From: Schizochytrium sp. TIO01
Taxonomy: Eukaryota; Protista; Bigyra: Labyrinthulomycetes
DNA length: 64,000 bases
Direction of reading: 5' to 3'
Assembly (NCBI GenBank): GCA_004764695.1
Contig: SMSO01000025.1
Coordinates: 1,736,001 to 1,800,000 of the forward strand
Shown here: positions 1-64,000 of the stretch, piece by piece
Layout: every line of letters begins with the position of its first letter
How positions within the stretch are numbered: position 1 is the first letter of the stretch
Position numbers and translations under genes: made by a program
Notes under the pieces: model-generated
The model's database searches: none
What the model was told of the DNA's origin: nothing
The model's input: only the letters and a program-made list of their open reading frames with translations

Positions 1-2499
1 ATTGTAGACACTGGATCAAGCACAATCGCAGTGCCCTGTAAAGACTGCTCTTGTGGTGATCACCGGCACTTTGATCCGAGTTCGTCGGATGGCTCGGAGA
101 TCCTCACATCCAAGTATTCCCAGTGCTATAGCGAGGGGTCATGCAATAGTGGTAACAACGTAAGGGCACCTATGTGTCTAGGCAAATCATGTGACATTGA
201 ATCAGAGGGAATCAAACATGTTTTTGGATGCTGTTCAACCTATGCAAATCCTTTCAAAAGACAATTTGCGGACGGTATTATTGGAATGATGGGTGGCAAC
301 GATGGAACTTTGATTGCAGCACTTCGTCAAACACATAGGCTTGAGACGGATCTCTTTTCCATGTGCCTTGCCAGTCGCACGGGTGTACTTGGAGTGGGTG
401 GATTTGACGAAACTCGTCACCTTGAGCCCATTCAATGGACCCCACTCACCATCAATCAGTTTTACCGTGTCACAATAGAAAACGTCATGATGAATGGGCA
501 ACCTGTGCAGTTCAGTCAACCACTGAGCAGACCAATTGTCGACAGTGGTACTACCTTCACCTATGTGGAACCTCATGTAGCTGATGCTCTAAAGAAAGCA
601 TTTCAGGAGTTTTGCAACCAAGAAGGCAATTGCCCTGGAACGGCAAACCCTGCAACTGCGCATTCTGAAGATATTCGGGACTCAATCATGTGCTATGCTC
701 CGCCATCTGACGTGGACTATTCTCAAGACTTGGATCCGTGGCTGGAGAAGTTTCCTTCACTTGAGCTTGAATTCGAAGCTTACGAAGGTGTTAAAGCACG
801 CATTTGCATCCCCCCTGGTGCTTATTTTTTTCGCTCAAACCAAGCCTATTGTGTTGGCATTTTGCGAGACTCTCGTAGTTCTTTTGTTCTTGGTGCCCTT
901 ACCATGGGTGGCTTTGACTATGTTTTTGACCACGGAAACAACCGCTTGGGTATCGCACGATCCATATGTGATAAAACACGTGACAATGAACCTGGTACTC
1001 GCACATCGACAGCTGAATGCTGTGGTTCGTGTGCAGTAGCACAGAAGAACGGCTTTCGTGCTGGAGCTTCCAAGACGTCGAGCCCTACACTATTTCCCTC
1101 ATCATCCCCGACCAAGGCAACTCCTGCGCCAACCGTTGTATCCGTGACCCCAAAGAAAAGTAAAACAGATGATGGCATGTTCTTCATCTCATCTGACGAA
1201 GCGCGGTTTGGCAATAAAACAGTTCTTATTCCAGTCTCTGATTCTGAGTGGAGTGTCAGCGACTACACTTTCTCCCCTGATGAGGTTCTTTTGATCAAAC
1301 ACTCTGCAAACATTTGTGAGCAAGATTCAGATGATGACGATGGTTGGGTTTTTGCACGCGAATCCTTGATTGTAATTGAGGGCCATGACACAAGCGTCAC
1401 TGTAGGTGCTAGTTGTGCACTTCCGAACGTACGCGTAGCTAGTGGGGCTACTTTGAAGACTAAACCTGGTCCCGCCGGTTCTATTGACAAGGATGAAATT
1501 GATGAGACTCCAAGCTTTCACATTCGCATCGATGGTGTTCTCGATATGCAAGAAGGCCACATGATTATTAGTTCAGCTTCAACGCTCTACTTTTCATCTT
1601 CGTCTGCTGGAATCCAGACTCTACCTACCTCTCGAATCACAATGGAAACCCAGTCTGGCATGCAATGCATCAACCTTTCTCACGATCGTCGCGTTTCAAT
1701 TTCTCATGGCATGTTTGAAGTAAATGCTGGCTCAATTGTTGGGTGCTACACATCGATCGGTGACACTGCCATGATGGTAGTAGGTCCTGACCCAGAGATG
1801 GTTATTGACACTCCCGCAGTGTTCCTGGGCAAGCTTGAAATTGCAGGTACAATTGAATTTTTGGTACGCCGCCAGCCTTTTCGTGCCTTCTCACTTTTGG
1901 TGAAGAATACAATTTCTTATGCTCTTATGCACTTCAAGCCAAAGCTGCGAATTACTGAAGCTGATGAAGGTGATTCTCCCAACATGCTGTTTCGAGATGT
2001 CCCGGAAAAGGCTCGCCTTTATGCAGTGAAGGAAAATATGATCGAAGATCGCCCCTTTGCTGTTGAGTACTCCGACGTTTTTAGTTGCGCGAAGGTGCAG
2101 GTCGATGAAGGATTTTCCCAGCTTACCTTTCCAACAGAGGACTGCTTGAATCGTTGCTTAAACGATGATGAAGCGAAGTGCTCAGTTAAGGAGCAAGAGT
2201 ACTACCCTTGGCCTCCCGAATCCCAGTCTGGCAGCACAGTTAATGAGGATGTTGATCGTGACGATGACGAGGATGAAAAATCAGAGCCGTGGTTTGACTT
2301 GTCTTCTTACAAAGAATATGTTGGCGAATCTGTACAAGACCCTGAAGTACAGAAAAGTGCAACAGGTGGTGCGTTTCTTGGTATTTTTATGGCAATTGCC
2401 GTTTTCATGTGCATCTACCCACCTCGCCCCCTAGCGGCATGCTGTTGCTGCTGCCGACGTCGTCAAAGTGGTCCTCGCCACACTTTTGATAGTATTTAG
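1..2499 (+). CDS. Pepsin-family (A1) aspartic protease, plasmepsin V/ASP5-like, membrane anchored; 5' partial
   Basis: Frame is open from base 1: IVDTGSSTIAVPCKDCSCGDH (first catalytic DTG plus Cys-rich nepenthesin-like insert). Second site IVDSGTTFTY, then FVLGA...FDHGNNRLGIARSIC. Followed by a S/T/P linker, a ~350 aa extra domain, an acidic stretch, a TM helix (GAFLGIFMAIAVFMCIY) and CCCCC. Confidence 0.9.
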   Translation: MVDTGSSTIAVPCKDCSCGDHRHFDPSSSDGSEILTSKYSQCYSEGSCNSGNNVRAPMCLGKSCDIESEGIKHVFGCCSTYANPFKRQFADGIIGMMGGNDGTLIAALRQTHRLETDLFSMCLASRTGVLGVGGFDETRHLEPIQWTPLTINQFYRVTIENVMMNGQPVQFSQPLSRPIVDSGTTFTYVEPHVADALKKAFQEFCNQEGNCPGTANPATAHSEDIRDSIMCYAPPSDVDYSQDLDPWLEKFPSLELEFEAYEGVKARICIPPGAYFFRSNQAYCVGILRDSRSSFVLGALTMGGFDYVFDHGNNRLGIARSICDKTRDNEPGTRTSTAECCGSCAVAQKNGFRAGASKTSSPTLFPSSSPTKATPAPTVVSVTPKKSKTDDGMFFISSDEARFGNKTVLIPVSDSEWSVSDYTFSPDEVLLIKHSANICEQDSDDDDGWVFARESLIVIEGHDTSVTVGASCALPNVRVASGATLKTKPGPAGSIDKDEIDETPSFHIRIDGVLDMQEGHMIISSASTLYFSSSSAGIQTLPTSRITMETQSGMQCINLSHDRRVSISHGMFEVNAGSIVGCYTSIGDTAMMVVGPDPEMVIDTPAVFLGKLEIAGTIEFLVRRQPFRAFSLLVKNTISYALMHFKPKLRITEADEGDSPNMLFRDVPEKARLYAVKENMIEDRPFAVEYSDVFSCAKVQVDEGFSQLTFPTEDCLNRCLNDDEAKCSVKEQEYYPWPPESQSGSTVNEDVDRDDDEDEKSEPWFDLSSYKEYVGESVQDPEVQKSATGGAFLGIFMAIAVFMCIYPPRPLAACCCCCRRRQSGPRHTFDSI

Positions 2500-3185
2500 A
2501 GCTACTCCGCCAACGCAATCATATACTTAACCAAAGGCTTCATGCATGTATCAATGATTGAAATGGATCCATTCGCTTTAAGCTCCGCGGCCATCGCTCG
2601 GAGGATCGCATAAACGCTTAGTCTTTTTTTAGTGGTACATATGAGTAGTACGTCATACAGGCTCTATTTCAGAATTTCTTCGTAAAACTTTAATATATTC
2701 GACAAGGAAAATCAATTCAAGTGAATAGCTAGTAAATTTCGAGCACTTTAATTCTTTAAAAGAGAAGAACAAATTATTATCATCCGAAGACTCATACGGC
2801 GGTCGTTTAGCTGTACTCTCAAGCAACAAATCAACTCATCGTTGATCATAGAGGATTGAAACAACCTAACCACTCCCACCGCGGCACAACAATGTTAGCT
2901 CGATATGAGGTGCCTGGGTAGTCTCATTAAGATTAAGCGCAGGATAACTCAGGAACAACAAACAACAAAGGAAATGGCGCTGACTCCCGTCTTAATTCCC
3001 AAAACACCGAGATGAAATCAACAGAATGCTTGCTTGCATATAACAATACTTGATGTACTTTTTCTGCTTCTCTTAAACTTTCAGCCAGGAAACTAAGGTA
3101 CAAAGCATAGTCAAACACAAGGATTATGGTGCATTACTCTGGGAAACCGACAGCAAATAATCAAACCAACAAACAAATCAACAGG

Positions 3186-3554
3186 TTAATCCGACTTGAA
3201 GATAAAGTTGTGAACCTGAGATGCCTTCTCTACAACGTAGTCGTGAAGTTCGTCGAATTTGGCGTACTTGCTCTCAAGCCACATGCCAAATACAGTGGAA
3301 AAGCCTGCAACAAGCGGGATTATGACAAATACGAGTAGACGCACGAGCGTGATGAGCATGGAGGGCAAGAAACGCTGCCAAAAGCCCACGAGCAGCTGAG
3401 AGATGAGCATAATGACCAAAATGACTCCTGCTCCCAACAGAAGAGCCTCACGCAGCGTCATCTTGGACACATAGTCATAGGTCGAGTGCGCAGCCTTGGA
3501 GATGGCTTCACCCGTGGCCTTTAGGGCCGTCTTAGCGCTGTCCGTGGCACTCAT
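3186..3554 (-). CDS. Small predicted membrane protein, unknown function
   Basis: 122 aa ATG-to-stop ORF with coding-like composition, an amphipathic N-terminus and two hydrophobic segments. Confidence 0.6.
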   Translation of the reverse strand: MSATDSAKTALKATGEAISKAAHSTYDYVSKMTLREALLLGAGVILVIMLISQLLVGFWQRFLPSMLITLVRLLVFVIIPLVAGFSTVFGMWLESKYAKFDELHDYVVEKASQVHNFIFKSD

Positions 3555-6500
3555 CCTTAGCTCTCAAGGTTCTCTTCGATGCTACTCAGCTCGGTGCAAC
3601 ACGTTGTTCTTGTGCCAAGTTTGAGGTTTAGCCAGCGTTTCTGGTCTGTTGCATTCGCAGCATCATTGGTCGATTCTTTTGAACAGAGACTAAAAATTAC
3701 ACAGCTCCTTCTCCCTCAACTAACCAATCTAATCAGGCAAAAGCAGAGGAATCATTTCCCACGCGTGCACACTGGCAGTCTCTGTTTATTTATTATTTAT
3801 TGTTTAGCACAGGGTGCTTATTAGTCACTGTGTGCTCTTAGGTAGATGAGCAACACTTTCCTTTTTCTTCACTTTTCCATCTATATTCTAATCCCATTTC
3901 TTTAAAAAATAAATAAAATAGAAAAAGGTGTTTCAATTAAAAGAATAGTAGGTACTGGTACTTAGGCCTTATTAGACTTGTTTATTACTTTTTTAAAATT
4001 AAAAATTAAAGAACAGATATGACGTTTTAAAATTAGGAATGCCAGACTTGACCGATCCGACGTATAAAGGTTTGGAGCAAACAAGGCTGACGACGATGAC
4101 CACGGTGAATCTGAGCTCTGCAACTTGCACTTGTAGCACGTTGTATACTCTGTATGTAGCATTCTGTTCTAGCGTTCAAATAAGGGCACGGAGGTTGCAG
4201 CTGGAGCGATTGATTCTTGATTATTTAACTATTTCTTACATTTGTTTTTTTTTCACTTGTTCTATAGTAAAGAAAAGCTTTGAACGCAGCACGTGCAGAA
4301 GAAACGAATCGCACAGTAGGTAAGTCGATCAATGAAACTCCAATCAAAACAGCGTTGGCCACTGCTACTAAAGGATGCCTTTTTCGCCTGGCCTATCATC
4401 CGCGATCTAACCCTGCCCGTTTCCCAAGAGGCGAAAAGAGTTGCCAGCGTCCGATTCGATTAAAAGAATCCTGTCTGAACGTCATGTGCTGCTCTGGACT
4501 TTTATAAAATACTAAATGTTAGCTAACTTTCAGATGTTTGATAGAGCTGAGCCTGATATGAATTGGAGTCCAGAGCGAGCGAGCTTCCCGGACTCAGGGA
4601 CCACAATAAATTAAAGCTCGCTCTTGTGGTCGCAACGACGCCAGCATTGCAAGCGACACAGACTATACCAGGAGCTGCGTAGTAAGCCCCAAGAGTTCGT
4701 CTGATGAGTTTGGCTTTTCCTTAGCTTTTATAGAACCTGGAACGCACATGATAATCACAAAAGAGAGTCATATAGAGATGAAGTCTGCTGCGTAAGGTGG
4801 AACTGGCTAATTGATTTAGCAATACCTCCAAATCCAGTAAAAGAACTAGCTAGAGTTAGTCGCTCAAGAGTTCGGACAGCATTTTATCACGAGATCAGTG
4901 CTGCTCAACAGCTCTAACTAGTCTTTCTTTTCTTTCTGTTTAGTCGTGATGCGAGAAACTGAGATAAGAATAAAACACTCATATTCGATGGATTTGCGAA
5001 ACCCCACCCTCCCCAAACAAAAAAAATACTTGAGCACCACATAATTGTCATGGCTACATCGAATAAATTGTATGCTCTTTCCTTCTAGAGTGCAGTCAAT
5101 CTCGGATAGTGTCCACAGAGAAAGATTGTTACTCAAAGTAGGAACAAAGCGCAGTAAGCAAATGAGCGGTGGTCACTTGGTGTGCGAACATCTACATCCC
5201 ACCTCATAATACCCTTAGATTCTCGCACACGCAAGTTGCTTGCATTGAGGTTTGCCACGAGTTAAGATAGTTTCAAAAGCTTATCATTACAATTGAGTTG
5301 GTGTCCTGAAGCATAGCCTGAGACCACATCGTGCACCTTTGAGCATCTACAATCAGATAAATTAGAATGCGGAAGAAAGAATCAGCCAATATTAAATAGC
5401 AAAGTGTGTGCTTTAAACGTTGCAGACCTTCGAAGTGAATAGTACCTAGGGAAACTGAGAGAGTTACCTTTTAATATTTAATAGTTTAATAAGTTCGCAC
5501 AAAGGCGGCTCAGAAATGATGGGCCATAAGAGCAAACTTTTAAAAGCAGAAAGTTCTACGTATACACTTTATAAGCATCAAACATAATACGTTATGCTTC
5601 ATAGCAAGAGGCATCACCAGATTGAACAATACACATGTAGAGCCGTCTGAATTACCGACCAGAAAAACGTACTTGCCAGTACAATTATAGACCACATCAA
5701 TAGACTTGAATCGAATGAGAAATTTCGAATGGCTAAAGAGAGATGGATCTTGGTACCTTCCTACCAGCTTTTCATGAGCGTACCTTCCCAAGCTTCACAA
5801 ACAGATAAAACCTTAATGATAATGAGACGTACATGTGAAGATTTATCCTCAGTTGACGTTAGTTGATGCATACATGAGCTCAAGTAACCATCACCTCAGA
5901 GAGATAGCCCATAGAAATGCGGAATTGCATTTAAACGAGCACACATATTACATAACTTTGGGTCTTCAAATGATATCATTGTATGCCTACATATAATGAC
6001 TAATATATAGTATGCTGCAGATACATTACCTTTGCTTTAATCCTTCAACATTTTACAGCTAAATTGCACTGCTCAACAAAAGTGTCGTTCGCCTATATAT
6101 TTCAGTCCCTTCTCATGGAAAAAATCGTCCAGACATAAGGTGGTAGCGATCAGTCATCTTTCGCAAAATATGGTTTGATCTGGATGGTTTGGTTGATACC
6201 CAATCTAAGCAGACCTGTCATACATATACTGAGGTGATGCAACCAACATTGGAGCAAAATAATCGTTATGTTGAAAAAGCGTTGCGATAATTCAGCCTCG
6301 TAAACTAACCTACAACTGTGCTACTGCTGCCCTGGTACTGCATTTATTCCTCGGTATGTCTGATGTTGGCCACGTCAGCGAAGAAATTCCCTTTGGAACC
6401 AACTGCGAACTCTCCTTCACCAACTCACCCATATCAATTTCTATGAACAGGTGTTGAAGAGGGCCCTCATTCTCTGACAATTAAAATGAGTACTTTCCTG

Positions 6501-7276
6501 ATCCCAGGCCGTAGAGCAGCATCCGTGGAACTCCCTTTCGAGGGATTTCTCTGCGATACGGTGATTCACTCTGCAACAGAGTTCTGTACCCTGAACGACC
6601 TTTTCCAAGGCTCTATTCAATGCATCTGTGATAGAGATCCTACTACATACTAACTATAGTATCAACACCTATGGAATTCTCTAGAGACCCTCTGGTCAAT
6701 CGAACTATGCTTTCTGCTTTCCAGACGCCGCGAGAGGTCTCGAAGCGCTCGCGGCCAATCCGAAGTGAAGCCATACTGCCAACACGTTTGGCTCTTCGTG
6801 AGCATAGCGTGCGGGAACTCGTCTAGACTGTCTTTAGCGTGTCCTGCGGTATGCCAATAGACAGGACAGCTCGAGCACCGTCGTGTTTGATCTAGGTACC
6901 TCGTCATCTTCATCTTCATCTCAAGAGAAGAAATAAAACTGAATTCCTTAAATCCAACCCATCAAATTCAAGCTCAAGCTCAAGCTCAAATTGATACTTG
7001 AGTTGGAATCCTCTGATCTAAAACTTTCAAGTTTGAGTTCCTGGAACGTTTACAAATTGTAGCGGAAAAAGGCCTTAATTTTGCGCATACTCCAACTTGG
7101 AGTCCGCACTTCAAGTCCAGCTCGAGGCTGCTGCGACTCGACAAAGGTGGAGCGAAACCCTTTCGTGGCAGCTCTCAGGCTTTGAAAGACTGCACAGGAC
7201 CTTTTGTCTTTCGCTTCGGTTCTCCAAGTAAGTCTTCGAAGAATCGATCTGAGCAAGTCGCCTGCGACTCATCGAC

Positions 7277-9364
7277 ATGAGCGGCTTCGTGGTGGAGGAT
7301 GCACAGCGGCGGCTTGTGGCGCTGCAGACTCTATGCCAGCAAAATGACGCTGCAGCGCGAGCACTAGCAGCTTTAGTGGCTCGGCAAGGGTCTGCGGACC
7401 TTGGCCGTGACGCGAAAAAGCTCGGCGGAGCGGCGGAGCAGTTGGAGCAGCAGGCAAGACGCTGCGAGGATATGGTTGCCAAGCTTCAGGCCGAAGACGT
7501 CGCCTTCCTTGCAGCAGTCAAGGAGGGCGCAGCTGCTACCGGAGCTCAGTCGTTCAAGGCAAAGAAGCTACGGAGTGACTACGACCGCAGACTCAAGGTT
7601 GGCGAGTGTGTGCGAGGTGCGGAGCAGATTATCAAGCGGGCTAGACTTGTGATTGCGGAGCTCAGGAAACAGCAGAGATCCGCAGAAGAAGCAGAATTGG
7701 CTGCCAAAAAGGCTCGCGAAAACTCTACGAAAGCATCCAAAAGTAATCTTGATGCTGGTGGAATTGAAGCTGAAGATGATGGAGAAAAAGCGCGCGCAAG
7801 GAGACGACTGGAGGCCAGAAGGATGCAGCAAATGCTAGATGAAGAGCAGCAGACTCAGGTCCTAGAACACAAAATGATGCAACAGCAATCGTATGCGCTG
7901 AGAGAATATAATGAACAGGCATCGACGCAGAGTGAACAAACTGCATTGAGGGAGGTTGCTAGGAGTGCACGCATGGTTGAAGAAATGGCTACGGAAGTTG
8001 GATCGTTACTTGAGGTGCAGACAGATGACGTCAACCGCCTCGAGGCCAATACGGATGACTCGGTTGCTCGCACCATGGAGGGCGTGCACGAGCTTAGCCG
8101 CGCACGAAAGAAGCAAGCAAGCACAGGAACAATCAAAGCAACGTTTGGCACTGCCACAGTTGGCACGCTTGTAGGTATTGTCGGCGGACCTGTTGGCATG
8201 GTTATTGGTGCTGCAGCAGGTGGTGTGGTTGGTATGGTTGCTGGAAAAGGTGTAGCCGCCGTGAAAAGGCGTTCTATCAATGCAGAGACAAGGCGCATTA
8301 AGGCCTTGCTCTCGGCGCGGAAACAACGCACCGGAGAGTTTACTCTTCAAGTATATGCTTATGAAGTTCAACAATGGTCCTACATGCTGCGCAAGTGGGT
8401 GCAGAGTGAGCGGGTTTGGGCAGATGAATTTGGCGAACCTATTCGCGGTGCTCATCCTGAAAAAGAAACAAGTGCTGCGGAAGCTCGTCTGCAGCTCTTA
8501 GCAGAAGCTCGATCTGATAGCAATAACCTCACCCCTGAGGAGGAGGCAGAAATTGAAGCTGTTCATGAACGTGAGCTTGAGTATGATGTGTCCTGGCACT
8601 GGGCATCCTCCAAATGGGATGTTGTCATGGATAGGCCCAACACAGATCTTGGCGGATGGGATTTTGCGTCCAGAATGACATCGGACACATGGTATGCAGA
8701 AGCTAAACGAAGTTGTGTAGTTCGCCGGCGACTTTGGGTGCGCTATCTTACAGGAAAGCCTGGAACATCGCCTGCCCACCGTGAAGCAGCTGAGAAGCTT
8801 TTGCGTGCTCGACAGCTTCAGGAATCTATGGATGGCAATGCTGCTTTCACAGATTCAGACCGGGAAACACAGAATCTATGGAATGGGATTTATCGGAACT
8901 CTGTAACTACCAATACACTATTGAATGAGTCTTTAAATCGCGCAACCGAGCAAGGAGAGCAGATTAGTCGTGCGGAAAGAAATGCTGCTATTGTTGGCGA
9001 TGCAGCCACTTTTACGGATCGGATCAATCGGGCGTCACGGCTTTCTGGTGCGATGCGCAATTTTGTTACATGGCAGCGTGGTGAGCTGCAGCATGTTGAT
9101 GCAGCAACACGTGAGGAGATGCTACGACGTGAGCGTGCTATGCAAAAGGCGGAGGCTCGGGCAGCACAGCAACGTGCTGCTGCGAGTGCAAACCCTATTA
9201 ATCTAGAAGACGAGGCGGCATCCAACTTTAGTGAGAACTTGTACATTGCCGAACGGATGTCGTCTGAGCTTGATGCGCAAAATAAGCAACTCGATCGTAC
9301 TGTTAACGCTATTGAACGTGGCAACGCATCGGTGCTGAAAATCACACGCAAGCTCAAATCTTAA
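7277..9364 (+). CDS. Multi-SNARE protein: syntaxin(17)-like Qa + Gly-zipper hairpin + DysF domain + SNAP25/29-like Qb and Qc motifs
   Basis: Helical N-terminus; syntaxin-type heptads EVGSLLEVQTDDVNRLEANTDDSVARTMEGVHELSRA; Gly-rich hydrophobic segment GTLVGIVGGPVGMVIGAAAGGVVGMVAG; DysF motifs YEVQQW...WHW...W...DLGGWDFA...VRRRLWVR; then EQGEQISRAE and MSSELDAQNKQLDR. Confidence 0.85.
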   Translation: MSGFVVEDAQRRLVALQTLCQQNDAAARALAALVARQGSADLGRDAKKLGGAAEQLEQQARRCEDMVAKLQAEDVAFLAAVKEGAAATGAQSFKAKKLRSDYDRRLKVGECVRGAEQIIKRARLVIAELRKQQRSAEEAELAAKKARENSTKASKSNLDAGGIEAEDDGEKARARRRLEARRMQQMLDEEQQTQVLEHKMMQQQSYALREYNEQASTQSEQTALREVARSARMVEEMATEVGSLLEVQTDDVNRLEANTDDSVARTMEGVHELSRARKKQASTGTIKATFGTATVGTLVGIVGGPVGMVIGAAAGGVVGMVAGKGVAAVKRRSINAETRRIKALLSARKQRTGEFTLQVYAYEVQQWSYMLRKWVQSERVWADEFGEPIRGAHPEKETSAAEARLQLLAEARSDSNNLTPEEEAEIEAVHERELEYDVSWHWASSKWDVVMDRPNTDLGGWDFASRMTSDTWYAEAKRSCVVRRRLWVRYLTGKPGTSPAHREAAEKLLRARQLQESMDGNAAFTDSDRETQNLWNGIYRNSVTTNTLLNESLNRATEQGEQISRAERNAAIVGDAATFTDRINRASRLSGAMRNFVTWQRGELQHVDAATREEMLRRERAMQKAEARAAQQRAAASANPINLEDEAASNFSENLYIAERMSSELDAQNKQLDRTVNAIERGNASVLKITRKLKS

Positions 9365-9922
9365 TTTTTGTTTTAATTTAGTGGAAAATCAAATTTATAT
9401 ATTTGACAACCAATCCGTGTAGAGCAATTTTCTTTAATTCATGTTGCGAATTCTGTATGCCATTCAAGGCAAATTATTGCAAGATGCAATAAGCACCTAG
9501 CTTCCTCTAATACTGTAAGACCTCTGTATTATCAAAAACCCAAATTCATAGGCTTATTTTATGAGTATTGGATGTAACACCTCTCATGGTTAAACTCTGT
9601 TGAGCAGTTCGATGTAATGATGGGGGACCTTTTTATTGGTACCTGAGTAAAAATATCTTTATGGGAGATTTTGCAAATAGGATCGATTCATCATTTTGTT
9701 TCATATAAGATGACAGGACAACACATGTAAACATAAAAATGTTTGAAAGGAAGAGCATCTAAGTTCTTCCACTTGGATGCTTGGTGTTATTTGATTAGTA
9801 ATTCACAAATATACATGTACGAATTCGCAGTTAATAATGATGTGGCCAATAAACGTGAAGCTTACAATACAAACACGCATACCTACTAAAGCAATTTCCA
9901 ATTTCAAGATATAAAAATTAAT

Positions 9923-11140
9923 CTAGCCACCGATTTTGACCATAGGTCTGTTTACACCTTTAGCAATACTCTCTGGACTATCATGTCCACCAAGCTTAGC
10001 ATGCTTACGACCGAGTACAGCCTCAATTGTTTCAACAAGATCTTCTTGGCCTGCGCCGCTCCGTAATTTATCGCGCAGAGACACTTCATCAGTACCAAAC
10101 AAGCATGCTTTCATTGAACCATCTGCAGTAAGACGGAGGCGGTTGCAGGTCCCGCAAAATTGATCGGTCATTGAGGAAATAAATCCAACGCGTCCAACAA
10201 AACCTGGAACCTGCCACGTTTTGGACACAGTGTTGGCACCATCATGGACCCGCGTGCGTGTGAATTCAGGCCAGCGCTCACGAATCATGTCTACCATCTC
10301 GTAATAGGGAAGAATCGCCTTAGATTTCCACTTATTTTGATCGAAGGGCATAAACTCAATAAACCGAACTTCGAGGTCCAAGTCTCGGGTAAACTCAACA
10401 AAATCCAAAAGTTCATCGTCGTTAACACCTCGTTTCATGACGCAGTTTACCTTAACGCGCTCAAGCCCTGGCAATTCAGTGGCGCGCTTAATACTCGCAA
10501 GAACCTGTTCGAAACCTCGACGTCGCGTAATGAGTTCAAATTTTGCCGGGACAAAGGTATCTAGGCTTACGTTGAGGAGATTTACTCCACTTTCTACAAG
10601 AGGTTCCATCTTACGCTTCAATAGAATTCCATTTGTTGTGATAGCGAGGTCACGAATGCCAAGTTTCGAAGTTTCCCACATAATTCGATGATGCTGGGAC
10701 GGAGGAGAGGCTCTCCTCCAGTGAGCCGAATCTTGTCAACTCCTCTTTCGACGAAGACAGACGCAATGCGCACGATCTCATCATCTGTCAGAAGGTCACT
10801 GTTTGGTGTAAGATCAACACCTTTCTCTGGCATACAATAGGTGCACCTCAAGTTGCAGCGTTCAGTGAGGGAGATGCGCAAATAGTTATGAATACGGCCA
10901 TGTGAGTCCACGAGTGGCACTTTGTCCTCACTTTCGCTTATTGCAGTAGCACTACGCGCCAAGCTGTGCGCCGCTGCACTTGCCGCACCAGGAACTTGCG
11001 CATGACGAAGTTGGCTTTGTTCGTGGCGAGTATGACTTTCCAAGCGAAGTTCTGACCTTCCCCCGTAGTGCCGCGTCTGACTCGGCAGAAACTTAATACG
11101 GCCCGTCTTAGCAATTCCTCGCGTAGTTCTCCACATCATC
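9923..11140 (-). CDS. MOCS1A: GTP 3',8-cyclase (MoaA/MOCS1A/CNX2), radical SAM, with mitochondrial-type presequence; one frameshift near 10665
   Basis: [19 protein letters not shown] (CxxxCxxC), [39 protein letters not shown] and C-terminal IGG. ORFs 10618-11172 and 9923-10681 join as CGKLR-KLGIRDL if one A is restored. Start codon approximate (MMMW). Confidence 0.93.
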
Positions 11141-11748
11141 ATGCTCTCGGCGAATAAGACGCCCCTCACCACAAGCTGTCGGTGTTGCGGTTCTACTGCG
11201 AGCCCTGATAATTATCTTGACAGAACTTATTTCGGCTCAGCGACGTCCTGGCGAGTCGCTTCGGGAGCAAAAGCCGTCGCTTCTAAGCTCCGAGCCTCAA
11301 CAGAACTTTGCAGATTTATGTTTAACAGAGCAAGACAATAGTTATTTGCCAAGGCACGCAGTAGTCCTCCCCGTCCAGACCACTGGCGGTCGTCCCAATC
11401 GCACCTTGAACTGTAGCCGCTTCGATTCTCCTGCTTTAGCCTGTTTTGCTTTGCTTTGCTTTGATCTGCTTTTCCTTCATTTGCTTAGCTTTGCTGTGCT
11501 GTTTCTGATTTCCTTTTCTTCTACCAAACTACTAACTCAAGGTACATACATACATACATACATAGTTTCTTCTTCTTTTATCCCCTCAGTTGATTATTAT
11601 ATATACACTATACAGCCTCAAGAGTATATTCATTTATTTTCATTTATTTTTAATTGAAAATTACCATAAAACAAGCTTCGGCAAATTGGCACTGCTAGGG
11701 CCCAGCCACCCTAAAGTCTAGCACTCGCCCCTGTACAGCAAGCAAGCA

Positions 11749-11965
11749 CTGTTCGTGAAATGTACCACAGGCGCCATCGCTACGATCGTCATCTCTCCCG
11801 AAGACATCGCCGACGCGGCGAATGGAAAATTAGCTGGTGACCTCGGGAGGGGGGCTCGTCTACTGCACGAAGGCAATCTTCTGAGCTCCGCTTGGCGCCC
11901 AGCTTGGCACAAACTCGCCTCGTTTTTGGTTGTTTTGCTATGTGTGACGTGACGATCAGTGGGCA
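11749..11965 (+). pseudogene. Degenerate ubiquitin-like domain fragment
   Basis: LFVKCTTGAIATIVISPEDIADAANGKLAGDLGRGARLLHEGNLL aligns by eye with ubiquitin IFVKTLTGKTITLEVEPSD...K....G.....RLIFAGKQL. It continues after a frameshift as PSLAQTRLVFGC. No start codon is evident. Confidence 0.35.
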
Positions 11966-12191
11966 GTGTCTTTGCAGCAGGCCACGCGCAAGAATAATCA
12001 ATCGTCAACAGTTATCATCGTTCGCAGCGATGCTCTGCATTGAACGCGACCTAAGAAGCAGCGAACTGATGAGGGCTCGAGAGCGAACTTACACAGGTGC
12101 TCAGATTTTGAGATCGAGCGTGCGTTTGGCCACAGGGTCCTGCTGGCCGGCAGAGACGGCTCTAGACACGTGGACTTGAAAGGCCGGTACT

Positions 12192-12235
12192 TTGCATTGC
12201 ATTGCATTGCAGTGCATTGCAGTGCAGTGCACTGT
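12192..12235. repeat. (TTGCA/GTGCA)n pentanucleotide microsatellite
   Basis: ttgcattgcattgcattgcagtgcattgcagtgcagtgca. Confidence 0.85.
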
Positions 12236-14357
12236 AGTGGTAGGCTACAGTCGCAAAGTTCTGTGTGAATTGTCAAGAGCGCGATGATCACGAGTGGGAA
12301 CTTGCAGCACGCACATCAATTCCATGCTCCTCTTCGTTTTCACCTGACCCCAAAGTCTGTCTGTCTGCATGACCCGACAGTAGACTTCGCGATAGCCCTG
12401 GCAGAGAGATGCGCGGAATTGCTTGTAGATCGAAGCTCATCTTCCATGGCGCCCTTCGAGCTACGCGTCGCGTCTGTCTTGACTCGCTGATTCAGAGCCC
12501 CGAGCCGTGCGATTGCACGCCTTTCGAGGTGCTGGTGGCCAAAGCACTCATCGCTGTGCCAACCTGGGCAGTAGCAGTTAGTTATCTGGCATTAGCTATA
12601 CTCATGATGGATGCGAAGGGGCGAATGTGACTTTCATTTCACTTATCCCCGCATATACTTTGCAGTACGCACCTGCTCCGGCAGCTCGCACGCCAAGGAG
12701 CTCGCCTCGTGTTCATTGAAGCAGCGTCTCGACGCTCTGGTGGGGATAACCCTCGAATCAGAGACTCGTGCAAGCAGTTTCTGCTTCTCGTACACCTATG
12801 CTCGCCTGCTATGGCAGGCTTGGGCCAGTTCAGATGTGAAGCAGCCAAGGCCAAATGGGACCCAAAGTCCTTTCTCGCTCGCAATTGCAGGTACAAAAGC
12901 TTCTTCGAGTCGCTGATGCCTACCTGGGTAGGTACCGGTGCCGATGTTACTCTGATCATGACCGTGCGCTGTCTTTCGTGAGGGAGGTCCTTGCAATGAG
13001 GCGCTTGTTTATCTGCTTCCGAACCTCGCAGAAGGTGTTGTTCATCTACTTCCGAACCCCTCTAGGTAGGCGAGCACCCAAGAACCCGACCAAGAGCCGG
13101 CCAACGCTGACCACAAAAGCTAGAAAGTCACAACTCCGCGCTGCTTGTGCGGCATAGCTCATGGAAGCGCCAGCGGCGACAACAACGCGATGAACGCGCT
13201 TCGACGTCAAGTCGAGGTCGAGCATTGCATGAAATAAAATGATGTAGTAATAGGCTCATTCGAAAGCCCAGAGCTAACTTCTTGATTCGTAGCGGAACAA
13301 ACCTGATCGCCGCCCACGCAGCAGCACACAGCACAAGCTCATCTGCGCTGGGTTCTAACACACGCTTATAACTCAACGTGAGCTGCCTGAGCTTGATTAA
13401 CGCAGAAGCTCGCTCTATTTTTGCTCAGCTGGCGATGAGCTCGTCAACTGGAAAACAACATCCCATCCAGCTGCTCTACACGCAAAACACACAGACGAGG
13501 GCGACGAGGGGTGCCTATCGTCGTAGTCGGAGGAGCGAGGGCGGATACTCTCAAAGCTCGCGCTCAGACAGCTAAGCCTGGTGGTGCCACGGGCTAACTA
13601 GCCGAGGAGTGTCTGTCTGGAAGGAGCCACATCCAAGAATTTGTCCATTTCTCTTCCCTCGCGCAGAACTGAGCAGACTCCTCGACTCCGGCCCGCGCAC
13701 GCTGTAGCTCCGTGCCAGCGCCACGCACGACCCTGGGCCATGCTCCCCATGCGTCTGTGCACTGCGAAAAGAGAGCTCGCTCGACGGCAACGGGATTCTG
13801 CATGACTTTTGTTCACCGCGGTTATCGTGGAACTGCACAAATTAATGAATTAATAGTAAGATCGCTTTGTTTGGGTTCTCAATTCTTGGATACTGCCGCC
13901 AGTGGAGCTGGGGAACTTCAATATATGGGGGACCAGAAGGTCGCCCCAAGAACCACGAACTACGAGAATGGCGGCGGGATTCTCGTTGTCAACGACTATC
14001 TACACCTAGGTACCTCTAGTAGAGAGTGGTTAAGTTGCCTCCTTGCAAGCTGTGGTGGTGGTGCTGGGCTTGCCGTGAATAATTGTCTCTGCAAACCCTC
14101 TCAATTGCTCAAACGCTACATCTGCATGTTTGTCCACAAACATGCGCTCCTTGTCCAGACAGGAAGAGCTCTAGATGTAGATGCTGCCGATGAAACTTCG
14201 GTCATCGCTGAATAATACTGCTTACCTAAGGGGACTGACTGACTGACTGATTATTTGTGGAGCAGAAGCGCTTTGGTACACGCCATCGCCCTCAAATCAT
14301 ATCGCATATCGGTGGTTTGGCCTGCACCTGTTATTGCGTTATTCTACTTTCCAGGTA

Positions 14358-14398
14358 TACATACATACATACATACATACATACATACATACATACAT
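14358..14398. repeat. (TACA)n microsatellite
   Basis: About 10 perfect TACA units. Confidence 0.95.
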
Positions 14399-14646
14399 GC
14401 CCGATGTGCTTGCAAACTCAAGGGAGGACAGCGAAGACACAGGCAGTACCACCAACACAAATGAACATAACAATGAAGGCCACCGTCGTCACCAAGGCCA
14501 TCCATCACATTTCGCAAGTTCTCTTTGCAATAACCACCTATGGAAACCTTGCCAACTTGCGCCCCAACGCCAAGCAAGGTACAGCAGCTACTTCTCCCAC
14601 CTCTACAAGCCGAAGATCAACCTCTGACAACCCCAAATGTATGTGT

Positions 14647-14710
14647 ATTTATTTATTCATTCATTCATTTATTCATTTGTTTGTTTGTTTGTTTGTTTGT
14701 TTGTTTATTT
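14647..14710. repeat. Compound (TTTA)/(TTCA)/(TTTG)n microsatellite
   Basis: Direct reading of the sequence. Confidence 0.9.
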
Positions 14711-15221
14711 CATCTGCCTCCGCAAACCGTTCACATGCTTCCTAGTCAGATTTGCGCGCCCATGCGGAGAACGAGCCGCAGCTCAGACTCGCGAGGGCAT
14801 TATTTAGCTGTCTTCTTCTTCTTCTTCTTCGACAGAAGTTCTTCTTCAACAGAACGAACAAATAATCATCAAATGAAGGTACCAAATCAAGGCCCTCGAG
14901 ATTAGGCTCCTGAGTGAGGTTCGCCAAATCAAATTGGCTTCGTGGCTGTTCGCTGTGCAGTTCGTTCTATCGCCTGCACCACCTCCTTTCGTGTCCTCTG
15001 ACGTTGCTGCGAGAAGGCAAAGAAAGTCCTTCTTCAAGCTGCCTTTAGGTTTGCTCTGATCCACTGATGATGGCGGAAACTCCTCACTCAGGCAGTGTTC
15101 TCTACTTCTTCTTCTTCTTACTATTGTTATTATTGTTATTATTATTTTTTATTATTATTCTCTGCGTTGAATCGATGACCGAGAGTCAGCGATAGGTCGA
15201 TCTTCAGAGGTGAACGGTGAA

Positions 15222-15293
15222 CGAATGAATGAATGAGTGAGTGAGTGAATGGATGAATGAATGAATGAATGAATGAATGAATGAATGAATGAA
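15222..15293. repeat. (GAAT)/(GAGT)n microsatellite
   Basis: Direct reading of the sequence. Confidence 0.9.
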
Positions 15294-15411
15294 TTGTCAG
15301 CGATGATCGTGGTTGATTGATTGGGTTTGCTGGTTTCTTTATACCTTATTTTTGCAAATTGAAAACTAACTTCTTTTTAGAAGTAGTACTCTTTTCTCTA
15401 ATCAAACTTAA

Positions 15412-15413
15412 CT

Positions 15414-15461
<48 letters not shown>
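15412..15461. repeat. (TTTC)n microsatellite
   Basis: About 12 TTTC units. Confidence 0.95.
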
Positions 15462-15680
15462 TTTAATTAAAAAAGAAAAATAAGTAAAAACAAACTGATT
15501 TTAACAAATGTTGTTCTTTTTATTCCACGAAAGGGTATCGCCTTGCTACTGTATCGACTATCTGCCTCACTAGCAGTGCCACCAGGGGTAGTCAGATTCA
15601 GTTTTTTGAGCCTCCTGGTTACGTAATGAATGGCTTCTTCCACCTCTTTCAAGTTACTGACTTCGAGCACTTATTGATGG

Positions 15681-15716
<36 letters not shown>

Positions 15717-17390
15717 CTTCTACAGCCTTCCTTCACCCTTCGTCGTCTTGAACTTGCAGGAAAAGTAAAGGTCAATCAATCAACCAATCATCACCGATCG
15801 ACAATCGTTTGCCAGCCTTGACAAATCGTAGACCATGGGAGTCTGAGTCCTGATTGATTTATTGATTGATTTATTGAAGGACTACGTACGTTCGCGCCAA
15901 GGAGGGTAAGTACATGATGTATTCTTTCATTCATACATGCGTTTTTATCCGCATGGATTTATGGAGCACATTTCAATAAAACTTTCCATATTCACTTCCT
16001 CGCGTGGCCAACGGAAGATGGCAGGCACCTGCTCGTCTACACAAGCATGTGTCGATGTAGTTTCATTCTCCGCCTTCGGCAGCTTAAGCTTCTTCAAGTT
16101 CAACCCCGCGAGTTCTGCTTCGGAGTTCTTGGCGCTTTCGTTTGGACAATTGTGGCCACATGATCAAAAATGCCCAATCTCACAATCCAATCTATAAGCA
16201 AAAGCAAACTTATATCGGCCGATACTGCAATTTTTAATTGCACATCGATCCACAAATCGTGAGGCCCTCAATCCATGCATGCAAAATGCACAAACCTTTC
16301 CGAGAGTGCAATGAGTGATAGATATGACACGCATCGATCGATTAATTCACGCATTGACTCACTCACGGACCATTACATTACACTGCTATTAAGGTAAGGG
16401 CAAAGTCAGACTGCCAGCCTGACTTTATCTATCGATTGATGCCTAGCTGTCTACAATCGCCTTCGCTTTCCGGGTGGCCTCTACAGGGCCGCCGCTCCAG
16501 CCTCGAACTCGAGAACCCTTTGGACACGGGGATGCTCGGGTTGGTTACCCAGAAGTACGCAGGTAGGTCCTGAGGAGGAGGAGGAGGAGCATGAGGAGGA
16601 GAAGCCATTACATCTCAGATTTCATTTCGTTCGTGCATTACATTCCTCACCCTACAGCACCCTCCTAGGCTAAACCATAAGAGGACGCCTGGCGCTGCCT
16701 TTTTCTTGCTGTCCCGCTTTCTTGAGGTCTGAACAGGAATCAGAGCTAATCGCTTCTCTCCTGGACGTGTAGAGGTGCACTCATTGACCGTTGAGTTGAA
16801 GTCGGGCGCCGCGTTTGCCTGTGGACATAGGCAGCGCCGATGACCGAATGCAGGTTCACGATAGAACTTATAGGTTCTGCTTGGCTCGCTGCCAAATAGC
16901 TATCATCATGACATCATGCGCATGATATATGTATGTACTTTTATTTACTTCTTTTTATTTATTAATTTATTTGTTTATTTATGTTTATTTAGTTAACAAA
17001 TAAAAACTTAAAGATCTGTTTAAGTTAAAATATACTCTTCTGGTTTCATGAGAGAGCCTAAAGAGCTTCTCTAAAAAGTACCTAAGTGCCTACTAATACT
17101 ACTCGCGCTCGCGGGTGGCAGTACCTTGAAGAGTAGATTACAGTACCGGCTATCCTCTAGCTCCAGGGAGGCTGCAGAAGCTGCGTGTGAGGCCTAATAA
17201 ACGGGAGGGAGGACCCTGCTTCCACGCCCTCTGGCAGCGCATAAACTCGCAATCGTGACAGCGAGACACGGCCTTTCTGAGGTAGCCAAGAGCAATTGAG
17301 GCCAAGAACAGCTTTTTAGATTTGGGGCAGTGCTAGCATGTATTTTAACCGTAACAGTAGCAGTGCTGGCGATGTTCATTCGCAGTAAAA

Positions 17391-17437
<47 letters not shown>

Positions 17438-17439
17438 TC
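17391..17439. repeat. (TTTC)n microsatellite upstream of the PGM-like gene
   Basis: About 12 TTTC units. Confidence 0.95.
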
Positions 17440-17744
17440 GCTGTTGTTTCTTTGGGTTAGTTAGATGGTTAGTTAGTTGTAAGATTGCTTATTGTTGTTG
17501 GTTATGTTAATCATTACGATTGATGAGATGAAAGATTTTTTAAGTTAAAAAATGTTCTGTTTGTTTTGATTCATCACTTTCATGGCGAAAGAAACTCCAT
17601 GAGTCGAACAAGACGAAATGCAATACTGGAATTAGCATCGCTGCAGAGCTCGAGACCGCGATTTGCGTTTCGAAGCCACGAAGACGAGGCTGGGTTGAAG
17701 CAGAAGGAGAACCTGTCGTATATTTCAGGTCAATAAAAGGAATC

Positions 17745-18713
17745 ATGGTGGACGGAAGCACGCACGTTGGCAACGGCGTCCAGGTCGACGCTGATGGGTC
17801 ACCGGATGTGACTCCAGAGCAACATGGTGCCGCACCTCCTCTTGCCTCGGCCATGTCCAACGCAGAATCTGGAGATAGCCACGATGGCGACGAAGATGCT
17901 GTGGAAAAATCCCATGGTCTTCTCATCCTTCTCAGACATGGCGAGTCCATGTGGAATCGCTCATCGGAACACCCGGACAGACTCTGGCGCTATGCAGGGT
18001 CTAACGACGTTGCGCTCTCTGAGCAGGGCATCCACGAGGCCCTTGAAGCCGGAGACCGCCTTGCAAGAATCCCTATCGACATTGTGTTTGCATCTGTGCT
18101 CTCAAGAGCCATCAACACATGCATGATCTCCCTCGCCAAGCACGTTTCCGGCCTTACACCACTTGTGGCCAACCGCACCGGCAGCTACAAGCAAGCCCTC
18201 GAATCCGTGGAGAAGCTCCCACCCAACACCGTGGTCCCCATCGTATGCTCTGAGAAGCTCAACGAGCGCAACTTTGGCGAGCTTCAAGGTATGCCCTCCA
18301 CGGAACACCTCGTGCGCTACAAAAAGGACTACCTCCGCGAAGTTCGCAATAAATTCAACATCCGCTTCCCAGGACCTGAGGGTGAGAGCACCGAAGACGT
18401 GTACAACCGTGTGGTTCCTTACTTTGAGGAGAACATCCTTCCGTTGTTGCGTCAGGGCAAAAACATCTTGCTCTGCAGCCACGGATTTGCCATTCGCGCA
18501 CTTATCAAGTACCTGGATGGTATGTCCGACGAGGAGTTTAACAGCGAGATGCGCAAGGAAAAGGCAGATCCTGAGAACTGCAAACTTCTTGCAGCAACTG
18601 GAGTTCCACTGCTGTACAGGTTTGATAGGTTTGCAGAGGACGGTGTGCGACCCAAGAAGATTGGTGCCATCGACCGTGCTTATGAGCTTGCACACACATG
18701 CGCACCGTACTAA
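17745..18713 (+). CDS. Histidine phosphatase superfamily, cofactor-dependent phosphoglycerate mutase (GpmA)-like
   Basis: LLRHGESMWN (catalytic RHG), DVALSEQG, SVLSRAINT, LNERNFGELQG, GESTEDVYNRV, LLCSHG. Confidence 0.88.
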   Translation: MVDGSTHVGNGVQVDADGSPDVTPEQHGAAPPLASAMSNAESGDSHDGDEDAVEKSHGLLILLRHGESMWNRSSEHPDRLWRYAGSNDVALSEQGIHEALEAGDRLARIPIDIVFASVLSRAINTCMISLAKHVSGLTPLVANRTGSYKQALESVEKLPPNTVVPIVCSEKLNERNFGELQGMPSTEHLVRYKKDYLREVRNKFNIRFPGPEGESTEDVYNRVVPYFEENILPLLRQGKNILLCSHGFAIRALIKYLDGMSDEEFNSEMRKEKADPENCKLLAATGVPLLYRFDRFAEDGVRPKKIGAIDRAYELAHTCAPY

Positions 18714-19734
18714 GTTGAATCCGATCAGTCAGAGGTGGGCTCCAGCGCAATGATTTTTTACACCGGCGTAGTTGCACTACGTCTGTGGATTTAAATTAGC
18801 AAATGAAATGCGTTGTTGTCTTGGGGCTCTACAGAGCAAGTGGGTGTGACGCGGAAGCGAGGCGAGTTGGACAAGTTAAACCATGGTGAGGAATTTGAAG
18901 ATCAACACGAGCACAGCACTGCTCCCACATTAGTCTACCATATGATGTGTTGGGTGTAACTCTGCTTGCCAATGTTGGACCTCTGTTCTCAGCTTGGACC
19001 TTTTTTTAAAGAGAAGCCAAGGGTAAACCATTGGATGATGCTGTCCTCTTGCAAAGTATTGTTGTTATTGTTATTGTTATTGTTGATACTGCCACTGCTG
19101 TTATGCTGTCAAATGCTGCTGGACTTTTTATTATGACTTTTTTTCGAGCGTTGCTCTTGTTTGACTTTAATGCTGTTAGTGTCATCGTTTGTGTGCTACT
19201 AGTTCATTCTCAAGCATCTTGTTGCCTATTTTAATCTGAATGATCTTTACCTCTTCTACGAGAATCGGCAGCACCATTTTCAAACTTGTTGTAGCTTTGA
19301 GCGCCAATACACTTAGTGTCCAACAACACAATAAATACGTAGTATAAAACGAGTAAAGATTGCTTATTTGCCTTTCATAAATCTACCTACGCACTCTCTA
19401 ATAAAGAACATTGGTGATACAAAGCAAAAGCCTATCTATATATTATGGTATGATTATACGAAATTGATTATTTTATGTATATAAATATGTTGCTGACCAC
19501 AATCAAAAGTTCGTAACTATTTTCCCTCATCATATCATTGCGTCTTCAAAAAAGAAAAAGAAAACATTAATTTGATTATTATTGTAGCTGTTGTTTGCTT
19601 GTTTGTTTGTTTGTTTGTTTGTTAGAAAGTACGAATGTGAGTGAGTGAGAATATAAAGAAAGACACAGGGTAAACTCTGCTTCTTCGCGTCTAAGCAAGT
19701 TTGACAAGGGTTAACCTTTAGTGCAAGTAAGTCC

Positions 19735-22700
19735 TTAAGCTCGTGCTGGTGCGAGCCCAAGAAACTCATCCATACTGACAGGTCTTCGTACAGCATTTGT
19801 GAAACCTTCTTGAAAGCGATATTCTACCCATGCAGATTTCTTACGCTTTGTGCCCGATGTTTCTTCCTCCAGGGCAGGTTGTATCTCAACTTCAGAAGTA
19901 GATTCACTCAAAATGCTCTCGTCAGTCTTTCCTGGCTCAGTAGCTATAATCCGTTTACGACTGGTACCATTCTGTGCAGTGATGGGTCGGCCAAAAAAGT
20001 CCACCGCGACTCCCGGTGCACTGTCACGCTTCTTTTTTGATTTGGACTCAGTATTTGTGTCGTTCGTAAGTTTAGTCACGCGACGTTGCACTATACCGTC
20101 ACCAGCGCCAGAGTTCAAAGAGCTCGTATCGCGTACTTTGGCGATTCGTAATCTCTGCAACAGCGTCTCGCACACAGAATATGAAGCGCTTCCATGTAAC
20201 GAAGAATAAGAGAATTTGTCATTATCAAAAGATAGCAGCTTGTCAATCCGTGGCTCTGGTCTGTACACAGTCTGACGGAATGGTGACGCGCTAACCATGG
20301 ACTCTTGACCATTTTCTTGAGCTTGCTGGGGCTTATCAGAGCCATTGCTGTTGCCACCTTTTTGGTAGTTGTTCTGACCCTGCTTGAAAAAGCCGCCACG
20401 CGAGCTTCCAGGGAATGAGTCCTGTTCATACGTTTTATGCAGCGTAAGACCAAGGCTTGTCATCACGTCAAGTGTATGCTGCACACTAGTCTGCTCCTTC
20501 GAATTAAGTAAATTCCAAGGAATAGAACGGACTCTGGGATTCAACATGGAGGCAATGGGTGAGAGCGCATCAAGTACTAAACTTTGTCGTCCACCAATGA
20601 CTGAGCCTGGCAAAAGAGTACGACGGCCTTCTGCAAAAAGTGCTAATGTCTCTTGGTTTTCTTGCAGTCTCACCGAAAACTCACGAGAAGCTTTGGGGAA
20701 TTCTAAAGCAGCCCTTGATTCAGTAGCGAGACAGCGCCGCAGCTCGAGAGCTGTGGGTGGTAAATACTGTGATAAGGACCACTGTTGCGTGGCCCCAAGA
20801 CGCTTTAGCAAGATATCAGCTTGACAAAATTGCTCAATAGCGTCAAAAAGGTTCGCAATTCCGGTGTCTGCAAGGCGTACAGTGCACATATTCTCATGAA
20901 TGCCGTCTAAAAACCTTGAAAACTCGGACACGTGCTGCTGAAATTGAGTCCAAACCTGAAGTTGAGTAGTAGCACCCTTTCCAGTACGTGAATGTTTTTG
21001 TTGAGCCCGAACATTTTGAAAGACAGCATGCCATGATTTGAATAAATCGGCAGTTTGGTCCTTCGTCCCGACGCATAAATCTTCTACATCCTTGACTTGA
21101 AGTTGAGATTGTGAAGAATCACTCGCACCTCGACGTTCTGCGAGAATAAACTGCAGAGTATTCAAACTTGCACGAATATCGTAATCCTGCCGCTCTGCAA
21201 GCATTTCAAGTGCACCGTGCTGCACCTTGATGTGCTCTGCAGTCGCGATTTCTTTTAGTCGCTGAACAATACGCGCTTGTGGCGCAGTCCGAAAGAACAC
21301 CATCTTTGTTAACCGCCGCAAAGGCCGCAGACCCGGAACATAGGGATCATTACAAATGAGGATGATTGGTCTTGTGACCGGATGCGATGACTTTTTGGCG
21401 CTCGTGGTCTTACGATCACTGCCAATTAAAGGTGCGGCGATCATATCCATCAGGGTTTGCACGGCGCCCCGGCCTTCGCCCTGATTTGCTACGCCCTCAA
21501 ATTCATCAAGGATAACACAATTGGGTTTTCCAGATGCTTGGCCGAAAACAGATTGCATTTCCATAGCATTGATCAAACGGTTGCTGAGAACATTTGCAGT
21601 TCGTTCATCACTTGCATTGATCTCTACTGGATTGTAACCAGCATGCTTTGCAATTACATGAGCTAAGGTAGTTTTACCAGCTCCGGGGGGACCAGTAAGC
21701 ATGATCACAGGATATTCGGGTCGCGTGTTTCGTTTTCCTTCAAAAACAAAGGTCCTCCAGGACATCATCCACTGCATGACTGCACGATTAGTACGCTCAT
21801 GACTGACCAAGTCAATGAATCGCCGAGGTGCGTACTTACTTGCAAGCATAGCGGAATCGTCTTCTTCGTCAGATTCAGGACGCTCATTGCTATCCATGCC
21901 AACGTCTTCGTCGTCTTCGTCGACATCAAAGTTATAGTTCTGGTTCTTCTGAGTAGGACTGCGTTGCGAGTCTAACCCGTCCAAGAGAGCTGCATCCGTT
22001 TGCGACTGTACTCTAGCATTGCGTTCCTCATACTTTCGCACGTCAAGTTCTTCCAAAAGCTCTTTGAATGGTCTATCCAACATAGATCCGTCTTCGCGAC
22101 GTTGGTCAACATCAAGATATTGAAGATTGGATACAGTGCCAGCGCCGGAGCGCATGTTTTTGGCCTTATTCACATCCACCATAAGGTAACGAATATCACC
22201 ATTGGGAAATGCCAGACGCACGTCTCCTCCAATTTCATGACCAGGTCGAAGAAACAAGTAGCGTGCCATATCCTCGCGTTCTCGCCTCGGCATAGCTGCA
22301 TTCTCTTTCATGGCTTGGCGAGCGATAAGTCTTTCATGGAAAGGGGTCCGGTGCCGTCTATTCACATTGCGCTCCAAAGAAGGAACTTCACTTTCCCCCC
22401 GCATTCTTCTTTCATAATTATCCAAGTAGGCATCGATGTCCTCCAGCTGCGCATCGGTAAGACGTTGCTTTGTCGTAGGCTGTTCGTCGTCAGAATCAGC
22501 CTCAGCATCCCCACGAGAGCCAGATGATGTGCCTGCAACGTCTTCAGCCATGACATTAGAACTGTGAGATTGACTGCCAGAATGTTGTTGCTGTTGCTGT
22601 TGCTGCGTGCTTTGTGCATTGTCAACAGGATCCCCAAACTCCTCCATAAGTTCGTACTCAGCTTCGTAGGCATCCTGGATCTCGCGCTCCATTGCCTCCT

Positions 22701-22743
22701 CTTCGGCCAGCATCATATCGAAATCATCCTCTTCCATATCCAT
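19735..22743 (-). CDS. CTF18: Chromosome transmission fidelity protein 18 (RFC-like clamp loader AAA+ subunit)
   Basis: KYAPRRFIDL, Walker A GPPGAGKTTLAHVIAKHAGY, EINASDER, Walker B CVILDEFEG, RPIILICND, DIRASLNTLQ, VDFFGR and C-terminal YRFQEGFTNAVRRPV. ATG at 22743 (MDMEEDD). Confidence 0.95.
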   Translation of the reverse strand: MDMEEDDFDMMLAEEEAMEREIQDAYEAEYELMEEFGDPVDNAQSTQQQQQQQHSGSQSHSSNVMAEDVAGTSSGSRGDAEADSDDEQPTTKQRLTDAQLEDIDAYLDNYERRMRGESEVPSLERNVNRRHRTPFHERLIARQAMKENAAMPRREREDMARYLFLRPGHEIGGDVRLAFPNGDIRYLMVDVNKAKNMRSGAGTVSNLQYLDVDQRREDGSMLDRPFKELLEELDVRKYEERNARVQSQTDAALLDGLDSQRSPTQKNQNYNFDVDEDDEDVGMDSNERPESDEEDDSAMLASKYAPRRFIDLVSHERTNRAVMQWMMSWRTFVFEGKRNTRPEYPVIMLTGPPGAGKTTLAHVIAKHAGYNPVEINASDERTANVLSNRLINAMEMQSVFGQASGKPNCVILDEFEGVANQGEGRGAVQTLMDMIAAPLIGSDRKTTSAKKSSHPVTRPIILICNDPYVPGLRPLRRLTKMVFFRTAPQARIVQRLKEIATAEHIKVQHGALEMLAERQDYDIRASLNTLQFILAERRGASDSSQSQLQVKDVEDLCVGTKDQTADLFKSWHAVFQNVRAQQKHSRTGKGATTQLQVWTQFQQHVSEFSRFLDGIHENMCTVRLADTGIANLFDAIEQFCQADILLKRLGATQQWSLSQYLPPTALELRRCLATESRAALEFPKASREFSVRLQENQETLALFAEGRRTLLPGSVIGGRQSLVLDALSPIASMLNPRVRSIPWNLLNSKEQTSVQHTLDVMTSLGLTLHKTYEQDSFPGSSRGGFFKQGQNNYQKGGNSNGSDKPQQAQENGQESMVSASPFRQTVYRPEPRIDKLLSFDNDKFSYSSLHGSASYSVCETLLQRLRIAKVRDTSSLNSGAGDGIVQRRVTKLTNDTNTESKSKKKRDSAPGVAVDFFGRPITAQNGTSRKRIIATEPGKTDESILSESTSEVEIQPALEEETSGTKRKKSAWVEYRFQEGFTNAVRRPVSMDEFLGLAPARA

Positions 22744-23987
22744 TCTGACTAAACTTGAGCTATCGCTTACGCGAAAGCTCACGACCCTCGCCTACCTGGC
22801 GGATTGTCGGTGGCTTGTATGCTCCGCTTCTGCTTTGGTCAACTATGTCATTCATCCACTTGCTCATGAGTTTTTATCGTCGTTGAGTTCGAGGGAACAC
22901 GGGGAGAGCAAATTGAATATTGAATATTAAGAGGGTAATGCGGGGAACAGAGCGACCTAACGACGAGCTCCCAATCTTCCTTATTTAGAAAAAAAGAGAA
23001 AAGAAAGAGAGAAGAGTGCGAAACTCAAAGACGCACAAGGCAAGGTTGACTGTGTAGAGTTTGTAGAAGTTAAGCTGAGGAAGAAAATAAAACTGATTAT
23101 GGTGAAGTGAAGAGAGGTTGGCGTTTTCTTTGAGGGGGCAGTATCCACATTGTATGAAATGATTATCTGCAACGTAAATTCTGTTTTCGAAATACCTTCC
23201 TCATTGCGAAATTTCACTTTGCAAGAACATAGAGATATGAAGATATTCCTCCAAGAGCACTAGGTTTGGAGACATTATACCAAAGCATATGAAATACGTC
23301 ACATCGAATATTCTTGTTGCTCCACAAACACCCTGATATTTGCCTCCTCTTTATCATGCTGAAATCGTTTGCCACGGACTAGAATATTTTAGTAGCTTGC
23401 TAAAACATTTTCCTGTGAATTTTCACCTTGTTTACAAGGGGGAGGGCTAAATCTGAAGTTTTACATGGCTTATTGTATTGAAACTGGAAAGAATAACAGA
23501 AGAGCCTTAATTGGCACTCCATCTGGGGTGCAAATTGTTTGTAGACGATTTGCTATACCAAGAGCAAACCATGCATCATTTCTGTGTGTTGTGAAATGTA
23601 CATCAATAGACTATCAACGCAAACTGTCCGAATATGTCGAACTCAACAAGATTATCAACTATGCGAACCAAAAGGTCATACAAATCATTCTTTTTAATCT
23701 CTTAGAAAACATGTTCATATCCATACCTTGAGGCATATATCTTTAACAGCTGAGAGACAAAAGTCGTTTGTGTAACAACAGAAGGACTCACATTGCATCT
23801 TATCAACGATAAGAAAGCTCAGTGAAGTTCGAAGAAAACGATACGGATGATCGCAGCATAGAAATCGTTTCTTCGTAATGTCCAAGAAAAAGAGAGGATA
23901 GCTGTCCTCACGAAATGATCAAGCTGGTACTGCTAAACTGCTTTTTATTTTCACGGGTAGAGTTGGAGAGCTGCTCTCTAGAAGCGC

Positions 23988-24338
23988 TCACTCCTCGCGA
24001 TTGCGGTTTTTCACAAAGTCATTCGCCTCATCTGTTAGTGCAAACTGCCGTTCAATTTGTTCGCGCAAGGCATTCTTAGGAATGGTTCTTCTCCGCAAAG
24101 AGCGCACGCGTTCTCTCGGGTTGGAGTACCTCGGATTGGAGTCCCTTTTACTACTCCTGCTTGAGCTGGAGGCGGTGCTGGAGCTCCGCTTAGAGCGACG
24201 GCGCTCTTCCTTGGACTCCTCCTCAGGCCAGTACTGTGTCTTGAGATAGTCCGCAAAGACATAAGTGATGCCAAATGCAATCCCAAAGGCAGCTCCAAAA
24301 GCTGCCGCTGCGAGCACGATCGGGACCCAGGGCTCCAT
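23988..24338 (-). CDS. Small single-pass membrane protein with basic Ser/Arg-rich tail
   Basis: 116 aa ORF with N-terminal TM (WVPIVLAAAAFGAAFGIAFGITYVF) followed by a charged tail. Confidence 0.55.
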   Translation of the reverse strand: MEPWVPIVLAAAAFGAAFGIAFGITYVFADYLKTQYWPEEESKEERRRSKRSSSTASSSSRSSKRDSNPRYSNPRERVRSLRRRTIPKNALREQIERQFALTDEANDFVKNRNREE

Positions 24339-25573
24339 TCTGCTGACAAATATGAAAACAAGTCAACGTCCAGCTCGCAGAATTGCTCAATGCGGTTTTG
24401 CCAAGAGGGTATTGCTTGCGTGCAGCTCCCTCGTTCGAACTGCTCGGAGAGAGGGACACACTCACACTGACAAAGCATTCCTAGTACGGTAACACGCGCA
24501 ACGCAGTACCTAAGGTACCCACATAAAACGATCGGTGGATGAGGGTGAGAATTACTACATTATGATTTCTATTACACCAAGTCACCCGAGCTTGCTCACC
24601 GGTGCACACTAGGTAGGTACCTACCTACCTGATATTTGTTTGTTGCGCATAATGATATTTTGTCTCTGAGAAGTTGTTGGACTGCTGCAAAAGGAGTTCG
24701 GCGAGAAGGAGTTATTGGAGGACAAAAGCAGTCGAGCAAAGGCTCCATGCTTACTAAGGCATAGTGAGTGAGCAACAACGCGCTTGGTCTTTCCTCATCG
24801 TTATTGGTCAGCACAATCTAAAGAGGTGTGTTTCTTTCGACCAGTGTGCATTATCCATGACTTGATATATTCTATCCCATGAAGGGTGAACTCAAGTTGA
24901 GTGAGTGATTACTCTCACTCGATTTCATCTATTCAAATTGGTATTTAACCCATTCCTAATGTTTTAGCTAACGCATGCCTATTGGGTCATAGTATTCACG
25001 TGCTGGGGAAGAAAAGGTGTGTACCGAAGGCCAATACGGGTGGGAACGCAGCTATCGATGCGTTGATTGCGGAAAATCAGCGAAGATCAGCAAGAAAATG
25101 CCAACATTGCCAAGGATAAAAAGAAGGAATGAATAAATATTGAGAATTCATTAGGGATGGCTTGAAAAGGGAAAGATCAGAGAGAGAGAGAGAGAGAGAA
25201 GGGATTGATTGAATGAGGAAGAGACAACGAGACGCGACTGTTGTTAACTCGGACGCTTTTTTTTTGGTACAGCTTAGCGTGCGTGTTATGGTTGGATTGG
25301 ATAGGTGAAGAACTGAAGAGGATCTCTACATAAGAAAAAGCAACAAACACCACGAATCATTGAAAAGACTTGGCCCGTAGCAGCGTTTGACTAGGATTGA
25401 CTTTACGGCACAAAGTTTGCCAGGCGTTGCATCTAGGAACTTGCCAAGGAGCTGGCTGAAAAGGAAGCGCGTCTACGAAATACTAAGGATCTTCAGAAGC
25501 TGCTCGTAAGATTCGCGACTAATTCAGAAAATAAATTTTTGAAGGAGGAGTCTGAGAAGAGTATACTTGAACC

Positions 25574-28500
25574 ATGCAAGAACTATTATCGACGCCGTCA
25601 CTCAAGTCTGGGTGGGCAAAACGAAGGCGAAAGCTTGTCTTTGAGTCAGGAAAGGATGTTGAAGGCGAACGTGAGGGTTCCGAGCTCTCACCGACTCTTC
25701 CAACAGAGCGCATGTTTTCAAACTCAAGTTTTCGATCACTTGACGGAATTAGCAATAACAGCAAATTCCTTCAAGAGAGCCTTGATGCAATCGAACAGCT
25801 TAGACAGAAACAAATGAATGAGATAGATGAAGCCTGCGTAGATCGGTATGCAGCTGGAACCCCTATAGGCGACCGCGTAATTTTATTGTTTGATGAGGAT
25901 GAATATGAGAGTAAGCATACAAGACAAGTACTTGATGAGTTAAATTGCACTGTTGTCTACGTCAGCGAACAGGATCAAGCTGTACGAACATTTCAACGAT
26001 TTCGTGGTGATTTTGATGCAATTATTCTCGGAATGCGTGGACCGGGCTACGAGACGATACGCTTTCTTGAGACAGTGTCACCAGTTAAAATGCCTGTTAT
26101 CCTCACACTCTCTGTTGAGACCAGTGATTTAAGCTTTTTAGGTTCTGAAGCACCCGAGGTGAACTCCCCGATGTCGCCTTGGATATGTATTCATCAGTAA
26201 AATCTCTCACGTCGTCCATGTCGTTCCTCATGAGACGAGAAAATACATCTAAGCTTGTATCGGAAGCCATCGAGCTTGGTGTGAGTGTATACATGCTTAA
26301 ACCAATAAACAAAGAGGCTCTCGAGAGACGTTTGCAAGATATGATGGTTCGTTTCCGAAGTGCTGCTCAAGAGTTTAAACGTATGACAAATTATTCAGAT
26401 CCAGACTATTCTACCAAGCAAGCCAAGCAACTCATGCTTGAAGAAATTGAACGACATAAAGAGTCCCCCAAAGCGGTGGCCGGATATGTAGTGAATAACG
26501 AAAACACAAAACGTGCCACGAGGATCTTGCCATCTGTAGACGTTCAGGGACGAGGTACACGAATGAGTAAATTTAACCTTGCACTCAAACGATCAAAAGC
26601 AGCACATAATGCTCGTCAGCGAGTTGAACGTGCAAGTGTACTGCGACGCCTTGAGTCAAATTTTACGGTTAACACTAAAGACCCAGCTAGAAAGTCTTTG
26701 TTACTTGCTCGGCGAAGGTCATCTGCATTGCCAAGTGGAAACAACAGCAACCAACGAGCAGTGAAAACGTTCGTTCATAATTTCGGAGGACAAACAGCAA
26801 ACTCTCTTGAAGCAAGAGATAGTTCAAAGAGGCCTTCAAACCCATTCGGCCTTCGAAAATCGATTGGGAATTCAGATCCTAAAATGATGCTTTCGGTGGT
26901 AGCGGATTTAGCACAGAAAAAAAATAAAGCAGAGGGTTCCTTGCCTCTTCTAGTAGACTTTCGTGGCCAGATTTCATACATTCAATTACCGTGGGAGAAA
27001 GAACGTTTAAAAAATATTGAGAAGGAATATGGTAGTATTCCTCGGGTCAAAGCGGAAGATATTCTTCAAAGTGAGTTTAGAGAACATGTTCCAACCTCAA
27101 AAAGCGCTACTAGTGGCCAGCGTTACCTGCAAAAGGGATACGAACTTAAAATTAAGGGAGATTTGCTCGGGGCAATCCGCCTTTACACAAGAGCCACACT
27201 TGCAGACCAACGTTATTCGGCAGCACATTTGTGTCGCGGTGTCGCGTACCATTTGCTAGGGGATGAAGAATCGGCGATGCAGGATTTTACTCAATGTCTC
27301 AAGATTGACCCAAAAAGTACCAGTGCAAGGTTCAACCGTGCATTAATATTTTCGCATGAGAATCGTGATTACGAAGCCATCGCTGAACTTGATGAAGCTA
27401 TTGCCATTGATAATAAAGATGATGGCCTCATTGCTTTTCGTGCATTTATAAGTCGCCGTAGCGGCCAGTTTGCCCGTGCTCAAGAAGATTACAAACGCGC
27501 AGCAGATCTTTCCAAGAAAAGACTCGAGAAAGAGGCGCAAGTGTCAATGGCACGTGCGGAACGTAGGAAAGAGCGTCGACGAGAAAGGCGTCGACAAATG
27601 CGTGGAAGTAGAGAAGTGGGGGACTCTGATACAGAAAATTCGGATTCCGAGGACTCTGATGCTGATGGCGATCATGATGTAAAGAGTAATTCGCCTGCGC
27701 AAGCTTCATCAAATGATGCTAAAGATGGTACGAGTTTGTCCAGTAAAAATATCAGTGCTGACAATGGCACTAAAAGTAACTTGGATGCTAAATCTGGAGT
27801 AGCTCAAGAAGACAGCGAAGGATCTGAAGACCACCACCAGGATGAAGTCAACAATGGCGTCACAGGCAACAACGACCAAACCAAACCAGGTCAGGCTAAT
27901 ACACAACGTCGATGGGACACCAACTTTGATGGGCGAGTTGACCTTGCAGAATTTACATCTGCAACACAACGTTGCGATAGTGTCTATGCAGAAATATTTC
28001 AGAAAAAATCCGAAGTTGAGATCGCTTGTAGCAAACCAACATCTATGCGCTCGCAGCAAGAATTGGATTTGATCTTTAGAGCATGTAGAGAGATAGTACT
28101 ATTTCGCAAAATGCCGCAGCGCTATGTTCGAGAACTTGCTCGTGAAATCAAGCTGGCTTCCGTTATGCCTGGTGATTACGTTGTTCAACAAGGCGCACCG
28201 TCTTATAACTTTTTTGCTATCCTGGAAGGGGAAGTACAAGTAACTGTGGGGCTTGCTGAGACTGAATCTGATCATATTGTACATCGCATGTATCAAGGTG
28301 AGTATTTTGGGGAGACAGGAATTATGACCGATTCTTGTCGACAAGTGAGCATTTCTGTACCATCTGATAGTGAGCCGGCATTAATCTTTGTCATATCTAA
28401 GGATCTCTTTTTCCAGACTCACCTCGGTGAGACTCTAGAGTATGAGCGTCTTCGCAAGCGCGATGTTTTGCTTGGATGCAGGATTTCGATGGTATGGCCC

Positions 28501-29072
28501 AGCAAGCCTTTGAGGATCTCTGCAAGATTACGCGGAGTGTTGAACACCAACACAACACAATTATACTACGTCAGGGTGAATTGACCTCTAAATTTTGCAT
28601 TCTTGTAAGTGGTATTTGCCGTAAGCTGCGTTATTCAGATGCTGGTGCAGATTTGCGAAAAAGAATCAGAGGTCTCGAACATTCCTGCGAGCAGTTTGAA
28701 ATGAGTTACGCTGTGCATCATAACCATTCTCATGATATTCGGACTCAAACGCGCGTTAAACGCGTGCGTGAACTTCATGAAGAGCGACTTCGCGAGATTG
28801 AAGTACTACGTGCAAAGCTTAAGGCTCTTGAGTGTGGAGAGATTAGACCAGGAAAACCCAAGCTTGTTGAGACAGGTACTATCTACCCTGGCAATATCAT
28901 AGGGGAGGAGGCTTTGCTCGATCCTTATTATGGACGCGAGCAGTATACAGTAGTAGCTGACACCTTTGTAACCCTTATGTGTGTTCATAAAGAACAACTG
29001 CAAGCGTATAAATACTCTGAAACTTTGTTGGAAAAGGTTCGACTCAAAAGAAGCTTTGCAGGTGCACCTTAA
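25574..29072 (+). CDS. Pseudo-receiver + TPR + EF-hand + tandem cyclic-nucleotide-binding domain protein (frameshifts near 26168 and 28485)
   Basis: Three overlapping ORFs join in register. REC fold (ILLFDEDE...FDAIILGM...MPVIL...AIELGVSVYMLKPINKEAL); about 4 TPRs (GAIRLYTRA, RGVAYHLLGD, ARFNRALI); EF loop DTNFDGRVDLAE; cNMP domain 1 (VVQQG...FAILEGEV...GEYFGE...R); cNMP domain 2 (ILRQG...LVSG...PGNIIGE). Confidence 0.8.
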
Positions 29073-30461
29073 CTAGCTAACATATCGAGGTAGGTAATTA
29101 CTATCATGTAACTTTAAGAGATAGAATGTTTATCACCCTAATTTCTCAAAGGTTAATATACCGAATATAAGAAGCCATAAAATAAGACTCTTGCAAACTT
29201 AGAAATGAAATTCTAGATGGAACATAGATCATTTCATACAAAGTTCGTCTCTAGTAAACTGCATGTCTAAAAGCTGTATAGATTGTATCTACAGGTTTCC
29301 ACAGTCTCTGGGTCTTGTTGTGGATCAATTTGCATATTCATGCAAAGTATTTGATTTTTCGTCAAATAAAAGGTCAAAACGCAATAAATCTCCGCAAGTA
29401 TAAATTAAGACTGAATACATATCACAGATAGGTACTTATGTACACCGAGACATTCTACTACCCTACGCTACTCAAGGATGGGAAGTTATGCACAATAAAC
29501 GGCCTCTCGTTGAACTTTGTTCGCACCATCTGCAAAGAAATTAAGCGCCCCATTATTGCCTCATCTCACACCAAAGTCACACACAATAACAACAACAACA
29601 ACAACCAACACTCTACTTGATGATATTCACAGATAATAACAAAAAACTCCTTTAATACAGGGCTTATGATACAAGCATGTTTGACCTGACATAAACAACA
29701 GGGAGTAATCAAAATATACCCAATCGCGAGACAGTGCAATCCATGAAAGCGCAAAGAAACTCGATAAGATTCCTGCAACGTTGCAGATTCTTCAAGGGAG
29801 GAGGGATGGAGACAAGAAAACAAAATATTGTGTAGAAGAAGGGAAGATGTTGTTGTAAATGTCGTAGGGTAATCGAGTAAGAGTAGTTGTCGTTGTTGAT
29901 GCAGTTGTACTTGTTGCAAAGTGAAAGGGGAAAATATAAGAAGCACCGGAGACGCCCCGAGGCGAGCCATTCGCTGCCGCCTTGAGACAGAAGAAGAAGA
30001 GCCACATGGCCTCTCCGCTGGTGATAACGTTGCTGCTGCACGCGAGCCCCTCCATCTCCGCAGGTATCATTAGCACTCGTGCCCAAGAACGACGCCCGCC
30101 TGCCCACTCGCCGTGAGCGAAGCGAGACGAAACGCCGCCCTCCGGCCAACAAAGCAAGGCGGCCCCAATCCAGACACGCATCATCTCCACACCTAAAGCA
30201 CCGACATCCATAACCTTCTCCACCGATCTATCACCGACAAACACTGCAACATCAACACTATCGCAAAACCATATTTTGGGATCAATATTGAACTTAACTG
30301 AGTTGTCACTAGATTTTGTGGATGTGGTTGTGAATAAAACCGCTGCCAATGATGAGAAAGACGACCGCGAAACATCGAAGAAGCGACGGCCCTTCGCCAC
30401 CAGCGAGAGCGGAGAAGATGAACGTAACTGACTGAGGACTCCTCGAGTGAGCGACGGGCGC

Positions 30462-30875
30462 TTACTCGGCGCGCTTTGCCTTCTTGCGTGCGAGGCGGCG
30501 GCCGACACCACGGATCTTCTTGGCGCGGTTCTTGCCTTCCTTGATACCCTTGCGGCCCTTCTTGTCGGTCTTCTCGACGAGGCCGAGGCGGACGAGGATG
30601 TGCTTGGCGTGGAGCTTCTTGGCGTCCTCAACGGTGTTGTAGATGCAGCAGAAGCCAGTGGACTTGCCACCACCAAAGGCGTACTTAAAGTTGAAGAGCA
30701 CGACGGAGTCGGCGTCCTTCACCTTGAACATCTTGGCGATCTTCTCCTTGAGCTCAGCCTTGGAGACGCAAGCGCGGCCAGGGTGGAGGACATCCACCAC
30801 AAACTGGCGGCGGGCCATCAGGGGGTTGGCCACATACTTGCGGGTGCGAATAGTCACAGCGTTGTTGCCCGACAT
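30462..30875 (-). CDS. RPS24: 40S ribosomal protein S24 (eS24)
   Basis: VTIRTRK...[17 protein letters not shown]...[12 protein letters not shown]...[11 protein letters not shown]...KNRAKKIRG; strongly biased codons. Confidence 0.98.
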
Positions 30876-32863
30876 CCTGCTGATCGATCTTCAATCGCAA
30901 CAACCACGAGAGCTCCACTAGGTCTGCTGCTGCTTACTCCGCTGCCTTTCCTTCTCTTCTCCTTCTTTTCCCTTATCCTCTCTACTGCCCTTCCACTCCT
31001 AGCCCACTCCTATCCCACTCCTAGCCCCCCTTATTCATCATCAGTCATTCATTCATTCATTCATCCATTCTCTCTTTTCTCCTTCCACTCACTCGCCTAC
31101 CACCCACTCCTAACCCACTCCTAGCGCTAGAAACCTCCTACTCAAAACCCATACCACTCGGCGCCGCCCTAAGACCCCGCTACCGCCGCTACGACCCGCC
31201 TCCAGAATGCCGCCAAAGCCCGCGCCAAATGCGCAGCCCTCCGAATGGCCGCTCGAGACGCCCTCTCGGCAGCAGGCGCAGGCGCACTCGAGCCGCCCGG
31301 AAGCCCCAGCGCAGCCCTCTCTGCGGCCAGCCCCGCTCCAGAGCAGACGCAGGCGAGCGGGCCTCGACATCGCGTTGCCACGAATGGCGCCTAGCAGCCA
31401 CATAGCCACTCCTAAGAGAGAAGCGTTCCCCGGGTTACCCGCGAGACGGGAGAGAGAAAAAGGAGCCGGAAGACTTCCACACTAGCCCCCTTCAAGGTGG
31501 ACGGACAACTGCCACACATTTTTAATAGAGGGACTATAAGGGGTCCCCGTGTTACCCGTGCAAAAAATGAAATAGACCCTAACCCTAGGGGTAAGTTGGG
31601 GGAAATGGCCCTGGCTAGGCAAAGGAGGAAGAAGGAGGGAGGGGTGTGTGCGGGAAGAGAGGTGTGCGAGGACGGAGCGGGGACACCTGAGGGATCGAGG
31701 GAGACGAATCGAGGCGAGGCGAGCCCGAAGCCTCGAGACATGGAGCGGTAACCTAGCTAGCGGGCTGAGAAGCTGAAGAATGAAGCATCAGCTAGGGTGC
31801 TAAGGTGGGTAAAAATTAGGAAACGTAGCAGTCGTTGAATTTTATGGATTAACACCCTGCGACAGCCATGGTTGTATTCGTTGTTATGGCTGCATAACAA
31901 TATTAATTTTAAAAGGTAGCGTTTTATGGGCTCAAGAACGAGTGTTCTTTCAAGTTGCTAACTTTCAATTACTATCGATTTATTTTGTCAAGGGAGAGAG
32001 TTTTTCTGGTTATAACACGATACTTGGTAGGCAAGTAGCTAGTCGAAGCCTGTTATTACAGCTTATCGCTGTGAGCGAAGCAACTCACTTCTTGTACCAT
32101 GGTTCATGACTTATAAGTCTCCTATTCGTATTTATTGGAGCGTTTTTGGGACAAGAATGCAGCACTAGGTAGCTAGGTAGCTAGTTACCTATTCAGAGTG
32201 ACATATTATGACTTGTATTTTTACCCAAGTTAAAGGATTGATAGGAGTAGTGAGAGCAACTCCTAAGGGTGCAGTGAATCGGAAGAGAGGAAAATTTCGT
32301 ACTTGTGGTAACAATCTTCCACATGGGAAGATAGGGTTCAAGTTGCTTGTTTACAAGAGCGCGTAAGGGCTCGTGGCTCTCAAATGTGATTCTGGAGTTC
32401 AACTTTTGCGATGGATTAAGGTCAGCATTCCCTGATCGGGCCAGACGATTCACTGGGAAGTGTAAACAAAAATATCAATGTGAGCGAAACTCCACGATCA
32501 GCATCGAATAGATCAGTAAGGGACTGGACGAATTTCATGAATGTAAAAGTAGAATTTGGGGCGCTTTCTCATTTTGGAGTTCTAGCTAGCGTATGCAAGC
32601 TAGTACAACAATGAACCTAACAGTGAGAAAAATATACTGGGAGCGTTCCTACTTGGTTATGTCATCACCTCAACGAGTATAGAATCTGCAAATATAAATT
32701 TTTTAATTAGAAAAAAGAGCCTAAAAAAGGGTGCCTCATTAGTTGAATCTAGAAGTAGCAGTGATGTAGTTTCTTCTTAAAATATCAAAACTTGGAAATT
32801 TAGCACCGTTTGCACCAGCGAGAGCCATTGCTTTATCTAGCGTGAAAAGTTGCACATTTTGAT

Positions 32864-35800
32864 CTAGAACGTCATAGTTTCATCATCTTCTTCTTCCTCC
32901 TCCTCATCATCCTCATGCACGCTTGCAATACTAGGTGTTCCTCTCCTTGATGGACTATTCTCACCACTGCTTAATCCATCGCTATGCTGTAAAGGGAATG
33001 TGATAGTTGACTTGTAAATCGGCTCGGTGGCAGGAGGAAAGTTCAAGGGAGTAGCTTCCGTACTTGTAAGTGGTTCATCGTCCTCGTCTCCATCAAAACT
33101 TTGCGTGTAGTTTAATGCTGTTCGAGAACTAAACGGGCCGTTCTCATCATCCACACTAGTGCTGCCGAGACGGTTGCGAGATCCCTTCTTGCGAGGGAAA
33201 AATCGTCGTCTGAGCTGACGCCAGACACGATCGAACACGCCACTTCCCTCACGCATCTCAAAGAGTAGGAGAAGAACAGCTGCGCCCGAGTAAGCGAATG
33301 CATATTTGAGAGGAAAGTTACCGATGGTCTCAGCTGGAAATCCATAAGAGGATGAAACACCATGATCATCAAGTTCAAATGAATGCACAGCGCCGACGAA
33401 AGATAGAGCAGCTGCGATGAGCATCCACATGGCGGCATTGAAAAACTTACGATCAATAATCTCAACAAGTGCACTTGATAAAAAGATTGATGACAGCAAG
33501 TATCCTCGTGAAAGGGCAATGAGACCATACACATAGACACCGTTGGATTCCATATTCTGCATAACTTGCTTGAAAGGTACATGGACAACACCAAAATTTG
33601 GGCCTGACAATACGCTTCCACAGGCAGGCACCGTTGCTTGAATGTATTGCATTCCCCATGAAGCAAGTGCTGGAAGCAAGCCAAGTGCCACTGCCGAGGC
33701 ATGTGACTTTGCGTTACTCGACTCTTGTTGGTAATCATCATCGCGATCAAAAGCTTGTGCTGTGACAACAATTCCAATCCACATTAAAATACCTACACCA
33801 GCAACTTCAGGGACAATATGCATTACTGCGGTTGTTCCATTGATAACTCCAAGCAGGAGAACAGCAAATGCACTAATGTAGCTGTAACCACCAGAAGCGC
33901 CCATTGACTTGAAAGCACCATGACCAATGTAGATGCACGTAGGAAATGGGCAGCCAAGCAATGATCCAAGAATTGTGATTGCGGCATCGAGAGTGAGGCC
34001 TTGACGAATGCTGTAAGAATCACCGACGGCTTTAGCACCCTCTAAGCAGGACATGTTTGTGACAATGTTGACAATGAGCATTGGGATAACTACAGTGATG
34101 TATGGCCAGGTTCGAGAGTCGAACAGGGCATGAAATACTTCGGGCAACGATGATGAGGCAAAGTAAAGTCCCATACCTTCAGTTACTCCACCAGATGATG
34201 CTGGATTAAGCTCTGAGGCTGGGTCCATCAATTGGAGATCAAAAAGTCTGGCAAATGCAACAATGAAACTGCCGAGAACCAACGCTAACAAACCAGCCGG
34301 GATTTTGTAAGGCAATTGTACGTTAGATCCATAACATACAAGGATGACTGCCATGGGGATGATTCCTACCGCAGGGTTAGAGAAAATTTGCACAGTGAAA
34401 GTCATGGCGATGAAGGTAAGGGAAACTCCGGCCATTGCAGCCATCATCGCTGCACGAGGTACCAGGTTGCGAATCTGCCCAACAAGAAATACGCAAGGAA
34501 GTTCCAGAACGCCAAGCATAAAGCAGCATGCAAGACCCGTGCGATACGCAAGCTCAGCATCCCCAGTCTTTTCAAATACTGGCGCCATAATGAGCATCGT
34601 GAAAGCAAAAAAGAGAACAGTGTTGATTCCGTGCGGCAAAGCAGTAAACTCCTCTCCTTCAGCGCGTCTTGACTTGACATCGGCCCAGGCTCCAAAGAGC
34701 AAGTTGCTGAGGCACACAGTTAGTGTAGCACCAGGAACAATCTTGCTGATGACCATATTCTGTTCTACACCTACACGGATGCGCATTGAGCTCAAGAGGT
34801 TGAGCAAAAGGATGAGGGTGTTCAAGAATTGGGCAAATCCAGCATCAAGGTTACCATATGTAAAAACGTTACCAAGGCTATCTCGAATTCGAGAGAACTG
34901 GCCTCCCGAAGGGGTGTATGCACCCCACCAAGAGTTTTTCCGCATACGCTCCTGACGCTTTTCAACAAGAAATTGCGTCGATGGAGACCGGGGGATGTAA
35001 GCATTTTCGAGCTCAGGATTCTCATTTCCAAAGCCTTCTGTGTCCCCTGCACTATCAGAAAGAATTGCCATCGAGTGACCCCAGCCTGCAGCAACACAGA
35101 GTGCATCACGACCAAAGCATTTCACACGCAAAGGTACAACCTGGTCAGAAAAGGTAGTCCCCGCACCAAGTTGACCATCATCGTTGCGTCCCCAAGCAAA
35201 CATGCGTTTTGCCCCATCACTCGCGCGTTGAACAATGGCAATTGTATGACGACCACCACCACAAACGCTGACGACAGAGCTGGGAATACTCTTAACGAGT
35301 ACTGGGTGCAGTGCCATAGATGACCCATTTGTCTCCACACCGAGCTGACCATGTTGATTCCAACCGAATGCAAACAGATTTGAATACTCTTCCTCTTCGG
35401 CAGAGTCATAAGAGGTAAGTACAGCAAGACTATGGCGGTATCCGCAAGCGATGTCTTTAATGCGAACCTTTTGCGTGGACCTGATAGGGGCAGGAAAGTA
35501 AACCGGTGTTGGCTCTGATCGGGTCTTACGCTCACCTGTACCGAGCTGACCGTAGGTACCCCATCCAAACGCAAAGAGTTGATTGCTCATGTAACGAGGG
35601 ACAGTCACCTCGGCACTTACATTGATGTCTTCGACAAGGGCTAAAGTGTGGCGCGAACCACACGCAACATCGGAAACCGAGGATAATGTGGGTACTTTCC
35701 GGGGTTCCAAGACAGCTTCATCTGCGGCAAGACCAGTTGCACCATCATCATCGTCTCCCCATGCATAAAGAAACCCATCCGAGCAGATCGCAACAGAATG

Positions 35801-36702
35801 GACACGACCGCATGCAATCTTCGTGACAGTTATCCTGTTTTCTGAAAAGAAAGCCACCTCTGTAGGTGTTTTGCATGGCATGCGATGACCAAGACCAAGT
35901 TGCCCCTCATCGTTCCTGTGTTTACAAAATAATTTTTGAAGTATTCACCAAAATATTCGAGGTCAATCCCATATGATCCATAGACGCACAATAGAATCCC
36001 AACGGCATAGCATGACAATAGCACAAGAATACCATGCCACGGACATGTATATACATATGTGTACATGTTATATATAGATACATATTATAATTAAGAATGA
36101 GTGAGTTCTCTGTTTGGTCTTAACGACGGATACAAATTCCGACGCGCTCAAAGTGACCGTTGTTTATCAACCTACCTTCCCCAAGAGAATACCTTGCCTT
36201 CCATAGACAATGCCATCGTATGCGCTCCTCGCGCGGCGATGCTCACGATACGCACAGCCTCCAAAGCTTGCACGAGCCGGGGAACAGTCACCAAGGACGC
36301 CCCCTTGATATGGCCGAGTTGAAAGTCATCGCCTGAGCACATGAACACATTTTTCACGGTTATTTTTATTTTTCGTTAGTCTGGCCGCCACAGTGAAAGC
36401 ATTTCCTCACCAATCGGTGTCCAGCCCTTCCACCGATAGCTGCCGCGCCCACAACAGCCACCCAAGCCTGGCCTGGCTACTAGCCAACAAGCGCCTTTTT
36501 CATGGTCCCTTCGGCACTTACCTCGTCCCCAGGAGTAGACGTTGCCCTCCTTAGACAATGCTACGGAGTAGCGGCTTCCACACGCAATCTGCACAATGAC
36601 GCTGCCTTCAAGCGCTGTCACGACCTGAGGCACCACGCGGATCTCGCTGTCTCCCAGACCCAGCTGGTGGTTCTGGTTCCACCCAAACGCGACGGTCGTC
36701 AT
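32864..36702 (-). CDS. RCC1 seven-blade propeller fused to an NCS2/AzgA-like (xanthine/uracil-type) permease; 3 exons: 36522-36702, 36176-36332, 32864-35915
   Basis: GT-AG introns restore WGR|GDDFQLG and WGR|NDEGQLG in frame. Seven [AS][FW]G...GQLG-type repeats; permease motifs GNLDAGFAQF, TALPHGINT, VPRAAM, FPTCIYIGH.AFKSMGA; many TM segments; acidic tail. Confidence 0.88.
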
Positions 36703-37771
36703 CCTCAATTCCTCCTCGAGGCTTTACAGGTCTGCAGAAAGCTGTTGGCCCAATTGGCGGCTTTACCTGCCAAAACGAATGGCCTCCTCGTAAGATACTG
36801 TTATTTTAAAAGTCTATACCGCTGACCGTAATGAGAATCTACAGCTCCTTTGAAGCTACGGATACGGTGACTGTGTTTTGCTCTTCAGAAGTATCGATTG
36901 ATCGAGTTGTCGGACTTTGTTGTTGTTACACTTAAGTCGATCGAGTACTCTGTGTTCTTAAGAGTTTGTGTCTCCTTTGTATCTGTTTGTTTACTTTTTG
37001 GTTTTCTTTTGACTGATTGTTTTTATGTTTATTTTTTTCTTTTCTTTTCTTTTCTTTTCAAAAGACCACGTCCAAACGGGTTCGCAACGCCTTTCTTAGC
37101 GAAAGCCGGCACTTCTAGCCTGAGGAAACGGCGCGGCTCACTCGCCTAGCCCCCCCAACACCAGACCCAAGACGTCGCCACGTGGCGGTTTAGCGTAATC
37201 CTGCGCCAAGCTTCTTGGCTGTTCCGGCGCGAGTCCCGCGATGGGTTGTCTAGCTAATTGAATTCAAAGATAGAGAGATTTGTTGACAAGTGAAGGTAGG
37301 CTTGTCTTTGTTCTAGCCGTGGGCACGGTGACCTTCGGCCGCAAGTAACTAGGGCTCCTCAGTGCGCACAGCACCGCTGCAAGGCACCGCGGCGGCCAGC
37401 GCGACCTGGTCAGCGCTCAAGAGCGGCGCTTTCCTTGCCTCCAATTTGATTTTGATCTCTCCAACTGCTTGCTTTCCAAGTTCCTCATCAAACTTTTCAT
37501 AATGTTAAATTCTTTTTATTCTTTTCCAAACAAACAATTAACTAAAAAATGCAACAACAACAACAACAAAAATCTGAAGGAGATGATGTTTCGATATTCT
37601 TCACTTTCCCTCTCCACGACCCTGTAATAACATACTGCACCAAAAACAACAATTCCATGGCATTACAGTTTCGCCAAACGTGCTTTCTCCATGCTCCATG
37701 CCCTTTCTTGAGCCGCATCTGAGACGGTTGACCACCTCAGCAATCGAAGGCACATTTTATTTCATTCCCTC

Positions 37772-37778
<7 letters not shown>

Positions 37779-37806
<28 letters not shown>
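37779..37806. repeat. (GA)n microsatellite
   Basis: Direct reading; a similar tract lies at 25179-25199. Confidence 0.9.
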
Positions 37807-37809
<3 letters not shown>

Positions 37810-39308
37810 GAATTCCTTTCGTCTCAGTATCTCCCAATCTTATAAAAACTCTAAGAAGTTTGATAAAAGAGAAACCAAAACCTTGCTTCGTCCATATATA
37901 TATATATTCGTTAGCTCCTCGGTGCATTTTCGATCTGCCACTCGACAGCACACGCAGACCCAGCTCCAGATTCGCCTCCGTTGGAAAGGGCCTCCTCCTT
38001 CTGAGGCTCACGTCTTGCGGCCGTTTCCTGCACCTCGAAGATAACAACGTAAACAGACAGTGCCATAGAATTCTGTCTCCTCAAGATCAGCTATAATAAG
38101 AATCTCTCTCTGTACTAAAACACATAAAGAACCCTGCTAAGACGAGCAGTTCAAGTTCCTTTACAAAAGTTTTTAATTTAGAGATTAAATAGAGTAAAAT
38201 GAAATAAAACAAAGCAAATACTATCTATTTATGTTAAAATAATGAATGAATCATTCATTTCATTCTATTGATTATGGGTTTGCAATCTTTTGGATCATTA
38301 GTCGTCTTGGAAAAGCCCAGTTCCTATGAGCGCTCTAGGGATAACTGCTAGTAACGGGCTGTCTCCAAGTACCCCCCGAAGGGGCAGGGAAATAGGCACT
38401 GAGGTCAGCTCACGCAAGACGAAAACAAGAATGCACGAGCGAGTGAATGCATGCACGAAGGTTGAGGAGATATCAAAAGTCGCAGCCAAGTCGACTGCGT
38501 GTGGTCGTGAAAGGTTGACTTAAAGGGCTTAGCGATGTAGCGACGGCAGCCACTGATGGAAAGTACAGTCCTTGACGTACCCATTTGCGAGATGGCGCCC
38601 CCAATTGCTACACAGTGGAAAGTTTTTTAAAATAGAGAATTTATAGAAAGACTCTTATTTTTCAATAGAAAAAAGACTTGGAGTAAAGTAAAGGTCGATT
38701 AAAGAATGACACTAAAACTTGGAGGAAAACAAAAGCAAGAAACTGCAAATCTTCCCCCCTTTGCGAGGACGCATTTCAAGATGATGGATGTGGTCGAGTG
38801 CGCTGTGCGGATGAATGGCCAGGAGATAATCAAGGACAACCTCAAGTAGATGCAACTTTGTTTCTGGTTCTATGGCATGGTGAAGAGAAGGAAAATAAAT
38901 GCTTGGCGAACTTTCTATTTCCAGGGATTGATTGCCTGTGGTACGTACCATATGGAAAGGGAAAGGTCGATGCGATGTACTTAATTTTGAACACAAAAAT
39001 AGGCGAACAAGTAGAATAGATGAAGAGTTACCATGGTAATCTTTACCATGCAGAGGACTACTATAGAACAAGGCAGAATCATGGTATGGAATGCATATAA
39101 GATTTTTTTTGGAGCTTATGGAACAGGATTGAAGTGCGTTGATAACCACTTGAATGCACGCATGGCGAAGAGGAGAGCTACTTCTTTCTTATCACCTACA
39201 TGCTTAGAGGTAAAAAACAGCAGAGCAGAGACTGAGCATAATTGAAAGCGAAGAATTTAATAGCTGCTGTCGAATGCTATTTCAACGCTTCACGATAATT
39301 GATTGCTC

Positions 39309-40664
39309 TTAGTGAGGTGTACCAGTGTACAAACCGTACAGTGATACAAGAAGCTCAAGAGTAATGAGCCAAATAATCATCCACTCGAGGCGCTCGCCCT
39401 TATGAGAATGAATAAGCTCAACCAAAAAGCGCATGTTGCTCTGTAGGTAGTCGGCCTTCATCTCTAAAACAGAGAAGCGGTCGCTGATCTCAAACTCCTC
39501 ACGGAGACCTTCCCATACGACTCCATACTTAGGGTAACGCCAAGCCTCCTTCATGCGGGTGCGATCGAGTACACCAAGCTTGACAATGACCTCATTCAAA
39601 ACAGAGTTACTCTCACGAAGCATTCGGTAGAGCAACTTAGTACGAGAAGGGTTGTATGAATGTGCATTGATGGACTCCTCAGAGTTGGCCTGCTCAAAGC
39701 TCTGAAGCATGCCATCTACAACGCGTTCAAAGTGACCTAGCGCAACAGACTGTCCTAGAACAGAAGCAATTACGCGAATGTTGTTCATATCCATTTTCTG
39801 CACCACAAGACGATTAGACTTGAAAGTGCTCCATGACTCCAAGGTGGGATCCACCTCCACCATGAAATCATCAGCACCGGCAGCACCTCCAGTTTCAAGG
39901 TAGCCCTGGCAAAATTGTTCAGCCTGGGTAATACTCTCAGTTTGGAGTACTTCATCACAGTTGAAGAAGACTACTGCACCATAGTCAAAAAAGACGGCGC
40001 ATGGGTGGCCACCATCGTTACTCTTGTTGATTTGATTGCGGGAATTACCAAAGGTAATTGTAGGTCCTGATTGAGATGCATCCTCACTTTCAGGCATATT
40101 CTGCTCTGATTGTTGATGTTCCTGCTCCCTCTTAGTGGCCTTTTCCGCTTGGCTTGTACGTTGAGGACCAAATGGTCCCAAACCCATCTTTACGCGACTT
40201 CCGGGCGCCGGGTCAGAGGGAGGCGGGGGCGGTGCTGGCGGTGCACCACGAGCTGGAACTCCAGACTCGTCGCTCTCGACCTCTGCGCCATGCCCACGGT
40301 CCCTGCGAAGAGATGATGAAGACGATGAGTTGTTCGCATCCGGCATGCGACCATGCGGAAATGATACGATTAAGCTGTCAACTTCCAGCCAGTTGCGTTG
40401 ACGCCCATACATTTTCTGAAACATGGGCACCACATTGATCTTCTTGGCAATGTAGTACGCACGGACGTTGCCTACACCCTCCGTACGGGGGACCACAAAG
40501 CGTTTGGGATATTGGTTTTCCACATTGTTGTTGTTCTTCTCTGAATAAGCCTCGTACGATTCCAGCGCCGTCGAAAATAAGGAAACAGAGCCCAAGTTCG
40601 CGCCAAACTGCCTGCGGGTGGCGACCCTCGCCAGAGAGCCTAGCCCAGAAGTTGCTGTCCACAT
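39309..40664 (-). CDS. RMND1: RMND1/Rmd1 (DUF155) family protein with mitochondrial-type presequence
   Basis: FFDYGAVVFFN, ASVLGQSVAL, W..P.Y...W..LREEFEISDRF, LEWMIIWLITLE; Arg/Ser-rich N-terminus. Confidence 0.88.
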   Translation of the reverse strand: MWTATSGLGSLARVATRRQFGANLGSVSLFSTALESYEAYSEKNNNNVENQYPKRFVVPRTEGVGNVRAYYIAKKINVVPMFQKMYGRQRNWLEVDSLIVSFPHGRMPDANNSSSSSSLRRDRGHGAEVESDESGVPARGAPPAPPPPPSDPAPGSRVKMGLGPFGPQRTSQAEKATKREQEHQQSEQNMPESEDASQSGPTITFGNSRNQINKSNDGGHPCAVFFDYGAVVFFNCDEVLQTESITQAEQFCQGYLETGGAAGADDFMVEVDPTLESWSTFKSNRLVVQKMDMNNIRVIASVLGQSVALGHFERVVDGMLQSFEQANSEESINAHSYNPSRTKLLYRMLRESNSVLNEVIVKLGVLDRTRMKEAWRYPKYGVVWEGLREEFEISDRFSVLEMKADYLQSNMRFLVELIHSHKGERLEWMIIWLITLELLVSLYGLYTGTPH

Positions 40665-42479
40665 CTTATTGTTTCTTTCTCCAAACTATCTTGGGATGAG
40701 CTTGAGGTATCTGCGAGTCTACGTAGAGGACGCCGCGATATCAAGCAGGATGACAGACAGCTCTGTAGTTGGTCGACGCGGCGTTTCCACCGCAAGCGGC
40801 CCGGTCCCTGCGGCAAGGAGCGGCAAGGAGCGTCCCAAGGGAAAACGAAAGAGGTCGAAGAAGGTCTTGGGCAGGGTCTTACCACCCAGCCTCAGGGAGC
40901 CCGGCCGTGGCGGACTCCTATCGACACTCTGTTCGTGGTCTGCCTGCGATAGCTTATTCGCAGTGCTTTTCCTGCAGTCTTTCTTTTCTCTTCTTTTCTC
41001 TCAATTTTTTATTTTAAATGTGATCTTATGAGTGTTCATAGCAACTCCTAAAACAGGATGTTATTTCATCTGCGCAACGCAAATTGCAATCTCGCGTCTA
41101 CCAACTTTTAACTAAAAAATAAAAAAGAATTGCGGCCCACGAAGAACGTGGCGCAAAGGCTCAAATCTTTGACTGAGCATACTTGCATACGAAACTCCAG
41201 ACAGCCTTGAAGCTCTTTTGCAATTGTCTCAGCAAGCTTGAACTTCAAGATTCAAGGGTCGACCACGCCTAAATTTCCAGCAATCAGAAGGCATTTAGCT
41301 GTGAAATGCAGAGCAATTGTTTGCATTGTTTATATGGATAAATAGCATCTACAAAGGTTGCTCTAAAGACACGCACGGTTCATTTCAGTGGTATAATGGG
41401 AATCGCTGATTAGCTAATTTGAAAGTAATCATAATGAAAAGAAGATGTCTGGGGTATACAGAGCAGACATTACAACCTTGATTGTAGAATCTGACGCATA
41501 TTTGTATTCGACAGCCGAGAACTTTATATAAAATCCTCTGACGACTTGGCGCATAAGCAATGCCATGTCCAGGTGAAACTACCCATGAAATCTAGCCATA
41601 ACAATTTAGAGAGGCCAGGTCCGTGTTGCGTCATTAGACGTTTCTGCCAGTCTTCCTCAAGAGATGGTTTCAGCCTCACGGGTATATTGGGGTGCATCTA
41701 ATAGCCCTTTCCTCAACATCATGTAACTCGCAGGAGCTTCGCCCTCCTGCACATTCACATTGTTCCCAAGCGAGCAAGCAAGCAAGCAAGCCAGCCAGCA
41801 AAACCTTGGCTTGCCGCCTCCGCCATCATTTGCTCCATTCACATTCAGGCGAGCACCAGTGCTCTCAGTATTAGGGAGTCTTTCGGCTTGTGAGGGCAGT
41901 CCTATTGCGCTCCTATAGTTTAGGTTATAAGTTCCCCCCAGAAAGGCAGGCGCCGGTGTAGTCTGATCTGCCCTCGAACAGGATCGAAGGGGCCTCCAAA
42001 TCTCCTTTTACTCTCAGTTCAACCGAGCTAGCACCCCTAGGGGTCTTACCACTGGGGTTAGTGACTCGCGAGGCAGTAGCAAAGTTTACTGTGGAGAAGC
42101 TGAGGAGGCTCACCAGAGAGAGGGAAGGATGGAGGAGTGAGGGGCCTTTGAGGGCGGCTGTGAGGGGGTGTTATAGAGAGAGGCAAAGCTACGTGCAGAA
42201 AGAGAGAGAAAGAGGCAGAACTGCACTGTGAAAGGAGTTCAACCTGAAGAAGTTGCACAACTTGGATTTCCTCATGGGCCAATCGAGGGGTGGGGTTAGC
42301 TCCTCTTCTGATACAAGCTGAGGCGGTTTTTTGTCGTCGTCGTCTCATGGGATACGACATGGAGGATGGGGGTGATTTAACCAATGACTTCAACTTGTAA
42401 ATCATGCTCTTGGACAGGTAGCGAGCGCAAAAGGATGCTTGTGGATGTCTTGCATTTTTTTTTTGGGGGGGGGGCATTT

Positions 42480-42580
42480 GAACACCTTGGATGTTCCGAG
42501 CTTGTCGTCGCATTCGTTGCATGGTTTTGAAGTGCAATCGTCTCGGGAAATGACCAATTACACCAGCGCTTAGACTAGCC
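42480..42580 (-). mobile_element. Decayed tandem CCHC zinc-knuckle relic (retroelement Gag/ORF1-like)
   Basis: With small indels the minus strand reads (C)KR(C)GVIGH(S)RDDC-TSKP-CNECDDKLG...KCP, followed by Ser/Pro-rich sequence. Multiple stops and frameshifts. Confidence 0.4.
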
Positions 42581-42826
42581 ACAACGACACATCATTCGAA
42601 CTGTCTTGGTTTTGATTTGCTGTGTTAACTTGTTGACCATCTGAGAGGTCTCAGATCCAGTTAAAAGGATAACGCACTAGTTTTCCCAGTGCCTAAGAGC
42701 AAACTTGCGGTGAATCTCGGTCGTCCAGCAGGCACGCAAGTCCGGCCTTTTAATGTTGACCCCTCTGCTGATGTCTTTGAAGACAGCGGAGGCGTCTGGA
42801 CAGAGACGCTGGAGATTACCATCCTG

Positions 42827-43086
42827 ACGTTTGGAGTTCTATTTTGGCTTGGCGGAGGGCACTCTGACAAAATCACGACACGGTCAATACTGCGTTGCTT
42901 GCAGCCGCTGGAACGTTTGGAGTTCTATTTTGGCTTGGCGGAGGGCACTCTGACAAAATTACGACACGGTCAATACTGCGTTGCTTGCAGCCGCTGGAAC
43001 GTTTGGAGTTCTATTTTGGCTTGGCGGAGGGCACTCTGACAAAATCACGACACGGTCAATACTGCGTTGCTTGCAGCCGCTGGAAC
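42827..43086. repeat. Tandem repeat, 3 x 86 bp, near-identical
   Basis: Unit ACGTTTGGAGTTCTATTTTGGCTTGGCGGAGGGCACTCTGACAAAAT(C/T)ACGACACGGTCAATACTGCGTTGCTTGCAGCCGCTGGA begins at 42827, 42913 and 42999; one C/T difference. Confidence 0.97.
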
Positions 43087-45500
43087 CGCAGCCATAGATA
43101 CGCCCAGCATCGTCACTTGCATATAGACAATTGCCTACGGGAAGCGCCCGCACCATTTGCTGAGACGCCAGACTTCCGGTTCAAGTGTTTTGCTGGCTTA
43201 TATTGAAGGTTCGCTTCACTTGTAGTGTTTGGAGCTTGGCGGTTCCTTAAGCATGCCATTTTCTTACCTCCCCACCACTTCTTAACAAAGACGTTAATAA
43301 ATACAATATATCATTCTTTATGGAATAGATGCTACCTAACATTTGGAGGTTGTATACGTTCTAAGTACAACGCTCACATTGATGCGGAGGTGCAGAAAAA
43401 GATGCATAGTCGTCGTTCACTTTGACGTATTATATATCGATCGAGACAATTAATCTTGTGTTATTGTGTTGTCTTGCCTTATATCGTAGCGTCTCGGCTA
43501 AAACAAGCTAGAATCACCATCATGATATTAAAATGTAGCTGAGTACCGGCAAGAAAGCAAAGAACGCTCCGAGCAGAATCGCATTATAGACAGGACAGAA
43601 CTTTATCATCGGCAGAGGTTCGCAATACGAAAGATGTGACCTACAAACGAAGGTATCGTCCACTTCTGTATCAAGCTCCTATGCAACGACGAAATAAGAA
43701 TCTCTAATCCACATCAAAATAGATAGACGAAGTCAACATTGGTAGAGAGCGAATGGAGACACCGGGTCCTAGTCACCTCCTTGAGTTAAAGAGATCATAA
43801 AAAGTGGCACGACTATAAACTCTATAATCTGCATGTATTGATTAAATAGTACTTTAAGGGTTTTCGCTTGAGCTTATACTTGAGCTTTTGCTTGATGCAG
43901 GTAAAGGATATTTCATAAAGTTTTGATTGTGGGAGCGATTGCAAGGGTCGTGTTTGTGTCAGCTCGACAGTCTCTCCAGAATGCACTCTCCAACTAATTT
44001 TCCCATTCCGTTGTTGCTCTCGCCACATTTGTGTTGGTAAATATAACTCGAGCAAAACCCTAATGCAAGAGCACGCTTCGTTGCACCAATCGCAGGTGCA
44101 CTCACGATGTCTCAATGGCACGTGTATCGACCTTGCGATGTATGACTTCAAGTGCTTCACAAACTTGTAATACGTTAAACCGCTATGTCCTACTACTGGA
44201 CATTACATCGATCACAAAACTCGACGCAGAGCCGATAAAAGCTGAGCGAGCAGGTTGCAGAGCAGATGGCCTGTCTTCGTCAGTACTTCCGTGTCTCAAC
44301 CTGCAGAGAGTTGTTGTTTCCTCGCAGTGCCTGGTCCTTTGTGCATAATTTGATCACGTCAAACTCCAAAAGGGCTCGTGCACGTTGAGGAAAAGGAAGA
44401 GATCCAGGAGTCCTAGAACGCGCATAGCAAAGTACTAGCACTTGCCGAGGTGTCCAAAAGCGCTTGCTTGGGATCAGACTTTTCCAAGGCAACGCATTGC
44501 AATGTAATGCAATGCAATCAATGCTATCAATGCAATCAATGATGGTGGTTCCTGTCGGCATAAGGCACGGGGATGGTCGCTAAGAGAACTGCTTCTGCGG
44601 CATTAGGGCATAGCCAGAATATGGACGCAGAAGCTGCTCATCAGAAGGGTGCCCAGAGAGTTTAATATACAGCAGGAAGGGGAAGAAGAAGTAAAAGAAG
44701 AAGAAGAAGAAGAAAAAGTTGGTTAGTATAGTTAGTTAGTTACCTTATAAAGGCAGACTGAGAGAGAGAAACAGAGAGAAAGAAGAAAGGGAAAAGAAAG
44801 CGGAAAGAATGGGGAAAGAAATTTTGGGAAATTCACGGAGAGGTTGGAGGAAGTGAGGAGGAAGATGATTCCTCGAAGAGAGGGGCCACTGGCCAAGCAT
44901 AACTCATACGCCAGGCGAGAAATGTAGACTCAGACTCATAAAATTGCAGTGTATGCAGAGTAGGATAAATTGCAGTAGGAAGAGGGGGAGGGAGAGAGGG
45001 TGTCAGAGGGGGAGAGTAAATGTAAAACTGAAGGGGGTTGAGAGGGAGGGAGGCAGAGGGAACGGAGAGAACTTGAAGGAAAGAACCTTTGAGGAAAAGA
45101 TACTAGAGAGAGAAAGCAAACCGGAAACGCGACGAAGTTCGCAGCGTATCATTGACCTTCTGAGCTCATCGAGCCTTCGCGCAGACCTCGAGCTTGCGAC
45201 CTCTGCACCACGCACACGCTTTCCTTGAGGCCACACGAAAGACTGTGCCTGAAGCCGGGACAGAGCCCCTGCAATCGAGGAGACCTTTCCTCCAGACTGC
45301 ACCTCGACAGAACGGTATACTTACAAGTATAAAGATAAGGCGAAGCAAATTTCCAACAATACAGAAGCTTCACTAAGTGACCAAGTGACCAAGAGCAGAA
45401 GAGAAGAAGGACCTGCTTGATAGACGCTTCGCAAGCTGAAGATTGGAGTAGACGTAGATCGATTCTTGTAGACAGCAGTTGATAATTGCGCGTAGGAACA

Positions 45501-46238
45501 ATGTCGCAGAAGAAGAACATCATGGAGGGTGCCATTGAGCCCCTCGACCTCGAGACCCTCAAGACTAAGGTGCACCTGCTGGATCACCCAGTTGCCAAGC
45601 ACAAAATGACGCAACTGCGTCGTAAAGAAACCTCGAGCAAACACTTTCGCGAGCTCATGCATGAGTTGACTTTGTACCTTGGATTCGAAGCAACCAAGGA
45701 CCTCAAGACTAAGCCCTGTGTAGTAGATACCCCGCACGCACGCCATACTGGCGAAGAGGTCGAGACGGAAGTGGGCCTTGTGCCTGTGCTCCGGTCCGGC
45801 TTGGGCATGGTTGATTCTATGCTAGAGATTATCACCACGGCTCAAGTCTTGCACATTGGCATGTACAAAGACAAGAAATCTCTCGTTTCCACACTTTACT
45901 ACAACCGCCTGCCGCGCGTGTGCGCCGTGGACCGCGCTATCATTCTTGAACCCGTAGTCGCCACGGCCGGCACAATCAGTGCCGTCGTAGAAATTCTCAA
46001 GGAGTGGGGTGTCAAGGAAATCCACCTTATTTGCGTTGTGGCATCCCGCCTTGGTCTCACCACTCTTTTGGATGCCCATCCTGATGTCACAGTTCACATT
46101 GCCGCTATCGATGATGCCGTCAATGAGGATGGTGAGATCGTGCCGGGTATTGGCGATGTCGGTGACCGCCTCTTTGGTACTCAGGAGATCTCGCGAGGCA
46201 GTGAGCCGCCTTCTCCCAAGCGCCAGCGCAATGAGTAA
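45501..46238 (+). CDS. UPRT: Uracil phosphoribosyltransferase
   Basis: HP...HKMTQLR....S.HFR, VDTP, LVPVLRSGLGM, HIGMYKD, YYNRLP, LEPVVATAGT, IDD.VNEDGEIVPGIGDVGDRLFGT. ATG at 45501. Confidence 0.95.
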   Translation: MSQKKNIMEGAIEPLDLETLKTKVHLLDHPVAKHKMTQLRRKETSSKHFRELMHELTLYLGFEATKDLKTKPCVVDTPHARHTGEEVETEVGLVPVLRSGLGMVDSMLEIITTAQVLHIGMYKDKKSLVSTLYYNRLPRVCAVDRAIILEPVVATAGTISAVVEILKEWGVKEIHLICVVASRLGLTTLLDAHPDVTVHIAAIDDAVNEDGEIVPGIGDVGDRLFGTQEISRGSEPPSPKRQRNE

Positions 46239-47208
46239 GGGTAGTTTGCAGTCCATGCATTTGTTTTGCACGACTATGCGCTGATTAGATTTCTTCGTTA
46301 GCTTTTCCTGACTATCTTGCTTGTTTAGATGCATGGCCTCATCTTCTACAGACAGAGATCCAACGTATGCACGGGAGTATTATGCATACGCTCTCAAGTC
46401 AGTTGACCCCAGTCATCTCTAAATTTCATTTCTCTCACTTCAGGCGTGACCTTTGTCTATTTCCTGAACACTAGATGGCTGACTCTTTTTCATTCTCATA
46501 TATAACGACTGAATTGTATCCAGAATGCTGTACAACACTATTTATTTTCTTGAAAGATCAACATTCTTGAGATGATGCTGTCTAGTGAAAGCATCACGAT
46601 CCAATTAAAAGAAATAAGCACTCTTGCAAACGACTAAACCCTTCTATTGCTCAATTCATATTGCAAGCTTTTCGAGCTTCATCCTCTTCATTGGAGAATG
46701 CAGAGCATGTATCTGATGCTCAAGGAAAGTTTTTGAAATAATTAGCGCGAGGTTTCAGTTGCCAGACTGCGCACAAGTCAACTTGAGGGTTGGCAGATAA
46801 ATAACAAAGAATAAGACAGAAGAACACATGCATGGTTGCAATAAGTTTAAATCTATGTGAGCTATGGGTGTACCCTCTTTCGCTTTGGTTCACAATTCCA
46901 ACTTGCTTGTTGTAATCTTTCATACTTCTTCCCTCGCAGCTTTTTGCCATCGCTTAAAAGTCAAACCAGCTCACACCAGTGCAAGCAGTTACTTGTGAGG
47001 ATTGTTGAATGTGTGGATAGTACAACATGCAGAATGTTTATTCGAGAACAAAGTGCAAAACTAGAAGCGCATCGATATCCAACGCTTGTTTTCGAAGAAA
47101 ATAGCCTTGTTGCAATGATCATGATAGAAAGAGCCATAACAAACACAGAAGCTGGGTTTGTTGACTGTACAATCTTTCTTTTACAGTAAAATGCAATTTG
47201 GCCACTTC

Positions 47209-47931
47209 TTACACTACCCCTAAAAATCCTCCAAGTACAACTGCGATCAACAAGGGAAGCTTTGCTGGACTAGGGACAAAGAATAATATCGCAAAAAATA
47301 GCATCCAGTTTGTGTAATACATCACAACTGATGGGAGAACAATAAAAAAGAGGAATGCCAAGAGATTTCCAGGAACTCTGTCATAAACTGGTCGCAGGGA
47401 CTCGGGAATTTGCTCACGCATGCTGATTCCGTTGATAACAACTCCATTCCCGCCAAGGCCGCCACTAACAAACGTAAAGCCCCCACCAGGCATTGGGCCG
47501 CCGCGAGTACCAAACTGGGAACCTTGAGCATTGGCGCGCTCCATCTCTCTAAAAAATTCACGAAAGATGTCATGTGGGTCAACTCCAGCCCCAGCAAACG
47601 GGTTTGCACCACCGACTTGAGAGTTGCTGGAAGGGTCACGACCAAACTGTTCATAATGTGCTCTGCTATCAGCATCTCTAAGACACGCGAATGCCGTTGC
47701 GACTCGTTTAAAAGCCTCTTCAGCACCTTCAAGAGAGGTTTTGTCAGGGTGCAATTTAAGTGCAAGTTTTCTGTAAGCCTTTGTCACCTCCTTCTCTGAC
47801 GCAGTTCTCTCAAGTCCAAGCACGACGAAATAGTCCTTTTCCTGTAGGATCTTCTCAATCAGAATCACAGTCTCCTTATCCCCCTCTCGTGTCGCGTTAG
47901 GGGTATTTGTCTTCGTTACAGTTTCCGCCAT
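47209..47931 (-). CDS. Membrane-anchored J-domain co-chaperone (DNAJB12/14-like)
   Basis: DYFVVLG...KAYRKLALKLHPDK...AEEAFKRV..AF.CL.D...R..YEQFG, a G/F-rich region, DPHDIFREFF and C-terminal TM segments. Confidence 0.9.
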   Translation of the reverse strand: MAETVTKTNTPNATREGDKETVILIEKILQEKDYFVVLGLERTASEKEVTKAYRKLALKLHPDKTSLEGAEEAFKRVATAFACLRDADSRAHYEQFGRDPSSNSQVGGANPFAGAGVDPHDIFREFFREMERANAQGSQFGTRGGPMPGGGFTFVSGGLGGNGVVINGISMREQIPESLRPVYDRVPGNLLAFLFFIVLPSVVMYYTNWMLFFAILFFVPSPAKLPLLIAVVLGGFLGVV

Positions 47932-48608
47932 GGTGGCCCGTGCGTCAACTTAGTAGCTGCCTTCGCTTCTACAACTTTCTGATTTTCAAAATAAAACTCT
48001 TCCCAGGTCCTTTCGTGACTATCAAGGCCGAGGCGAGACACTACTCCCTCCTGGACCCTCTTTTGGCAAGTCTTGACTGTCGAGTGAGGTTACGCGTGTT
48101 TGCTGTGCGTTTGCTCTTGAGCCCAAAGAACATTACTTTACAAGCTTTTCATGGTAACATTTTAAAACATCATCTCTTCGAGACGAAGGTAGTATATATC
48201 TACTTAGTACTCTAACACTTGGGCAAACACCGAGTCTTGTGCGCACTCAGTAATCTGTAGTATTGTGCTACTAAGATAGAAAGAAACTAGTATGAGTAGG
48301 GCACTAATACTACTAAACACAGATCAGCAATCAAAGTCCTTTCCGACTCGCTTGCTTGCGAGTCGATTTAGTGCCCCGCAAGAGGCTTCTTTGGCCTTCT
48401 CACTGCTGGCTATTGACTTGGACATTGAAGTTCTCTGTGTTTAGGTCCCTGTAAGAGCTTGGTCTGTTGGAGACCAGCTTGTACGCCACGTAGGCCTACA
48501 GGATTGATTCATAATAGTCGGTCAGCAGCGGCTCCATCGGGCGCCTAGACGACAAGGAGGGATTTACCGTGCAAGTGTAGCTCACTTGCAAACCTAGGAT
48601 AGCCAAAA

Positions 48609-49181
48609 ATGTCGATGGAACCTATGACAGAGCATGATGCCGAGCTCATGACGCTCGATGAGCCGGTGTCGGAGACAATTAAACGCGACTTGAAGATGAT
48701 CGGCGCTAAGCTTAAATATGTTTTCATGCCCACGTCTAAGGCCGAGGAAACCATCGCAGAGCTCCGTAAGTGGGATCTTTGGGGCCCACTTTTGTTTTGC
48801 CTTATTCTTTCCGTCGTGTTGAGTCTTTCAGCATCCGAAGATCAAGGTTCAACTGTATTTGCATGCGTTTTTGTTGTAGTCTGGTGTGGTGCCTTTGTTG
48901 TCACTCTCAATGTTCAGCTTCTTGGTGGCAAAGTTCCCAACTTTCAAAGCGTCTGTGTCCTTGGCTACTGCATCTGCCCACTTGTATTGGCGGCTTGCCT
49001 AGGCATGGCGTGGAGCAACATCTTTTATCGTATTGCATTAGTTATTGCTGGATATGCGTGGGCCATGCGCGCACCCGTTGTTTTTATGATGCAGTTAGTC
49101 TCTGATGAGAAGCGTGCCCTTGCAATCTTCCCTGTAGGTCTCTTCTACTTGATTATCGCGTGGATGATCTTGATTATCTAA
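48609..49181 (+). CDS. YIPF6: Yip1-domain Golgi protein (YIPF6/Yip4-like)
   Basis: TLDEPVSETIKRDL, WDLWGPLLFC, LLGG...FQSVCVLGYCICPL, RALAIFPVGLFY; about 5 TMs. Confidence 0.92.
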   Translation: MSMEPMTEHDAELMTLDEPVSETIKRDLKMIGAKLKYVFMPTSKAEETIAELRKWDLWGPLLFCLILSVVLSLSASEDQGSTVFACVFVVVWCGAFVVTLNVQLLGGKVPNFQSVCVLGYCICPLVLAACLGMAWSNIFYRIALVIAGYAWAMRAPVVFMMQLVSDEKRALAIFPVGLFYLIIAWMILII

Positions 49182-49256
49182 CTCTTGTTGCTCATGGACT
49201 TTTATCATAAAAACAAACACCTGATTATGTTCCCTTATCCTACTTTCTAAAATACG

Positions 49257-50201
49257 CTATACAACTTGCGTTTCTTCTTTTCAGTTTATTGTCTCAGATC
49301 AAAATATGGATATCTTTGGGGGCTCGGCGACGAATGACCACCACTCCAAAGGGTTTTGGATTTAGCAGACCATTCTTGTGTGATCCTTGAAGGTGAAGAA
49401 GATGATACAGACATTACTTAGACACAGAAAGACAAATGAGAAGATGGGGAATGTCACTGCCCTCCTTTTTAGTCAACTGGGTACTCTGTTTTCTCAACGA
49501 TAAGCACTTCAGGGTATTTTTCCAAATGCCCTATGTCCGTTAGTTGATTGCAAAGCGGAAAAGTATCGTTCTGAAAGACGTACCTGTTCAAGACGTATGC
49601 CTTGCCACTGGCGCTTTATAATCTCCGCCACTGAAACGACTTTTTCAACCATTTTCCCTTCCCCTTCGATCATTGTTTTACCCTGTTGTTTTATATCATT
49701 GTAACTAGTGTAAGTCAGTGCAGTTCCTTGCTTTTGGCATGTTTTACTGATGCAGAAGGCCATTACAAACAGTTCTTATTTTGAAAGCCTGGGAGGAATA
49801 GTAAAGCAGTGAAATTGTATGTTTCTTTGCTGTTTCTCAACACAAAAAACAAAATTGCAAATAAACATATTTGATTTCTGGTGCAGGGATGCAAGCTCAA
49901 GAATTCGTTCCATGACTTTTCTTGAACAATTTATTACAAGTGTAACGCGCAATAACCATTTATATTAAGAAGGTATGTTGCGTCCGTTAGACCACTACAA
50001 GGTGAGCAGCCATCAATACTCATTCTTGGATAATTTATGTTGTTGCACAATCATGAATACTCATCCTTGGATAATTTATGCCACCCTGCTCTCTGCTAAT
50101 CGCTCCGCGTCTTTGAGATCCTCTTCACTTACGCTCTCGTCGATCTCCACCTTGGCTCGCTCAACATAGGCCTTGAGGCCAGCTCCGTTGCGTAGCCGCA
50201 T
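49257..50201 (-). CDS. Alba-family nucleic-acid-binding protein (Rpp25/Pop6-like), multi-exon; boundaries uncertain
   Basis: Collinear fragments MRLRNGAGLKAYVERAK (50201), IEGEGKMVEKVVSVAEIIKRQWQGIRLEQ|gtacgt (~49680-49585), ag|STQLTKKE (~49485) and ITQEW...VVIRRRAP (~49385-49320) follow the Alba motif order. Confidence 0.55.
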
Positions 50202-50921
50202 TGTCTCCAACAATCGCTTCCCAACGAGGTTTGTACCAAAGACCTGAGCGTAGTAGCCCTTGAACAAGCTCTGAGCAGTCACAAGCAAAGTCAAGCCACC
50301 AGAACCTATAGAAGCTGGTTGATTTGGTTTCTTTTTATTTCTTCTTCTCTTTCTTTCAACTCATCCCCGCTCCTGCTTTTTACTGCCCATAGTAAAACAG
50401 CACCTTGGTTCCCTTAAAGTTTTCGAAAGTTGCTGCAAAGTTTGTATTTAGCATCGGTCTCGTCGTTGTATGAAGTGCGATGGAGGACCCAGAAATACTG
50501 GAAAGGCTGCGCTTATGACCTATCGCTGATCTGTATTGACTTGGGCGTCTATTCAAGCCAAAGGGTTGATAATAGTAGCTTCTGACTGACGATATTGACC
50601 TAGGTACTCAGAGCAAGGCAAGTAAAGTAATAAAGAGAAGAAAAAATAAAAAATCAATCGACGATCGCCTTCCCAGAACCAGTAAATAAGTGCCTCACAT
50701 AAAGTGCAACATTTTATAAAAGCAAGCCAAGCCAAGCCAAGGCAAGCCAAGACAGACAATAAACAACAAAGAATTTGAATCGAGGCAATCAGATCTGCTC
50801 TCGTGGGCACTTCTGCGACGGCAGGGGCCCATCCTTTAGTTTGGCAACTCAGCTAAGAGAAACCAGCCAAGAAACTCGCAAACAAACCCTAGCGCTTCAT
50901 TTGCTTGCTCTGTTGGGAACA

Positions 50922-52688
50922 ATGACCTCCAAGGTGCAGGAATTGGTGGACCAAGCGGAGGCCGCGGAATCCGAGGGCCTCTTTCAAGAAGCCTTTGAGG
51001 CTCTCCAGGAGGCTGTACGCATCTCAAAACCGCAAGGGCGCTCTGGAGCTGCTGGCGCCAGCAAAGATCAAGCTCAGGACCGATTTATTGCGCAACTTGC
51101 GTACTGCTCATTTGCAGTTCGTGTGAGTTTGCAGAGCCTAGAGCCTGAAGATGTGATGCAGGTTGACGCCATGCTGAAAGAGTGCTGTAACGCTCGCCAG
51201 ATCGCAGATGATCACCAGTTGAGTGCTGCGTTTGGTTTACGCGGAGTTATTCTGAGCCAAGCCATCGGCGATTTTCAAACAGCAATGGAGTGTTTTCAGC
51301 AGAGCCTTGCACTCAATGGTGCAAACTGCGACTCTCTGTACTGCATGGCATCGGTATTGGACGAGGTTCTTGATGAGAAGGAAGAGGCTGCCAAATTGTA
51401 CACGAAGCTTCTTGCACTGCAGCCTGATAATGTTGCGGTGATGAACAACTTTTCTACGCTTCTTATTGAGAAATCCCGCAAAGCATCACCTCAAGATCGT
51501 GCAGAGGCCCTGCACCAGGCCAAGCAGCTCCTCCGCAGGGCTCAGGACGAGGCACCCGGATTTCCGGCATACAACCTTGCGTGTATTGCAGCGCAAGAAG
51601 CTGCAAATGCTGAGAACGATGACCAGAAGTCACTGGCATGCCGCGATTGCTCCTCGTGGCTAAAGGTGGCTCAGCGTACTGGTGGCATTCCGGAGGCCAG
51701 CATGCTAGAGGAGGACGAGGATCTTGAGTCTGTGCGTCAGGAAGGCTGGTTCAAACAAGCTATAGTGCAAGCAAAACACCCGGACTGTTTTGTAACGACC
51801 TTTGCTGGAGACTGTATTCTCCTTAAAGAGCCCTCAGGTGGAGTATGTAGCAATAGCGACGAAACAATGGCAACCAATGGACCTACCACTGTTAGCGATG
51901 ATGAAGTCATGGTAGATGTAAATGTGAACGATAACAACGACAAAAATGGTGAGCAAGCAGCGGCTAAACCCATTAACAGGGGAGAGGAGATCGAGGGTAC
52001 GACTGGATGGACTATTTGGAATGCCAGCTATGTACTTCTTCGCTGGCTAGAGGCCGACTTGAACGGTAAGATGCCGGAGGGCTACCTGAGCGTATCTGGC
52101 TCTCATGGTGCTGCATGGTGGAAGGGCAAGCGAGTACTTGACCTAAGCGCGGGACTTGGTCTTCTCGGTATTGCGTGCGCTAAGATGGGCGCTAATGTTG
52201 TTCTTACGGATGTAGGGTCAAAACAAGTTAAGACAATGCAAGAGAACGTCGCGCTCAATGGATTCGGGACAGAGCAAGTGGTATGTGCACCGCTGGCCTG
52301 GGGAGACGAGGAGGCCTATAACGAGATTGTAACCAGATATGGTCCATTTGATGTTGTGCTTGCAAGTGATCTCGTCTATATTGCAATTCGTGACAAATTA
52401 TTCGAGCCATTCGCCGCCACGATTCGCCAAATTGTTCAGGAGCCAGCAACTCAGCTTATCCTTGGTTTTGAGGAGCGCCAAGCACGGGCCGAGCGTGAGT
52501 TTTTTAACGAACTTCAGAAGTATGTGACAATGGAAAGCCACCGCGTGGCTGAGCCCGAGTTCTTGTATGACATTCGCGAAACAAACGAAGAAGAAAACAT
52601 CACGTCTGCTTTCGCGGGGCTCGTAATGCACGAGGAGCCTGAATTCATTTTGGCTTCAATTCGTGGATCGACTAGTGGTAGTGAATAA
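50922..52688 (+). CDS. TPR-repeat protein fused to a METTL21/Methyltransf_16-type lysine methyltransferase
   Basis: TPRs (AMECFQQSLALN, AAKLYTKLLALQPDN), capping YNLAC...DEDLESVRQEGWF; MTase motifs TGWTIWNASYVL, KRVLDLSAGLGLLG, VVLTD, LAWG, FDVVLASDLVY. ATG at 50922. Confidence 0.88.
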   Translation: MTSKVQELVDQAEAAESEGLFQEAFEALQEAVRISKPQGRSGAAGASKDQAQDRFIAQLAYCSFAVRVSLQSLEPEDVMQVDAMLKECCNARQIADDHQLSAAFGLRGVILSQAIGDFQTAMECFQQSLALNGANCDSLYCMASVLDEVLDEKEEAAKLYTKLLALQPDNVAVMNNFSTLLIEKSRKASPQDRAEALHQAKQLLRRAQDEAPGFPAYNLACIAAQEAANAENDDQKSLACRDCSSWLKVAQRTGGIPEASMLEEDEDLESVRQEGWFKQAIVQAKHPDCFVTTFAGDCILLKEPSGGVCSNSDETMATNGPTTVSDDEVMVDVNVNDNNDKNGEQAAAKPINRGEEIEGTTGWTIWNASYVLLRWLEADLNGKMPEGYLSVSGSHGAAWWKGKRVLDLSAGLGLLGIACAKMGANVVLTDVGSKQVKTMQENVALNGFGTEQVVCAPLAWGDEEAYNEIVTRYGPFDVVLASDLVYIAIRDKLFEPFAATIRQIVQEPATQLILGFEERQARAEREFFNELQKYVTMESHRVAEPEFLYDIRETNEEENITSAFAGLVMHEEPEFILASIRGSTSGSE

Positions 52689-53735
52689 AACTAATCTTGT
52701 TTCTTGCTTGAAAGCCTGTCTTTTTATGACTTCAAAATCTTGAAACTACCTCCTAGCAAATCCAGTTGAAGGGACACTATGGAAAGAAAGATAAGGTGTT
52801 TATGATTGCAAGGGGGTAGACCAGATCCTGGATATTCCAGGAATAACGGGTGCTAGCACGGAAGTAAAATGATGGACAACATCTCTCCAAGGAGGGAGAT
52901 AGCATCTAAATTGGGTAGCATGATTCTACAATAGATGGTAACTACAGTTGTGCAAAATCATCAACTGCTTGATTGACTTGATGTGACTTGATTTAATTTG
53001 AATTTAACTTGACTTGACTTGACTTGATTTTTATATGGCTTGATTTGCTAGACTGGACTTCAGAAGACGACATAATTGTCCACGAAGTTTCTATAAATGG
53101 TTGGAACAACATGAGTTGATGCGAGTGCGCAAGAATATGTCTCATCTCCATGAAGGAGGCAACTATCTGCAAATTATGAAGGCTATTCACACATGCTTGA
53201 TGCGAAAATAAAAAGGCCTGGGTTGATCTGATCGCCACCATGACCAGAACAAAAACACGATGGGCTCTCCCGCGGTGGGTTCGTTTCAACATGCTTATCC
53301 ACTACCCTGCAAAAGTTCTAAGGATGTGAAAAGCAGGGCCATGCTTTACTGGCTGATTAGCTGACTGACGCGGACTGCGAAAGCTATGCTGACTGCACAA
53401 CTGACTGATTTACTGACCACTTGGAGAATAGATAGGATAGTTTAAAGCAAATTTGATATGCTGAAAAGCTGCTAAGCTTATTGGTTGCTTGGGCTATCTT
53501 TCGCATGAAGTCAGTGGAAAATCAATCATCTGTTCAAACAAACTGCTTGCTTGGATTTTCCCGCTTTGGGTACACTCCTAATTTAGGATGATGTGATGCA
53601 TGCATAGCAGTACCTTCAACAGCCAGTGAGGTCCATGATATATTATGCGTACCAAATCTGTTTCCGTTCTATAGTGACCAGGAGGGCATTCCGGTCAACC
53701 ATGCTGATGAAGAAAAGCTCGCAAAGCTTGATTTC

Positions 53736-55400
53736 TTACTGCTGGTCAGCTGGAAGAGGGCTGCCACCGCGTTGTGCAGGCGAGTATGAGCCCTCACGAC
53801 GGTAACCACCTGGTGCGCCTCGACGATCATCTTCCATATCACGAGGCGGCATGCGTGAGCGATCATCGTATTCGCGAGGAGGCCGACCCCTTTCGTCATA
53901 CATTTCATCACGACCAGGGGGGGCGGCGATCATCGTAATAGTCCCGAGGATGCATCGGGCGGCGGTCATCAAAGTAATCATCTCGTGGGGGGCGGCGGTC
54001 GTCATAGCCACGGCGGTACGGATCACCACGGCGATCATAGCGGTCATCATAACCACGACGATCATCAAATCCACGACGACCATAGTCTCTACGGTCATCA
54101 TAGCGATCACGGCCGTAGTCTCTGCGGTCATCATAACGGTAATGATCTTGCCTATCATAGTAGTCATCACGGTATGGATCATCCGGGTAACGAGGCCGAG
54201 GGGGCGGCGAACGATACCTTTTAGTGATAAATGAATAAAAATTTTAGCAAGCATGGTCAACGCGCCAGCGCAAAAACAATAACATGTTAGTCTTTTGATT
54301 CTAGAATACCATGACATCACCCTCCTATTTAAAAACAATATCCCTACAAAAAAAACACGCGAAGCAATCTTCGCAAGAAAGTTTGTTTTCGAACAAAGCA
54401 ATCTCGTATGGTAGACGATTAAAACCCTTTTTAATTTAGGATTCTTGTCTCGATCGCCTATCCACAATGCCAGTACCAACACTTTAGGTTTAATAAAGCT
54501 GGAGCAAGCTATGCCCGACTATGCTCTTGGAATATCCCCAAGAAGAGAACTATTCAAGAAATCGTCACTCAGTACGTGTAAAACTCACCTTCTTCCGCCA
54601 CCGCCTCGACGTCCGCCGCCACCGCCAGTCTGAGCTCTCATTTCGTCTGCAGACCTACGCCCTCTGCGTGCCTGCTCCACTGTGACCTCCCTGGACCCAA
54701 TAGTAGTGCCATTGGCCTCTCGGATGGCTGTTTCAACACCTTCCTGAGACTCAAACTCAATGAAGCCAAATCCCTTTGGCTTATGTGAGTGATAGTCCCT
54801 CGGGATGTAGCAGTCAACTACAGCACCGTACTTTTCAAACTCCTGGCGCAGCGTTTCAACGTTGATTGAGTCATCCAAGTTCTTCACGAGTGCTGATGTC
54901 TGTACTGGTCCTCTGCGGCGTCCTCCTCCACGGCTGCTGCTACCTCCACGGCGTCCTCCGCGTCCTCCAAACCTTTCACGGCGGTCCCTGGATCCGCTTC
55001 TCCCGCGTCGAGGGCTGGGCTCGCGGCCTCCTCTGCGACGGTCTTCTACGGGACCTTGATCATCACGATCACCTCGATCGCCATCATCGCCTCCAGCTCT
55101 GTCATGCCAACCGCGGTCAGAATCGCGTGGCCGCCTGCGTTCATCGAAGTCGTCGCCGTCATTCTCTGCATCGTAATTGGAATCTCCTTCCCTCAAATTT
55201 CTGCGTTGTCTGTGATCTTTGTCGTCACGGTTTCTGTCATCATCGCCGTGACCATCGTCGTCAGGGCGGCGTCCACCATCGTCGCCATTGGCAACTTCGT
55301 CGCCACCGCGCGCATTCTCGTCGTCACCAGCACCAGCGTTACCGTCCTCGCGCGGCTCGCCAGCACCGCTAGACTCAAGGTCATCGTACAGACCGTCCAT
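53736..55400 (-). CDS. RRM-containing SR/SC35-like splicing factor; exons 54589-55400 and 53736-54217, frameshift at the G7 tract 53917-53923
   Basis: RRM SALVKNL...LRQEFEKYGAVVDCYIPRDY...PKGFGFIEF. The GT-AG intron gives an in-frame R-YRSPPPR and a YDDRR-repeat tail. Confidence 0.85.
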
Positions 55401-57749
55401 CGCGCCGACCAGCAGCAAGCGTGCCTCTGAGCTGCTTGCGCAAGCGTAGGCTTCGTTCTGTTTGGCAATATTTGAATTGTCTATATTTGTTCAAGAATGA
55501 ATGAATGTCATTAAATCGAGTTGTTTGAATCAATTGATTTCTCTGGTCACCTCCTCTCTATGAACCCTCTAGATAAGACTAGAACTCTGAAAAGAGCTTG
55601 AGATTTTCACACGAACTTGGGATCGAGCAGTCTATTGAGAGAGCTATGGTCTTATACTACGTTCATAGAGTCACTCAGCCCCCGTGCTCGCGAAGAGCTA
55701 TAATTCACTTGCAAAGCCTATAGCACAGTTGTAGATGCTAAAGCTTCATAGTGTGGGCACGATAGGGCACTTGCGAACAGGGCCATGTATGTACTGGAGT
55801 TAGATAAGCTAGAAGAGCAATAGAATCTTGCCTTGAAAATTAGCGAAGCTGTGCATGTGGTGCATCGCGGCTTCGTGGCATAAGTTGGAAGTAACCGAAG
55901 TGAGTAGAGTTTAAGGATTGTACCTGAGAGCAAGGTCATATTGGGAGGAGCTTTAGAGGTTTATTGATAGGGTGTTTCTTTATTTATTAAAGTGGTTGTG
56001 AGTATGCTTCAATACAATTGCAGTGAAATTGTGAGAGACGCAAAAGAATCGCCGCAACCATTATTCGAAGTTAGACAGATCTCAATAAATCTGCAACGAT
56101 AGTGCTATCGTTGCAGTGTTTCCTGTTTCTTTAGATTATTTAGCCAATTCTAAACAATAATAGCCTTGGGTACTCTAATTCGTATCAAGGGCCTTGGAAT
56201 GGGCAGGAATAACCAGCGCTTGTAGAAAGGTTCGCGCATTTCCGTATTAGTTCGCCTCTAGTAATGGAGGAAGTAAAAGGAGCTTCTAAAGTTTATTCTT
56301 TCATACTCCGTCATTTCCATGTTTTTTCAACATCTCCTCACTTCATTCCATCACAGAATCGGCCTGTACTTGCCCAGCAGTCTTGGCTTGTCGTACATTA
56401 AGCATGCGAGTACCCGCACTGCAAGAGATGGACTTCTCTCACCGGCAATCTCGCTCCACTTTGAGGCCTAAGTAGTCCTACCGAATTTGTTGTGAGGCCT
56501 CCCTTTCTCAAGTGTTCTTCCTTTCCAAGATGAGGTTATAGGGCAGACTTCCACTGTTATTATTAACTTGAATATAAGAGAACAAACCTGAAAGAAAAAG
56601 AAAAGAAAAGAGAGAAAATGCTAAAAGCAAATAAGAAGCAAGAAGCCAGACTAGTACTGTTAGCACTCACCTATACCAAACAGTAGGATCCTAAAGATCA
56701 TGGATATCATTTTCTCTTTTCTTCTTTCTTCTTTCTTTTGTTCCTTCTTCTGTATAAAGTCCAAGACATAGAACAGCCAACGAGACGGAAAACCAGAAAC
56801 AGGAGAGAACGTGAACAGCATCTTGAAAATTACTTGCTTAAGCGCTGCCTAGCTATCCTTAAACCCGCAAGCTACAGCTCTTCGAGAGTGCGGAACCCTA
56901 CTTTGGCCCTTTTGCGCAGGTTTCCCTCATGAGAACGAATGACCCCGATGATAACGTCGCTACCTGAGTGTTCTGAAGAGTCAGAAAAGCCTAGAAGAAA
57001 AAGAAAGCAAGCTACGAGAAAGGACTACTACCGACTACTACCTACGACTTATCGCTCTTACTGCTAGTTCTAGCGCTACCAAAAAGCCAGGGTAAGAACG
57101 ACTCAAAGAGAAAGAAAAAGAAGATCCTTCTAATATTGGTAATATTCTTTCTTTCTCTGTTCTTTCTTTCTTTCTTTTTTCTTGTTTTGTTTACGTACGG
57201 GTACATAGCCAGCTATAGTCGGTGCCTACGTAGGTACTATCTATGATACGAGGTAAGACTAGATACTGGGCAGTAGGTACCTGTTCTTTTGGAAAAGCGG
57301 AATATTATGAATGAGTCAGTCTTTTCCTTTGGCGTGTTTTCTGCTTTCTTTCTCATCTTCAGCAGGCCAGCAAACTCTTCTCGCGCCGCGCCCTGCTTGC
57401 AGGTTCCCGCGCTAGCTCCGCCTGCCGATATCACCGCCACCTAGACAGGATCCTTCTCGCGCGCTCTCTCTCGCAGCCTTGCCTTCACCTGGACGCCTGC
57501 GCGCTACTGCATCCCGCGCGGCATTCAGTTGGTCTACCGTCCGAAAGAGACGAAAATAGATCAGATTAGTTTAGTTCAAGTTGGACTGTATTACTATAGA
57601 CGCGGCTTCGAGGTCTTCCGACGAAGCGTACTAACACGGGGGGTTTGAATCTGGCTTGTTTGGAGCAGGATTCTTGAGATCTCCCGAAAAACTTTTGCTA
57701 GTAGACTAGTTGGGGGAAGCTTGAATTAATATAAATATCAAAAGCTAAA

Positions 57750-58334
57750 ATGTCTGGCAAGACGCATCATTCCAAGCTGGTTCTGCTTGGCGATACTGCC
57801 GTCGGCAAGTCCTGCCTTGTCGTTCGTTTCGTTCGCGATGAGTTCTTTGAGTTTCAGGAGCCCACGATTGGTGCTGCTTTCCTGACACAGACTGTGACGC
57901 TTGATGATGCCACCGTGAAGTTCGAGATTTGGGATACTGCTGGCCAGGAGCGTTACCGTAGTCTCGCACCCATGTACTATCGCGGTGCATCCGCAGCGGT
58001 TGTCGTGTACGATATCACTAACCGTGAGTCTTACGATGGTGCAAAATCCTGGATCACTGAACTTCAGCGCCGTGGAGACCCCAATGTCATTCTTGCTCTT
58101 GCAGGTAACAAGGTCGATAACGAGGCTCAGCGCCAGGTTCCTAAGGAGGAGGTTGAGGAGTACGCCAACGAGAACAGTATCATCTTCTTTGAGACTTCCG
58201 CCAAGACTGCTCAGAACGTGCGTGAGCTCTTTGTAGAAATTGCCAACAAGCTCCCTAAGACGGAGCAGGCTGACGAGACTTCAGCGTTCCCTGTCACTGA
58301 CGACACCGAGGAGGAGAAGCGTGGCTGCTGCTAA
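57750..58334 (+). CDS. RAB5: Rab5 GTPase
   Basis: [63 protein letters not shown]-terminal CC. Confidence 0.97.
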
Positions 58335-59165
58335 GCTCACTACTCTCCATGTACAAGCTACTACGTTTTCATGGCTAGGACTCCTTGTTCGACATTACCG
58401 ACAAGTTATCATATTCTCTTTGTTTTGAATGTAATCATAATCTCGCAATTCAAAGAGATGATACTGGCTCTTTTCTATCATAGATGGCAAATGTCCCTTA
58501 TGATTGTCAATGCAGTTGCTGGTGCCGTAGTTCTTACTTTGAGTTATGGTCATCAGGCATGAACAGTCCAAATTCCCCCACTCATCCAATTCAACAGCAG
58601 AAACCAAATGTATGGACTGATTCTAAATTCTTTTCCGCTGTTCACGTGAAAAGAAAATTGATTGGATTCTTTGCATTGCCACACTTCGACATTTCAAGGG
58701 TAGCTTTTTCTTGCACATGCCAAGTGCAGCTACATCATAATGTTCTGCAAGATCTCCTAAACTCTTTTCTCACCAAAACTAAAACCAAAGGCAAGCCGAA
58801 GCTTCTCCTTAGCTCCAAGCTCCAGAACCACCAAGATCTAACTACCATACCTTTGATCTAGTCTGGTGCTGTCCCTCACTAATGCTCACACACCTTCTAT
58901 GAATCTACACATCAATAAATATAAAAAAGAAAACAAAAGAAATATGAGAGATTCCGCCTAGAGAACCTTCCATGATGCCTTGTCTCAGCTTGCAGTTTAT
59001 TTTCTCTGTTGAAGGTAAGAATTGCTCGAATAGTTTTTTTATTTTTCAAATAGGTCATCAGAGCTTGCCATATCTCTTAATCTCTCTCTGCTTAAAAAAC
59101 AAAAACAAACTACAACAAAACGAGCAGTATTGTGATATTTATTTATTTTGTTTCGATAACAACAT

Positions 59166-60074
59166 TTATACGAGGTTCGTGTTTCTCCAGTCCGCAGCTT
59201 GGGAGTTGTAGAAAAAGTCGTCCATATCAGCTAGCTTCTCCTGTCGGCCATCTTTCAACAATTTGGTGAACTCAGCGGTGTTCTTGAGTTCTGTTGTCCA
59301 TGGTGCAGAGGGAGACCAGTTCTCGCCCTTTTTTGACATGATTTCCAAACCTGATTTTGCCTCATCAGAAAGCTCCTTGGTGCGAACCGCGATCAAACAG
59401 ACGCCATCCTTGGTCTTCAGCTTGTTGGCCACTTGGAGATGCGGCTTGGACACAGTCTCCATGTTGTCACGAGCAGGCGACACATACCAGCCCAAAATTT
59501 TGCTTCCCTCTGGAGTCTGGTCACTCTTGCAGTACTCCTCAACAAACGCCATACCGATCTCGAGCATCGGAGCCATCATAGGAGAGTGAAAGAACGGGAT
59601 CGCGTCATTTACAGTGTATTTACCCTTGGTCTCCGTGCCAATCAAGGCACCTAATTAATCAAACGGCATATCAGAAGATCATATAACACGAGCATCATAT
59701 CCAATTCATCCCAGTGGTTTTGTCAGTCTTTCAAATTCTCACTATCTTTACAGAAAACCTCTAAACAGGATCACCCTTTTTCGAAGAATATGAAGAAACA
59801 CCTAATACAGTTCCGCAACCGCGGTCATGTTTATAGTGGCGAACGAAGCAAAAATATTCATTCACAATCTAGCACGCAAGATTTGCCTCTAAATTATCCC
59901 ATCACCCGTGTTCTTTTTCTTGCTTCACTTACCGCAAACATCTGCCCATGGAAATCTTGCTGAGTGCAAAAGGATTTTGAGGTGCGCTTGCTTCGACACA
60001 GATCCGGAGGCATCCTTGCCCGAGTTGAGTGCCTCTGCGGCAGCAGCGGCGATGTCGCTCGGCTCGTCGCCCAT
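59166..60074 (-). CDS. EMC8: ER membrane complex subunit 8/9 (UPF0172, MPN-like); exons 59933-60074 and 59166-59650
   Basis: Spliced product AHLKILLHSARFPWADVCG|ALIG...DAIPFFH...PMLEIG...ILGWY...LADMDDF....DWRN; canonical gtaagt...ttag intron. Confidence 0.88.
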
Positions 60075-61079
60075 CTTTCTGACTCAAGATCCAGATGCAG
60101 CTCCTTTTTCACCTGTTAGTATCCAAAATTAAGTTAACGCTGAACAGACAGAGAGTAGTCAAGCTTGCTTTGAGATGGCGTGGACGCAGAGCGTTTCTGG
60201 CCCCGCTTACGGCTCTGCAAAGCGTGGTTTGGTCGTGCTCCGAAAGCTGTGCAAAGAAACAAATAAGTAAACAATTAAATAGAAGAAAACATTTTTCTAG
60301 AGCAAAGAACAAAAGGGGAAGAAGGAGTGACCTGGAAGGTCTTAGTCACAATGCTAGGTGTGGTCTAGTGCTGATTTTTCTGTTGCGAAACATCAGGTTG
60401 AAATTCCGAGGATCCGCCACATTTAGCTACATAGCTACATCTGCAGAAATCATGACAAATGGTTATGAAGAGTAAAGATAAGACGAACAAGAACAGTTCT
60501 GAGTTAGACAAAATTGACTGGCTTTGCACCATTGTTATATTGTACAGGGTTACGCATTATTGACGCTTTTCAATACTTGAATACAGGCGAATTATCATAA
60601 TTTCGGCACGTGCCATCAAAGCGATTTAAATCGTCTAGGTAGACACCAGAATCTTTGGTGGTGAGATCGTCAATTTAAAATTACAAAAGTTATCTTTTTA
60701 GTTAAGTCCAGCTATCTATACTAATAGCTTGTGAGTGGCTCTCATTCGTAGGGTTGATATCACTTTGAATGCAACTACAACAATAGTCCAATTGTCCAAG
60801 AGACTGATTTGCTAGCTAAACCAGCTATTACTTAGCAAAATTCTTAAACAATGACAATGTTAGACTTATCAGTGCATGGTTTTTCAACATGAGTCATTGC
60901 TAAAGTTTGAATGTATCCAGGATAAAACAAGCAGAAGTTTTGCAGGTCCTTGTTTGTTGTGTGCTGAGAGTTGTTATGCTCTCATGATAGTACCTGCCGG
61001 CAGCAAGTGGGAGTGGATTGGTTTACTGAGACTGCTGGTCTTGCAGCGCACTTAACGCGTGAAGAAAGGGCTTTTGAAC

Positions 61080-62171
61080 TCATATGCATGATGGCAAAAT
61101 GCTCGCAGGAAGGGCGTAGATGGGCGAGATGTGGACAGAAGACTTAATGTTGTGCAACAGTTCTAGGCCGCAGAGACCGAAAAAGGTGTGAAAAAGGTCA
61201 CTTACATTGCCAGGGCGATCGGCAATTCCACCAACATCCTCATCTTGGCATTCAAGAATGAATTTGCAGAGGCGGTCCCTATCGATCCAGTCGATGCGAC
61301 CAAGCATCTTTAAGCATGTGAGAGCCCAGAAACTGTAACACACATCAGCCTGCTTTTCTGGGCGACCATTCAACCCCCCTGAGTCGCATTGTCTCTCAGA
61401 GAGCCACCAAGCCAGCTCATCAGCGTCATCCGGAGAGAGTTCATGGCCAGCTACCTGAAGAGCCCCCAAGGCGGTATAAGTGAACGCAGCATGTGACTCG
61501 GCATGAGGGACCTGGCCAAATCCACCGTCGGCAGCGTTGCGGCAGCTTAATACGTAGCGAACAGCACCCTTCATATCGACGACGTCCAGACGTTCCAACA
61601 TCTTCAGGCAGAAAAGAGCACAACATGTGTAGCGCGTGTCCTTTTCGCCAGACCACTCGTCAGCAAAGGACCCATCTGTTTGTTGACGAGAAGCAATGTA
61701 TGAAGCTACAAGATCTCTGTCAATTTTGTCTAGAGACTTACATTGCGCCAGGACATAAATCGCAAACTGCGTGTTGATAATGTTGGTATCGTGACCCACG
61801 TTGCCTCCAAAGCCGCCTGTTTTCGGATCCTGGCATTTGAGAACCCAGTTAACGATCTCCTCGCAGTTAACCTTATCCTCAGATTCGAGGATCTGCAAAG
61901 ATCCAAATGCCCAGAAAATACCTTGCACGCGAATATGTTCGATGGAAAGCATCTCGAGCGTATTCTTGGTTTCCTTTTCTTTTCTCCAAAAGTCGAGCAC
62001 ATAGGAAATGTGTTTTTCGCGCATAAAGCCCTTCACATCACCGTCTCGTTGCCTCAACTCACGTTCGAGGCGGTCGATTTCTGTTGCACGATCCGCAGAT
62101 TCTTGCTCGAGAATATTAACGCGGGTCTCTAGTGCCCGCACAGCTTGGCGAGCAAACTCCTGCGTGGCCAT
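61080..62171 (-). CDS. RABGGTB: Rab geranylgeranyltransferase (GGTase-II) beta subunit
   Basis: KHISY...EHIRVQGIFW, GGFGG..GHD, GSFADEWSGEKDTRY, ESHAAFTY, WWLSERQ..SGGLNGRPEKQADVCYSFW, GGIADRPG...DLFHTFFG. Confidence 0.93.
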   Translation of the reverse strand: MATQEFARQAVRALETRVNILEQESADRATEIDRLERELRQRDGDVKGFMREKHISYVLDFWRKEKETKNTLEMLSIEHIRVQGIFWAFGSLQILESEDKVNCEEIVNWVLKCQDPKTGGFGGNVGHDTNIINTQFAIYVLAQCKSLDKIDRDLVASYIASRQQTDGSFADEWSGEKDTRYTCCALFCLKMLERLDVVDMKGAVRYVLSCRNAADGGFGQVPHAESHAAFTYTALGALQVAGHELSPDDADELAWWLSERQCDSGGLNGRPEKQADVCYSFWALTCLKMLGRIDWIDRDRLCKFILECQDEDVGGIADRPGNVSDLFHTFFGLCGLELLHNIKSSVHISPIYALPASILPSCI

Positions 62172-63954
62172 CTCGCAAAGGAAGACCGGCAAACACTTGG
62201 CAAGTCCTGCTCTAACGCGGTTCTAGCTCACCTAGAGTTGAATGGGAAAGTTCGAGTGTGCTTGGAGCGCCTCACCCTGGGCGCAGTACAAAACCAATTA
62301 GCGCAAAAGCCGTCGTTTGCTGAAGCCCCGCGACTTTGATTCACTCTCGTGTTCACCACCTTGACTATCTTTCTTCTTCTTCTCCTTGTTTGATAATTTT
62401 ATAACTTTAGAACTCCCTATTAGTTGTTATTAGATAACTCATTATTAGGAAGGTGATAAAATCATCCAGTGTATTCAATTTTGCAACGTTGAATGGTTTG
62501 AGAAATGGTCTTGTGGTTGTCAACATTCCTTGTGTCATGCGAGTATCCGGACCTTAGATAAAAGAGATATTGGGGATGCTTGTCCGTGGAAAAGAGAGTA
62601 AACCAAGATTCGGTTTCTGGGTCTAACATTGCAAACGACCCGATTTGCATAAAGTCAATCGAAGTTCACTAAAAATCCAAGTTGTCGAGACCGAGTTGCT
62701 AGAAAGCTCAAGAGAACGCGTGGCCATCTTCTATTATCTGAAGCTAGTAGAAGAAAAGATACACTTCACAACCGCCGAAATGTTTCCAGCATTTCCTTTT
62801 GTGAACAATGACGATGGTGATCGGGGCAATCGTCACGTAAGTCACTTGGACCTGCTACTAACTTTGTTAGGTGATCTTTTGAGATTCCTTCGCGTGCCAA
62901 TTTCCAGGATCATTGTCGCGAATGTGCACCGAGTGGCCAAAGTAAGGAAGATCGTGTCTTCCTGCTTGATCGCAAGACCTATAACATGTAGTAGAATCAG
63001 CAATTATTGGGTACCAACACACCTTGCTTTGCGAGAACGAAAACACTGGTCGTGTCAAAACATTTGCCTCACTCGTCCAAACAACAGAAGTCTAGCAAAC
63101 ATTTTGTCAATGGCGAACCCTGAAAGTAAACCTCATCACCTTGAATCAACAATCATATATCACTCCAAGCGGCGTGAAGATTTACATCCGTTCTACGTAC
63201 TACCTGGTTTTGTGACTCTTTCTTCATTTGCACTAGCTAGAAGATCGAGTAAACGAACCCTGATCTGCTCCTGCGGTTTCTATGCACCCTGGGTCCCTAC
63301 TACTGGGCAACTGTGATTTTTGATGTCGCCAGCAGCCTCGGAAACGCCAGCAAGTCCTGCAAAAGTAGCAGCGCTCCGAGTTCTAGGAACGACGATATAG
63401 TCCGAAACCCACGAATAAATTGCAATCTCCACAAATAATCGGGATTTCGAGCACTCAGCGCTCCGGACGCGTCAGTCGAGTAATATCCGCACTGCACCAT
63501 TTGTAAGTTCTGAAGGAAATCCTTGCCGAAGGCTGCTCCTTTACGGCAAAGCTAGCCACCCGCTAGGACTTCTTCACCAGTGACTGCTCTAACCCTACAA
63601 AAGGAGAAGATATTTGGTGTAATTTAAAGGCCTATGTTTATAGAACCTTGCTACTACGGACTAGGACTAGGAAAAGTATTTGGTCTAATTGAGACGATAA
63701 CAATCCAGGACAGTGAAGTTAGTTTTGGGCGAGAGGACAAGTCAAAGTGAATGATTGACAGTGCCTTGAAAATTACAAGTAGGGTATATGTGGTCTACAG
63801 TACAGAATACTACTCGTAAAGTGAAGAATAGGGGATGCGTACAGAGGAGCAAAGGCGGAGCCAGATTGCCGCAGCAGACCCGCATTACCTGAGCAAACTT
63901 TCTGTGATTCTCAAGTTTTCGACTCCGTCGTCTTTCCGTTAAGCTCCAGCAAAG

Positions 63955-64000
63955 ATGCAGGCCTCCCTCGCTAACGTCGCTCGCCGCACTGGCCTCAACG
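63955..64000 (+). CDS. Possible start of a gene with a mitochondrial-type presequence (cut by window edge)
   Basis: ATG CAG GCC TCC CTC GCT AAC GTC GCT CGC CGC ACT GGC CTC AAC = MQASLANVARRTGLN with highly biased codons. Confidence 0.4.
   Translation, partial: MQASLANVARRTGLN

What the first reader, a model, noticed from the sequence alone, without database searches (positions are those of the whole stretch)
7277..9364. A whole Qa-Qb-Qc t-SNARE in one polypeptide: STX17-like + DysF + SNAP29-like fusion
Seen in sequence: three SNARE heptad motifs, each with a candidate zero-layer Gln (aa 248, codon 8018; aa 559, codon 8951; aa 668, codon 9278). The first is syntaxin-type, follows a helical Habc-like region, and is followed by a GxxxG zipper (GTLVGIVGGPVGMVIGAAAGGVVGMVAGKG) and basic KRR. 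A DysF domain then precedes Qb (QGEQI.R.E) and Qc (M..ELD.QN..LDR) motifs. Established: syntaxin 17 uses a Gly-zipper hairpin anchor that leaves both termini cytosolic and pairs with the Qbc SNAP29 for autophagosome-lysosome fusion; DysF domains occur in ferlins, Pex30-type peroxins and the autophagy tether TECPR1. Inference: a hairpin anchor would let Qb and Qc fold back onto Qa in cis, giving a self-contained acceptor needing only an R-SNARE, with a built-in lipid-sensing module. I know of no described three-Q single-chain SNARE of this architecture.
Basis: partly seen in the sequence, partly recalled or inferred. Interest (0 to 1): 0.92.

Follow-up and report, generated by a model that had tools for sequence, protein, structure and literature searches.

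The report
One-protein Qa-Qb-Qc SNARE with DysF
A real, conserved protist gene encodes a syntaxin-17-like membrane-fusion protein that carries a lipid-binding DysF domain and two more SNARE helices behind its glycine-zipper anchor, so one chain seems to supply all three 'Q' helices of a fusion complex; I found this arrangement described only for engineered proteins.

Summary
Window 7277-9364 (+) is one uninterrupted 695-aa ORF. Q248, Q559 and Q668 are invariant in 7 orthologues and at least 90% conserved in 18 relatives that share as little as 19% identity with it.

Family profiles give significant matches:
- DysF domains: dysferlin E=6.6e-10, and TECPR1 by fold.
- Motif 1: Qa syntaxins, with syntaxin-17 on top.
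- Motif 3: Qc helices (SNAP-25 C-helix, syntaxin 8, SNAP-29 C-helix).
- Motif 2: clearly SNARE-like, but its class is ambiguous by sequence. The best solved match is the Qa Vam3; in the own genome the first matches are PF12352-type SNAREs.

A complex prediction (Qa piece + own VAMP7-like R-SNARE + C-terminal piece) scored 0.84 against a best control of 0.29. It gave a parallel, in-register bundle with Q248/Q559/Q668/R159 in one layer and motif 2 beside Qa.

The architecture recurs in at least 20 sequence clusters (labyrinthulomycetes, Paulinella, unnamed protists). In some variants FYVE or PX takes the place of DysF or is added to it.

Not shown: the hairpin topology, the 'SNAP29-like' label, and any autophagy role. 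Ten full-text literature searches found no natural single-chain Qabc SNARE, only a designed one from 2026.

Verdict: a new variant of a known kind, of high interest, resting on computational evidence only.

The parts
7277..9364 (+). Whole ORF, 695 aa plus stop; single-copy gene of the 64-Mb genome (G000:C24)
7067..9439 (+). Extent of RNA-like contig coverage in run X17. Pieces 7587-8412, 8394-8549 and 8534-9439 overlap and join the Qa motif to the end of the Qc motif without any joint; there is no coverage at 9440-9831.
   Evidence: the run's kind 'RNA' is the tool's guess
7280..7744 (+). N-terminal three-helix region, Habc-like (aa 2-156; helices 2-39, 46-88, 93/108-156; pLDDT up to 97)
   Evidence: AF2; profile positions 4-198 align with Habc+SNARE of syntaxin-1A, Sso1/2 and Tlg2 at E 0.003-0.02
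7937..8107 (+). SNARE motif 1, Qa type (aa 221-277; zero-layer Q248 = codon 8018)
   Evidence: syntaxin-17 1.3e-4, syntaxin 7 3.9e-4, syntaxin-1A 5.4e-4; own syntaxin L002 8e-6
8144..8263 (+). Only hydrophobic stretch of the protein: a Gly-zipper segment of 40 aa with a central, near-invariant GGP (aa 303-305). It is flanked by basic residues on both sides (RKKQ...K before; KRRSINAETRRIK, 8264-8302, after). Proposed re-entrant or hairpin anchor.
   Evidence: sub-threshold Pfam hits to C19orf12 and Gly-zipper families
8333..8758 (+). DysF domain (aa 353-494), Trp-rich beta fold
   Evidence: dysferlin inner DysF 6.6e-10, myoferlin 1.7e-7, TECPR1 4.3e-6; Foldseek TM 0.62-0.71 to DysF domains; pLDDT about 90
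8867..9049 (+). SNARE motif 2 (aa 531-591; zero-layer Q559 = codon 8951). It takes the Qb position next to Qa in the complex model; its class by sequence is ambiguous.
   Evidence: Vam3 2.6e-4; PF12352-type own SNAREs first
9050..9202 (+). Linker of 51 aa between motifs 2 and 3 (helix 604-636), without Cys
9203..9358 (+). SNARE motif 3, Qc type, at the extreme C-terminus with no anchor (aa 643-694; zero-layer Q668 = codon 9278)
   Evidence: SNAP-25 C-helix 1.8e-4, syntaxin 8 9e-4, SNAP-29 C-helix 0.035; own syntaxin-6-like gene

Best explanation
The gene encodes a single-chain Q-SNARE ('Qabc') of a labyrinthulomycete-like stramenopile.

Anatomy:
- The N-terminal half is a syntaxin: a Habc-like bundle, then a Qa SNARE motif.
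- A short basic linker follows, then a 40-residue glycine-zipper segment with a central GGP.
- Inferred: this segment dips into the cytosolic leaflet as a hairpin or re-entrant anchor, as in syntaxin 17, so the chain returns to the cytosol.
- There it continues with a DysF domain (inferred: a lipid-binding or membrane-sensing module held at the membrane surface).
- A 36-residue spacer follows, then a SNAP-25-like pair of SNARE helices joined by a 51-residue linker. The last helix (Qc) ends at the free C-terminus.

Mechanism (supported by the model, inferred otherwise): motif 2 and motif 3 fold back in parallel onto the chain's own Qa motif. This gives a ready three-helix acceptor that needs only one R-SNARE on the other membrane (VAMP7-like or Ykt6-like; both are present in the genome). 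Together they zipper into a QQQR four-helix bundle and drive fusion.

Which membrane (inferred, with lower confidence, about 0.4): relatives carry FYVE or PX where this protein has DysF, or in addition to it. The compartment is therefore probably endolysosomal or autophagic and rich in PI3P.
For: - The ORF is intact and single-copy.
- Full-length orthologues and complete MMETSP transcripts exist: 640 and 677 aa, 'type:complete'.
- RNA-like contigs run collinear from the Qa motif to the Qc end.
- The three zero-layer Gln and the layer residues are conserved down to 19% identity.
- Motif 1 matches only Qa helices, with syntaxin-17 best and the own syntaxin.
- Motif 3 matches only Qc helices: SNAP-25 C, syntaxin 8, SNAP-29 C, syntaxin 6 and the own syntaxin-6-like gene.
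- The motif 2 profile matches a solved SNARE helix at 2.6e-4. In the own genome it ranks PF12352-type SNAREs (Sec20, Vti1) before any Qa.
- DysF is supported by sequence and by fold.
- Complex prediction: ipSAE 0.84 in three runs, against a best of 3 controls of 0.29. The mark was reached by 51 of 78 solved complexes and by 2 of 108 mismatched pairs. The runs agree in at least 93% of contacts; partner pLDDT is at least 76.
- The contacts are in register: 238 with 548/549 (layer -3), 252 with 562, 259 with 569, R159 with Q668, 148 with 658, 155 with 665. The bundle is therefore parallel, with Q248/Q559/Q668/R159 in one layer.
- Motif 2 lies beside Qa and motif 3 beside R. Qa and Qb are adjacent in real bundles (PMC10398888, abstract).
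- Cytosolic topology of the C-terminal half: both flanks of the anchor are basic. In relatives a FYVE finger, a cytosolic PI3P reader, sits directly behind the same anchor.
- Engineered single-chain t-SNAREs are fusogenic with one v-SNARE (bioRxiv 10.64898/2026.05.04.722779), so the principle works.
Against: - No experiment bears on this protein.
- Pfam reaches no cut-off on the single sequence and sees nothing in motifs 2 and 3.
- Motif 2's best solved match is a Qa (Vam3), not a Qb. hhalign against the own Vti1 was uninformative.
- AF2 draws residues 213-345 as one straight helix, with pLDDT 59-71 over the anchor, so no hairpin is modelled.
- The hydrophobic stretch (33-40 aa) is shorter than I recall for the two transmembrane helices of human syntaxin 17 (from memory).
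- The complex score may reflect the model's memory of solved SNARE bundles. It shows likeness, not binding. The job also differs from the tool's calibration: three chains, cut pieces.
- Cis assembly within one molecule, as opposed to assembly between molecules, was not tested.
- The RNA status of the runs is a guess, and two of the four runs laid nothing.
Confidence: 0.65

Rival explanations
1. It is a syntaxin-17-like Qa SNARE whose C-terminal coils are not core fusion helices. They would be a regulatory module: an autoinhibitory lid on the Qa motif, a platform for tethers, SM proteins or NSF/SNAP, or helices that pair with the Qa motifs of neighbouring molecules. The real Qb/Qc would then come from other genes, for example the separate Qb-PH-Qc gene.
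For: Motif 2 has no clear Qb signature. Pfam does not recognise motifs 2 and 3. The genome keeps a full set of other Qb and Qc SNAREs and a separate Qbc-like gene, L034. SNARE-like decoy helices are known (tomosyn; from memory).
Against: The Gln at both zero layers and the layer residues are conserved over deep divergence. Motif 3 is consistently Qc-like. The in-register QQQR bundle scored 0.84 against 0.29 for the best control. The Qb-linker-Qc geometry, with the end at the C-terminus, is that of working Qbc SNAREs.
Confidence: 0.17
2. Same single-chain SNARE, but working elsewhere. The short Gly-rich hairpin and the DysF domain (which binds phosphatidic acid in Pex30) would place it on ER subdomains, lipid droplets or peroxisome contact sites of these oil-rich protists, rather than on autophagosomes or endolysosomes.
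For: A 33-40 aa hydrophobic hairpin with a central proline suits monolayer or monotopic insertion (sequence). There are weak matches to C19orf12 and to Pex24p-type DysF. The Pex30 DysF binds phosphatidic acid at ER-lipid droplet sites (PMC12101077 and PMC12101078, abstracts). Syntaxin 17 has been linked to lipid droplet formation (bioRxiv 10.1101/124065, title and abstract).
Against: Relatives carry FYVE or PX at or near the same place, which points to PI3P membranes. No localisation data exist either way.
Confidence: 0.2
3. The hydrophobic segment is a single transmembrane pass. DysF and motifs 2 and 3 would then be luminal or extracellular and could not join the cytosolic Qa motif.
For: AF2 shows one continuous helix through aa 213-345. 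The stretch is too short for two full membrane spans.
Against: The flank after the segment is the more basic one (6 K/R in 13 aa), so by the positive-inside rule it should stay cytosolic. FYVE fingers follow the same anchor in relatives. DysF domains and SNARE motifs are cytosolic wherever they are known (established knowledge). The central GGP is almost invariant.
Confidence: 0.05
4. Gene-model artefact: two neighbouring genes, or an assembly chimera, read as one ORF.
For: None beyond the rarity of the architecture.
Against: There is one open frame without stops. The same full-length architecture occurs in at least 17 other 50%-identity clusters from independent sources, including complete transcripts. 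Overlapping contigs span the junctions.
Confidence: 0.02

Closest known systems
Syntaxin 17 (Qa SNARE with a glycine-zipper hairpin anchor)
   Same: Qa motif directly before a Gly-zipper hydrophobic segment with a central G-G-P turn, then basic residues. Syntaxin-17 is the best solved Qa match. The nearest language-model clusters carry STX17_N. A nematode hairpin SNARE (P0056) is among its relatives.
   Different: About 365 residues (DysF + two SNARE motifs) follow the anchor instead of a short tail. The hydrophobic segment is shorter. The margin over syntaxin 7 and syntaxin-1A is small. No phylogeny with curated SNARE sets was possible.
SNAP-25 family Qbc SNAREs (SNAP-25/23/29/47, Sec9, plant SNAP33)
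   Same: Two SNARE motifs in the order 'Qb position then Qc', joined by a linker of about 50 aa, with no membrane span of their own and the Qc helix at the very C-terminus. Motif 3 matches the SNAP-25 and SNAP-29 C-helices.
   Different: Covalently joined to the Qa partner. No Cys cluster in the linker, and PF00835 matched nothing in the genome. Motif 2 does not match any SNAP-25/29 N-helix. No free-standing close relative of 97-308 aa was found.
Engineered single-chain t-SNARE (PDB 9Y5F/9Y5G; bioRxiv 10.64898/2026.05.04.722779)
   Same: All three t-SNARE helices in one chain, working with a single v-SNARE. The family profile hits this design at E=4e-6.
   Different: The design places the SNAP-25 helices before syntaxin with short linkers and one helix antiparallel. 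The natural protein places Qa first, then the anchor, a lipid-binding domain and long linkers, and is modelled all-parallel.
SNAREs fused to lipid-binding domains (yeast Vam7: PX + Qc; SNAP-47; from memory)
   Same: A phosphoinositide or lipid reader in the same chain as SNARE helices. Relatives of this protein use PX or FYVE.
   Different: Those proteins supply one or two helices and have no membrane anchor. Here the lipid module sits between the anchor and the Qbc part of a three-helix chain.
DysF domains of dysferlin/myoferlin, TECPR1 and Pex30-type peroxins
   Same: Sequence (E down to 6.6e-10) and fold (TM 0.62-0.71); invariant Trp/Arg pattern.
   Different: A single, non-nested DysF in a SNARE. 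No C2, tectonin or reticulon-like parts.

Membership tests
SNARE superfamily, Qa (syntaxin) type - motif 1 | Heptad SNARE motif of 16 layers with Gln at the zero layer, most similar to Qa helices | tested here: met
   Layers conserved. The profile hits only Qa helices: syntaxin-17, 7, 1A, 13, Sso1, Tlg2 and Vam3. The own syntaxin L002 scores 8e-6. Pfam PF05739 on the single sequence is only 17.1 bits, below the 26.8 cut-off.
SNARE superfamily, Qa (syntaxin) type - motif 1 | N-terminal three-helix Habc domain | tested here: inconclusive
   AF2 gives three long helices at aa 2-156 with pLDDT up to 97. Profile positions 4-198 align with syntaxin-1A, Sso1/2 and Tlg2 at E 0.003-0.02. No Pfam Syntaxin hit; a FYVE-tailed relative, P0031, just reaches Syntaxin_2.
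Syntaxin 17 | Hairpin anchor of two glycine-zipper helices that leaves both ends in the cytosol | tested here: inconclusive
   A Gly-zipper segment with near-invariant GGP and basic flanks is present. Pfam Gly-zipper and C19orf12 hits are sub-threshold. AF2 shows a straight helix. Topology cannot be tested in silico here.
Syntaxin 17 | SNARE motif groups with syntaxin 17 rather than with other Qa classes | tested here: inconclusive
   Syntaxin-17 is top at 1.3e-4, against syntaxin 7 at 3.9e-4. Atlas clusters with STX17_N score 0.94. PF26585 is not in the local library. No curated reference set was available for a tree.
Syntaxin 17 | Tail-anchored: only a short tail after the hairpin; the Qbc partner (SNAP29) is a separate protein | tested here: not met
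   366 residues follow the anchor, including two SNARE motifs.
SNAP-25-type Qbc SNAREs - motifs 2 and 3 | C-terminal helix of Qc type ending at the C-terminus | tested here: met
   SNAP-25 C-helix 1.8e-4 to 1e-3, syntaxin 8 9e-4 to 4e-3, SNAP-29 C-helix 0.035, syntaxin 6 0.29. The own syntaxin-6-like gene scores 2.7e-6, 0.008 and 0.0066.
SNAP-25-type Qbc SNAREs - motifs 2 and 3 | N-terminal helix of Qb type | tested here: inconclusive
   The best solved match is the Qa Vam3 (2.6e-4) and there is no Qb chain. In the own genome PF12352-type SNAREs (L028, L034, Sec20, Vti1) rank before Qa, at E 0.006-0.12. P0011 shows V-SNARE_C at E=0.077. In the complex model it sits beside Qa, as Qb does.
SNAP-25-type Qbc SNAREs - motifs 2 and 3 | Palmitoylated Cys cluster or SNAP-25 linker family (PF00835) | tested here: not met
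   No Cys at aa 495-695. PF00835 has no match in the genome, though nothing rang in the controls either. This feature is absent from SNAP-29/47 too (from memory), so it does not define Qbc as a whole.
QabcR four-helix SNARE complex | Three Q helices and one R helix, parallel and in register, with a 3Q:1R zero layer | tested here: met
   Prediction only: ipSAE 0.84 against a best control of 0.29; the mark was reached by 51 of 78 solved complexes and 2 of 108 mismatched pairs. Contacts place Q248, Q559, Q668 and R159 in one layer. Binding itself is not shown.
DysF domain | Trp/Arg-rich beta fold similar to the ferlin and TECPR1 DysF domains | tested here: met
   Dysferlin inner DysF 6.6e-10, myoferlin 1.7e-7, TECPR1 4.3e-6. 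Foldseek TM 0.62-0.71, probability 1.00. Pfam Pex24p is sub-threshold in relatives.

The most novel reading that the evidence does not exclude
This gene belongs to a widespread but undescribed protist family of natural single-chain t-SNAREs. The pattern is a hairpin-anchored, syntaxin-17-like Qa, then a swappable lipid reader (DysF, FYVE, PX, or FYVE plus DysF), then a Qbc pair in one polypeptide. Such a chain would be a self-contained, lipid-addressed acceptor that fuses membranes with a single R-SNARE. That makes it a two-protein fusion machine. It may also be a fused counterpart, or even a forerunner, of the STX17-SNAP29 pair.
Probability: 0.45. Interest if true: 0.9.

Novelty: new variant of a known kind. 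Interest (0 to 1): 0.8.

Why it matters
SNARE fusion is taught as the meeting of three or four separate proteins, and how the Q-SNARE acceptor complex is assembled and kept productive is a long-running question. A natural protein that ties Qa, Qb and Qc together would have several consequences:

- It would fix stoichiometry and register by covalent linkage.
- It would give a minimal two-component system for reconstitution.
- It would show how a lipid-binding domain can be built into the acceptor.
- It would bear on the origin of the syntaxin-17/SNAP-29 pair.
- It would be a natural precedent for the single-chain t-SNAREs that protein designers built in 2026.

Some thraustochytrids are used for genetics and for oil production (from memory), so the predictions may be testable in a relative of this organism.

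Tried and rejected
I have no genomic context for the orthologues and could make no sub-range alignments from loci.
- A word-indexed search with the C-terminal 176 aa found nothing. This says only that no close free-standing relative of 97-308 aa shares words with it.
- Pfam on natural C-terminal fragments found no SNARE family.
- PF00835 had no match anywhere, controls included. PF26585 (STX17_N) is not in the local library.
- hhalign of the C-terminal profile against the own Vti1 and the own syntaxin was uninformative; only the syntaxin-6-like Qc gave an in-register match.
- The nematode hairpin SNARE P0056 could not serve as a labelled syntaxin-17 reference. Its motif scores higher with syntaxin 13 and 7 than with syntaxin-17, and its BLASTP match to the window protein is weak (E=0.004).
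- Read laying (4,501 letters, within the operators' limit): runs X1 and X5 laid nothing, and X10 covered only the neighbouring gene. Only X17 informs on this gene, and its RNA status is a guess.
- Ten literature searches found no natural three-Q single-chain SNARE. This is absence in the held library, not proof.
- Cluster look-ups gave few organism names, so the taxonomic range is only sketched.
- The Atlas hits for the C-terminal part (V-SNARE_C, SNAP-25; scores 0.87-0.89) are below the level that counts as more than a lead.
- I built no tree. The 60-residue motifs and the lack of labelled references would not have resolved the class.
Full report
1. THE OBSERVATION

Window 7277-9364 (+) is a single open reading frame of 695 codons from ATG to TAA. 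An in-frame stop lies nine codons upstream of the ATG.

I placed the 16 SNARE layers around each Gln with the spacing of syntaxin-1A. All three stretches then show hydrophobic or small residues at the layer positions, and these are conserved column by column in seven orthologues. The Gly-zipper string and the KRR that follows it are as quoted.

Pfam on the single sequence gives only sub-threshold hits: SNARE PF05739 E=0.0055 at aa 252-284, and C19orf12 and Gly-zipper families over aa 265-340. It gives nothing for the C-terminal coils.

2. IT IS A REAL, CONSERVED GENE

The gene is single-copy in a 64-Mb, 37-contig genome.

A word-indexed search found six full-length homologues of 41-50% identity. 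One is from the thraustochytrid Mucochytrium quahogii (lineage), one is labelled Durusdinium trenchii, and one is a complete MMETSP transcript of 640 aa.

An exhaustive HMMER search of 1.84 billion representatives with the family profile found 235 proteins at E<=1e-3. Among the best 150, 16 clusters besides the window protein share the full order Qa motif - Gly-zipper - DysF - motif 2 - motif 3. One further protein, from Paulinella micropora (Rhizaria), adds a FYVE finger.

In the 18-sequence alignment A3 (19-50% identity to the window protein), Q248, Q559 and Q668 are each conserved in at least 90% of the sequences. The GGP turn, the Gly positions of the zipper and the Trp/Arg pattern of the middle domain are invariant or nearly so.

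Transcript evidence:
- Orthologous transcripts are annotated as complete.
- In run X17, overlapping contigs cover 7587-9439 without a joint. Coverage as a whole runs 7067-9439 and is absent at 9440-9831. The tool only guesses that this run is RNA.
- In run X10, the neighbouring gene shows a spliced joint.

3. WHAT THE PARTS ARE

With profile A3 against all solved chains:
- The middle domain matches the inner DysF domain of dysferlin (E=6.6e-10), full-length dysferlin (1.4e-8), myoferlin (1.7e-7) and the TECPR1 DysF (4.3e-6).
- Motif 1 matches only Qa helices: syntaxin-17 best (1.3e-4), then syntaxin 7, syntaxin-1A, Sso1, syntaxin 13 and Tlg2.
- The N-terminal 200 profile positions align with Habc+SNARE of syntaxin-1A, Sso1/2 and Tlg2 (E 0.003-0.02).
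- Motif 3 matches the C-terminal (Qc) helix of SNAP-25 (1.8e-4) and syntaxin 8 (9e-4).

With the C-terminal profile A2, motif 3 also matches the SNAP-29 C-helix (0.035) and syntaxin 6.

Motif 2 matches a solved SNARE helix at 2.6e-4, but that helix is the Qa Vam3. No Qb chain appears.

I also made a within-genome test. HMMs of the three motifs were run against the open frames of all SNARE loci fetched from this genome (the loci were named by Pfam).
- Motif 1 picked the syntaxin (8e-6) and two more SNARE-domain (PF05739) genes.
- Motif 3 picked the syntaxin-6-like Qc (2.7e-6).
- Motif 2 picked PF12352-type SNAREs first: a 99-aa V-SNARE_C protein (0.006), the Qb motif of a Qb-PH-Qc gene (0.022), Sec20 (0.03) and Vti1 (0.12). 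The first Qa came only at 0.55.

These scores are weak. Motif 2 is a SNARE motif whose class is not settled by sequence.

AF2 with A3 gave mean pLDDT 79. It shows three N-terminal helices, a long helix 213-345, a beta domain 355-494 (pLDDT about 90), and helices 526-586, 604-636 and 643-694. Foldseek placed the beta domain on TECPR1, dysferlin and myoferlin DysF domains (TM 0.62-0.71).

4. DO THE THREE HELICES WORK TOGETHER?

I sent one complex job. Chain 1 was aa 213-288 (Qa). Chain 2 was the SNARE motif of the genome's best VAMP7-like R-SNARE (L036, longin + synaptobrevin). The partner chain was aa 526-695.

- Score: 0.84 in three runs, against a best of three controls of 0.29.
- Calibration: the mark was reached by 51 of 78 solved complexes and by 2 of 108 mismatched pairs.
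- The runs agree in at least 93% of contacts, and the partner's pLDDT is at least 76.
- The tool warns that this job is unlike its calibration and that a pass may come from memory of solved SNARE complexes.

The contact list is the informative part. Interface residues follow the predicted layers on all four helices. The lowest-error pairs are 238 with 548/549 (layer -3), 252 with 562 (+1), 259 with 566/569 (+2/+3), R159 with Q668/N669 (0), 148 with 658 (-3) and 155 with 665 (-1).

The model is therefore a parallel, in-register bundle with Q248/Q559/Q668/R159 in one layer. Among the listed lowest-error pairs, Qa pairs only with motif 2 and R only with motif 3. Qa and Qb are neighbours in real bundles (PMC10398888, abstract). 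This shows that the C-terminal coils look like Qb and Qc helices to the model. It does not show binding, and it does not tell cis assembly from intermolecular assembly.

5. THE ANCHOR AND THE TOPOLOGY

The only hydrophobic stretch is aa 290-329. It has 40 residues, is Gly/Ala/Val-rich, and has GGP at its centre. It carries 4 K/R in the 13 residues before it and 6 K/R in the 13 after.

Arguments for a hairpin or re-entrant anchor with both ends cytosolic (all inference):
- Both flanks are basic.
- The stretch is too short for two full membrane spans, yet it has a conserved central turn.
- SNARE motifs and DysF domains are cytosolic wherever they are known.
- In relatives a FYVE finger follows the same anchor directly (P0031, P0043, P0052, P0055).

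Against: AF2 draws a straight helix, with lowered confidence.

About 100 of the 150 best hits are Qa-motif and/or Gly-zipper proteins. They include a nematode protein with a typical syntaxin-17-like tail (P0056), a Tetrahymena protein (P0026) and an amoebozoan FYVE form (P0052). The language-model atlas puts the N-terminal 345 residues nearest to animal clusters that carry STX17_N (score 0.94, 206 shared features). That is a lead only.

6. A MODULAR FAMILY

Among the relatives the module behind the anchor varies:
- DysF: this gene and 16 clusters.
- FYVE + DysF: Paulinella.
- FYVE followed by motifs 2 and 3: P0035, P0039, P0071.
- An N-terminal PX with motifs 2 and 3: P0032.
- FYVE alone, or nothing.

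In the variants I read by eye (P0032, P0035, P0039), a Gln stands at the expected place in motifs 2 and 3. This pattern supports the reading 'lipid reader + Q-SNARE set'. Because FYVE and PX read PI3P, it points to endosomal, vacuolar or autophagic membranes.

The own genome has no second hairpin Qa. It does keep a separate Qbc-like gene with a PH domain between its two motifs (L034). It also has VAMP7-like and Ykt6-like R-SNAREs.

7. COMPARISON WITH WHAT IS KNOWN

- As a Qa SNARE, membership is met.
- As syntaxin 17 in the strict sense, one defining feature is not met: it is not tail-anchored with a short tail and a separate SNAP29. Two others are inconclusive.
- As a SNAP-25-type Qbc, the arrangement and the Qc helix are met. 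The Qb class is inconclusive and the Cys linker is absent.
- 'SNAP29-like' is not the best label.
- The DysF assignment is firm.

Ten full-text searches found no natural protein with Qa, Qb and Qc motifs in one chain. [quoted passage not shown] A 2026 preprint built single-chain t-SNAREs that fuse membranes with one v-SNARE. The family profile even hits that design (9y5f_B, E=4e-6).

8. VERDICT

The central interpretation, a single-chain Qa-Qb-Qc SNARE with a built-in DysF module, is the best-supported reading (confidence about 0.65), but it rests wholly on computation.

Still open: the class of motif 2, the topology of the anchor, cis versus trans assembly, and the compartment.

It is a new variant of a known kind, part of a sizeable unannotated protist family, and worth experimental follow-up.

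- Read laying was kept to 4,501 letters.

Noticed in passing
L034 (G000:C34:4609046-4612201), minus-strand ORF 796-1851 and the 90 bases after it: A separate Qbc-like SNARE with a PH domain between its two motifs: an N-terminal V-SNARE_C-like motif (E=0.0047), PH (PF15409/PF00169), and a C-terminal '...AIDVQNSE' motif. The frame stops inside the Qc-like motif and the heptads continue in the +1 frame ('LEDLHTSVEQRG...'). This is either an apparent 1-nt frameshift or an assembly error. Its architecture recalls SNAP-47 (from memory).
   Followed up: partly
proteins P0031, P0043, P0052, P0055 (FYVE tail); P0035, P0039, P0071 (FYVE + motifs 2 and 3); P0032 (PX + motifs 2 and 3); P0020 (FYVE + DysF + motifs 2 and 3): Relatives carry other lipid-binding domains in place of DysF or in addition to it. 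P0052 is from the amoebozoan Stenamoeba, P0020 from Paulinella and P0026 (short form) from Tetrahymena, so hairpin-anchored Qa SNAREs with lipid readers are not confined to stramenopiles.
   Followed up: partly
window 9923-10681 (-) and 9780-9886: The convergent downstream gene has an ORF of 252 aa that looks like the C-terminal half of a MoaA/MOCS1-type radical-SAM enzyme by eye (not scanned). Contigs of run X10 skip 9780-9886 with CT..AC ends, that is, a GT..AG intron on the minus strand. This also shows that X10 holds spliced RNA.
   Followed up: no
G000:C13:4130954-4131154 (-) in a 3802-aa open frame (L046); G000:C3:2047092-2047313 (+) in a 3859-aa open frame (L026): Two very long open frames of the same genome contain DysF-like stretches (E=4.9e-10 with the family profile; E=0.22 with the single protein). 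They may be ferlin- or TECPR-like giants.
   Followed up: no
protein P0002 (718 aa): The closest named homologue (48% identity) is filed under the dinoflagellate Durusdinium trenchii, although its nearest relatives are thraustochytrid proteins. It is either a true alveolate orthologue or a contaminant in that assembly.
   Followed up: no
window 6761-6958: A contig of run X17 lies about 100 bases upstream of the gene's own coverage, in a stretch with no open frame of 120 aa or more. It may be a 5' exon, an upstream transcript or stray DNA.
   Followed up: no
protein P0001 against window aa 56-695: A JGI record of 640 aa is the same protein without its first 55 residues. Its last 30 residues differ from the window's at one place (N678D, seen when comparing the ends; the middle was not checked residue by residue). 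It is probably a 5'-truncated transcript contig of another strain.
   Followed up: partly
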